Source: Patescibacteria group bacterium (lineage in GTDB: Bacteria; Patescibacteriota; Minisyncoccia; Phycocordibacterales; Phycocordibacteraceae). Taken from it: a DNA stretch of 41,935 nt. Below, in pieces: positions 1 to 41,935 of the stretch. The stretch spans positions 8,635 through 50,569 of the forward strand of contig JAZKAU010000002.1 of the NCBI GenBank assembly GCA_040388985.1, in the 5' to 3' direction. The notes under the pieces are model-generated. The model did no database searches. It saw nothing but the letters and a program-made list of their open reading frames with translations, and was not told the origin of the DNA. The position numbers and the translations under genes were made by a program. Each line of letters opens with the position of its first letter. The first letter of the stretch is position 1.

Positions 1-31
1 ACTTTTGCGTTATCTCTTTTAGAGAATCTGT

Positions 32-1519
32 CTAATGCGCAGCGATATATGCGCGCGTCAGAGGACCGAAGAAGCCAACTGCAGGCGTAATACCGCTTGC
101 CGTCTGGAAGGCGGCGAGGGCTGCGCGAGTCTGCATACCGAAGTATCCGGTAGCTCCTGCAGGGATGCTGTATCCCTTGGCGATAAGCCAAGTCTGGAGT
201 GCCATTACATTAGCTCCCGTACTTCCAATCGTGAGATTCGAGAATCCTGCGAAGGAGACCGTGGCCGAACTTCCGGTGCCGGTAGTAGTCGTGGTAGTAG
301 TCGTTGTTGAGCTGCCGCAAGCCTGACCGGTAGTCGTGCTGAAGGCGGCACCTGACATACAACCAGGAACCGTTGTGGATGTGGATGTGGATGATGACGA
401 GGATGAGCTCGAAGAACTACTTGAGCCGTGGCTGCTGCTTCCGCCACCGCCTCCGCCGCTGGTGAGAGCGGTAAGCGACGTGCTATACGTGAAGGCCGTA
501 CCAGGCGTAACAGACGTACAGGTAACCTTAACGCCGTCCTGGGTGCACGATACGTTCGCGTCAGCCGCAAGCGCATTGTTCAGACCGACGACGAGGTCGC
601 TCACGGAAGAGTTGTACGACGTGGCGAAGGTGTACTGCGTACCATCGATGGTGATGCCGTATATAGCCCTGCTCGCGTCTGCCGGAGTGAAGGTCGTGAC
701 CTGAGCTACAGCAGCGCGGTTGACTGCGCTCGTCGAGAGAGTGAAGGCCGTGCCCGCGACATCAGACGTGATGCGCGTGCTGGTCGCGTTATCGACAGCG
801 GTAACGTTGGCTGCCTGGCTGCTCGCGTTGATAGCGGCAGTGAGTCCTGCCGTGACGTCAGCGACGGTTGAGGTCGCAGCGACGTAGCTCACGGTGGTGC
901 CGTTAATGACCGTGCTGAAGGTGTCCCCTACCTCGACGTTCGCCGGGGTCGCGGTAAGCACTTCTGCTACGGGGACCGTACCTGAGGTCGAAGCGGATGA
1001 GGTGATGTCGCCTCCCGTACCGTCCGTGAAGGTTACCGGCGTCGTAGTCGACTCGGTGCCTGAGGTCGTGAAGATGGCAGTCGTAGTCGTACCGGTTATG
1101 GCAAGCGCGCCATGACCCGTGTCCGATACGTTCGTGAGGCTCCGGAGCGTTGACGCAACGGTAGTCGTCGCGTTGTGCGTCGTGACATTCACGGTCGCAC
1201 CGCCGGTGCAGTCGATATCATCTGCCGTCGACGTCGAGAACGTGACGCTACAGGTACCGATAGTGATGGTCTCTGCGTTCGCTGGAACCGCGCCTACGGA
1301 AAGCGTACGGGTCGCCTTGACCTGAGCTACGTTCGCGGTGGTCGTCGCGAAGTTGAGGCTCTGCGTGTTAGTACTGCCCGCCGCAACGTTTGCCGTGGTG
1401 GTCGTGGCGGTCAGGGCCGTGGCTGCATACGCCGCGTGACTGCTGCCTACGAAGACGATAGCCATGACCACGACGAATGCGATGGCATACGCGCGGATGG
1501 ATGTGAGTGATAATTTCAT
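32..1519 (-). CDS. Secreted Thr/Ser-rich surface (S-layer-like) protein with C-terminal peptidoglycan-binding domain
   Basis: Signal peptide (AxA site); three beta-rich modules starting AQV/AEV; Gly/Ser linker; PGC..FS..TGQAC motif; C-terminal LTIGSTGANVMALQTWL..TGYFG..T..AL..FQ..GFFGPLTRA, typical of PG_binding_1. Confidence 0.75.
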   Translation of the reverse strand: MKLSLTSIRAYAIAFVVVMAIVFVGSSHAAYAATALTATTTTANVAAGSTNTQSLNFATTTANVAQVKATRTLSVGAVPANAETITIGTCSVTFSTSTADDIDCTGGATVNVTTHNATTTVASTLRSLTNVSDTGHGALAITGTTTTAIFTTSGTESTTTPVTFTDGTGGDITSSASTSGTVPVAEVLTATPANVEVGDTFSTVINGTTVSYVAATSTVADVTAGLTAAINASSQAANVTAVDNATSTRITSDVAGTAFTLSTSAVNRAAVAQVTTFTPADASRAIYGITIDGTQYTFATSYNSSVSDLVVGLNNALAADANVSCTQDGVKVTCTSVTPGTAFTYSTSLTALTSGGGGGGSSSHGSSSSSSSSSSSSTSTSTTVPGCMSGAAFSTTTGQACGSSTTTTTTTTTGTGSSATVSFAGFSNLTIGSTGANVMALQTWLIAKGYSIPAGATGYFGMQTRAALAAFQTASGITPAVGFFGPLTRAYIAAH

Positions 1520-1624
1520 AAATAAGGGTGAGTGATAAGGGAATACTGATAAATAGGACCAGTGGGTTCATCTTACAGGACTTCCCGCGCTATCCCTACG
1601 TTATTAACACCTCGCATATGCAAT

Positions 1625-1656
1625 GCAAAAACCCCCGCTTGCGCGGGGGTTTTTGC
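1625..1656 (-). terminator. Intrinsic terminator between the two surface-protein genes
   Basis: gcaaaaacccccgc-ttgc-gcgggggtttttgc, GC stem with A/T tails. Confidence 0.8.
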
Positions 1657-1717
1657 TGTCCTTCAGATTCTTCTCAGAATCCCCGGACCGTTATCGGGTG
1701 AGCGTTAGCTCAGACGA

Positions 1718-3694
1718 CTACGGAGCGGTGATGTAGAGAGGGTTCGTCTGGAACTGGCTGTCAGTCTGATCGGTGTCGAGCGTGTTGAGGCCCGAACCAT
1801 CCGCATTCGTCGAGAAGCGGACCATGTCAAGACCGACCTGGTAGTAGTTCGACGAGGTCGGGTTGACCGTTACCGAAGCCGTGAAGGTCTCGGTGTCGCC
1901 GTCATGGACTACGTAGAAGTCAGAGCGAGTCGAATCAACATCAGCCGTCGACGTGAGCGACGCAGTGGTCGTACCCGTAGCCGTGGTGCTGAGGTTTGGA
2001 TCGATGACAACGCCTGCAGTCGTAGAACCAGCGCTCGTAGAGATCGCCTTTGGAACGTAGACATCATCGCCCTCTGCCGTCACATCGAACTTGAGGGTGA
2101 ACGTTCCGTAGTTGTCCGGAGTGTTACCGCCCGTCGTTCCCGTCTGTGCAGAGTTGCTGTTGCCCTCAACATTGATACCGCCGTTGAGTACAACCGTCTG
2201 CTTGTTGCCGTTAGCGGTGCCACCGACAGTAGCGTTGTCGCCAGTGTCGAAGCCCTCAGCGTCTACCTGAGCACCAATTACCGAGAAGGTAAGGCTGGTG
2301 CCCGAAGCGTAGTGGCCGCTGGCAGCGAGAAGATCGATGTTGAGCTCGAAGTCCATCGTGTCGTTGCTGCTTACCGTAACGTCATCGTTTCCGAAGTCGA
2401 AGGCAAGTAGGCCAGAAGTGCCCGTGCCGCTGATAGTCGCATCGTAGTCATGACCGTCAACCGTAAGGGTTGCGCGGCGAACGATGTGGCTAAGAGCGAG
2501 CGAGGTGCTGCTGACGTTAGCAGTAACGTCAAGGTTGTTGAGAAGAACATCCTGATCGGAGTTGTTCTTGATCTGGAACTTGAAGACCGAGAGGTCGTTC
2601 GTGCTGTTCGTGTTGTCAGCGACGAGCGTACCTGCGTTCGGATCATCCGAAGATTCGCGGACCGAGACATCGCTGCTGCTGATGTTGCTGCTGTTGAAAC
2701 CAACAGAAACATGATCAGTGTCCTTACCCGTGTACTCCTGGATACCAGCGCCATCTACGGCGCGGAGGTCCTGGCTCTTGATAGCAAGGTCGAAGCTCTG
2801 ATCCTCGTTAACAGTGTCGATCGTGTCCTGTGCATCAGCGCGGATCGAAAGCTGGGCCGTAGCACCATCCTTTACGACGCCGTTGGTCGTGATGTCGATA
2901 GAATACGAGTTTGCACCGCTGCTGTTCAGATCAATGTCGGTGCTGTTGCTGTCCCATGCATCGCGGCTTCCTGCATCAACGGAACCGATCTTGGTCGAGC
3001 CGTTGTAGACAGAGAGCTTGCTGAAGTACTTCCATGGGTTGGTGCTTGCGCTGGACGTGTGGTCCGTTGCCTGTACCGTGAGGCGAACGCGCTGGACGTT
3101 CACATCGCCGCCATCAACATCGAACTTCGCGGTTGCGATCTCGGTGTTGGTGTCACCCTCGCCAAGGTCGTTACCCGTGCGAAGATCATAGTTGGTGAGG
3201 TTAGCCTCGCCGCCGGAAAGACCGGTCGTCGTGGTCGTCGTCGTCGTGGTGCTGCCGCAAGCCTGACCGGTGGTCGAGCTGAACGCTGCACCAGGCATGC
3301 AACCAGGAACCGTCGAGGTCGTGGTCGTACCGCTGCCCATAGAAGCTACCTTAGCGCGAGTGATCGGGCCGAAGTAACCTGCTGCAGGAGTGATAGCGTT
3401 TGCTGCCTGGAAGGCTGCAAGAGCTGCCTTGGTCTGAGCACCGAAGTAGCCAGTAGCGCCAGCAGGAATGCTGAAGCCCTTAGCGATAAGCCAAGTCTGG
3501 AGTGCCGTTACGTCAGCTCCGGTGGAACCGACGGTAAGGTCACGCGTAAACGTAGCCGTAGTGGTCGTCGTAGTAGTCGTGGTAGCGGTCGTTGCGGTCT
3601 GTGCATTCGCGAGTGGTGCGAACGACATTGCAACGAGGCCGAGACCTGCGACTGCTGCTGCGACACGTGCAACTGTATTGGTTGCTGTAGTCAT
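1718..3694 (-). CDS. S-layer-like secreted protein with N-terminal peptidoglycan-binding domain
   Basis: Signal peptide, poly-Thr tract, FTRDLTVGSTGADVTALQTWL..GYFGPITRA PG-binding domain, Cys motif, long acidic beta-rich body; strong codon bias suggests high expression. Confidence 0.8.
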   Translation of the reverse strand: MTTATNTVARVAAAVAGLGLVAMSFAPLANAQTATTATTTTTTTTTATFTRDLTVGSTGADVTALQTWLIAKGFSIPAGATGYFGAQTKAALAAFQAANAITPAAGYFGPITRAKVASMGSGTTTTSTVPGCMPGAAFSSTTGQACGSTTTTTTTTTGLSGGEANLTNYDLRTGNDLGEGDTNTEIATAKFDVDGGDVNVQRVRLTVQATDHTSSASTNPWKYFSKLSVYNGSTKIGSVDAGSRDAWDSNSTDIDLNSSGANSYSIDITTNGVVKDGATAQLSIRADAQDTIDTVNEDQSFDLAIKSQDLRAVDGAGIQEYTGKDTDHVSVGFNSSNISSSDVSVRESSDDPNAGTLVADNTNSTNDLSVFKFQIKNNSDQDVLLNNLDVTANVSSTSLALSHIVRRATLTVDGHDYDATISGTGTSGLLAFDFGNDDVTVSSNDTMDFELNIDLLAASGHYASGTSLTFSVIGAQVDAEGFDTGDNATVGGTANGNKQTVVLNGGINVEGNSNSAQTGTTGGNTPDNYGTFTLKFDVTAEGDDVYVPKAISTSAGSTTAGVVIDPNLSTTATGTTTASLTSTADVDSTRSDFYVVHDGDTETFTASVTVNPTSSNYYQVGLDMVRFSTNADGSGLNTLDTDQTDSQFQTNPLYITAP

Positions 3695-3714
3695 AACAAT
3701 GTTCTTTTTAATTT

Positions 3715-4110
3715 TTGGACGAAACGCCTGCGACGCGCTTAGTAATAGGGTGCGTCGCGTGCGTCCGTTGTGAGTCTTGGTAATTGCGGATTCTCATCCG
3801 CGCTTTCGCACACGTTCTTTAACACTATCCGACGGAGCGCCATGTCGACTCACGCCCCCTCGGCTAGTTGGCAAACATCTTTTGCTGTTCTGTGTCCATC
3901 CGTAATAGTCCTGTGCTTCCGTCCTGATGCCCGCCTCTATGTAGTGAGACGGGCGGGCCTGAATGGACTTACGTCCATTCAGAGCCTGCATTCATGTGCT
4001 TGCTTAAGGCACTATGGTCCGGATTCCTTTTGCCATAGGCATCGTGAAGTCCGGATGAATGTCAATGTTCTCTATCGTTTCAGAATACGCACCATCCGTT
4101 TCGGTATACC
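3715..4110 (-). ncRNA. Candidate large structured RNA / 5' leader of the S-layer-like gene
   Basis: At least 8 stems; GNRA loops GUAA, GAAA, GAGA read only on the minus strand; upstream -10 TATACT at 4116-4121; no convincing ORF. Confidence 0.6.
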
Positions 4111-4115
4111 CGTGT

Positions 4116-4121
4116 AGTATA
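4116..4121 (-). promoter_or_regulatory. -10 element TATACT for the long leader (a second cgcTATACT lies at 4249-4254)
   Basis: Same hexamer that precedes many genes in this window. Confidence 0.5.
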
Positions 4122-4154
4122 GCGGTCGGTATGGGGTAATGCTGATATAGCGAA

Positions 4155-4163
4155 TGTGGATAA
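4155..4163. promoter_or_regulatory. Perfect DnaA box (TGTGGATAA)
   Basis: Exact reverse complement of TTATCCACA; single copy. Confidence 0.4.
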
Positions 4164-4259
4164 CATCAAGGTTTTATGCCGGGAGAGATGTAACGAATTC
4201 TTTCACACCTCGATTCCGGACAGGGACCAGTCCGCTATCCACCAAGGAAGTATAGCGTA

Positions 4260-4429
4260 TCGCTCGGTTTTCCGCCACAGACCGCAGCCCCTGACTCCAG
4301 GGCGCCGTAGTGCATAGTCGCCTCGCGGCGAGAATCGCTAGAACGCTTCGCTAGTCGCGATTCTCTTCTCGGCTCGTTGCACTACTGGCTGCTGCAGCTA
4401 GAAGCGTTCTGTGGCGGAAAACCTCGCTC
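4260..4429. repeat. Long hairpin element, family 2 (16-bp perfect IR flanked by TCGCTC on both sides)
   Basis: ggttttccgccacaga (4266-4281) pairs with tctgtggcggaaaacc (4408-4423); inner stems gtagtgca/tgcactac and gagaatcgc/gcgattctc. Confidence 0.75.
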
Positions 4430-4453
4430 TCGTCGGAGAAGTCCACCGATTGG

Positions 4454-5233
4454 TTAGGCGAGGGTGTAAGTGGTCCAGCGGCGCTCACCGGATCGAGACA
4501 CTTCCCCTCTCTCGACCATTGCCTGAAGCTCTCGCTGAATGGTCTTCTCGCTCACGTCGCGTATAAGCGTGGAGATATCCTTTATATAGGAAGGGCCTTT
4601 GGAGGCGAGTATCGAATGGATAGCCTCACGTCTGGTTGTAGTCTTGTCTTTTATATGTCCCATAGATTGTCCTATATCTGACGCCGCGTCAGCTTGGGGG
4701 GTCGCGCGCTTCTGGAGAGGGGTCGGTGCAGGCGCTCGCATAAGCGTATGCCGCTCGTGGCCGAGATCGCGGGTAAGCTCAGCAAGCGACGGTGCCTCCT
4801 CGAGGAAGAGCCGGGGCTCTTCGTAGGTGGCGATTTCCTGCAGGAGCTGGTGCGCTTCCCGGGCGATGAGATCGGCATTCATGGGCGATAGCAGGCCGCC
4901 GGTGCGTGCTATGGAAAGTACGCTCGAAAGCGCGAGGAGTTCGCGACTCATGGCGTCGCGCGCGCTGCCGGGAGCAAGTATCGCTCCGTCCACGAGACCG
5001 ACCGCGACCTTGTCCATACGATCGCGGAGCGCAGGCGAATTCCGGAACGCGGGAGCCACGAGATGGATGGCCTTTGCGAGACGTTCAGCCTTCTTGTAGA
5101 TATAGACGCGCCGTATGTCTTTTTCAAATATGTTAGAGAATATGCCTTTTTCTAAGACAAAGTCATCAGAATGAGCACGAATACTATCCGTCCTTTGAGG
5201 CAAGTTGTCTCTTTTCTGTCCCTTACTGTCCAT
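4454..5233 (-). CDS. Four-helix-bundle plus C-terminal DeoR-type winged HTH protein
   Basis: C-terminal IKDISTLIRDVSEKTIQRELQAMVERG..GERRW is a DeoR-like HTH; N-terminal YKKAERLAKAIHLV.. resembles IVP/Avd-type four-helix bundles. Confidence 0.7.
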   Translation of the reverse strand: MDSKGQKRDNLPQRTDSIRAHSDDFVLEKGIFSNIFEKDIRRVYIYKKAERLAKAIHLVAPAFRNSPALRDRMDKVAVGLVDGAILAPGSARDAMSRELLALSSVLSIARTGGLLSPMNADLIAREAHQLLQEIATYEEPRLFLEEAPSLAELTRDLGHERHTLMRAPAPTPLQKRATPQADAASDIGQSMGHIKDKTTTRREAIHSILASKGPSYIKDISTLIRDVSEKTIQRELQAMVERGEVSRSGERRWTTYTLA

Positions 5234-5351
5234 GGCGCGGTGTATAAGACATAGAGGTAATACGGACAGTATAGTCCGTGTCCGAGATTTGTAAAACGAC
5301 GAGTGTCTGCGAAGTTGATCGTGTTTCGGGTCCTTAATACAGCAACCGGGC

Positions 5352-5370
5352 GGAAGTCAGTCCGACTTCC
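5352..5370. repeat. Short palindrome GGAAGTC-agtcc-GACTTCC in the divergent intergenic region
   Basis: 7-bp perfect inverted repeat. Confidence 0.5.
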
Positions 5371-5417
5371 CACCTACGTTTCGGGAGAAGCCCTGGAAAT
5401 GCTAAAATGCACAGGTA

Positions 5418-7643
5418 ATGGCTGCGTCAAAAAGAAAAAAAGCCCGCAAGCGCGATGCGGATAATTATCGGGCGGTCACGAAGTGGGCCGCCTCGGTCTT
5501 GCTCGTGGCGCTTGGCGTCATACTCGCGCTTGGCGGAGCCGGATTCGCAACCGGAAGCGCCTTCGCTGGAGATATCGGAAATCTTATCTTTCTCTCGGCG
5601 TTCCACGGCATCGGTCTGGAAGCGTTCCTGCTGCCGCTTGGCGTCATTGCCATCGGCATCGGTATCGTTCGCGAGAGCAGCTTCCGACCTACTCTGACGG
5701 GCTTTGCGGTCGCGCTGATACTCCTCGCCGCGCTCGCCTTCTTCGGCATAACGACGGGGACCTGGGGCGGTGCCTTGGGTTCCTTGCTTGGGGCAGAGGC
5801 AGTCACGCTATTCGGCTTCGCAGGTTCAGTCATATTGTTAGGCGCGCTCATGTTAGTGGGCGTCGGCATCATCACGGACATACGGGAACTCCTCGCGCGC
5901 ATTGGCGCTTTCGGAAGCAAGGCCCAGGAGAAGCTGAGCGCCATACCACTCCCCAAGCGCGGAGTCCGGGCGAGCGATGCCGAGACTGAAGACGAAGAGG
6001 ACGAGGAAGAACCGGAGGTCGCATCAGAGCCAGAACCGCTCGCGGGAGGTGAGGAGCGTGAACCGACGGTCACGCACTTCACCGAGAACGCGAAGAGCGA
6101 CACGGGTCCTATCCCGAACTTCGATGCCGAGTATAATCCTCCTCCCCTCTCGCTCCTTGGCGCTGATAAGGGAAAGCCGGGCGTCGGCGATATAAAGGCC
6201 AATGCGAACATCATCAAGCGTACCTTCATTAACTTCGGCATCTCGGTCGAGATGGACGAAGTATCAGTCGGCCCCACTGTCACCCGCTACGCCATAAAGC
6301 CAGCCGAAGGCGTCCGGCTCTCCAAGATTGTCGCCCTTCAGCAGAACCTCGAACTTGCGCTCGCCGCACACCCCGTACGTATCGAAGCCCCTATTCCCGG
6401 CAAGTCGCTCGTGGGTATCGAGGTTCCGAACGCGTCCAAAGCTATGGTGGGGCTGGGCGGCGTCATCGGCGCTCCAGAATGGAACTCGAACACAAAACCG
6501 CTTCTCGCCGCTATCGGGCGCGACATCGCCGGCACGCCGCACTATGTGAACGTCGCGAAGATGCCGCACGGACTTATCGCAGGCGCCACGGGATCCGGAA
6601 AGTCGGTTGCCATACACGCTGTCATCACTTCCCTTCTCTACCGCAATGGTCCTAATCAGCTACGTTTCATCATGGTTGACCCGAAGCGCGTGGAACTCAC
6701 TCTATATAATGGTATCCCCCACCTGCTGACACCGGTCATCACTGACCCTAAGAAATGCATCATGGCCCTCAAGTGGGCGGCGAAGGAGATGGATCGCCGC
6801 TACAACATCCTTGAAGGCGAACAGGTCCGCGACATCGACTCCTATCATAAGACGGTGCTTGAGCCGGCACGCAAGAAATACCCTGCTGGGCACAAGAATG
6901 CTAAGGAAATGCCGGAAGCCCTTCCCTACATCGTCATTGTCATCGACGAGCTCGCCGACATCATGCAAAGCTACCCGCGCGAGCTCGAAGCTGCCATCGT
7001 GCGCCTTGCGCAGATGTCGCGTGCTGTGGGCATCCACCTGGTCCTATCGACCCAGCGCCCGTCGGTGAACGTCATCACCGGCCTCATCAAGGCCAACGTG
7101 CCGACCCGACTCGCGCTTCAGGTATCGAGTCAGATAGACTCGCGCACCATCCTTGACCAGGGTGGCGCGGAGTCCCTGCTCGGCGCTGGCGACATGCTCT
7201 ACCTTTCCGCCGACATGCAGAAGCCGGTGCGCATCCAGACTGCCTTCATATCGGAGCAGGAAGTGAAGAAAGTCGCCCAATACATCAAGCAGAATAATGC
7301 TGGCGATCTATCCTCGGTCGATCTCACGGGCGCAGGCGTCTCGCTGCAAGAAAATAACGAGACCATGATGCTCGCTGGCGCTATGGACGACGATAGCGAC
7401 GACGACCTGTATATGGACGCGAAAGCTGCGGTCGAGGAGGCTGGGCGCGCATCTACGAGCTACCTCCAGCGCAAGCTCCGTATCGGCTACTCGCGTGCGG
7501 CGCGCCTTATGGATATCCTCGAGGAGAAGGGCGTCATAGGAGCGGCAGACGGCTCGCGCCCGCGCGATGTGCTCACCGTAGCAGGCGGGGCGGGAGCATC
7601 CGCCGATGAGGAGGACGAAGAGCCTGCTGATCGGGACTTCTAA
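5418..7643 (+). CDS. ftsK: DNA translocase FtsK
   Basis: N-terminal TM helices, Walker A GATGSGKS, IVIDELAD, STQRPSV, C-terminal gamma domain LQRKLRIGYSRAARLMD. Confidence 0.97.
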   Translation: MAASKRKKARKRDADNYRAVTKWAASVLLVALGVILALGGAGFATGSAFAGDIGNLIFLSAFHGIGLEAFLLPLGVIAIGIGIVRESSFRPTLTGFAVALILLAALAFFGITTGTWGGALGSLLGAEAVTLFGFAGSVILLGALMLVGVGIITDIRELLARIGAFGSKAQEKLSAIPLPKRGVRASDAETEDEEDEEEPEVASEPEPLAGGEEREPTVTHFTENAKSDTGPIPNFDAEYNPPPLSLLGADKGKPGVGDIKANANIIKRTFINFGISVEMDEVSVGPTVTRYAIKPAEGVRLSKIVALQQNLELALAAHPVRIEAPIPGKSLVGIEVPNASKAMVGLGGVIGAPEWNSNTKPLLAAIGRDIAGTPHYVNVAKMPHGLIAGATGSGKSVAIHAVITSLLYRNGPNQLRFIMVDPKRVELTLYNGIPHLLTPVITDPKKCIMALKWAAKEMDRRYNILEGEQVRDIDSYHKTVLEPARKKYPAGHKNAKEMPEALPYIVIVIDELADIMQSYPRELEAAIVRLAQMSRAVGIHLVLSTQRPSVNVITGLIKANVPTRLALQVSSQIDSRTILDQGGAESLLGAGDMLYLSADMQKPVRIQTAFISEQEVKKVAQYIKQNNAGDLSSVDLTGAGVSLQENNETMMLAGAMDDDSDDDLYMDAKAAVEEAGRASTSYLQRKLRIGYSRAARLMDILEEKGVIGAADGSRPRDVLTVAGGAGASADEEDEEPADRDF

Positions 7644-7651
7644 ATGGCTAT

Positions 7652-7775
7652 GAGCCTCCTGAAAAACCCGAAATGCAAGGCGCTGAGAAACGAAAGGCTG
7701 AGCCGTACTTGGTCGTACGGTGAGGTCTTGAGCGACGAAAGCAGCGCAGCAGGTCGGGGAATTTCAGGAGGACTC
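7652..7775 (+). repeat. MITE-like long hairpin element, family 1, copy B
   Basis: gagcctcctgaaaaacccgaaatgcaaggcg...gcaggtcggggaatttcaggaggactc; ends nearly identical to 29404-29640. Confidence 0.8.
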
Positions 7776-7777
7776 AT

Positions 7778-8095
7778 ATGAGATTACGCGCTGTCATCGG
7801 AGTACTACTCGCCATAATCGCCATATATGGCCTCTTCAAGGCCATTCCCCTCATTTCAGGGCCGCAGATACGTCTTACGACGACCACGGCGCCTGATACC
7901 GGCTTAACCGTACTTTCAGGAACAGCGATTCATACTGAGACCTTGACGCTCGACGGCGGAACCTTGCTCATTGACCCGGACGGCGCCTTCTCGGAGTCCC
8001 TTACCCTCCCCCGTGGAGGCGCTATACTTACCTTAACCGCCACTGACCGGTTCGGGAGATCGCGTACCCTCGAGCGTACCGTGATAACTCAGTAA
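7778..8095 (+). CDS. Small membrane-anchored protein with Ig-like fold
   Basis: N-terminal TM helix; LSGTA..LTLDG..G.FSESLTLP.G...TLTATDRFG pattern of bacterial Ig-like domains. Confidence 0.7.
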   Translation: MRLRAVIGVLLAIIAIYGLFKAIPLISGPQIRLTTTTAPDTGLTVLSGTAIHTETLTLDGGTLLIDPDGAFSESLTLPRGGAILTLTATDRFGRSRTLERTVITQ

Positions 8096-8103
8096 TTATT
8101 ATC

Positions 8104-8157
8104 TTGAATCTATTTACGTATGCCCCGTATGATTACCCTCAACCGACAAACGTTTGT
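8104..8157 (+). promoter_or_regulatory. Putative recA promoter (TTGAAT-18-TATGAT) with downstream palindrome ACAAACGTTTGT
   Basis: Sigma70-like hexamers at 8104-8109 and 8128-8133; 12-bp palindrome at 8146-8157. Confidence 0.4.
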
Positions 8158-8235
8158 AATTGAACTCCTTCCCTCGTGGGGGATAGCGTACACTTTTATC
8201 AACATGCGCAACCGCGCTAAGTAATCATACGGGGT

Positions 8236-9330
8236 ATGGCTCTAAAAAAAACGACGAAGAAAAGTGCTCCGAAGACGACGAGCGAAGACATCGGGGATGC
8301 AGCCGATATAGATCTGGCCGAAGAGAAGCCAGCTGATAGCAGCGCGGACGCTAAGCGCAAATCTATCGAGCTCGCCATAAAGGAGATCAAGACGAAGTTC
8401 GGTGACGAGGCTATCATGACGTATGGCACTACGAAGCCCAAAGCTATCGACTCTATTCCTACAGGCTCCATCGGACTCGACGCCGCGCTCGGTATCGGCG
8501 GACTTCCCCGCGGACGTATCATCGAGATATTCGGTCCGGAGTCGAGCGGAAAGACCACGCTCGCGCTGCATTCCATCGCCGAAGCGCAGAAGAAAGGCGG
8601 CGTATGCGCCTTCGTCGACGCCGAGCACGCGCTCGACCCTGACTACGCAAGCAAGATAGGCGTGAAGCTTTCCGAACTCCTCATCAGCCAACCGGATACG
8701 GGTGAGCAGGCGCTTGAGATAGTCGAATCGTTAGTTCGCGCGAACTCGGTGGACATCGTCGTCGTCGACTCGGTAGCAGCGCTCACCCCTAAGGACGAGA
8801 TCGAGGGCGACATGGGCGCGCACCATGTGGGTAAGCAGGCGCGCCTCATGAGCCAGGCGCTACGCAAGCTCACGGCTATCACGGCGAAGTCGAAGACCAC
8901 CGTAATTTTCATCAACCAGATCCGCATGCAGATAGGCGTCATGTTCGGCAATCCGGAAACGACGCCCGGCGGCAAGGCGCTCAAGTTCTATACGAGCGTT
9001 CGTCTCGATATCCGGCGCATCGCGCAGATAAAGAAGGGCGACGAGGTCGTGGGCGGACGGGTGCGCGTGAAGGTCGTAAAGAACAAGGTCGCGGCCCCCT
9101 TCAAGACGACCGAATTCGACCTTATGTATAACGAAGGTATCAGCCGCGAAGGCGAGATTATCGCGCTCGGCGAGAAGTACGACATCATCAGCAAATCAGG
9201 CAGCAGCTATAGCTATGGCGATGTGAAGCTCGGCCGTGGCTATGACGCGACGCGTACCTTCCTCCGCGAGAACAAGCCGCTAGCCAACGAGATATTAAAG
9301 AAGATACGTGTAGAGCTCGACAAAACGTAG
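8236..9330 (+). CDS. recA: Recombinase A
   Basis: [45 protein letters not shown]. Confidence 0.99.
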
Positions 9331-9390
9331 CCTTCGCAGAAAAAAGAAAAGGCCCGCTGCGCGGGCCTTTTCTTTTTTCTGCGAAGGCTA
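9328..9390. terminator. Bidirectional terminator, perfect palindrome with 30-bp arms
   Basis: tagccttcgcagaaaaaagaaaaggcccgc-tgc-exact reverse complement, between convergent genes. Confidence 0.85.
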
Positions 9391-9717
9391 GGCGTAGCGA
9401 TGATGAGGAAACTGGAGGACGTGATAGATCTCGCGGAGAACCCAGAAGGTTGCGGCGATGGAAAGCAGGATGAGGAGCTGGACGGCGAGATGGGTAGAAG
9501 CGAAGGCGCTCGCGAAGAAAGAGATGACGGCGGACACATCAGCGAGGCTCGGCATATTCGCGAAGACACGCGCGACCCACACTTCCCTGCCGATGCCGTA
9601 GAGGGAAGCAACGAGCACGAGAAGCGGGAGCGTGATACTGGCGGCAAGCCGCATCGTATGCACCGCGTGCACGCGCCGCATCACATTCCGTTTTATGCGT
9701 GAGTCAGTCGTTTCCAT
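9388..9717 (-). CDS. Small membrane protein, putative anti-sigma factor
   Basis: 2-3 hydrophobic segments; overlaps the end of the ECF sigma gene. Confidence 0.6.
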   Translation of the reverse strand: METTDSRIKRNVMRRVHAVHTMRLAASITLPLLVLVASLYGIGREVWVARVFANMPSLADVSAVISFFASAFASTHLAVQLLILLSIAATFWVLREIYHVLQFPHHRYA

Positions 9718-10309
9718 AGGTAGAGGATCTAAGTATAGCTTCTTTGAATAATTTCTTGGCGCGGAAGACGCGCGTCTTCACGGCAGGCACGGTACTCCCC
9801 TCGATAGCGGCGATCTCTTCCTGCGTCTTCCCTTCAAGGAATTGAAACGTAAGGACGCGGGAAAAGGATTCGGGCAGTGTGGACAGAGCGACGAGGACTT
9901 CATCTTTTACGGATAACTCCTCGAGAAAGAGTTCAGCGTCCGGGAGCCGCTCGTATGCCTCGGGCTCAAGCTCCGTAGTCCTTCCCCGCTCCTTCTTGGC
10001 CTTCGCGTAGCGCGTGAAGCACAGGCGCGTGAGTATGGCGTACGCCCAGGATGAGAACTGCGCACCTTCGGTAGGCGTGTAGCGGTCGGCATAGAGATAG
10101 ATACGGGTGAAGGCATCCTGCACAGCCTCTTCGGCATCTTCCCGACTGTAGAGGATGCTCTGCGCCTTGCGCATGAACGAAGCCTCATAGCGGTCGACGA
10201 GCACGCCGAAAAGCTCCGGCTCCCTGCGGGAAGCGTGCAGGATCTCTTCGTCCGTACGTACGTCCTGCGGTTCCGGCTCGTTATCCGGCTTATTCTTTGA
10301 TTTGGGCAT
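9704..10309 (-). CDS. ECF-type RNA polymerase sigma-70 factor
   Basis: DAEEAVQDAF, FSSWAYAI, TQEEIAAIEG..VPAVKTRVFRAKK; start uncertain (10309-10324). Confidence 0.9.
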   Translation of the reverse strand: MPKSKNKPDNEPEPQDVRTDEEILHASRREPELFGVLVDRYEASFMRKAQSILYSREDAEEAVQDAFTRIYLYADRYTPTEGAQFSSWAYAILTRLCFTRYAKAKKERGRTTELEPEAYERLPDAELFLEELSVKDEVLVALSTLPESFSRVLTFQFLEGKTQEEIAAIEGSTVPAVKTRVFRAKKLFKEAILRSSTYGND

Positions 10310-10407
10310 CACATCCTGTATCATACCCCCATCACGGGCCGAGCACCTTCAGGGGCCTGTCTTGTATAACCATCCGTGCGGTCTACTAGTTTCTAACCGT
10401 TCTTACT

Positions 10408-10983
10408 ATGGCCATCCTTTCGTACAACGAGATTACCCAGAAAAAAGTCATCGAATACAACGGCGAGCCGTACGAGGTCCTGTCCTCGCACGTCTTCCGC
10501 ATGCAGCAGAGAAAGCCGGTGAATCAGACGAAGCTCCGCCATCTCGTCTCAGGCAAGGTGACCGAGATCTCCTTCCATCAGAATGAGAACGTCCCGGAGG
10601 CTGACATCTCCACTATGCAGGCCGTCTTCCTCTATACCAATCGCAGTGAATCCTGGTTCGCGGAAGAAGGAAATCCTAAGAATAGGTTCTCATTCCCCGA
10701 AGAAGCCGTACATGACAAGGTGCAGTGGCTGAAGGCGAACTCCCCTCTCTCGGTGATGCTTTATAAGGATACGCCGGCGACTATCTCTATTCCTATAAAG
10801 ATGGACCTGAAAGTCACCGAGGCGCCGCCTGCCATAAAGGGCGACACCGTCACGGGCGGCAGCAAGCTCGTGACGCTTGAGACGGGTGCTGTGACGAATA
10901 CTCCCCTCTTCATCAACGCCGGCGACATCGTCCGCATCAATACCGATAGCGGAGAGTACGTGGAACGAGTTACTAAGAATTAG
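10408..10983 (+). CDS. efp: Elongation factor P
   Basis: PPAIKGDT..K..TLETGA...PLFINAGD..RINT..GEYVER C-terminal signature. Confidence 0.93.
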   Translation: MAILSYNEITQKKVIEYNGEPYEVLSSHVFRMQQRKPVNQTKLRHLVSGKVTEISFHQNENVPEADISTMQAVFLYTNRSESWFAEEGNPKNRFSFPEEAVHDKVQWLKANSPLSVMLYKDTPATISIPIKMDLKVTEAPPAIKGDTVTGGSKLVTLETGAVTNTPLFINAGDIVRINTDSGEYVERVTKN

Positions 10984-10988
10984 CGGGT

Positions 10989-11033
10989 GTGAAAGAGAAA
11001 AGGCCTCGCGAAGCGAGGCCTTTTCTCTTTCAC
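10989..11033. terminator. Bidirectional terminator, 21-bp arms
   Basis: gtgaaagagaaaaggcctcgc-gaa-gcgaggccttttctctttcac. Confidence 0.85.
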
Positions 11034-11109
11034 GGGAAGTGTCCTGATACTGAATGTTGAACGACCCCGGGCTTGCGCGCCGGGGCCGTCTCACATTGCC
11101 GTAGGGCAT

Positions 11110-11520
11110 TCAGCTCTCGGGAGAGATCTGAATTGCCGCTCTCTCGTCCGGAGGAACCCTCGTCTGCCACAGGCCCTTCTGGGTACCAAGGAAGCGGCGA
11201 TTCCCGTCGGCGTCCGTGGACGTGAGCTCGAGGACTGGCTCCCCTTGCACTCCCGAACGAGGAAGCATCTCGATCGAGAAGACCTTGCTGCAGGTACCGT
11301 CGGACGATACGGTCACGACGGAGGCTTCGTCGTAAACCAGCTCCGTCCCATCCGCATGGTCCTTCGGTCGAGTGAGCTTGACCTGCGACGAGGTCCCGGC
11401 CGGCCAGTGCATGCACTCGGCCGCCGCTTTCCCTGCCGCGTCATCCGAGACGCGGGATGGGTGGGGAGTGCAGCTCGCCATGAGGATGGCGACCGCACCG
11501 ATGGTGATTGGCATGCGCAT
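11110..11520 (-). CDS. Orphan lipoprotein
   Basis: GGAGG SD before MRMPITIG; lipobox-like LMASC. Confidence 0.6.
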   Translation of the reverse strand: MRMPITIGAVAILMASCTPHPSRVSDDAAGKAAAECMHWPAGTSSQVKLTRPKDHADGTELVYDEASVVTVSSDGTCSKVFSIEMLPRSGVQGEPVLELTSTDADGNRRFLGTQKGLWQTRVPPDERAAIQISPES

Positions 11521-11657
11521 GGCAAACCCTCCGAACTGACACGGGCACATCGCCCGCGTTTCATGTTCTATCTACATATATATACCAAGCACAACAAATA
11601 GCAATCTTCGCTTTCTCCGTTGAATAAACATATTTACTCAACGGATTGGAGACAGGT

Positions 11658-11703
11658 GGAAATTCAAAAGACGGCTCCTGTAGGAGCCGTCTTTTGAATT
11701 TCC
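11658..11703. terminator. Perfect palindrome (22-bp arms), likely rpsR terminator
   Basis: ggaaattcaaaagacggctcct-gt-aggagccgtcttttgaatttcc. Confidence 0.7.
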
Positions 11704-11709
11704 CGTCGG

Positions 11710-11798
11710 GAGCGAGGCTTTAAGAATAAAAGCGGTTCAGGATTGCCAAGTGCAGCATTCCTATGCGGAACGGCGCTTTTATTCTTAAAGCTGAGCGA
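11710..11798. repeat. Long hairpin element, family 2 (18-bp perfect IR flanked by GAGCGA)
   Basis: gctttaagaataaaagcg (11717-11734) / cgcttttattcttaaagc (11774-11791); GAGCGA (reverse complement of TCGCTC) on both sides. Confidence 0.7.
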
Positions 11799-11802
11799 CT
11801 CG

Positions 11803-12009
11803 TTACGCAGCGAGGTACGGCAGAAGCCCCATGAAGCGCGCGCGCTTGATAGCGAGCGCGATCTCGCGCTGCGATCCCGCGCTCATCCCGGTGCGCTTCT
11901 TTGCCATGATCTTCGCATGAGGATTCATGAACTGGCGCAGGTAGGGGACGTCCTTGTAGTCGACGAACTTCTTGTGCTCGAGCTCTTCGCGTTCTGATTG
12001 ATGTGCCAT
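11803..12009 (-). CDS. rpsR: 30S ribosomal protein S18 (zinc-free form)
   Basis: VDYKDV..LRQFM...AKI...RTG....QR..A.AIKRARFMGLLPY. Confidence 0.96.
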   Translation of the reverse strand: MAHQSEREELEHKKFVDYKDVPYLRQFMNPHAKIMAKKRTGMSAGSQREIALAIKRARFMGLLPYLAA

Positions 12010-12035
12010 GGTTGTGGTAAGTTACTATACTCTAT

Positions 12036-12158
12036 GAGTTTGGTCAAAAGGCTCCAGATGCGAGGCGCAGCGAGAGAATTTCTGGAAACGTACTAGAGCG
12101 TACGGTGGAAGAAATTCTCGAAGCTGCAACAAAGCAGATGGACGTTTTGGACAGACTC
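12036..12158 (+). repeat. MITE-like long hairpin element, family 1, diverged copy C
   Basis: gagtttggtcaaaa..ccagatgcgaggcg..cgtac..gtacgg..aaagcagatgga..ttttggacagactc. Confidence 0.7.
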
Positions 12159-12159
12159 C

Positions 12160-12651
12160 CTAGAACGGGATGTCTTCCGGATTTATCTCATCCTCAGGAT
12201 ACGCGATCGCGTCTCCCCCTCCCTGCGGACCGAAGTCATCGGCCGGTTCGCTTGCGCGCGAGGAACTAGACGAGTCAACCGGTCGGCTGCTGCTTGGAGC
12301 GCCTCCTCCCATTCCCGCGGTTCCTGCTGCCTGCGGACCGAACTGGAAATTGTCGACGACGATCTCGGTGCGATAATTCTTCTTGCCTTCTGCTTCCCAT
12401 GAACGGGTCTGGATGCGGCCTTCGACGAATACCGGGCGGCCCTTCTTGAGGTACTGTCCCATCACTTCAGCTGTGCGGCCGAAGGCGACGATGTTATGGA
12501 ATTCAGTCTGTTCCTGCTGAGCCCCGTCCTTGTTCTTGAAGGAACGGTTCGTCGCGAGTCCGAAGGTCGCGACCTGCTGGCCGCTCGGGAGCGCGCGCAG
12601 TTCTGGATCGCGGGTAAGGTTTCCGTAGAGAAGTGCTTTGTTGAGGTACAT
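12160..12651 (-). CDS. ssb: Single-stranded DNA-binding protein
   Basis: LNKALLYGNLTRDPELR, VEGRIQTRSW, C-terminal DIPF. Confidence 0.98.
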   Translation of the reverse strand: MYLNKALLYGNLTRDPELRALPSGQQVATFGLATNRSFKNKDGAQQEQTEFHNIVAFGRTAEVMGQYLKKGRPVFVEGRIQTRSWEAEGKKNYRTEIVVDNFQFGPQAAGTAGMGGGAPSSSRPVDSSSSSRASEPADDFGPQGGGDAIAYPEDEINPEDIPF

Positions 12652-12671
12652 ATATCCTAGTATACCACCGG

Positions 12672-13175
12672 CTATGCAGCTGCTTCGGCTGCCGGCTCAG
12701 GTGCCTGAGCTACGACTTCAGCTTCTGCGTCTTCCTCTTCCGGAAGGCCTGCCTCGAGCGCAGCTTTGGCGAAGAGCTCGTGCATCTCGCTTGAATGCTG
12801 AGCCCCTTCCTTGGTCGTGCGGATATCGAGGAAGCGGATGATGCGGACTTCAGCGCCAGCCATATCCTGCACCTTCTTATGTCCTGCTCCGTCAGCTTCG
12901 TACGCAATCCAGCAGAAGAACGCTGAATCGAAGTCGCGGCGACCGCTCGTATCCGAGCGGTACATCGTGTACGCGAGCGGGATCTTCGTCGGCTCGCCTT
13001 CGGCTATAACGGTTCCGGCTGCGGCGATAGCGTCGCGGATGGCCTGATAGGTCTTCTTCACCTCCTCCTGCGGAAGTTCCGGGTCAAGGTGGAAGCCGAG
13101 CTCATAGACGCGGGGTTCGCCCGCCTCGTTCTCGTCGAGACCTTCTATTTCTAAATTTTCTTTCTTTTTTGCCAT
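12672..13175 (-). CDS. rpsF: 30S ribosomal protein S6
   Basis: YELGFHLDP, PLAYTM, IIRFL; synteny with ssb and rpsR; start set at MAKKKE. Confidence 0.88.
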   Translation of the reverse strand: MAKKKENLEIEGLDENEAGEPRVYELGFHLDPELPQEEVKKTYQAIRDAIAAAGTVIAEGEPTKIPLAYTMYRSDTSGRRDFDSAFFCWIAYEADGAGHKKVQDMAGAEVRIIRFLDIRTTKEGAQHSSEMHELFAKAALEAGLPEEEDAEAEVVAQAPEPAAEAAA

Positions 13176-13400
13176 GGATACTAAGTGATTAGTAGGGACA
13201 GGTGTCCCGGCTGGTAATGGAGGCAGTATGCCCGGTATCACAACTTAACGCAACTTTCTCAAACAGAGTCGGCAGGTATGCTGCCTGAAATAATCCTTGT
13301 TTTACTGAGCGAGACTCTCTTCTCGGTTGCGATACCAGGTATGCCCTCCAGGGGACCAAATTGCAAATCAGCTCGACATCTTGAGCGACCTTACCCTCAA

Positions 13401-14171
13401 TCACTTAAATCCGTAACAAACCTGTATTTCTTCTTCGTACGTGAAATAGGGTCGGTCACCGAGTTGATTTGTAAGAGCGGTACGTACTGCGTCGATGAAT
13501 CGCTCCTTGTCCTTCTCAGGCAAGACTTCATAACTGGAGGCTGTCTTCATGAGCCCTACCTGCTCTTCGACGGTATCGTTGTGGGTAAATGGCAAGCGTT
13601 CCGTTGAGACATTAGTCATCCCCTGCTCCTTAAAGAAAGATGAAATGTGGCTGAGATCCCGTAGCTCTGACGGGACTTTCTCCCAATTAAATGACCTGAA
13701 TATCTCAGAAGGGATTGAATCTTCTACCGGTACGTCTTTGGTAGTGAGCGTCCAATACACGAATAGCAGACCTCCCTTCTTCAAGACGCGCTTAATCTCG
13801 CTCATGGCTTTCTCGCTCACGAACCAATGGAAAGCGGTTCCTACGGTTATCACGTCAAAGTATTCATCTTCAAATCCGAGATGTTCGACTTCTGAGACGG
13901 AATAATTAATATCTAAGCTTTTTAGCTTTGCCTGTGCATTCGCTTCCATTATCATCAGAGGATCAATATCGACTCCATATACTGCAAGATTAGGAGCAAC
14001 TAATATCTCTGTTGATTTTCCTGTACCACACGCAATATCTAGAGCCCGCTCACTATTATTCGGTAGTAAGGAGAAAAGGAGTTCTCTCACTTCTTGAATG
14101 TATGGTCTCCGATACTTCGTGTAATTTTCTGCTTGGTTACCGAACTTATTTTTATGAATGTCTATTTCCAT
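13401..14171 (-). CDS. Class I SAM-dependent methyltransferase (AT-richer than flanks)
   Basis: ALDIACGTGKS, FDVITVGTAFHWF, RVLKKGG. Confidence 0.9.
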   Translation of the reverse strand: MEIDIHKNKFGNQAENYTKYRRPYIQEVRELLFSLLPNNSERALDIACGTGKSTEILVAPNLAVYGVDIDPLMIMEANAQAKLKSLDINYSVSEVEHLGFEDEYFDVITVGTAFHWFVSEKAMSEIKRVLKKGGLLFVYWTLTTKDVPVEDSIPSEIFRSFNWEKVPSELRDLSHISSFFKEQGMTNVSTERLPFTHNDTVEEQVGLMKTASSYEVLPEKDKERFIDAVRTALTNQLGDRPYFTYEEEIQVCYGFK

Positions 14172-14220
14172 TAGAAAAAGCATAGCACTATTCACGAGCT
14201 GGAGATTTACTGTTCAAATA

Positions 14221-15027
14221 TTAAAAGGATTCTGGAGGAAGTTTAAAGACTCTGTGAGCGTTCTGGAGGATATTCACACGCACGCTTTCGGGATCCTCGC
14301 CCCGGATGCCTGCCATGGCTTCGACAACGGCGCGGACCGCAAGCGGATCGTTACGCTTGCCGCGATTCGGAGCCGGCGCCGCGTACGGGGAGTCGGTCTC
14401 CGTCAGAAGGTGTGTAATGGGCGCGAAGCGCACCACCTCGTCATAGTCATGGGTGAAGGTAAGGACCGCCGTATAGGAAAGGGTAAAATCGAGGTCGATG
14501 AACGCCCGCGCTTCGTCGATGCCGCCTACAAAGAAATGCATGTTGCCCGTAAGAGCATCTCCATATTCACGCTTCGCGCTCGCGAGTATTTCGATAGCAT
14601 CGCGGTACGCATCCTGCATGCCTTTGCTCGGACGTGCATGGATCATGAGCGGCTTCCTGGTTTCCGCAGCAAGCTCTATGTGCTGCGAGAATACCTCTTT
14701 CTGTAATCCTGTGGCACCGGCAACATCCTCCGGCCTGAAGTAGTCCAGTCCGCACTCCCCCACCGCCACCATCTTGGGTTCCTGAAGAAGCTCCCGGAAT
14801 GCATCCAATTCGAATTCTTGCTCCTGCGTATAGTTTGGATGAAGTCCTGCGGCGGCGAACAAGGTCGAGGAATCCTTCACAAGCGTAAGCGCTTTCTCTG
14901 ACGAATCCCTATCGACACCCACCACGATACCGCCAACTCCCGCCTCACTCATCGAAGCGATGAGTGACTGCCTATCCTCCTCGTATTGCGGGAACTGTAT
15001 ATGACAGTGCGCATCGAAATATCTCAT
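14221..15027 (-). CDS. tatD: TatD family hydrolase/DNase
   Basis: DAHCH, GLHP, VGECGLDY, IHAR, ETDSPY. Confidence 0.93.
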   Translation of the reverse strand: MRYFDAHCHIQFPQYEEDRQSLIASMSEAGVGGIVVGVDRDSSEKALTLVKDSSTLFAAAGLHPNYTQEQEFELDAFRELLQEPKMVAVGECGLDYFRPEDVAGATGLQKEVFSQHIELAAETRKPLMIHARPSKGMQDAYRDAIEILASAKREYGDALTGNMHFFVGGIDEARAFIDLDFTLSYTAVLTFTHDYDEVVRFAPITHLLTETDSPYAAPAPNRGKRNDPLAVRAVVEAMAGIRGEDPESVRVNILQNAHRVFKLPPESF

Positions 15028-15054
15028 ATATACCGACAGTCTAGCACTCCTCGC

Positions 15055-15711
15055 CTACGGCCCTGGCGCCGTGATCTTCTTGAGTATGCTGAAAGCGCGA
15101 TCGATATCAGTATCCCTGAAAAGGATGCTGAGCTCCGTACCTACCGACATGACTTCGATGAAGCTTACATTCTCGGAAGCGATCGCCCGGAGTATCGGAT
15201 AGTAGACACCGGGAACTTCGAGGCTTTCTTCGGGGAGCCGCAAGGTGAGAGCGGACAACCCGTCAATCATCTTCACTCGCTTCCCTTTAAGGAGCGGCTC
15301 GATGTAACTGCGCATATCAGTGTGCGCTACTACCAATGACTCATGCAAGCCGCACGTAAAGTTAACGAAGTGGTCTCCATTTCTCTTAGACTTATGCAGA
15401 AGAACATCCCAAAGAGGTTCCGGACTGGCTAGATTCGGAAATACAAAGGCCACCAGATTCGACCTGACGGTGATATCGTTCAACTGCTGCAGGAACGAGC
15501 TTCCACTGGCAGATGAGCGATACCGTGCCGTACGGCGGCGAAGCGCCATGACGATAGATGCCTCGGTCACGTTCTCATACAGCCTCTTTTCAACGGCAGG
15601 CCGTATCTTTCGCGCGATTCTCGCATGACTGCCCACGTCGCTTTCGAGCACTTCAGCTAGAAAGGGCGATCGCTCGATTATTTCCTCCACGGCCTGGCTG
15701 ATCGTTCTCAT
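15055..15711 (-). CDS. Putative HTH plus ACT-domain regulator
   Basis: N-terminal ..ARKIRP...SIVMALRR helix motif; C-terminal PGVYYPILRAIASENVSFIEVMSVGTELSILF ACT-like domain. Confidence 0.65.
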   Translation of the reverse strand: MRTISQAVEEIIERSPFLAEVLESDVGSHARIARKIRPAVEKRLYENVTEASIVMALRRRTARYRSSASGSSFLQQLNDITVRSNLVAFVFPNLASPEPLWDVLLHKSKRNGDHFVNFTCGLHESLVVAHTDMRSYIEPLLKGKRVKMIDGLSALTLRLPEESLEVPGVYYPILRAIASENVSFIEVMSVGTELSILFRDTDIDRAFSILKKITAPGP

Positions 15712-15847
15712 GTGTTATATAAATAACATTTTGTAATAAATGTGTCCAAGACTGACGAAAAATATACTTATATTGCGGGGCAACCTACCCTCACTAATGG
15801 GTGCTCATTTCGGGTTCCCGATATCACATCGGCAAGGGATACGACTC

Positions 15848-16153
15848 ATGATTATCAGGACAAAGGCCGCAGCTATCATCTTCGAGCAAGGCGACTTGGT
15901 AAAATTCAAGATTGCCTCTGGCCACGGGAAACCCAACAACGAATGGATCGACGAACTTCGTACGAAGCACGGTCCTGGACCGTTTCTCGTTGAAGCAGTG
16001 CGCGAAGGCAGTATCGTGCTCGCAGGAGTCGGAGAAGTGCCGTCGTGGATGATCGAATCGCAACTCGTGTTCACGGTCGAGATTCCGGCACCAATCTTTG
16101 ATGGCCAGTCGATCACGATCGAGCCGCTGGCCATCGCTCACTACAAGGGCTAG
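15848..16153 (+). CDS. Hypothetical protein (orphan)
   Basis: AAGGGA SD-like motif, AT-rich promoter, hairpin terminator at ~16162-16190. Confidence 0.55.
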   Translation: MIIRTKAAAIIFEQGDLVKFKIASGHGKPNNEWIDELRTKHGPGPFLVEAVREGSIVLAGVGEVPSWMIESQLVFTVEIPAPIFDGQSITIEPLAIAHYKG

Positions 16154-16200
16154 ACTCGGACGGGCTGCGCGGACATCGATCGCGCAGCCTTTCTGCTTAC

Positions 16201-17634
16201 TTAGACTTCACTAAGCCGCGGGAAGAGATTCTCCGGCTTCTTGTTTTCGAGGACGGTCTTCTTGATGAGTTCGTTCGCGGCAGGCATGAAGGGATTAAGA
16301 AGACGGCCTATCTGGTACAGCTCGAGCACGAGTTCGCTGATGAGATTCTTCCCTGCTGTAGGGTCCGTCTTCACGAGCTTGAAAGGTTCTTCGCGTGTGA
16401 TACGTTCGTCGAGCTCGCCGATACGACTCCAGACGAGATCGAGTGCCTGATTGAAATTAAAAGTATTCACAGCTCCCCAGTATTCCCCCGGGAACGGGCT
16501 CGCGTCTGGGCGAGTAATGGGCGCATCCAGGTTCGTCTCCGCGAGCTTCATGACACGTGCAACCAGATTCCCGAGGCCGTTCACGAGGTTCGCCGTATAC
16601 CACTCATCGAGGCGCTCCCAAGTAACATCCGTGTCTTCGGTCGGGTGTACGTGGCGCAGTAACAGGTAGCGCGTCGCATCCGTGCCATACTTGGCAACCA
16701 GCTCATAGGGGCTTATGACGTTGCCGAGCGACTTACTCATGCGAGCCCCGCCAGAGTTTATGAAGCCGTGATAGAAGACCTGATCAGTTGCCTTTATGTT
16801 CGAGGACATGAGCATCGCCTGCCACATTATCGACTGGAAGCGGACCTGGTCCTTTCCGGCGGTCTGGAGCGTCTTCCCTTCTTCCCAGAACTTCTTGAAG
16901 TTTCCATCTGCGTCCTGCGGCCAGCCGAGCGTCGAGATGTAATTAGTTAAGGCGTCGAACCAGACGTACATCACCTGCGAGTCGTCGCCTGGAACCGGCA
17001 CGCCCCACGAAAGCCGAGCTTTCTCGCGAGAGATGCTAAAGTCCTCGAGTCCGCTTGCGACGAAGCTGACCGCCTCTTCGCGGCGCCATTCGGGCACGAC
17101 GACGCCCGGCCTTGAAAGATATTCGAGCAGACGGTCCTGGTATTTCGAGAGGCGGAAGAAATAGTTCTCTTCCGTTATGGTCTCGAGCGTGAGACTAGGG
17201 TGGAGTACGCAGTGGCCGTCCTCGAGTTCACGCTCTGTCTTATACGCTTCGCAGCCAATGCAGTAGAGACCCGTGTATGACTTCTTATAGATATCGCCTG
17301 CGGCTTCGCAGCGCTTCCACATTTCCTGGGCAGCGGCCTTGTGTTCTGGGCTCGTCGTGCGAACGAAGAGATCGTTCGACAGATTGAGGGCAGCACCAAG
17401 TTTTCGTACTTCCTCTGCATAGTGGTCTACATATGCCTGCACCTCTTCCCCTTTCTTCTGCGCAGCTTCGAGGATCTTCTGTCCGTGCTCGTCGGTTCCC
17501 GTCGAGAACAGGACTTCTCCGCCCTGAAGGCGCCACGCGCGCGCAAGCGCATCGGACTGTACGACCTCTACCGCAAAGCCGATGTGAGGATCGGCGTTCA
17601 CGTAGGGAATGGTGGTGGTAATGTAGCGCGCCAT
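16201..17634 (-). CDS. metG: Methionine--tRNA ligase (short form)
   Basis: YVNADPHIG, GTDEHGQK, YVWFDAL, RMSKSLGN. Confidence 0.97.
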   Translation of the reverse strand: MARYITTTIPYVNADPHIGFAVEVVQSDALARAWRLQGGEVLFSTGTDEHGQKILEAAQKKGEEVQAYVDHYAEEVRKLGAALNLSNDLFVRTTSPEHKAAAQEMWKRCEAAGDIYKKSYTGLYCIGCEAYKTERELEDGHCVLHPSLTLETITEENYFFRLSKYQDRLLEYLSRPGVVVPEWRREEAVSFVASGLEDFSISREKARLSWGVPVPGDDSQVMYVWFDALTNYISTLGWPQDADGNFKKFWEEGKTLQTAGKDQVRFQSIMWQAMLMSSNIKATDQVFYHGFINSGGARMSKSLGNVISPYELVAKYGTDATRYLLLRHVHPTEDTDVTWERLDEWYTANLVNGLGNLVARVMKLAETNLDAPITRPDASPFPGEYWGAVNTFNFNQALDLVWSRIGELDERITREEPFKLVKTDPTAGKNLISELVLELYQIGRLLNPFMPAANELIKKTVLENKKPENLFPRLSEV

Positions 17635-17649
17635 ATCTAGTGCTCGCGG

Positions 17650-18705
17650 TTAGGAAACTATCTGCTGCGCGGCTCGCTTGCCTTTATCGTAGTCGCTGAG
17701 GAACTCGCGGAGCGCTGCTGCAAGCGGGATGGCGAGCAGGACGCCGAGGAAGCCGGCGAGCTCGCCGCCCACGATAAGCGCCAGAATGACCAGCAGCGGC
17801 GGAATTCCCACGACCTTATTCACGACCAGCGGGTGGATGATGTGCGACTCGAACTGATTGATGATGACGTAGAGTCCCGCCGTAATAAGCGCTAAAGACA
17901 CTCCCCCTACCGAGAACGCAAGAATGATAGGCGCAAAGGCTGAGATGAAGGAGCCGAATATCGGGATGAGCATCATCGCCGCCGTGAATATGGCGAGGAT
18001 GAAGGCGTACGGAATGCCGAGCAGCAGGAGTCCTAGATAGGCGAGCACGCCGCCGATAACCGATGAGAGCACCTGCCCCTGCATCCAGAGGCCGATCTTC
18101 GTCTTCGCGCGCAGCCACAAGTCGACGACGTACTCCTCCTGATTAGCGGGCGTTATGAGGCGCAGGAAATCGTCGACGCCTGTCTCCTGCATGGCGAAGT
18201 AGAATGAGAGCACGACGATGAGGCCGAAGGCGAAGATGCCGCCGAAGAAGGTCGCGACCAGACGGAAGGCTCCCTGGCTTGAACCCGTGAATAGCTCACG
18301 GAACGCGAGCAAGGTATGGAGCGCGGACTGCGCTTCGCCTGCGAGAGCGCCTCCCGAAGATATATCGGGCAGCGTTACGATCGAAAGATTCAGCTGATCA
18401 AGGTACTGCGGGATGAGCGAGAAGATTCCTTGCGCGTCGCTCAGTATCGGCGGCAGGAAGAAGTAGATGATGCCGAAGAAGGAACCGAAGACGACCACGT
18501 ACATGAAGAGCACAGCAAGCACGCGCGGGAATTTGTGACGCACCAAATACGCAACGCCCGGCTCTATCGCCGAGGCGATGACCACCGCAGTAAGCACGAG
18601 GAGCGCGAGGCTCCGGAGCGTCCATATCGCGTAGGCAGCCGCAGCTATGATGATGGCGCGGATAAAGGTTCCCGAAGTAATGGAGATCGAGGAATCAGGC
18701 TTCAT
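17650..18705 (-). CDS. AI-2E family transporter
   Basis: Multi-TM; WMQGQ, QFESHIIHP, G.LAGFLGVLLAIP. Confidence 0.9.
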   Translation of the reverse strand: MKPDSSISITSGTFIRAIIIAAAAYAIWTLRSLALLVLTAVVIASAIEPGVAYLVRHKFPRVLAVLFMYVVVFGSFFGIIYFFLPPILSDAQGIFSLIPQYLDQLNLSIVTLPDISSGGALAGEAQSALHTLLAFRELFTGSSQGAFRLVATFFGGIFAFGLIVVLSFYFAMQETGVDDFLRLITPANQEEYVVDLWLRAKTKIGLWMQGQVLSSVIGGVLAYLGLLLLGIPYAFILAIFTAAMMLIPIFGSFISAFAPIILAFSVGGVSLALITAGLYVIINQFESHIIHPLVVNKVVGIPPLLVILALIVGGELAGFLGVLLAIPLAAALREFLSDYDKGKRAAQQIVS

Positions 18706-18918
18706 TGAGGGAATTTTAGCATATCGCTATAGTTCTCGTCTTAAAAGCTAAAACTGCCTTTAAGGTTCAGGCTTTCTACAGAGGGCAGTATTTAACTTGC
18801 TTGCAAGCCTGCGTTGTATTTGAAATGCAATGGTGTTAGTAGGTTGTTAATGCTAGATTCTAGCGAGCCGGGGTAAAAATTCCGGTCTGCACCTTCAACC
18901 CGAAGCGGAGACGCTGCC

Positions 18919-19242
18919 ATGCTTAAGAAACGATGGCTGTATCTCGGCATCACGATCGAGATATTTCACCTGACCTTCCTTATCGCGGTTCTTATCTGTG
19001 GAAGGATATGGCTGCCAAACGATATTGTCACGTTAATCATTATCGTGACGGTCACAAGCCAAGTAATCCTTTTGGACTGCCTCATATCGATACTGAGCGA
19101 CTACTGCTTTCATCGATATAACCCTGATTGGATCATTCCATCCGTTGCTCGTTGGCTCTATCGTAAATATGGAAGAGTAACGGGTATTCTGGTCTTTCCT
19201 GTTCTGATGATAACTTCAAGAATTGGCCCCGCCCTCTTCTAG
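18919..19242 (+). CDS. Orphan small membrane protein
   Basis: GGAG SD, three hydrophobic segments, low GC, downstream hairpins at 19244-19295. Confidence 0.6.
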   Translation: MLKKRWLYLGITIEIFHLTFLIAVLICGRIWLPNDIVTLIIIVTVTSQVILLDCLISILSDYCFHRYNPDWIIPSVARWLYRKYGRVTGILVFPVLMITSRIGPALF

Positions 19243-19331
19243 GCTCACCCGGAACGCCTTGACCGGGAGCCCCAGGCATTTGGTCTGGGGCTTTGTCATA
19301 CTCCCAGACAATTCCATTGTTTAGGTGAGAC

Positions 19332-19889
19332 TTAGGAAGCTTGGGTAATATGGTATTCCCATCCCGGCTTCCACGCCTTGGTGTTACGCCAGTTCTCCGC
19401 GATAGCTTGCGGCCAATCTTTCCCTCCTAGCAAAACGTCGAGCGCCAGCTGCGGTCCTTCATGCGCGATGATGGCGATGTGCTTTCCGTCATAGTGCTGC
19501 TTAAGGAACGAAAGAAAGTCTGCCATACGCGCCTGAACATCTTTGTAACTTTCTCCATTCGGGAAAGAGGTATCGACATATTCCTGCATTCTTCCGTCCT
19601 TAAAACTATCTGCTGGAGCGCCGTTCAAGTCTCCATAGTTGCATTCACGGAGCCGTGCGTCAGGAATAACGGCATAGGTCTCACCGAACCCAAGCTCGGC
19701 CGAGTCGACGGCTCGCTTCAGATCAGAACAGAAGAGCGCATCGAACTTCTTATCCTCCACTTGGCCGCCAAGGTTCTTCGCCTGCTGTATGCCGAGCGCG
19801 GAAAGCTCTCCGGGCAGCCACCCGGTCGAGAGCTCTGACTCGTTATCAGTAGTCGTGCCGTGAACGAAATAGGTGATTTGTACCGCCAT
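19332..19889 (-). CDS. Histidine phosphatase family protein (VHG variant)
   Basis: FVHGTTTDN, SDLKRA, DARLRECNYG, GESY, IIAH. Confidence 0.85.
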   Translation of the reverse strand: MAVQITYFVHGTTTDNESELSTGWLPGELSALGIQQAKNLGGQVEDKKFDALFCSDLKRAVDSAELGFGETYAVIPDARLRECNYGDLNGAPADSFKDGRMQEYVDTSFPNGESYKDVQARMADFLSFLKQHYDGKHIAIIAHEGPQLALDVLLGGKDWPQAIAENWRNTKAWKPGWEYHITQAS

Positions 19890-20015
19890 AATTTAAAAGT
19901 AGCATAGAAGTTCAAGCTCAACATGGGCAAAAGGATGAGTTCCCCGGCCTCTATTTCCCATTTGACAGTTATTAATTTTCGTACAATACTGCGTTGCACC
20001 AACACGGAGGAGCAT

Positions 20016-20171
20016 ATGGCTGGTGGAACCATGATGGGATTGATGACCGCGGAACGCCTCGGTCCGAGTCCCCCGCTTGTGGCGCAGATCATTATCGGTG
20101 TCGCGGGAGTCGCGATGGCGTTCTTCTACGGGATTGCCATCTGGGAGAACTGGCTCAAGAAAAGAGCCTGA
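20016..20171 (+). CDS. Orphan 51-aa single-TM protein
   Basis: TTGACA at 19962, GGAGG SD, one TM helix, U-tailed terminator at ~20192-20226. Confidence 0.5.
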   Translation: MAGGTMMGLMTAERLGPSPPLVAQIIIGVAGVAMAFFYGIAIWENWLKKRA

Positions 20172-20238
20172 CTCCCCCGGAGCATTTGTCTGGCCTGGCT
20201 GCGCGTTGCGGCCGGGTCTTTTTTTAATTAACCAGAAC

Positions 20239-21639
20239 TTATGCGATCGCGTCCTGTATGCGCTTCGCGACTTCCTCGATGGTAAGCCGTTCCTGCTCGC
20301 CTGTGTCGCGGTGGCGCAGCGTGACGGTGTCTTTCAGCTCTGGCGTCTCGCCGAGAGTGTCGAAGTCGATGGTGATGCAGAACGGCGTGCCGATCTCGTC
20401 CTGGCGGCGATAGCGCTTACCGATATTGCCGTTGTCGTCCCAGGCGATGGCCGGGTGTACCTTCTGAAGCTGCGCACGAACATCCCTAGCCTTCTCTACG
20501 AGTTCCGGCTTGTTCTTGAGGAGCGGCGAGACCATAGCTTTGACGGGTGCGAGCTGCGGCGCAAGCGCAAGATATGCACGCATTTCGCCGCCTAGTTCGT
20601 CCTCACGATACGCGTCGCAAAGGAAAGCGAGGAACATGCGGCCCATCCCTACCGACGTCTCAAGAATCCACGGAATGTATTTCTCGCCGGTCTCGGGATC
20701 CGTATAACGCAGGTCGACGCTCGAGAACTGCATGTGCTGCGTGAGGTCGTAGTCCGAACGATCGTGGATGCCTTCGACTTCGTCGAAGCCCCACGGGAAC
20801 TTGTACTCGATGTCCCACGCATCTTTTGCGTAGAAGACGAGGTTCTCATGCTGCTTGAAACGGAGATTCTCAGCACGTATGCCAAGCGAGAGATACCAGT
20901 CCATGCGCTCATTTTTGAGGGTCTCAAAGGCCTCCTTGTTCTCGTTCGGACGGATGAAGAACTGCGTATCGGCCTGCTCGAGCTCGCGCGTACGGAAAAG
21001 GAAGTTACGAGGCGAGATCTCGTTCCGAAATGCCTTGCCGATCTGGGCGATGCCGAACGGGATCTTCGGACTCATAGAGTCGACGACATTCTTATAGTCG
21101 AGATAGATGCCCTGGCATGCTTCGCCCGGAAGGTAGACCGGGTCATTCCCTTCTGACGTAAAATCGCCGAGATTCGATTTGACCAAAAGATTGAAGGCGC
21201 GGACGCGCGAGAATTCCTTATGGCCGCATTTGGGGCACGCGATCTCTTCGCGGTGTGCGTCAAAGAGCTCGTTCAACGCTTCTTCTGACATCTTTTCATC
21301 GGCAGCGACGCCGATATTCTCGAGCTCCTTATCGACACGGATACGGGTATTGCAGTTCTTGCACTCAGCCAGCGGGTCCGAGAAGCCTTTGGTGTGTCCG
21401 CTCGCCTCCCATACGCGCGGATTCTTGAACATGCCGGAGTCTATCGGATACCAGTTATCGCGTGCGTATACGGCAGCATTCCACCACGCCTTCTTTAGAT
21501 TATTCAAAAGCTCGAAACCGCGCGGACCGAAGTCGTATATACCTGCGAGGCCGCCGTATATTTCCGAGCCCGGGAACACGAAGCCCCGACGCTTACAGAG
21601 CGAAACGATGGTATCGAGAGTGACGGGTGATTGTTCCAT
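20239..21639 (-). CDS. glyQS: Glycine--tRNA ligase, alpha2 type
   Basis: KRRGFVFPGSEIYGG, VWEASGH, QIGKAFRNEISP, IGKRYRRQDEIGTP. Confidence 0.97.
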   Translation of the reverse strand: MEQSPVTLDTIVSLCKRRGFVFPGSEIYGGLAGIYDFGPRGFELLNNLKKAWWNAAVYARDNWYPIDSGMFKNPRVWEASGHTKGFSDPLAECKNCNTRIRVDKELENIGVAADEKMSEEALNELFDAHREEIACPKCGHKEFSRVRAFNLLVKSNLGDFTSEGNDPVYLPGEACQGIYLDYKNVVDSMSPKIPFGIAQIGKAFRNEISPRNFLFRTRELEQADTQFFIRPNENKEAFETLKNERMDWYLSLGIRAENLRFKQHENLVFYAKDAWDIEYKFPWGFDEVEGIHDRSDYDLTQHMQFSSVDLRYTDPETGEKYIPWILETSVGMGRMFLAFLCDAYREDELGGEMRAYLALAPQLAPVKAMVSPLLKNKPELVEKARDVRAQLQKVHPAIAWDDNGNIGKRYRRQDEIGTPFCITIDFDTLGETPELKDTVTLRHRDTGEQERLTIEEVAKRIQDAIA

Positions 21640-21647
21640 AGAAAGTA

Positions 21648-23492
21648 TTAGTGGACGACGCCGGAGCCCGAGATGCCGGGAAGCTCCGAAGTGAGTGCAG
21701 GCGCGGTCGCGCTCACCGTCCCTTGCGTAAAGCGGTCTACGCCGCTGAAGGATTGGATGCCGATCACTATAGGACTTGTACCGCTCTGCGAGGCGCTTGG
21801 CAAGAGCGCTACCTGGAACATTGAGGCGCTCGCAGCTCCTGGCGCCAGGTCCCCCACGTTCCAGGTCACCGTGCGGCTCGTTTCGTCATACGTGACGCTG
21901 CTTCCGCCGCTTCCCGTTACGAAACGCACGTATGCAGGAAGCGCTACGCTCACGCGCGCTCCACCCACTGAATTGAGCGTATTATGCGCGGTCCAGTTCA
22001 CGCCATAGATGGTCTCCGTTCCCGCCGTAGGCGGAACAGGTCCGCTTACCTTCGCGAGCTTCGCTGCGAGATCCACCGTCGTACTCACCTTTATCGTGCG
22101 GGTGAGCGTAGAGGTGAGAGTCTGCGGTACGTTCCCTTCCTGCGCCCGAGCGCCTGTCGCGGACACCGTGAGCGTGATGTTCGGATTCTTCACGCCCGCG
22201 AGCTGGCTGACGGACTTCGCATGAAGCGTGAAGGATCCAGCGCCCGTGTCTCCTCCTTGGAGCATAGCGAGACCGCTATTGGTATCCTTACTGAATATGA
22301 TGCTCGAATCGCTCGAACGATAGAAGCCGGTGCCGCCTGAGATGCCGGAAGGATCGATGGCGTTTCCGGAGAGACCTATCTGGATGGCAGCATTCGTAAT
22401 AGGCACGGTGAGGCTGTTCTGCCAGGTAAGCATGGCATTTATAGGGTCGCCGGGCGAAACGATGACGGTGTCGGCTGCTTCGCGATTAAGCGAGAGCGAG
22501 GTGGCGAGGAACGGACGCGTGAGTGTCACCGACGCGCTGCCCTGCGCATAGGTCAGTCCGAGTGTACTCGTGCCGTCCGGATTTTTGCTGCCGGAGGTAA
22601 AATGGAAGACCTTCTCGTCGTTCTGGGTTCCGGTGAGCGTGCCGGTCACCTTGATGACCTTCTCTTCGCCGGGAGCCAGATCGCCGAGCACGAAGAAGCC
22701 GTTTGAAAGAGGTGTCGGGGTCGCGGAAGTGACCAGGAAGCCCGGCGGGTAATCGGCAAGTACGGCAACGCCCGAGAGAGGTGCGCTCGCGCTCGATCGC
22801 ACCGATACGCTAAGCGTGAGCGGCTGCCCTGACGCACTCTGTGAAAGCGTGCTGACCTGGACCTGCAGCGGCGAGGTCGAGATGGTGAGTTCATAGTCGT
22901 CGCGTGCGACCGAGACCGCGTTCGAGCCGTTCGTATGATATTCCACGCGGATAGGAACGCTGAAGGCCTGCCCTTCTGTGCCGAAGAACTTCGCCTGAAT
23001 GGTGCGCGTCACGTCGGTGCCCGGCGCTATAGTGCCGAGCGAGTCGCTGTACTGCTCGAACGGCGCGTCGCTGCCGTCGCCTGCCCGGGTTCCGGACGGG
23101 AGCATGGCGTAGATGATTGCATCATTAATACTCGTCGGGTTGCCATTATGGATCGTGATGACGAGCGGTACCGTGTCGCCGCTGGCGATGGCCGGATGCT
23201 CCAATACCGTTATCTGGACATGATCTGCTGAGACCGTACGCGCGCCATAGAGGACGAGAAAGGCCGCTACCCCTCCGGCAAGTACGAAGAATATGCCCGT
23301 ACCGATGAGGAATTTGGTAGTCCAGGGCATGCGGGGCTTCGGTGGGGGCGGGGGGGGCGGAGGCGTCCACCCATAGGCTTGCTGCACGGCCCTATCCGAA
23401 TACGCCGGCACCTGCGCCGTCTCCGTTTCTTTGGGCTGGTATATGCGCTCCTCTAATCTCTCGAGCGGCGTCTTCTCGTCTTCCGGGGGCAT
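21648..23492 (-). CDS. Membrane-anchored protein with multiple Ig-like (DUF11-like) domains
   Basis: Poly-Pro linker, single TM, repeated W.(L/V)GDLAPG beta modules; start set at MPPEDE after TATACT. Confidence 0.75.
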   Translation of the reverse strand: MPPEDEKTPLERLEERIYQPKETETAQVPAYSDRAVQQAYGWTPPPPPPPPKPRMPWTTKFLIGTGIFFVLAGGVAAFLVLYGARTVSADHVQITVLEHPAIASGDTVPLVITIHNGNPTSINDAIIYAMLPSGTRAGDGSDAPFEQYSDSLGTIAPGTDVTRTIQAKFFGTEGQAFSVPIRVEYHTNGSNAVSVARDDYELTISTSPLQVQVSTLSQSASGQPLTLSVSVRSSASAPLSGVAVLADYPPGFLVTSATPTPLSNGFFVLGDLAPGEEKVIKVTGTLTGTQNDEKVFHFTSGSKNPDGTSTLGLTYAQGSASVTLTRPFLATSLSLNREAADTVIVSPGDPINAMLTWQNSLTVPITNAAIQIGLSGNAIDPSGISGGTGFYRSSDSSIIFSKDTNSGLAMLQGGDTGAGSFTLHAKSVSQLAGVKNPNITLTVSATGARAQEGNVPQTLTSTLTRTIKVSTTVDLAAKLAKVSGPVPPTAGTETIYGVNWTAHNTLNSVGGARVSVALPAYVRFVTGSGGSSVTYDETSRTVTWNVGDLAPGAASASMFQVALLPSASQSGTSPIVIGIQSFSGVDRFTQGTVSATAPALTSELPGISGSGVVH

Positions 23493-23675
23493 GATGCTCC
23501 TAGTATAACGCGCGTGCTGCAAACAGTATCCATAAATGGATACAAGAGCGCGTTGAAAATTCATCTTGAGCGTGAACTGCGCTCACTTCGTCCAAGCTCA
23601 TAAATTATAAAAAGAAACGGGAGGTCCGAAGACCCCCCGCTTTTCAGGTTCGCCGTCCAACGTGGTCGGCGAAGA

Positions 23676-25226
23676 TCAGTTGGCGCCCGGCCGATTGTGG
23701 CCGCTGGCGTCGTCGAGATAGTCGACCGTGATCGTCACCTCGTCGCCGTTGACCGAGAGAACGTTCATGTCGGCCGGGATGCCGATCGGCAACAAGCGTA
23801 CGGTGCCGTGAGCCGGCACGACGTTGTTGTTGCTGAGGAGCGATTCCCGTCCGTTCACCGGGTCGTTGTCGACGACAAACCACTTCCCGTCGGTCTCGAA
23901 GGCCTCAGGCACGGTCGAGAAGACCGGCTTGATATCCCTCCCGTTGCTGCGCGACCCCATATAGTAGAGCGTCGCGCCGTTCGACAGCTGGACGTGGTGG
24001 TTCACCGGGATCGTGAAGATCTGGTGGCCACGTGTGTGATGCTGGTACCAGGCCCGATAGTCGGCGCGGGTCGCTTCGTTGGCAGTGTGCACCATCGAAT
24101 CAATCCACGCCACCAGCGCCCAAAGGGCGCCGGCGATCACAACGGCGGCGATCAGCCGCAAGCGATTGCGGTGCCAGAACCCGGGCGTACGAACCACCCC
24201 CGGAACGACATGCTTGTTCCAGAAGGCGGTCGCCTCCTGGAGCAGATCGTCGCCGCTCCAGCCGAGCAGAGCGTAATTGCCGAACGCGATCGCCGGGGAA
24301 CCTTTCCAGACGCTGATGACCGTCTCGGTCGCGAGATCGTCGCGCGCGACACGGCTCTGGATATGCTCCTGGACGATCTCGCCCGACACAACGCGCAGAT
24401 GCGGACGCAGCCACGCCGGCATCCGATTGAGCAATTGCTCGATCGCTCGACGCGGCATTTCCTGCTGGAAGCTCTCGAGCGTGTTGACCTCGGCGCGGAC
24501 GATGTGGTGATCGTGCCGCTCCAGGGTCTCGACGGTACGTACCGTCACCTTGGCCTTCGTGGTATAGGTAACCCGGCTGCCGTAGGGCTGAGTGGGATCT
24601 TCGGTGATTGTCTCCGCACTTTTGCGGCCGACCTCATCCGAAGTGACTTGCGGACGGAAGTAGTAGTAATGGCCTGTCGTCGGCGCCGTGAAGCGTACCA
24701 GACCGACATACTCCTGCTCGACGAGCGTATCGAGCCAGAGGCAGACATGCCGCAACAACCGGTCGATGCCGGTCTCGACCTCCGCCTTGAGCTCGCGCAG
24801 GAGCTGTTCGGCTGGAAGTGCGGCGCGATCGGCGTTGAGGTTGATCAGCAGGACGCTATCCATCAACGGGATACCGTCCTTGATCGTATCCCACGCCTTG
24901 GCGTCGTCGCCGTCGCCGGCCTTCATCGAAGCCTTGACGGACCACTTGACCATATCCTTGAAACCATCGCACCGTTCCTGCAGGAACTGCACGTCGAGGC
25001 GATAGGCATCGAAGATCTGGTCATGATCGAGTTCAGCGCCGAGCTCGAGCTTGAGCAGCTCGGATTGCGCTTTGAACTCGGCCACGATGGGCTCGAGGAA
25101 CGTCGGAAGCGGCTGCTCCATTCGTTCCTCGACGCCAATGAAGGCGCCATAGCCGCGGCCGTCGAACATGATCATCAGGTCGTCTGTGGTGCGGACACCA
25201 CGGTTCAAGATGCGAGAACTGGACAT
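23676..25226 (-). CDS. Hypothetical protein with one TM segment, probably acquired
   Basis: Long ORF with GC3-rich codons, AGGAG SD before MSSSR, terminator-like hairpin at ~23615-23644. Confidence 0.65.
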   Translation of the reverse strand: MSSSRILNRGVRTTDDLMIMFDGRGYGAFIGVEERMEQPLPTFLEPIVAEFKAQSELLKLELGAELDHDQIFDAYRLDVQFLQERCDGFKDMVKWSVKASMKAGDGDDAKAWDTIKDGIPLMDSVLLINLNADRAALPAEQLLRELKAEVETGIDRLLRHVCLWLDTLVEQEYVGLVRFTAPTTGHYYYFRPQVTSDEVGRKSAETITEDPTQPYGSRVTYTTKAKVTVRTVETLERHDHHIVRAEVNTLESFQQEMPRRAIEQLLNRMPAWLRPHLRVVSGEIVQEHIQSRVARDDLATETVISVWKGSPAIAFGNYALLGWSGDDLLQEATAFWNKHVVPGVVRTPGFWHRNRLRLIAAVVIAGALWALVAWIDSMVHTANEATRADYRAWYQHHTRGHQIFTIPVNHHVQLSNGATLYYMGSRSNGRDIKPVFSTVPEAFETDGKWFVVDNDPVNGRESLLSNNNVVPAHGTVRLLPIGIPADMNVLSVNGDEVTITVDYLDDASGHNRPGAN

Positions 25227-25364
25227 CGAAGTCTCCTTGTCGGGTTGGAACCAGCATTTTGGAACTCGTTCAACTTCCAATTCATTGGTATGAACGCAGT
25301 ATTTCTATACCATGTATAATATGGATTGTAAATAAGGCTGGAAGCTCGTCAGTTGCTCCAATGC

Positions 25365-25931
25365 CTACAGCCCCGAATTACTGATGCCGTGATTAATGCG
25401 GGTGATGAGGTGGGCCCGGACATCGTTCGCTTCTTGTAGGCGCGTGGGGGAATAGTCATCGAGAGCGCCGTAGGTATCGCCCGCGTCGAGACCCAGCACG
25501 TGGAGCAGCCGGAGCGCGGCGAGGAGTTCGGCTGCATCTGCCTCCTCTTCCGAGAGCGCAGGCAGCGACGTGACGAAGCTGGTGAGTATGGTGAAAAGGT
25601 CTGCGTCCCGGTGCTCGCCGCGCACCAACTGCTGGGCGAGTTCCATAACGCGGGTCGCGCGGCGTCGCGCATCAGGCGGGAGCGCTCGCGCCCAGTTGGC
25701 TTCGAGTATCGCACCAGCCGTGCGCCAGCCGTCCTTCCCGCGCAGCAAGGTGACATCGCAGAACGAGAGAGTCTGAAGGCCGGGCGCCATCTTGGCGCCC
25801 GGTTTGCGCGCGCCCTGTGAGCGCGCGCGAATGATGCCGAAGTCCTCGGTGAGTAGCGAGACAGAGACGCTCGCCTCCCCCAGCGGATACCTACCGAGCA
25901 CGAGCGCGCGAGCCGAGTATTTATGCCGCAT
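25365..25931 (-). CDS. recO: DNA repair protein RecO (short)
   Basis: VLGRYPLGEASVSVSLLTEDFGIIRARSQGARK N-terminal OB motif. Confidence 0.85.
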   Translation of the reverse strand: MRHKYSARALVLGRYPLGEASVSVSLLTEDFGIIRARSQGARKPGAKMAPGLQTLSFCDVTLLRGKDGWRTAGAILEANWARALPPDARRRATRVMELAQQLVRGEHRDADLFTILTSFVTSLPALSEEEADAAELLAALRLLHVLGLDAGDTYGALDDYSPTRLQEANDVRAHLITRINHGISNSGL

Positions 25932-28900
25932 CGCGTATGAGAGAGAACGAGACTGATCCGGTCGAGAGTTCGGCGGTATGCGGACCGTCGCCGCGGGCGA
26001 CGGTGACCGAATCCTTGGGCGAGAGCCCCTCGGTCTTTCGAGCTTCCGCTACCGCGCGCGCGAAGGTGCGCTCGTCGCCTTCCGCGATAAGCTCGGGTGT
26101 GAGCACCGTATCGAGCGACACAACGCCCGCGCCTCCTTTGATCTCTTTTACGTTCACCTCGTCAGCAAGGATGGCGGAAAGTTCCGGAATAAGCGTTTCG
26201 GGCACCGACAGCCGCGCGAGCGGCTGTCGCACCTTTATATCCGCCTTCTGCCGGAGCATGAGGCCTTCGCTCGCAAGCGCGCGCACTCGTGTCATCGCTT
26301 CAACGAGCGCGGGGTCTGGCGCGTCTACGGCCCCCGGCCATACGGCAAGGTGTACGCTCTCAGGGTCAGCGTTCGTACGCAGCGCTTGATAGAGCTCCTC
26401 GGCCACGAATGGCATGACCGGCGCAATAACGAGAGAGAGTTCCTTAAGCACGAAGCGGAGCGTCGCGAGCGCGGCGAGCTTGTCTGCTGCGTCATCTCCC
26501 TTCATGCGCTCGCGCGAACGCCTGAGGTACCAGGTCGAGAGGTCTTCGATGAATTCACGGAACGGGCGCGTCGCGCGTATGACGTCGTAGCGGTCGAAGG
26601 CTTCGGTAGTGCTGCGGATCAGATCGGCAAGCCGGACGCGTATCCATCGGTCGAGCACGTGCTCGCTCGCAGACTCCCCTTCCCCCGCCTCATCTGCATA
26701 CATGGCGTAGAAGCTCATCACGTTACGGACCATGTTCACGACACGGTTTTGCGCTTCTTTCACTTCGTCGTCGCGGAAGACCAGGTCCTCAGCCTGCATG
26801 ACTACACCCGACATCAAGTAATAGCGAAAGGCGTCGGCGCTATAGGTGTCGAAGAGTAGATACGGATCGGTATAGTTCTTCTTGCTCTTCGAGAGCTTGG
26901 AGCCGTCCGAGCCGTTGATATTCCCCGTGACCGAGACGTTCTTGAAGGCCTTGCTGTCGAAGAGCGATACGCTCATCGCATGGAGATAGTAGAACCAAGC
27001 ACGCGTCTGGCCGATGTATTCCGATATGAAATCCGCGGGCGACCGGCTCTCGAATACTTCGCGGTTCTCGACCGGGTAGTGGTATTCGGCGAACGGCATG
27101 GAGCCAGACTCGACCCAGCAATCGACCACTTCCGGTATGCGGGTAAGCGGTTCTCCTTTCTCGTCTTCGAGCTGTATGCGATCGATATACGGAAGGTGCA
27201 GATCGAGCTCGTAGTCGCGGTTGTGCGGCAATGGCACGAACGGAAGATCGACGAGCGCGCTGTAGGGCGGAAGCATGTGCGGAATATCACAGAGATGTCC
27301 GCGCGGTGCTGCGCCCTCGACGACTGCAGCAAGCGTCTCGAGGCCTATGCCGTGCGTAACGATGAGGATACGTTCGTTCTTTGTCGTCGCTTCAAGTTCA
27401 TACAAGAATTCGCCGAAACGATTCTTCGCATCCTGATAGCTCTCTCCTCCATCAAAGGAATCGGTATAGGTCATCGAGCCTTTGAGAACCAGGAAGTCCG
27501 CATATGGCGTGCCGTTGAGCGCTCCGACGTTGAGTTCGCGCAGTCGGTCGTCATACGTTATAGCGTCAGCATCGATTCCAAGCGCATTAGCAACACGTTC
27601 AGCCGTCTCTTTGGTGCGCGCGAACGGCGACGCATATATCCGCGTTATGCCTTTAGCTTTCAACCCGCCCGCGACCTTGTCTACCTGCGTTCGTCCTTCC
27701 TCGGTCAGCGGCCATTTCTTCTCGTTCGTAGAGTCGAGCACGCCAGCGACATTACTCTGCGCCTCACCGTGCCGAAGCACGGAGTACGTGTTCCCGCTCT
27801 TCTTCGTACGCGCCTTGAGCTCCTCGACCGAACCGATGACGGTCACGTTACCTTGTCCGTCCTTCCATATCGGAAGCGGCGTCGCCCAGAAGCGGTTGCG
27901 CGAGATAGTCCAGTCGGGCGCGGTCTCGAGGTTATGGCGGAAGCGCCCTTCCTTGAGATGCTCGGGAGTCCAGGTGATGGATTCGTTCTCCTTGAGCATC
28001 CGATCCTTTATAGCCTGGATGTTTATGAACCACGACGAGACCGCGTTGAAGATGAGCGCCGTGCCGCAGCGATAACAGTGCGGGTATGAGTGGGTATACG
28101 GCGCTTTCGCGAACAGCAGTCCGCGTTCCTCAAGATCGCCCTTGATGAGTGCTTCTGCCTTCTTGATGTACTGGCCGCGGATGAATTCCGGCGCATCGTC
28201 GTTATAGGTCGCGTTCGGATTCAGTATCGGCACCATCGGCAGTCCTTCCGAAAGCCCAAGCTGGTAGTCGTCCTCGCCGTAAATAACCGCTGTATGCACG
28301 ATACCCGTCCCGTCTTCGGTATTCACGAAATCAGCTGGCAGTACCTGCCACTTCTTCCCTTCGAAGCTAGCTACTTTCGGAAGCGCGTACAGCGGTTCGT
28401 ATTCGATACCTACGAGTTCACTACCTCTAAAAGTTCTTTTAGTCTCTGGAAACTCCCATCTTGAGAAATCACTATCCTCTACCCTTTCTTTCGCAACAAT
28501 AAAAGAAGGGGGTTCTTCTTCACCACCTGGGTTATCTTTTATTAATTGATTCAAAGCACCATTCTCAAATAAGACGTATTCAATATCAGGACCGACCGCG
28601 AGCGCGACATTGCCGGGCAGCGTCCATGGCGTCGTCGTCCACGCGAGCAGATACGTGTTCTCGGGGAGTCCGTGACTTGCAGGATCTTTCACCTTGAATT
28701 TAGCCGTCACCGCTTCCTCCGTCACGTCCTTATACGTGTTGTCCATCGCGATCTCGGCTTTAGCGAGCGGCGTCTCGCAGTGCGGACAATACATGAGCAC
28801 CTTCCGGCCTTCGTAAAGATTCCCCTTCTTGTGGATTGTCGCGAGCGCCCACCATACCGACTCCATGAATGAAGGGTCGAGAGTCTTGTATGAGTTATCG

Positions 28901-29349
28901 AAATCAACGAAGCGTCCGACGCGCTCGACGTACCGTTTCCAGTCGGCGACGTAGGCAAGCACCATCGAGCGTGCGGTCTCGTTGAATGTCTCGACGCCGA
29001 TCTCAAGTATGTCCTTCTTATTCTTGAGACCGAGCTTCTTCTCTACTGCCGACTCTATAGGCAGACCGTGCGTGTCCCATCCCCAACGGCGGCGCACATG
29101 ATATCCGCGCATCGTCTTATACCGCGGGAAGACGTCTTTGGAGACCGACGAGAGCAAGGAACCTGAGTGCGGAAGTCCGGTCGCGAACGGCGGGCCGTCA
29201 TAGAAGACGAATTCGCCGTTCGGAGCTTCCTTTTCTAGGCTCTTCTGGAAGATATGCTTTTCCTGCCAGAATTTCAGCACTTCCTCCTCACGCCGCGCGG
29301 CGTCTGATTTCTCGCTCTGGCCGCGCTCCTTTTTCTCCTGGTCGCTCAT
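25921..29349 (-). CDS. ileS: Isoleucine--tRNA ligase (type 2) with inserted histidine-phosphatase domain
   Basis: FYDGPPFATGLPH, GWDTHGLP, WTTTPWTLP, HSYPHCYRC, DWTISRNRFW, KLSKS; insert LRHGEA..SPFART..LRE..VTHG. Confidence 0.95.
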   Translation of the reverse strand: MSDQEKKERGQSEKSDAARREEEVLKFWQEKHIFQKSLEKEAPNGEFVFYDGPPFATGLPHSGSLLSSVSKDVFPRYKTMRGYHVRRRWGWDTHGLPIESAVEKKLGLKNKKDILEIGVETFNETARSMVLAYVADWKRYVERVGRFVDFDNSYKTLDPSFMESVWWALATIHKKGNLYEGRKVLMYCPHCETPLAKAEIAMDNTYKDVTEEAVTAKFKVKDPASHGLPENTYLLAWTTTPWTLPGNVALAVGPDIEYVLFENGALNQLIKDNPGGEEEPPSFIVAKERVEDSDFSRWEFPETKRTFRGSELVGIEYEPLYALPKVASFEGKKWQVLPADFVNTEDGTGIVHTAVIYGEDDYQLGLSEGLPMVPILNPNATYNDDAPEFIRGQYIKKAEALIKGDLEERGLLFAKAPYTHSYPHCYRCGTALIFNAVSSWFINIQAIKDRMLKENESITWTPEHLKEGRFRHNLETAPDWTISRNRFWATPLPIWKDGQGNVTVIGSVEELKARTKKSGNTYSVLRHGEAQSNVAGVLDSTNEKKWPLTEEGRTQVDKVAGGLKAKGITRIYASPFARTKETAERVANALGIDADAITYDDRLRELNVGALNGTPYADFLVLKGSMTYTDSFDGGESYQDAKNRFGEFLYELEATTKNERILIVTHGIGLETLAAVVEGAAPRGHLCDIPHMLPPYSALVDLPFVPLPHNRDYELDLHLPYIDRIQLEDEKGEPLTRIPEVVDCWVESGSMPFAEYHYPVENREVFESRSPADFISEYIGQTRAWFYYLHAMSVSLFDSKAFKNVSVTGNINGSDGSKLSKSKKNYTDPYLLFDTYSADAFRYYLMSGVVMQAEDLVFRDDEVKEAQNRVVNMVRNVMSFYAMYADEAGEGESASEHVLDRWIRVRLADLIRSTTEAFDRYDVIRATRPFREFIEDLSTWYLRRSRERMKGDDAADKLAALATLRFVLKELSLVIAPVMPFVAEELYQALRTNADPESVHLAVWPGAVDAPDPALVEAMTRVRALASEGLMLRQKADIKVRQPLARLSVPETLIPELSAILADEVNVKEIKGGAGVVSLDTVLTPELIAEGDERTFARAVAEARKTEGLSPKDSVTVARGDGPHTAELSTGSVSFSLIRDAA

Positions 29350-29403
29350 ATAATATATGTATCCTATCGTTTTCAGCCCCAAAAAGGAACTAGCGCGCGT
29401 ATC

Positions 29404-29640
29404 GAGAGCCTTCTGAAAAACCCGAGATGCAAGGCGGAGCAGAGCGCGACATTATTTCCACGACCGAAGGGAGTAGGAAATAAGAAGTACCCTTGCGGTG
29501 CGAATCCGAGCTGTACTGGGGTGCACCCCAAGGGCACTTCCTGTTTACTAACTCCAGCCCGTCGTAAGTAAACAGGGGCGTACATGAGGGTTCGAGCGAT
29601 AGCGCGGGCAAAGCAGATCGGGGAATTTCAGGAGGATCTC
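29404..29640 (+). repeat. MITE-like element, family 1, expanded copy D with nested hairpins
   Basis: Ends match copy B; interior holds three extra stem-loops. Confidence 0.8.
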
Positions 29641-31321
29641 ACATCTTCTCCGGAGCAGGGATACCTAGTACCCAAAGACCGTTCTCCATCGTACGAATAA
29701 ATGCAGAAACGACTCCGAGCTTATATGCTTCGTTATCTCCGCCGATGATGCGCTCATTCGCATAGAACGAGTTCCACTCGCTCGCGAGCTGCGTAAGGTA
29801 CTGCGCAACGAGGTGCGGAGCGCGGAGCGCTTGGGCTTTTCGGATTATCTCCGGAAACCGCGTGATGCGCCGTGAAAGTTCATACGGAGTTTCAGTCGCT
29901 TTCGCTTCAGCTTCTGCTGCAGGTCCTGCCTTCTCGAGAATCGAACGGGCGCGAACGAGCGCGTACTGCAGATATGGGCCGGAATCTCCTTCAAGCGACA
30001 GAGACTTCTCCGGATCAAAGATGATATTGGAACCAGGCGCGCTGCGCAGGATCATGTATTTCAAAGCGCCTATGGCAACCTGCTGCGCGACGAGCGGATC
30101 GGGATTACGAACCCCCGCAGCAGTTACGAGCTCCGTGATCAGTTCGCGTGCAGTGATGACATTCCCCTTGCGCGATGACATCTTTCCCGTGGTCAGCTGT
30201 AGGAGGCCGTGGGCAGCATGCTCGATCTTTGCGGCAAGCTGAGGCGCGATGTCCTCGAAGGCCGCCAGGAATACCTTGAAGTGCCCTACCTGCTCGACAG
30301 CGGTGAGGATGAGCTCGTGATCGACAGAAGCCCGCATTTCCTTCAGGAAGGCTAAGCCGATGTCCTTAGTCTCATAGGTAGGCGTGCCGCGGCTCGTGAT
30401 GAAGACGAGCGTGTGAAGACCCTTCTTCTCGCCGCGATAGATGATGGCGCCATCGCTCTTCTCGAGCACTCCTTTATCGAGCGCATCATAGACCGCGTCC
30501 ATGCCAAGCTTCGTCGTATCGCTGTCGAAGAAGGTATAGTCATAGGTCGTGCCCAGAAGCCTGAAGATTTCTTCGAACTCTTCCATCGAGACCTCGCGTC
30601 CTTTCTGCCAGAGATAGAGGAGCGCGCGGTCCTCTTCTGAGAACGCCGCTACCTCTTCCTGCCTCGCGACGATGTCGTATATGTGGGTATTGAGCGCATC
30701 GATTTGCGTCTTCGCTTCCTCGCTCTCTTCGTATGCGTTCGCGCCCTGCGTGTACGCCTTTCCTATCTCCTTAGCCGAAGCAATATCCGTCACGCCGTCG
30801 CGCATGAATACCCAGAGCGCCTTGGCTACCTGAGGACCTACATCGCCGCCGAATGTATCGCGCAGCACCGTCGCGCCGGAGTATTCGATAAGACGCGCGA
30901 AGGATTCGCCGATGACTGCGCCCGTCGCGTGACCGATATGCATCTCCTTGAACGGATTCGGATTCCCGTATTCGACCATGATGCGCATACCTGCCTGGTC
31001 AGTATTCCTCCCCCACTCCCCGTCGCGCGTTGCAATGAGGATATGGGAAACGGCTTCCTCCGAGAGCGTGATATTGATGAAGCCGGGGCCGGCGATCTCG
31101 ACGCCTGCGGCGTCGCTTCCGAGCGCTGCTTGAAGCGCGGGCGCGAGTTCCTCCGCAATCTGTCGCGGCGGCTTCCCGAGCGCCTTGCTTGCGGCCATCG
31201 CGGCATTCACCGCATAGTCGCCATGAGCCATGTCTGCGGGCCACTCGACCGCGAACGAGACCTCGGCCGCGCCAAGCTCTTCGAGCTTCTCCGCAACCGC
31301 CTTTCTGATCCTCTCTTCCAT
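29639..31321 (-). CDS. argS: Arginine--tRNA ligase
   Basis: HGDYA, IAGPGFINI, NPFKEMHIGH, KMSSRKG, GDSGPYLQYA..R, APEKM. Confidence 0.97.
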   Translation of the reverse strand: MEERIRKAVAEKLEELGAAEVSFAVEWPADMAHGDYAVNAAMAASKALGKPPRQIAEELAPALQAALGSDAAGVEIAGPGFINITLSEEAVSHILIATRDGEWGRNTDQAGMRIMVEYGNPNPFKEMHIGHATGAVIGESFARLIEYSGATVLRDTFGGDVGPQVAKALWVFMRDGVTDIASAKEIGKAYTQGANAYEESEEAKTQIDALNTHIYDIVARQEEVAAFSEEDRALLYLWQKGREVSMEEFEEIFRLLGTTYDYTFFDSDTTKLGMDAVYDALDKGVLEKSDGAIIYRGEKKGLHTLVFITSRGTPTYETKDIGLAFLKEMRASVDHELILTAVEQVGHFKVFLAAFEDIAPQLAAKIEHAAHGLLQLTTGKMSSRKGNVITARELITELVTAAGVRNPDPLVAQQVAIGALKYMILRSAPGSNIIFDPEKSLSLEGDSGPYLQYALVRARSILEKAGPAAEAEAKATETPYELSRRITRFPEIIRKAQALRAPHLVAQYLTQLASEWNSFYANERIIGGDNEAYKLGVVSAFIRTMENGLWVLGIPAPEKM

Positions 31322-31411
31322 TGACTCGACTATACCACTTCGCCTCTGTTGCCGGCAGTCTGGGCCCTATCTGGGATCTTCGGAAACTGTCTGAAGGTGG
31401 TATGAGATTCC

Positions 31412-32416
31412 CTAGTTGATCTCTATGTCCACGTAGGTTATCTGCGGGAACTTCGCTCGTATACCTTGCTCGATGACCTTAATACGATTTCCTACGAGAC
31501 GCGGGATACGATCGGTGGTCCTGAACATGAGTTTTGTGAATTCCTTGAAACTATCTTTTATAGTATCGAACTCTTCCTGCAGGTCGCCGTCGTCGTATAT
31601 CTCTTCATAGAGCGGCGATCCGTTCCACTCGACTGCAGCGAAGATCCGGTACTTGCTTATGTCCACTGCTACCGATTTAAATTCCGTCACATGCTCTATG
31701 CATGAGTCTTTTTCGAGCGCCTCGATGATATCTTCTATGACGTCTTCGCTGAGCGGTTTTCCGATGATGTACTGGTGGTTCTTTATGATGAGCAGGATGG
31801 CTAGAAAGCCCAGGATGAGGCCCACCGCTATTCCCCCGACTGCGTCATACATAACATTCCCTGTCACATAGGTTAGCCACTGGGCGATAAGAGCGAAGAT
31901 CACGCCGCATACGGCGACTCCGTCCTCATAGATGATCGCAAGGAGCACGGGGTCGGCATCGGTGAAGATCTCTGTCGATAATTTCCTCTTTCCCTGCAAT
32001 TCCTTGAGCGCGAGCACAAACGTTATCCCTTCTATCACGAGTGCGCAGAGTAGGACGGCGATGCTCAGTATGCTGAACGTATGCGGTCCGCTACTTGCAG
32101 AAAGCAGGGAGTGTATCGAGTGATAGATGGCTATTCCGGAACCGATGAACAGTACTCCGCAGGCGGAGATGAGCGACCAGAAGAATCTCTCTATGCCGTA
32201 TCCGTATCCATGGACGGTATCGGCGGGTTTCTTGGATCGATGTATGCCGATGAGCAGCAAGGACTGATTCAGGGTATCGGCAATGCTGTGTATGCTCTCG
32301 GCGAACATGCTCGCGGAACCGGTCGTGATAGCTAGCACGGTCTTCACGACTGCCAGGAAGATATTACCGACGAGTGCCGACAATACTGATGATCTGCCTT
32401 GCACGTGCTTCCCCAT
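31412..32416 (-). CDS. Cation diffusion facilitator family transporter
   Basis: SMFAESIHSIADT.NQ, HGYGYG.ERFFW, YED motif. Confidence 0.9.
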   Translation of the reverse strand: MGKHVQGRSSVLSALVGNIFLAVVKTVLAITTGSASMFAESIHSIADTLNQSLLLIGIHRSKKPADTVHGYGYGIERFFWSLISACGVLFIGSGIAIYHSIHSLLSASSGPHTFSILSIAVLLCALVIEGITFVLALKELQGKRKLSTEIFTDADPVLLAIIYEDGVAVCGVIFALIAQWLTYVTGNVMYDAVGGIAVGLILGFLAILLIIKNHQYIIGKPLSEDVIEDIIEALEKDSCIEHVTEFKSVAVDISKYRIFAAVEWNGSPLYEEIYDDGDLQEEFDTIKDSFKEFTKLMFRTTDRIPRLVGNRIKVIEQGIRAKFPQITYVDIEIN

Positions 32417-32474
32417 AGTTGTTCTCATTGTAGCAGGGCGCGACAGGAACCGAGATTCTGGAGTCCGAGCAGCG

Positions 32475-32762
32475 TTATAGCTTATTCTCTACGAAATTCC
32501 GTATTGCCTGCAGCTCGCGTTCGAGTTGTTCGTTGCCTTCGAGCGGCGTATCTTCCACCTGGTGAAAATCGAACTCCCGCATTTGCTGCGCCGTGAACCA
32601 TTTCCCTGCGGCCATAGCATCCTGAACCTCTTCAAGCTGGGTCATGAATGATTCGAGGCGCATGTCTCCCAGATTCCGGGCGCGATACGTATTGATAACG
32701 GTAAGCACATTCGTGATGCGCTCCTGCATCTGCTCGAATACTCCTTCGTCGCGCGAATTCAT
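32475..32762 (-). CDS. Hypothetical helical protein
   Basis: Compact ORF directly after glyA with host-like codons. Confidence 0.6.
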   Translation of the reverse strand: MNSRDEGVFEQMQERITNVLTVINTYRARNLGDMRLESFMTQLEEVQDAMAAGKWFTAQQMREFDFHQVEDTPLEGNEQLERELQAIRNFVENKL

Positions 32763-32777
32763 AGCTGCGCGTATGGC

Positions 32778-34040
32778 TTACGAAAACGATTCGGGGATGG
32801 GGTGTGCGGCGGCCAGCTCGCGGATGCGTCCGCGCGCTTTCGCGACCGCGACCGCGTCACGCCCCTTGAGTACGTCGAGCATGAGGCGCGCTACCTCCTT
32901 GCAATCCTCGGCGCCAAAACCGCGGGTCGTGAGCGCGGGGGTACCGAAACGGATGCCGGATGGGTCCATGGGACTACGCGTATCGTCGGCGATGGCGTTC
33001 TTGTTGAGCGTCATCCCTGCCTCGTCGAGCAGCTTCTCAGCGTCGCTGCCAGAGATATTGAACGAGCTCCAGACATCGGCGAGGATGAGGTGATTGTCGG
33101 TGCCACCCGTGATGAGACGCGCACCTCCGGCGGTGAAGACCTCGGCCATAGCCGCGGCATTATCTATCACGTCCTTCGCATACGCCTTGAATGATGGCTG
33201 CGCCGCCTCTCTGAAGGATATGGCCTTAGCTGCTATCTGATGCATGTGCGGGCCTCCCTGGAGGCCCGGGAAGACGGCCTTGTCTATGGCCTTTGCCACT
33301 TCTACGCTATCACGCGTGAGGATCATGCCGCCGCGAGGGCCGCGCAATGTCTTATGCGTCGTCGTCGTCATGACGTCGAAGCCGTACGCGAAAGGATTCT
33401 CGAGCGCTCCTCCTGCGATAAGCCCTGCGATGTGCGCGACGTCCGCCATAGCTACAGCGCCCACGCTGTGCGCAATGTCCGCGAGCCGCTTCCAGTCGAG
33501 AGTGCGCGGATACGCCGAGAAGCCGGCCAGGATGACTTTGGGCTTCATCTTCTGCGCCACGACTTCGAGCGCGTCGTAGTCGATCTCACCGGTCTCGATG
33601 TCCTTCATGCCATAGCGCACGAAGTTAAATACTTTCGATATATAGGTGACTGGGTGACCATGCGTAAGGTGTCCCCCATGCGAGAGATCCATGCCGATGA
33701 TCGTATCGCCCGGCTGCATAAGCGCCATGTATGCCGCGATGTTCGCGTTGGCACCACCTAAGGGCTGTACGTTCGCGAATCCTGCGCTAAAGAGCGCCTT
33801 CGCGCGGTCGCGCGCGATGTTCTCGACCGAATCCGTGAATTCCTGGCCGCCATAGTAGCGCTTGCCTGGATACCCTTCTGAATATTTATTCGTCAGTCCG
33901 CTTGCCATCGCCTCCTTCACCGCAGTCGAGACGTAGTTCTCTGACGGGATGAGCTCGAGACCATCGCGCTGGCGCGTATCTTCTCCGACGATAGCGCCGA
34001 AGATCTGAGGATCTTCCCGCTCGATGAATGGATATTCCAT
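32778..34040 (-). CDS. glyA: Serine hydroxymethyltransferase
   Basis: LELIPSEN, NKYSEGYPGKRYYGG, GGHLTHG, TTTHKTLRGPRGG; start set at MEYPF. Confidence 0.98.
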   Translation of the reverse strand: MEYPFIEREDPQIFGAIVGEDTRQRDGLELIPSENYVSTAVKEAMASGLTNKYSEGYPGKRYYGGQEFTDSVENIARDRAKALFSAGFANVQPLGGANANIAAYMALMQPGDTIIGMDLSHGGHLTHGHPVTYISKVFNFVRYGMKDIETGEIDYDALEVVAQKMKPKVILAGFSAYPRTLDWKRLADIAHSVGAVAMADVAHIAGLIAGGALENPFAYGFDVMTTTTHKTLRGPRGGMILTRDSVEVAKAIDKAVFPGLQGGPHMHQIAAKAISFREAAQPSFKAYAKDVIDNAAAMAEVFTAGGARLITGGTDNHLILADVWSSFNISGSDAEKLLDEAGMTLNKNAIADDTRSPMDPSGIRFGTPALTTRGFGAEDCKEVARLMLDVLKGRDAVAVAKARGRIRELAAAHPIPESFS

Positions 34041-34055
34041 GGGACAATTGTATCC

Positions 34056-34087
34056 GAAAAAGGCTGGGCCCGCGATGCGGGCCCAGC
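34056..34087 (-). terminator. Terminator after tmk
   Basis: gctgggcccgc-atc-gcgggcccagc followed by cttttt on the minus strand. Confidence 0.7.
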
Positions 34088-34090
34088 TAG

Positions 34091-34774
34091 TTATATGGAG
34101 TACCGGGCGACCGCCCGCAGCACGTCTTCGTGAATGTCCTCGCGCGAGCGGATGGCACCTTGAGAGTCCACGCAGTCGATGACCTGCCAGTTCGAATACC
34201 GGGCGGCAAGCCAATTGGCCATGGCGTGGCACTTATCGAGGTATTCGCGATCGCGCTCGTGGACGTCCGACTCTCCGTCGGCCAGCTGTCCGCCCTTGCT
34301 CGCACGCTTCTGAGCTAGCAGTTCCAGACTCACCTCTACCGGCGCCTTGAGATAGATAACGACATCAGGCCGCGGATTCTTGAAAACCACATGCTCGACA
34401 TGATCGAGCCAGTCGAGGAAGGCGATGCGCTCCGCCTCATCCGCGATCTTACCGCCTTGATGGATCTGATTCGATCCAGAGAAGCGGTCAGCGATGACCG
34501 TAATGTCGCGCGCAAGTGCGCGGCGCATCTCCTCGGATGACTCGAATCGGTCTGCTGCGTAGAGCGTGGAGGCGATGCGCGCGTCGGTGTGTACGAAGTC
34601 CCCACGTTCGCCCGCGAGGCACTCGGCCAGAAGCTTCCCGTAGGTGTTGCGATCGTAACCCGGGAAATCGAACGTCAGACACTCCAATCCGCGCCGTTCG
34701 AATTCCTCGACCAGCATCTTCGTTTGCGTCGCCTTCCCCGACCCGTCTATTCCCTCTATCGCGATAAAGGCCAT
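34091..34774 (-). CDS. tmk: Thymidylate kinase
   Basis: FIAIEGIDGSGKATQ, FDFP, ADRF..S, PDVVIYL. Confidence 0.92.
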   Translation of the reverse strand: MAFIAIEGIDGSGKATQTKMLVEEFERRGLECLTFDFPGYDRNTYGKLLAECLAGERGDFVHTDARIASTLYAADRFESSEEMRRALARDITVIADRFSGSNQIHQGGKIADEAERIAFLDWLDHVEHVVFKNPRPDVVIYLKAPVEVSLELLAQKRASKGGQLADGESDVHERDREYLDKCHAMANWLAARYSNWQVIDCVDSQGAIRSREDIHEDVLRAVARYSI

Positions 34775-34792
34775 ATCAGAAACGTATCGCGA

Positions 34793-35761
34793 CTAGCCGT
34801 GCAGTTTTTTGTTGTAGCCGCCGGCTACCGTGAGCTCTGCCTTGATAGGCGGGTGCGGCTCGTATCCAACGAGGTCGACGAATTCCGGACGGAAGGAATC
34901 AAGCGAGTCGAACTCTTGATTGAACGATATGGTCGGAAAAGGATTCGGCGTGCGCGAGAGCTGCTCTTGCGCCTGTGCCTTATGATTCTCATATATATGG
35001 AGGTCGCCGAACGTATGAATGAATTCTCCCGGCTCGCGCCCGAGAATCTTAGCGATGATGAAGGCAAGCAACGCGTAGCTCCCTATGTTGAACGGCACGC
35101 CGAGGAACACGTCCGCTGAACGCTGATAGAGCTGCAAGCAGACTTTTCCTTTCTTTATGTTCAGCTGATACATGTTGTGGCAGATCGGGAAACGGGCGCC
35201 TTCGCCGGGACGAGCCATACCGTACATATATTCTGGATTCCAAGAAGTTACGAGCGTATTGTGAGCGCTCGGATCTTTCTTGAGCTCGTCGATAACCCAG
35301 GCAAGCTGATCGACCCGCCTTCCGTCTTTCGCCTCCCATCGCCTCCAATGTTCACCATATATATGAGGAAGTTCTCCGTGCTGCGCAGCGAATGCTTCAT
35401 CTTCGCCTATCTTCTTGATGAAATCTTCCTTCGAAAGCTCTTCCGCTTCTCCTTTCGCCACCTTCTCGCTGTAGATCTTGTACGGATAGTCGTCCCAAAT
35501 ATGCACGTCCGTATTCACGAGATATCTAATATTCGACTGGCCTGACATGAACCAGTAAAGCTCCTGCAATATGCCGTTCCAATACGTCTTCTTGGTGGTG
35601 AGGAGCGGGAAGCCCTGCGAAAGATCGAACCGTATCTGGCGCCCGAATACGCTATAGGTCTTCACGCCCGTGCCGCTATCGACCTGCTCTTCTCCGTGCT
35701 CAAGCGTCTCGCGCAGGAGATTCAGATACTGATGCTCGGGATGAGAGGTGTCGGGGTTCAT
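34793..35761 (-). CDS. thyA: Thymidylate synthase
   Basis: FPLLTTKK, PICH, YQRSADVFLGVPFN, GDLHIYENH. Confidence 0.97.
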   Translation of the reverse strand: MNPDTSHPEHQYLNLLRETLEHGEEQVDSGTGVKTYSVFGRQIRFDLSQGFPLLTTKKTYWNGILQELYWFMSGQSNIRYLVNTDVHIWDDYPYKIYSEKVAKGEAEELSKEDFIKKIGEDEAFAAQHGELPHIYGEHWRRWEAKDGRRVDQLAWVIDELKKDPSAHNTLVTSWNPEYMYGMARPGEGARFPICHNMYQLNIKKGKVCLQLYQRSADVFLGVPFNIGSYALLAFIIAKILGREPGEFIHTFGDLHIYENHKAQAQEQLSRTPNPFPTISFNQEFDSLDSFRPEFVDLVGYEPHPPIKAELTVAGGYNKKLHG

Positions 35762-35763
35762 GG

Positions 35764-36339
35764 TTATTTCTTAGACGGCTTCTTCTTTGCAGCGCTGCTT
35801 CGCTTCGGAACGAAGTGCTTGGAGTTCTTGCCGTCGTAGCGGCCGATCTTCTTATAGTCCTGGCTCGTCGGACTCGTGAGCTTCGCGAACATGAGCTGCG
35901 CTACCTCCATGCCAGGGCGCAAGATGAGCGGCACGTTATTGGTGTTCACGAGCTCGAATGTCGGGTAGAAATGATGGCCCGGATTGAAGAGCATCGCGGT
36001 GTTGTGTACGACGAGGCCGGCGCGTGCGAGCGAACTCTTACCCGACAGCAGGATGAGATGCTCATTGTCGACACCGATGAACTCTCGCTGCTTCCCGAGC
36101 ACGCTCTCGCCCGGATGGAGGATGAATGGTTCTCCGTCCTTGACCGTAACGGTCCGAGTCTTCGGATACACCTTATTAGAAGGGTCGATGACTGATGTCA
36201 TGTGACGATCAGTCACGTCGAACTCGTTTCCGAGCGTGACGTCGTAGCTTGCTACTTGCAGCTGCTTCGCATGGAACGGGCGTATGACGATCGAACCGTT
36301 CGCAAGCGCTTTCTTGATATCGTTGTCAGAAAGGAACAT
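35764..36339 (-). CDS. dcd: dCTP deaminase
   Basis: LSDNDI, Q.ASYDVTLG, LHPGE, GKSSLARAGL, FELVN. Confidence 0.9.
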   Translation of the reverse strand: MFLSDNDIKKALANGSIVIRPFHAKQLQVASYDVTLGNEFDVTDRHMTSVIDPSNKVYPKTRTVTVKDGEPFILHPGESVLGKQREFIGVDNEHLILLSGKSSLARAGLVVHNTAMLFNPGHHFYPTFELVNTNNVPLILRPGMEVAQLMFAKLTSPTSQDYKKIGRYDGKNSKHFVPKRSSAAKKKPSKK

Positions 36340-36345
36340 AAGGAT

Positions 36346-37026
36346 TTATTGAATGGTAAATACGCTCTCCGTACCGTAGTACTCCGGCCAGTGCTCGTTA
36401 TAATACGCGAACATCCGCTCGAGCCTATCCTGCGGGAGCTCGCTCGCGCCGACCTGATCCATAAAGGCGAGCACTTCGGCCTTCGCGTCCTCGAGCGAGC
36501 TCGCATCATCCACGACTTTCTCGAACTCAGCCAGGTATCCGTACCCTGCGTTCTTGTCGAGACAGACGGTAACCGGCCCCCCTTCGAACGTCTGCCGCAT
36601 CCGCGACCACTTCGCCTGATACGTGTATCCAGCTGCCAGGATGCGTGCATCAAGATCACCTAGCGAGATGCCCGGCACTTCTACATCGAGCTCCGCGCGA
36701 ACCACGCCGTTAGAACTCGAATCGTCTCCGAGCGACGCTTTCATCACGAACCGGACTACGCCGTTAACTTCGCGGGTACGTACTGAGACCTTTGTTCCGC
36801 GCTTCACGATCAGCTGGAATTTCTCCTGATCTTCCGCACAGAGGTACGGTGCCAGATTCTCCTCGAGTCTCGCGAGTTCCCCTCCTTCAAAATAGTGATT
36901 GAGCTGCGTTTCCTTGGTTGCCGTGCTTGAGACACCCGCAGCCTTGAGCGCCTCCTTGAAACGCTCCGCAGCAAGAGCATCGCCCAGCAGGCTCTTTACT
37001 TCTATCTCGTACTGCTCCGTCGACAT
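36346..37026 (-). CDS. CYTH-domain (triphosphate tunnel metalloenzyme) protein
   Basis: EIEVK (ExExK), QLNHYF, SVRTR, KWSR.R, LDKNAGYGYLAEFE. Confidence 0.85.
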   Translation of the reverse strand: MSTEQYEIEVKSLLGDALAAERFKEALKAAGVSSTATKETQLNHYFEGGELARLEENLAPYLCAEDQEKFQLIVKRGTKVSVRTREVNGVVRFVMKASLGDDSSSNGVVRAELDVEVPGISLGDLDARILAAGYTYQAKWSRMRQTFEGGPVTVCLDKNAGYGYLAEFEKVVDDASSLEDAKAEVLAFMDQVGASELPQDRLERMFAYYNEHWPEYYGTESVFTIQ

Positions 37027-37070
37027 TGCTGCTAGTATACTATACGAACATATCCCGCCTATTTGTTGAC

Positions 37071-37589
37071 ATGGAACCTAAGAATAGCCGCATTTCACTC
37101 ATCGCTGCCCTTTCGAGCACTACCCGCGCCATCGGTCGGGGCGGTCGGCTGTTATGGGATATTCCGGAGGACATGGCACGATTCAAGAAGCTTACGAGCG
37201 GACATCCGGTCATCATGGGTCGCAAGACCTGGGAATCGCTTCCGCCGCGATTCCGGCCGCTGCCGGGACGCACGAATATCGTCGTATCTCGTATCGAAGA
37301 CTACTTTCTTGAAGGCGCGCTCCTCGCGCACTCCCTTCCTGCGGCTATAGCGCTCGCAAAGATAGCGCCAGGAGGAGAAGAGGTCTTCGTCATCGGCGGA
37401 GGCGAGATATATCGGGACGCTCTTCCCCATGCCGACAGGCTGTACCTGACCCTCATCGAGGATGATCGGGACGGAGACACGTATTTCCCCGAGTATGCGC
37501 ATGCCTTCGGAAAGGTCCTCTTCCGCGAATCGCACACTGTGGACCGGCTCAAGTATTCCTTCGTAACGTTCGAGCGTGGCTCCGCATGA
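37071..37589 (+). CDS. folA: Dihydrofolate reductase
   Basis: IG....LLWDIPEDMARFK, IMGRKTWESL, PLPGRTNIV, IGGGEIY, GDTYFP. Confidence 0.97.
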   Translation: MEPKNSRISLIAALSSTTRAIGRGGRLLWDIPEDMARFKKLTSGHPVIMGRKTWESLPPRFRPLPGRTNIVVSRIEDYFLEGALLAHSLPAAIALAKIAPGGEEVFVIGGGEIYRDALPHADRLYLTLIEDDRDGDTYFPEYAHAFGKVLFRESHTVDRLKYSFVTFERGSA

Positions 37590-38149
37590 ATGTCGCGATC
37601 ATAAATAACGGCACCAAGGAGCCGGAGAAACTTCTGGCGCTCCTTGCGGGCGATATTATCGAGATGTTCGCGCCGGAGCGCGTAGCTGACGCGCTTGCCG
37701 GACCACACGACCTTGTCGTTCTCTCGGGGAGCAGCCATATGAGCGTCATGCATAATCTGGATACACTCGCTCCCGAACTCGCACTCATACGCGAGTGTAC
37801 GTCGCCGCTTCTGGGCATCTGCTTCGGGGCTGAACTCCTGACGGTGGCTTACAGTGGGACGCTTCGCGACTCAGGGCACAAAGAAAAAGGTATCTATGAG
37901 ATATTCGTCGAAGGGGATGCTCCGCTATTTGCAGGGCGCAGCGCCTTCGAGGCATACGAAGGACATCGCTGGGCAATCGATGCCGTGCCGCCCGAGCTCG
38001 AAGTACTCGCCTTCTCGGCCATGGGCCCTGAAGTCATCCGGCATCGGACTAAGCCACAGTACGGGTTCCAGTTCCATCCTGAGAAGATGTGCGATCTGAC
38101 CTACGGAGACGAACTCTTCCGTTCATTCCTCAAAGAAGTAGGTCTCTAG
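37586..38149 (+). CDS. Stand-alone class I glutamine amidotransferase-like hydrolase
   Basis: GICFG nucleophile elbow, QFHPE His-Glu; ATGA overlap with folA. Confidence 0.85.
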   Translation: MNVAIINNGTKEPEKLLALLAGDIIEMFAPERVADALAGPHDLVVLSGSSHMSVMHNLDTLAPELALIRECTSPLLGICFGAELLTVAYSGTLRDSGHKEKGIYEIFVEGDAPLFAGRSAFEAYEGHRWAIDAVPPELEVLAFSAMGPEVIRHRTKPQYGFQFHPEKMCDLTYGDELFRSFLKEVGL

Positions 38150-38880
38150 TGCCCTTTCTTCCAAGGAAGATTCCGCAGGAACGGAGCGAAGATATCTTCC
38201 TCCATGCCGAATTCGAACGTATTGAATTGTTGTTTCCGTCCTGTCTGCGATTCTCTCACGTACGGCACATTACGCATGCGCACGAGCGGCGTGCCTTCGT
38301 TCGCCTCGCCCATGCAGAACACCGCACTCGCCGCGAGCGAGTCCGGCACGTTCGTCTGGCTGCCGCCGTTCGGGAAGCCGAGCAGATCCTTCTGAACTCG
38401 ATTATCGTAGACCGGTTCGAATCCGGCCCAGACGACTGCCATGCCGATGACACCACGCCTGAGGAAGACGCTCCTCGAATCCGTGAGAACCAGGTACAGA
38501 TTCTCCTTCTCGTATGTCTTCTTGAACCAGGCGAGGAGATCCTCGGCCGTCTTTTTCGGATCTTCCGGCCACAGCACACAGTAACCCGCGAATGGATCGA
38601 TGCCTGCGTTCGCCATGAGCATGCCGCCCGTTATCGTATGCATGACGAATCCGCCCGGCGTCTCGCTGCGTTCAAGGTACAGATCCGCTTCGCTCGCGAT
38701 AAGCGTATCGAGATCGTTCCCTTCCTTAGGAACGCACCGTCCTTGGCCGATGCTTACTACCTTCGTTGAGAGCGCGATGACGTCATGTTCTTCTAGGGTA
38801 AGCGCGGACGCGCGAATCTTTGCGAGCAGATCGTCCTTGGGAGGTACCAAGGTATCGATATGGAACGGCGTTATCTCCAT
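38146..38880 (-). CDS. CofE-like (F420-0:gamma-glutamyl ligase family) protein, copy 1
   Basis: DVIALSTKVVSIGQGR, ANAGID, LTDS, DLLG, NVPDSLAA...MGEANEGTP. Confidence 0.85.
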   Translation of the reverse strand: MEITPFHIDTLVPPKDDLLAKIRASALTLEEHDVIALSTKVVSIGQGRCVPKEGNDLDTLIASEADLYLERSETPGGFVMHTITGGMLMANAGIDPFAGYCVLWPEDPKKTAEDLLAWFKKTYEKENLYLVLTDSRSVFLRRGVIGMAVVWAGFEPVYDNRVQKDLLGFPNGGSQTNVPDSLAASAVFCMGEANEGTPLVRMRNVPYVRESQTGRKQQFNTFEFGMEEDIFAPFLRNLPWKKGH

Positions 38881-38949
38881 GCACTGATTCTACGCGGCTT
38901 CCGTAAAAACGCATTCTGAGCGACTCTGGCGCACGATATACTGAGCAGC

Positions 38950-39594
38950 ATGCCTCACGCGCTTTCGGAACGAGACCTTAGACGTATCTTGGTAGCACTT
39001 GCTATCTATCTCACGTCCCTGCTTGCGGCCAACACGCTCGGACTCAAGATCATGCCCTTTGTGTTCGGCTCTCATATCTCGGTGGGAGTGCTATCTTTCC
39101 CGGTCGTATTCCTCATGACCGACGTTATCGGGGAGGTATACGGTAAGCGCATGTCTAAACTCTTCGTGCTCGCGGGATTCGTCTCTACCGCCCTCTTTCT
39201 CGCGTATTCCCTTCTCTCGCTCTGGCTGCCGTGGGCGCGCGAAGGATTATGGGCGCAAGCCGGATACGATCAGATATTCGGCGTATCAACGCGCATTGCA
39301 CTCGCATCGCTCGCGGCTTTCGCGATAGCGGAGTACCAGGACGTGCTCTCATTCTTCTTCCTGAAAGCTCGGTTCGGGGAACGACTATTCTGGCTACGCG
39401 CGCTGCTGTCGAGCTTGTGGTCGCAGCTCCTGGATTCCATCATCTTCATGCTTATCGCCTTCCTCGGTGTCTATGATACGCACACTCTCCTTGTCCTTAT
39501 CGTTACCTGGTGGTTATTCAAGGTCGCTATGGGTTTCATATACACGCCACTCTGTTACCTGGGCATCCACATCCTGAAGCAGGGATCGGATTAG
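38950..39594 (+). CDS. VUT/YhhQ family vitamin or queuosine-precursor transporter
   Basis: AN..GLK, FP..FL.TDVIGEVYG, RIALASL.AF, W.R...SS..SQ.LDS.IF..IAF.G. Confidence 0.9.
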   Translation: MPHALSERDLRRILVALAIYLTSLLAANTLGLKIMPFVFGSHISVGVLSFPVVFLMTDVIGEVYGKRMSKLFVLAGFVSTALFLAYSLLSLWLPWAREGLWAQAGYDQIFGVSTRIALASLAAFAIAEYQDVLSFFFLKARFGERLFWLRALLSSLWSQLLDSIIFMLIAFLGVYDTHTLLVLIVTWWLFKVAMGFIYTPLCYLGIHILKQGSD

Positions 39595-39620
39595 AATCTT
39601 GCGATTGCTATACTCCTTCT

Positions 39621-40403
39621 ATGGAACTTATTCCCCTGAAGACAAGGAGACTCGAGCCGCCTCAGGATGACCTCTTCGGAGTCCTCGACTCTGTTCTGCC
39701 GAGGCTTCAAGAAGGAGACGTAATCGCCATCGCGTCCAAGGCGGTTGCGATACACGAAGGACGATGCGTTCCGGCTACGGACGAAGAAGGGCGACAGCGG
39801 CTCATACGGCAAGAGAGCGATTCGATCATCCCCACCTCGACGCCCGGAGCGTGGGACCTGACCGTAAAGAACGACATGGTCTCCTTCGCGGGTGGAATCG
39901 ACGAAAGCAATGCCGGGGGCTTCATCATCCTCCTTCCGGAACATCCGAATGAGTCGGCGGTGCGCATACGGGATTACCTTCGCGAGAAGCACGGCCTGGA
40001 ACGTCTCGGTGTCGTCATAACGGACTCAAGTGCCCTTCCATTCCGGCAGGGAGTCATCGCACTTTCTATAGGGCATGCGGGGTTCGTTCCCGTGAATGAT
40101 CGGACGGGAACTCTCGATCTGTTCGGAAGAGCCTTCAAGTATACGTATATAAATGTCGCCGACGGCCTAGCCGTTTCCGCCGGATTCGTCATGGGCGAGA
40201 CGGACGAGTCGACGCCTATATGCATCATTCGTAACGCACCCTTTATTGAATTCACGAACGAAGACCGCTCAGACACGCTACGCATACGTCCTGAAGACGA
40301 CGTGTTCTATCCCCTCTTCAAAGATAGGGACGCGCAAGGGAATCTCCCTACAGGCACTTCTTGCATACGTTGCGAACACGGTACGGGAAGTCGAGACATC
40401 TGA
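39621..40403 (+). CDS. CofE-like gamma-glutamyl ligase, copy 2
   Basis: GDVIAIASKAVAIHEGR, GGIDESN, VITDS..PFR.G, DLFGR, NVADGLA...MGETDESTP. Confidence 0.87.
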   Translation: MELIPLKTRRLEPPQDDLFGVLDSVLPRLQEGDVIAIASKAVAIHEGRCVPATDEEGRQRLIRQESDSIIPTSTPGAWDLTVKNDMVSFAGGIDESNAGGFIILLPEHPNESAVRIRDYLREKHGLERLGVVITDSSALPFRQGVIALSIGHAGFVPVNDRTGTLDLFGRAFKYTYINVADGLAVSAGFVMGETDESTPICIIRNAPFIEFTNEDRSDTLRIRPEDDVFYPLFKDRDAQGNLPTGTSCIRCEHGTGSRDI

Positions 40404-40470
40404 ATGGGGGCCCTATCGGAACTCACGAACCTTTATTCATAGGTGATCTGTGTCCAATCGAGAGACTCAC

Positions 40471-41190
40471 TCATACTCTGGGAATCATTCTATCAAGCCT
40501 GTCTATGATGTTCTGGGCAATTTCTAGGCCCTCGGGCGTCGCGATTTCGCCGGCCTTCTCACGCACCCTTCCAACTACGGCTAACAGTATCTCTTCAGTC
40601 AGGTGATTTATTCGCAAAAAAGCACTCTTTTGCGCGAAAAAATCCTTATCGCCCCATCCCAGTAGCAAGTCCTTCCGTTCATGGAGTCTCTTCTTTATTT
40701 CCGGAAGTTCAAACGCGTCTTTGATTGCTCTAAGAAGTTCGCGCAATACATTTTCTTTGCTAGGAGAAAGGCTCTTGAGCACATTTTCAATACCTTGCAC
40801 TATCTCAGGAGTTGCCCAGGCGCCTTCCGGATCGTATGAGCCAACTCTATATGTAGTACCCAGCATGCCGAGCGCTGCCTCTAAGAAATTCAATATTTGA
40901 ACATATCCTGCGCGTTCAATATTACGCACCTCGCTTGTCGTAAGCTGGTACCCTATACCGTGATGTGTGTGCTGTGCCTGTGCCTTTCTCGTACGAGTAT
41001 CGAGTGTGCCGTTGGCAGGGATAGGCTTGATGAGGTCTCTGATGGCTTGTCTCACGTCCGCTTGTTCGAAACAATGTGCAGCAGTGAGTAAGGAAATACC
41101 AACTGCAGTCTGTGGCATGCGGACATTCCCCTCAAGCGATTGCCGCTCCCGGCTAGCGGAAGAAGGTATCCCAAAAGATTTTTCTGACAT
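40471..41190 (-). CDS. Hypothetical protein (low GC)
   Basis: 239-aa ORF preceded by TGcTATACT; no recognised motifs. Confidence 0.6.
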   Translation of the reverse strand: MSEKSFGIPSSASRERQSLEGNVRMPQTAVGISLLTAAHCFEQADVRQAIRDLIKPIPANGTLDTRTRKAQAQHTHHGIGYQLTTSEVRNIERAGYVQILNFLEAALGMLGTTYRVGSYDPEGAWATPEIVQGIENVLKSLSPSKENVLRELLRAIKDAFELPEIKKRLHERKDLLLGWGDKDFFAQKSAFLRINHLTEEILLAVVGRVREKAGEIATPEGLEIAQNIIDRLDRMIPRV

Positions 41191-41199
41191 GGAGCAAGT

Positions 41200-41236
41200 A
41201 TAGCAAAAGACGGGCCACGGGCCCGTCTTTTGCTAT
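41200..41236 (-). terminator. rplK terminator
   Basis: atagcaaaagacgggcc-acg-ggcccgtcttttgctat. Confidence 0.8.
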
Positions 41237-41253
41237 GTGGGGTATGTCTGAGA

Positions 41254-41673
41254 TTATTTCACTTCCACGCCCATCGAACGTGCGGTGCCTTCTACCATCC
41301 GCTCTGCAGCTTCGATGCTCCCTGCATTGAGGTCAGGCATCTTGGTCTCTGCGATCTCGCGGACCTGCGCCTTGGTGAGACTGCCAGCTTTCTTGGACCC
41401 CGTCTTGCCTGAACCCTTATCGATACCGAGCGCCTTGAGGATAAGACGAGGCATCGGGGAGACCTTGAGGACGAAGGTGAAGGTGCGGTCGTCATAGACG
41501 GTCATGTCGACCGGAATGATGACGCCTGGCATGTGCTTGGTCTGCTCGTTGAACTTGTTGACGAAGTCGCCGATGTTCACGCCCGCAGGACCGAGGACCG
41601 TACCCACCGGAGGGGCCGGGGTCGCCTTACCGCCTGGAATCTGGAGTTTTATCTTCTTTACTACTTTAGCCAT
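41254..41673 (-). CDS. rplK: 50S ribosomal protein L11
   Basis: [38 protein letters not shown]. Confidence 0.98.
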
Positions 41674-41823
41674 GTTGTTGGAATGTATCTTAAATAATCG
41701 ATTGGGTCAATTTTTTCCTTTTTGAATTAGAATTTCCTCGTCTGCGAAGCGCAGCTGTAAGGCTCGAGGACTCGCCAACAGCTTGCTATCTCGACATAAG
41801 AAAGCTTGGAACTCGAGGACTCG

Positions 41824-41935
41824 TTAAAGCTTTCTAATCTGCAAAAAGTCGAGTTCGACCGGCGTCTCGCGTCCGAACATGGCGACCATGACCTTCACCT
41901 TGCCGCGCTCCTCGTCGATCTCGCCGATCTTCCCT
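41824..41935 (-). CDS. nusG: NusG, C-terminal fragment (runs off the window)
   Basis: Manual translation GKIGEIDEERGKVKVMVAMFGRETPVELDFLQIRKL*; lies upstream of rplK. Confidence 0.95.
   Translation of the reverse strand, partial: GKIGEIDEERGKVKVMVAMFGRETPVELDFLQIRKL

Follow-up and report, generated by a model that had tools for sequence, protein, structure and literature searches.

A conserved folded RNA, probably a cis-acting mRNA leader, ahead of a surface-protein gene in a Kaiserbacteria-like CPR bacterium

Described long leaders and the present locus

Stem-loops at the 5′ terminus of Gram-positive messages act as stabilisers that block the 5′-end-dependent decay by RNase J and RNase Y. 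In lactobacilli, S-layer mRNAs persist with half-lives of 14-15 min, a longevity ascribed to a long structured 5′ UTR, and two promoters are described (PMC3666127). The CPR/Patescibacteria comprise a large share of bacterial diversity, and gene regulation in them is almost unknown. No report of such a leader in S-layer transcripts of CPR bacteria or Parcubacteria was found in the literature, as judged by title and abstract. Among the papers listed by two further searches, none joined Parcubacteria with structured RNA motif covariation, and none joined the TTATCCACA promoter motif treated below with Patescibacteria.

The DNA analysed here (the window, 41,935 nucleotides in all) belongs to a CPR bacterium of the Parcubacteria/Paceibacteria, Kaiserbacteria-like, whose genome is 92%-complete. 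A first-pass annotation had placed on its minus strand a multi-domain structured RNA of ~400 nt ahead of an S-layer-like gene, and had proposed either a novel cis-acting RNA or a large non-coding one. It is probable, at roughly 0.6, that the region is a long folded 5′ untranslated leader in the mRNA of a secreted peptidoglycan-binding surface protein. A novel cis-acting leader, with a presumed stabilising or regulatory role, is the best reading because there is no Rfam match, the RNA is neither RNase P RNA nor tmRNA, covariation is found, and in relatives leader and gene share RNA contigs; that it is a large ncRNA standing on its own is less likely. The leader is framed by the following elements:

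1718-3694, minus strand: P0001, the downstream gene, 658 aa with a signal peptide, a Thr-rich linker and PG_binding_1 (Pfam PF01471, E 1.4e-11)
4283-4406, minus strand: a repeat element, not part of the leader, just 5′ of the distal promoter (second copy in the same genome at C2:496.6 kb, and one in the genome G018)
4454-5233, minus strand: P0002, the upstream neighbour, 259 aa with a C-terminal winged-helix motif (from its translation)

Of P0001, called S-layer-like, the signal peptide and PG_binding_1 are the only features that bear on this name; no S-layer family matches it, and an S-layer role is putative. The order of winged-helix gene P0002, leader and signal-peptide/PG-binding gene P0001 is conserved (7/7 loci first inspected, and also in other families), and the leader element is single-copy in its own genome. 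A homologue of P0002 is found in 137 of the 151 genomes of the order (own genome counted), always immediately 5′ of the leader in the loci inspected. P0002 itself has no informative match in Pfam, NCBIfam or PDB; some of its homologues are named ArsR-family regulators or contain PF08220, and the protein is a candidate local regulator.

Compared with the slpA leader of Lactobacillus acidophilus (PMC3666127), the present leader is similar in being long and structured, in belonging to a secreted surface-protein gene and, probably, in its tandem promoters, and in both cases a role in mRNA longevity is inferred. Like a stabilising S-layer UTR, it lies directly 5′ of the surface-protein gene and, to judge from RNA-library contigs of relatives, is co-transcribed with it. 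In contrast, the two leaders have no sequence or structural homology, and the present one is several-fold longer (~415-548 nt), contains a loop motif that is invariant order-wide, and is found in a genome without SD signals.

Predicted promoters, conserved box and 5′ helix

Transcription of the leader is likely driven by two tandem promoters, the distal P1 and the proximal P2, as judged from motifs; a simple promoter scan found no promoter in the window. The elements of this region are:

4249-4254, minus strand: −10 box TATACT of P1, with a predicted start near 4242 (motif search)
4231-4242, minus strand: 5′ motif GUGGAUAGCG, which in the P1 transcript would form a 5′-terminal helix with the pre-box and the box (prediction)
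4185-4211, minus strand: hairpin GAGGUGU...ACAUCUC (fold and alignment)
4155-4163, minus strand: invariant TTATCCACA, equal to the DnaA-box consensus and a putative upstream element of P2 (one copy in the window)
4116-4121, minus strand: −10 TATACT of P2, with a predicted start near 4109 (motif count)

The comparison was based on 83 unique loci kept from 101 with a core match, after dropping same-genome duplicates; two loci missed by nhmmer in this set (L098 and L045) were found later by the model. The TTATCCACA box is exact in 82/83 of these genus loci and in 23/29 loci of other families. The sequence NTATACT is located 38-42 nt after the box start in 80/83 loci, and at the same distance 22/23 loci of other families have TATAAT (16), TATACT (4), TACAAT (1) or TATATT (1), the arrangement there being TTATCCACA, 7-8 nt, TTGCAg, 17 nt and TATAAT. 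The TATACT that had been taken as the −10 is real and nearly invariant, but it is probably not the sole start point. With TTATCCACA at about −50 and a start near 4109, P2 would likely give a leader of ~415 nt. Across the class, the box and −10 arrangement is found in 313/401 genomes (889 matches, compared with 19 for the reversed control).

Such invariance raises the question of whether conservation is mainly a matter of DNA (promoters, the TTATCCACA site and operators of the neighbouring regulator), with the RNA fold incidental. The box and TATACT are indeed the most invariant elements, they have a fixed spacing, the stretch between them is weakly structured (mean z −1.2), and they form a general promoter architecture of the class. 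However, this explanation fits the promoter-proximal 130 nt only, and it is extremely improbable: the compensatory changes of the core hairpin described below keep G-U pairs on one strand, and both these changes and the cross-family loop on unrelated stems, together with hairpins c and e, are explicable at the RNA level only. A covarying hairpin with UAUACU in its loop was rejected as not robust, with an enclosed loop in 17/78 sequences and the same mean z, and this weak structure counts against the folded-leader reading as well. By eye, ACUNN/NNAGU pairings can be seen in the short-leader clade, and GUAUAC/GUAUAC in the long one.

With regard to known DnaA-regulated promoters, the similarity is that TTATCCACA is a 9/9 consensus DnaA box just 5′ of a −35/−10 promoter; the difference is that it is a single site, with no box cluster and 97 kb from dnaA. 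A replication origin was rejected on the same grounds. In 920 kb, 10 exact copies of TTATCCACA were counted, none near the leader. The box may be bound by DnaA, by the neighbouring winged-helix protein or by another factor.

The distal promoter P1, ~130 nt 5′ of the TATACT promoter first annotated, is better conserved; the transcript probably starts there too, which would give a leader of ~548 nt. Its motif, TTGAnn-N16-18-TAnnnT and then GTG(G/A), is found 5′ of the box in 79/83 sequences. The window is among the 4/83 without the full motif; the −35 is degenerate in its own genome, and the repeat at 4283-4406 occupies the position where relatives carry the −35 TTGACT. It is important to note that the absence of a recognisable −35 from P1 in the window counts against the tandem-promoter model, as does the negative promoter scan.

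In the fold of the P1 transcript, nt 1-10 pair with the TTATCCACA box. This 5′ helix has covariation support: in permutation tests, which ignore phylogeny, the own duplex of 72 relatives has −11.24 kcal/mol and the permuted ones −8.95 ± 0.24 (0/5000 as low), and the variable extension alone has −3.98 and −2.42, respectively (0/5000 permutations). As in the Gram-positive stabilisers, a helix is predicted at the first nucleotides of the transcript, and both RNase Y and RNase J (two genes) are present in the genome. In contrast to them, the helix is no mere terminal hairpin but closes a domain of 80-90 nt, the 3′ strand doubles as a DNA promoter element, and protection is putative. The 5′ motif also shows 7/8 complementarity with the core loop. 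The hairpin at 4185-4211 replaces the terminator-like hairpin and U-run of most relatives, in which GGCCGGAAACGGCC and then UUUUGCGU are found between P1 and the box, also in other families. The window has no U-run here, and an intrinsic-terminator attenuator in its leader was rejected, there being no G+C-rich hairpin with a U-run.

RNA-library contigs of relatives, obtained in different studies, bridge the coding sequence, the core hairpin and the 5′ part of the leader (for instance X4 record 13, of 718 nt, and X3 record 7, of 554 nt), and they cover the 5′ part of P0001. The transcript coverage proposed as a check on the first-pass annotation therefore places leader and coding sequence on one contig in these relatives. 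The contigs extend 72-117 nt past 4124, and 117 nt would reach ~4241, adjoining the predicted P1 start, with the proviso that they come from relatives 85-95% alike and cannot show RNA ends, and that DNA may be present in RNA libraries. Over 4243-4500 there was no cover, and it was low over 3710-3790 and 3956-4037; low cover carries no weight because the contigs come from diverged relatives.

Fold, variable parts and identity of the leader

The leader is a real, conserved folded RNA without a catalogued family match. The minus strand of 3695-4130 (436 nt) folds with a z of −6.19 and the 548-nt leader with a z of −6.59, and in both cases 0/100 shuffles were as good. The elements annotated earlier were checked by direct reading of the minus-strand letters and by minimum-free-energy folds. 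From 5′ to 3′, the parts are:

3989-4061, minus strand: three-arm junction a (minimum-free-energy folds)
3959-3982, minus strand: hairpin b with a GUAA loop, CUGAAUGGAC-GUAA-GUCCAUUCAG (fold, alignment)
3929-3954, minus strand: hairpin c of the CCGUC...GACGG type, GCCCGUCUC/GAGGCGGGC (fold, alignment)
3877-3928, minus strand: conserved linker with CGGAAGCAC and UACGGAUGGAC (alignments; long-leader clade only)
3824-3868, minus strand: core hairpin ACUA-G-CCGAGGGGGCGU-[GAGUCGACAUG]-GCGCUCCGUCGG-A-UAGU (model R1, covariation, cross-family folds)
3786-3813, minus strand: variable hairpin region, GCGGAU-GAGA-AUCCGC in the window (folds)
3776-3785, minus strand: single-stranded conserved AUUACCAAG (ATTAC conserved in alignments)
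3717-3766, minus strand: hairpin e with the A/U-rich loop CCCUAUUACUAA (folds)
3695-3716, minus strand: A/U-rich unpaired tract without a Shine-Dalgarno motif, directly 5′ of the AUG (sequence, alignment)

The central claim of a structured RNA ahead of the surface-protein gene has held, since the fold is beyond chance and hairpins b, c and e recur in relatives; of the multi-domain architecture these three hairpins stand, but the long-range helix d does not, and junction a is a subclade insertion. The junction, closed by CAUUCAU/AUGAAUG and with the arms CCGGA/UCCGG, UGCC/GGCA and GUGC/GCAC, does form in the fold, but according to the alignments it is an insertion of ~85 nt in the window's subclade only, absent from most relatives. 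Hairpin b keeps a G(U/A)AAG-type loop on different stems in relatives (a crude script found it in 29/44 sequences with the loop motif), and hairpin c folds with at least 6 bp in 56/57 relatives having the CNGUC motif. The place of hairpin e is taken by a long hairpin with different stem sequences in 34/34 long-leader relatives, as read by eye from dot-brackets, and it is absent from the short-leader clade. For the linker at 3877-3928, no pairing was established. For hairpin e and for the cross-family core, the MAFFT alignments had the arms out of register, so that RNAalifold returned no structure; each sequence was therefore folded by itself.

Helix d (GUGAGUC/GACUCAC), of 7 bp in the window, reaches at least 6 contiguous bp in only 4/76 relatives, and with an average of 3.5 bp between own partners it does not exceed the 3.67 bp averaged across species. 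The GUGAGUC strand belongs to the apex of the core hairpin CCGAGGGGGCGU...GCGCUCCGUCGG, which covariation supports. The two hairpins drawn inside d share bases 3801-3800 and therefore cannot both form fully; the fold retains GCGGAU-GAGA-AUCCGC, in a region whose sequence and length differ among relatives. As for the three GNRA loops, GUAA of hairpin b is conserved, but GAAA and GAGA are in the variable stretch, and their proposed tertiary contacts are without comparative support. By comparison with relatives, much of the 400 nt (junction a and hairpins b, c and e) is lineage-specific decoration: genus-mates with leaders of ~260-340 nt do without these elements, and the deeply conserved part is one hairpin of ~45 nt plus the promoter-proximal elements.

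No model of Rfam 15 (4227 covariance models) matched at the gathering score in the whole window or in 20 related loci (67,892 nt), which settles the Infernal comparison suggested at first pass. With E up to 10, the region 3500-4600 gave six matches, the best with an E of 0.42; none comes near its gathering score and none is a riboswitch. The first-pass annotation had not recognised in it a housekeeping RNA or a known riboswitch. RNase P RNA (RF00010 at G000:C2:463910-464273, 119.8 bits) and tmRNA (RF00023 at C2:246799-247228, 71.1 bits; none in the window by ARAGORN) are encoded elsewhere in the genome, and the SRP RNA and 6S RNA models RF00169, RF01854 and RF00013 have no match in the whole genome or the window. 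The motif GGAAGCA, which we take to resemble SRP helix 8, is short and lies in a part that genus-mates lack. It was also rejected that the core is covered by a leader peptide or other coding sequence, since no frame is conserved (open in 6, 0 and 15 of 81 sequences).

By its size class and multi-hairpin look, the leader resembles OLE, GOLLD, HEARO, ROOL, raiA and the housekeeping RNAs. A stable ncRNA with its own function, separate or processed, that makes up the structured part and is merely co-transcribed with or beside the gene would agree with this typical size and structure, with the way in which an RNA of 400-550 nt stands out among mostly leaderless genes, and with the failure of Rfam models to detect SRP RNA and 6S RNA in a 92%-complete genome. 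Such an ncRNA is nevertheless decidedly improbable. The RNA is always fused, with no terminator of its own or in between, to the same gene family; a paralogue of the gene has its own copy; and RNA contigs continue into the coding sequence. Large parts are absent in genus-mates, which a housekeeping RNA would not tolerate, and the fold is without SRP-like or 6S-like architecture.

Still less probable is a riboswitch-like sensor by which a small molecule would alter the expression of a cell-envelope gene. The leader is long and conserved, with invariant unpaired nucleotides and a cell-wall-associated gene, and the early hairpin and U-run of the P1 transcript of relatives could be an attenuator. 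However, that hairpin is 5′ of P2, and the window's clade has lost it; even with E up to 10, Rfam gives no riboswitch match. What is deeply conserved at the RNA level appears to be a plain hairpin and not a multi-helix junction, since a single hairpin is conserved across families and junction a is subclade-specific. Moreover, nothing after the core terminates transcription or sequesters the start site: terminator-like sites number 0 in 3500-4600, with none between the promoters and the AUG, and in the fold the tract ahead of the AUG is unpaired, without a sequestering helix.

The core hairpin and its possible roles

The core hairpin, whose loop motif GUCGACA is at 3849-3843, was matched by model R1 in 130/150 genus-mates, almost always once per genome, and is found in 105/112 high-quality genomes (own genome counted). 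In an alignment fitted to the structure of model R1 itself, 98.5% of cells are paired, compared with 86.0 ± 0.6 in shuffles (0/500 as high) and 65% at most in slid controls; 10/14 pairs and 132 cells have changed on both sides. Covarying homologs, on which the first-pass annotation had staked its claim, therefore exist, and the strand is fixed as minus by the numerous G-U pairs.

In other families of the order, GUCGA(U/A)(A/U)-loop hairpins are found on unrelated stems. Thirteen of them, chosen from motif-bearing loci (L194 and L195 were omitted as less clear), have 13-18 bp, an arm identity of 31-32% and a loop identity of 86%. When all 24 motif matches in 22 loci are considered, 22/24 are in the apical loop, compared with 85/550 random positions. 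Searched with its filters off against 23 loci from other families, model R1 gave no more than eight matches, all weak. To judge from loop and fold, the core hairpin recurs across the whole order of these bacteria. Many other families have two similar loops per leader, the second hairpin having the loop GUCGAAA.

These features invite comparison with ribosomal-protein leaders, which likewise have a leader hairpin with conserved loop and flanks and free stem sequence. Differently from them, the present hairpin does not mimic any known RNA target and matches no Rfam leader, and for a partner there are candidates only. The core hairpin, perhaps together with the second GUCGAAA-loop hairpin found elsewhere, could serve a single dedicated RNA-binding protein as its operator for translation or stability. 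The leader would then be mainly a feedback switch rather than a passive stabiliser, with two candidates for the protein, the winged-helix neighbour and the surface protein. We consider this unlikely, although far from negligible. The invariant loop and flanks on unrelated stems, the doubled loops of many families and the strict conservation of P0002 are consistent with it, as is the genome G213, in which a paralogous surface-protein gene is preceded by a short leader of its own that carries this hairpin but not the TTATCCACA box. On the other hand, P0002 looks DNA-binding by the names of its homologues, in the absence of an informative Pfam or PDB match, and the core hairpin is at least 130 nt from the AUG in the window and therefore cannot simply occlude the start site.

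According to the preferred reading, a novel cis-acting leader, the gene would be transcribed from ~4242 with a leader of ~548 nt and from ~4109 with one of ~415 nt. Stacked stable hairpins, plus the 5′-terminal helix in P1 transcripts, may shield the message from decay by RNase J and RNase Y, and this shielding would result in a long-lived, highly expressed mRNA like those of the lactobacilli S-layer genes. The core hairpin, in which the GUCGA(U/C)A loop is invariant and flanked by CUA/UAG, would most likely be a sequence-specific docking site, and a putative factor docking on it would act in trans to tune stability, processing or translation. Two observations count against a stabiliser: a pure stabiliser has no need of an invariant loop and invariant linkers, and most of the hairpins first annotated are dispensable in genus-mates with leaders of ~260-340 nt. 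CsrA-like GGA motifs were noticed and dropped as a lead.

It is improbable, though conceivable, that the GUCGAUA-loop hairpin is the handle of a new control system that licenses translation or stabilises the message and is coupled to the replication state through the DnaA-box-like TTATCCACA. The surface-protein mRNA would then be an exception in bacteria that as a rule translate leaderless messages lacking an SD motif. Such a system might work through a dedicated RNA-binding factor, through kissing of GUCGA loops within or between mRNAs, or as a processing signal for leader trimming. If true, it would be a new mechanism by which CPR bacteria make an envelope protein in step with growth.

The A-rich start without an SD motif noted at first pass is confirmed, and the unpaired A/U-rich tract may let ribosomes start internally in an SD-less, largely leaderless genome. 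Genome-wide, SD motifs are not enriched (72/721 starts, 59/721 in the control window), and TAnnnT at −16..−5 is found in 254/721 starts compared with 81/721 in the control, in support of the earlier remark that most other genes appear leaderless. According to one survey, no more than 48% of Parcubacteria have a detected anti-SD motif (PMC9297842).

The leader is a defined and testable RNA element, a hairpin of ~45 nt with an invariant loop that almost all genomes of a 222-species genus share and that is recognisable order-wide, tied to the probable main envelope protein, at a locus for which no CPR-specific RNA regulator is catalogued. It poses the question of internal AUG translation in a genome that is SD-less and mostly leaderless. 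If it stabilises or gates the message, it could help to build expression constructs in the few genetically accessible CPR systems, and the invariant loop would serve as bait for the first CPR RNA-binding regulator. As a minor observation, the loop centre UCGA is self-complementary, and in the window GUCGAC is a 6-nt palindrome.

Locus and fold of the leader

The region is a real, conserved and structured 5′ leader, which lies on the minus strand in a 759-nt gap between the genes P0002 and P0001.

Features of the locus (window positions)
4454-5233, minus: P0002, 259 aa, upstream of the gap
4121-4116, minus: TATACT, -10 element of the proximal promoter P2
3868-3824, minus: core hairpin, loop GUCGACA
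1718-3694, minus: P0001, 658 aa, surface-protein gene downstream of the gap

P0001 combines a signal peptide, a Thr-rich linker and a PG_binding_1 domain (PF01471, E 1.4e-11). P0002 had no match in a Pfam search; among its homologues are proteins annotated as ArsR-family regulators or containing PF08220. The order P0002 homologue, gap of 260-600 nt and signal-peptide gene is the same at every inspected locus, and the leader element is single-copy in its own genome (920 kb in 4 contigs, 92% complete). In many fragmented assemblies of the genus a contig end lies ~6-9 kb from the locus (e.g., 7424, 7385, 7490, 7854, 7979, 8430), which suggests that assembly commonly breaks, for instance at a repeat or an rRNA operon, a constant distance downstream of the surface-protein gene.

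The minus strand of 3695-4130 folds at -153.2 kcal/mol (shuffles -119.8 ± 5.4; z -6.19), and none of 100 shuffles folds as well. The junction (a), the GUAA hairpin (b), hairpins (c) and (e) and the GCGGAU-GAGA-AUCCGC hairpin, all drawn in the first-pass annotation, are found in this fold. The long-range helix (d) that it proposed, GUGAGUC/GACUCAC, is absent and has to be abandoned: at least six contiguous base pairs form in only 4 of 76 relatives, and its own halves pair no better (mean 3.5 bp) than halves taken between species (3.67 bp). GUGAGUC is the apex of another, strongly supported hairpin, the core. Among relatives, junction (a) is an ~85-nt insertion restricted to the window's subclade; hairpin (e), of 13-18 bp with very different stems, occurs in 34/34 long-leader relatives (dot-brackets read by eye), (c) folds in 56/57 sequences and (b) in 29/44 by a crude script. 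One clade of the genus has leaders of ~260-340 nt without (a), (b), (c) and (e), keeping the core and the promoter-proximal elements.

As anticipated, this is not a known RNA: Rfam 15 gave no match at gathering score in the whole window, only matches of chance level when E was allowed to reach 10, and none on 20 related loci, while ARAGORN found neither tRNA nor tmRNA in the window. RNase P RNA and tmRNA are rejected as identities, both being encoded elsewhere in the genome. The Rfam models of SRP RNA (small and large), 6S RNA and 16S rRNA had no match in the genome, these RNAs being either unassembled or too divergent for the models; this leaves a formal gap for the leader as SRP or 6S RNA, yet its architecture is unlike either. 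The leader is a new RNA element absent from Rfam, and a riboswitch, of which the same searches gave no sign, is very improbable.

The core hairpin

Within the genus, blastn detects the leader element in 62 of 221 genomes, and R1, a covariance model of the core, detects the core in 130 of 150 sampled, nearly always once per genome. In the R1-fitted alignment of 86 sequences, 98.5% of the cells of the core helix are paired (shuffles 86.0 ± 0.6) and both-sided changes affect 10 of 14 pairs (132 cells; 0/500 shuffles as high), figures to be read with the bias of a model-fitted alignment towards the model structure and the inflation of shuffle tests by kinship. When partner columns were slid, pairing reached at most 65%. 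The stem flips from G-C to C-G and from C-G to U-A between clades, as is evident in the raw sequences. Covariation in homologues, suggested earlier as a check, is borne out, the core being conserved with compensatory change; conservation at the DNA level only is hardly tenable. The strand is fixed because G-U pairs are frequent, and no conserved reading frame spans the core.

Of 151 genomes of the order (own genome counted), 137 have a P0002 homologue. In other families, 23 of 29 loci have the exact box TTATCCACA downstream of the homologue, and a signal-peptide protein comes after a long gap of 370-800 nt. In 22 of these other-family loci, the 750 nt that follow the box contain 24 GUCGA(U/A)(A/U) motifs, of which 22 are in an apical hairpin loop (85 of 550 for random positions). 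Thirteen chosen hairpins have 13-18 bp and arms 31-32% identical; their loop reaches 86% identity, and CUA...UAG is retained on either side. The core hairpin is therefore an order-wide RNA element, which R1, with a hit in only 1/150 sampled genomes from the other families, misses because it is too genus-specific. That this invariant loop marks an operator for a dedicated protein is doubtful.

A further hairpin, its loop GUCGAAA, stands ~85-115 nt 3′ of the GUCGAUA hairpin in many families (loci L176, L180, L181, L184, L186, L189 and L203 among them); loop-loop kissing is conceivable, since UCGA is self-complementary. At one locus (L113, G213:C1:509563-510669) a paralogous signal-peptide gene directly 3′ of the first gene's terminator is preceded by a short leader of its own, which includes a core-like hairpin (loop GGUCGAUAUAC) and no TTATCCACA box.

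Translation, decay and function

Shine-Dalgarno (SD) motifs are not enriched ahead of 721 crude ORF starts (72 vs 59 in a control window), and TAnnnT stands at -12 to -7 before the ATG in 254 of them (control 81). This strong signal, the signature of leaderless mRNAs, agrees with the earlier view that most other genes are leaderless. An anti-SD motif is reported in only 48% of Parcubacteria (PMC9297842). The genome being SD-less and largely leaderless, the leadered surface-protein mRNA is an exception; on the predicted fold, it would have to be translated from an internal AUG after an unpaired A/U-rich tract. The decay machinery of this 0.9-Mb genome includes two full-length RNase J paralogues and one RNase Y.

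Ribonuclease genes of the own genome
C2:451837-453486: RNase J paralogue, 467 bits
C3:153205-154851: RNase J paralogue, 453 bits
C2:164252-165643: RNase Y

Of the suggestion of a novel cis-regulatory or mRNA-stabilising RNA, the new conserved leader stands, and stabilisation is the best-supported mechanism. The leader would stabilise the surface-protein message in cis, and its invariant-loop core would dock a putative factor tuning stability, processing or translation (probability about 0.6). Structured leaders on surface-protein mRNAs are already known in kind; S-layer mRNAs of lactobacilli are described as long-lived, with half-lives of 14-15 min attributed to long structured 5′ UTRs, and their genes as commonly having tandem promoters (PMC3666127). 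What is new is the leader family, its hairpin shared across the order and its occurrence in a genome that is SD-less and largely leaderless.

Promoters and the 5′ end

The TATACT taken as a -10 element in the first-pass annotation is invariant in 80/83 loci, 38-42 nt after the start of TTATCCACA, itself exact in 82/83. The -35 of P2 is degenerate in the genus; in other families, box, 7-8 nt, TTGCAg, 17 nt and TATAAT succeed one another, which is a canonical promoter whose box stands near -50. Box-N28-34-TATAMT occurs in 313/401 genomes of the class (889 matches vs 19 for the reversed control), usually several times per genome, once in the own genome (this locus), and in 30/121 genomes of a phylum-wide sample. 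Box plus -10 is a promoter architecture of general occurrence in this class, which supports P2. TTATCCACA is the DnaA-box consensus, 5-9 nt upstream of the -35/-10 (window 4163-4116, minus; L175-L215), with DnaA as a candidate binding protein; among the papers listed by a literature search, none combined this motif with Patescibacteria.

A distal promoter, P1, ~100 nt further upstream, is better conserved than P2, with TTGACT-N17-TAnnnT followed by GTG(G/A) in 79/83 sequences, and in most relatives a hairpin and U-run follow it. At L005-L112 and L175-L203, P1, a GUGG-type 5′ motif and a G+C-rich hairpin with U-run make a ~65-90 nt unit. This P1-to-box unit resembles either a small RNA with a terminator or an attenuator ahead of P2; its U-run is lost from the window's clade.

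The predicted P1 transcript begins with 14 nt complementary to the pre-box and box. Duplexes with the own partner have a mean of -11.24 kcal/mol (permuted -8.95 ± 0.24; 0/5000 as low), and the variable extension alone covaries too (-3.98 vs -2.42; 0/5000). Two relatives have a deletion after which only a minimal terminal hairpin, GUGG-UUAU-CCAC, is left. The 548-nt window leader folds with z -6.59, nt 1-10 pairing with the box. RNA-library contigs of relatives extend 72-117 nt upstream of 4124, the longest ending beside the predicted P1 start; coming from diverged relatives, they are a weak hint of that start rather than a mapped end. They span leader and coding sequence, and a search found no terminator within the leader; a processed ncRNA, akin to the large ncRNA that the first-pass annotation had also entertained, is unlikely.

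In the window, the -35 of P1 is replaced by a repeat element of ~125-180 nt, which contains the inverted repeat GAGAAUCGC...GCGAUUCUC and occurs at three sites.

Copies of the repeat
4283-4406: window, at P1
C2:496635-496816 (L014): own genome
G018:C28 (L013): genome G018

The second own-genome copy is flanked by the end of ftsZ and by the start of a beta-lactamase-like gene, and it has a 57-nt insertion; the repeat could represent a small mobile element or else a structured RNA.
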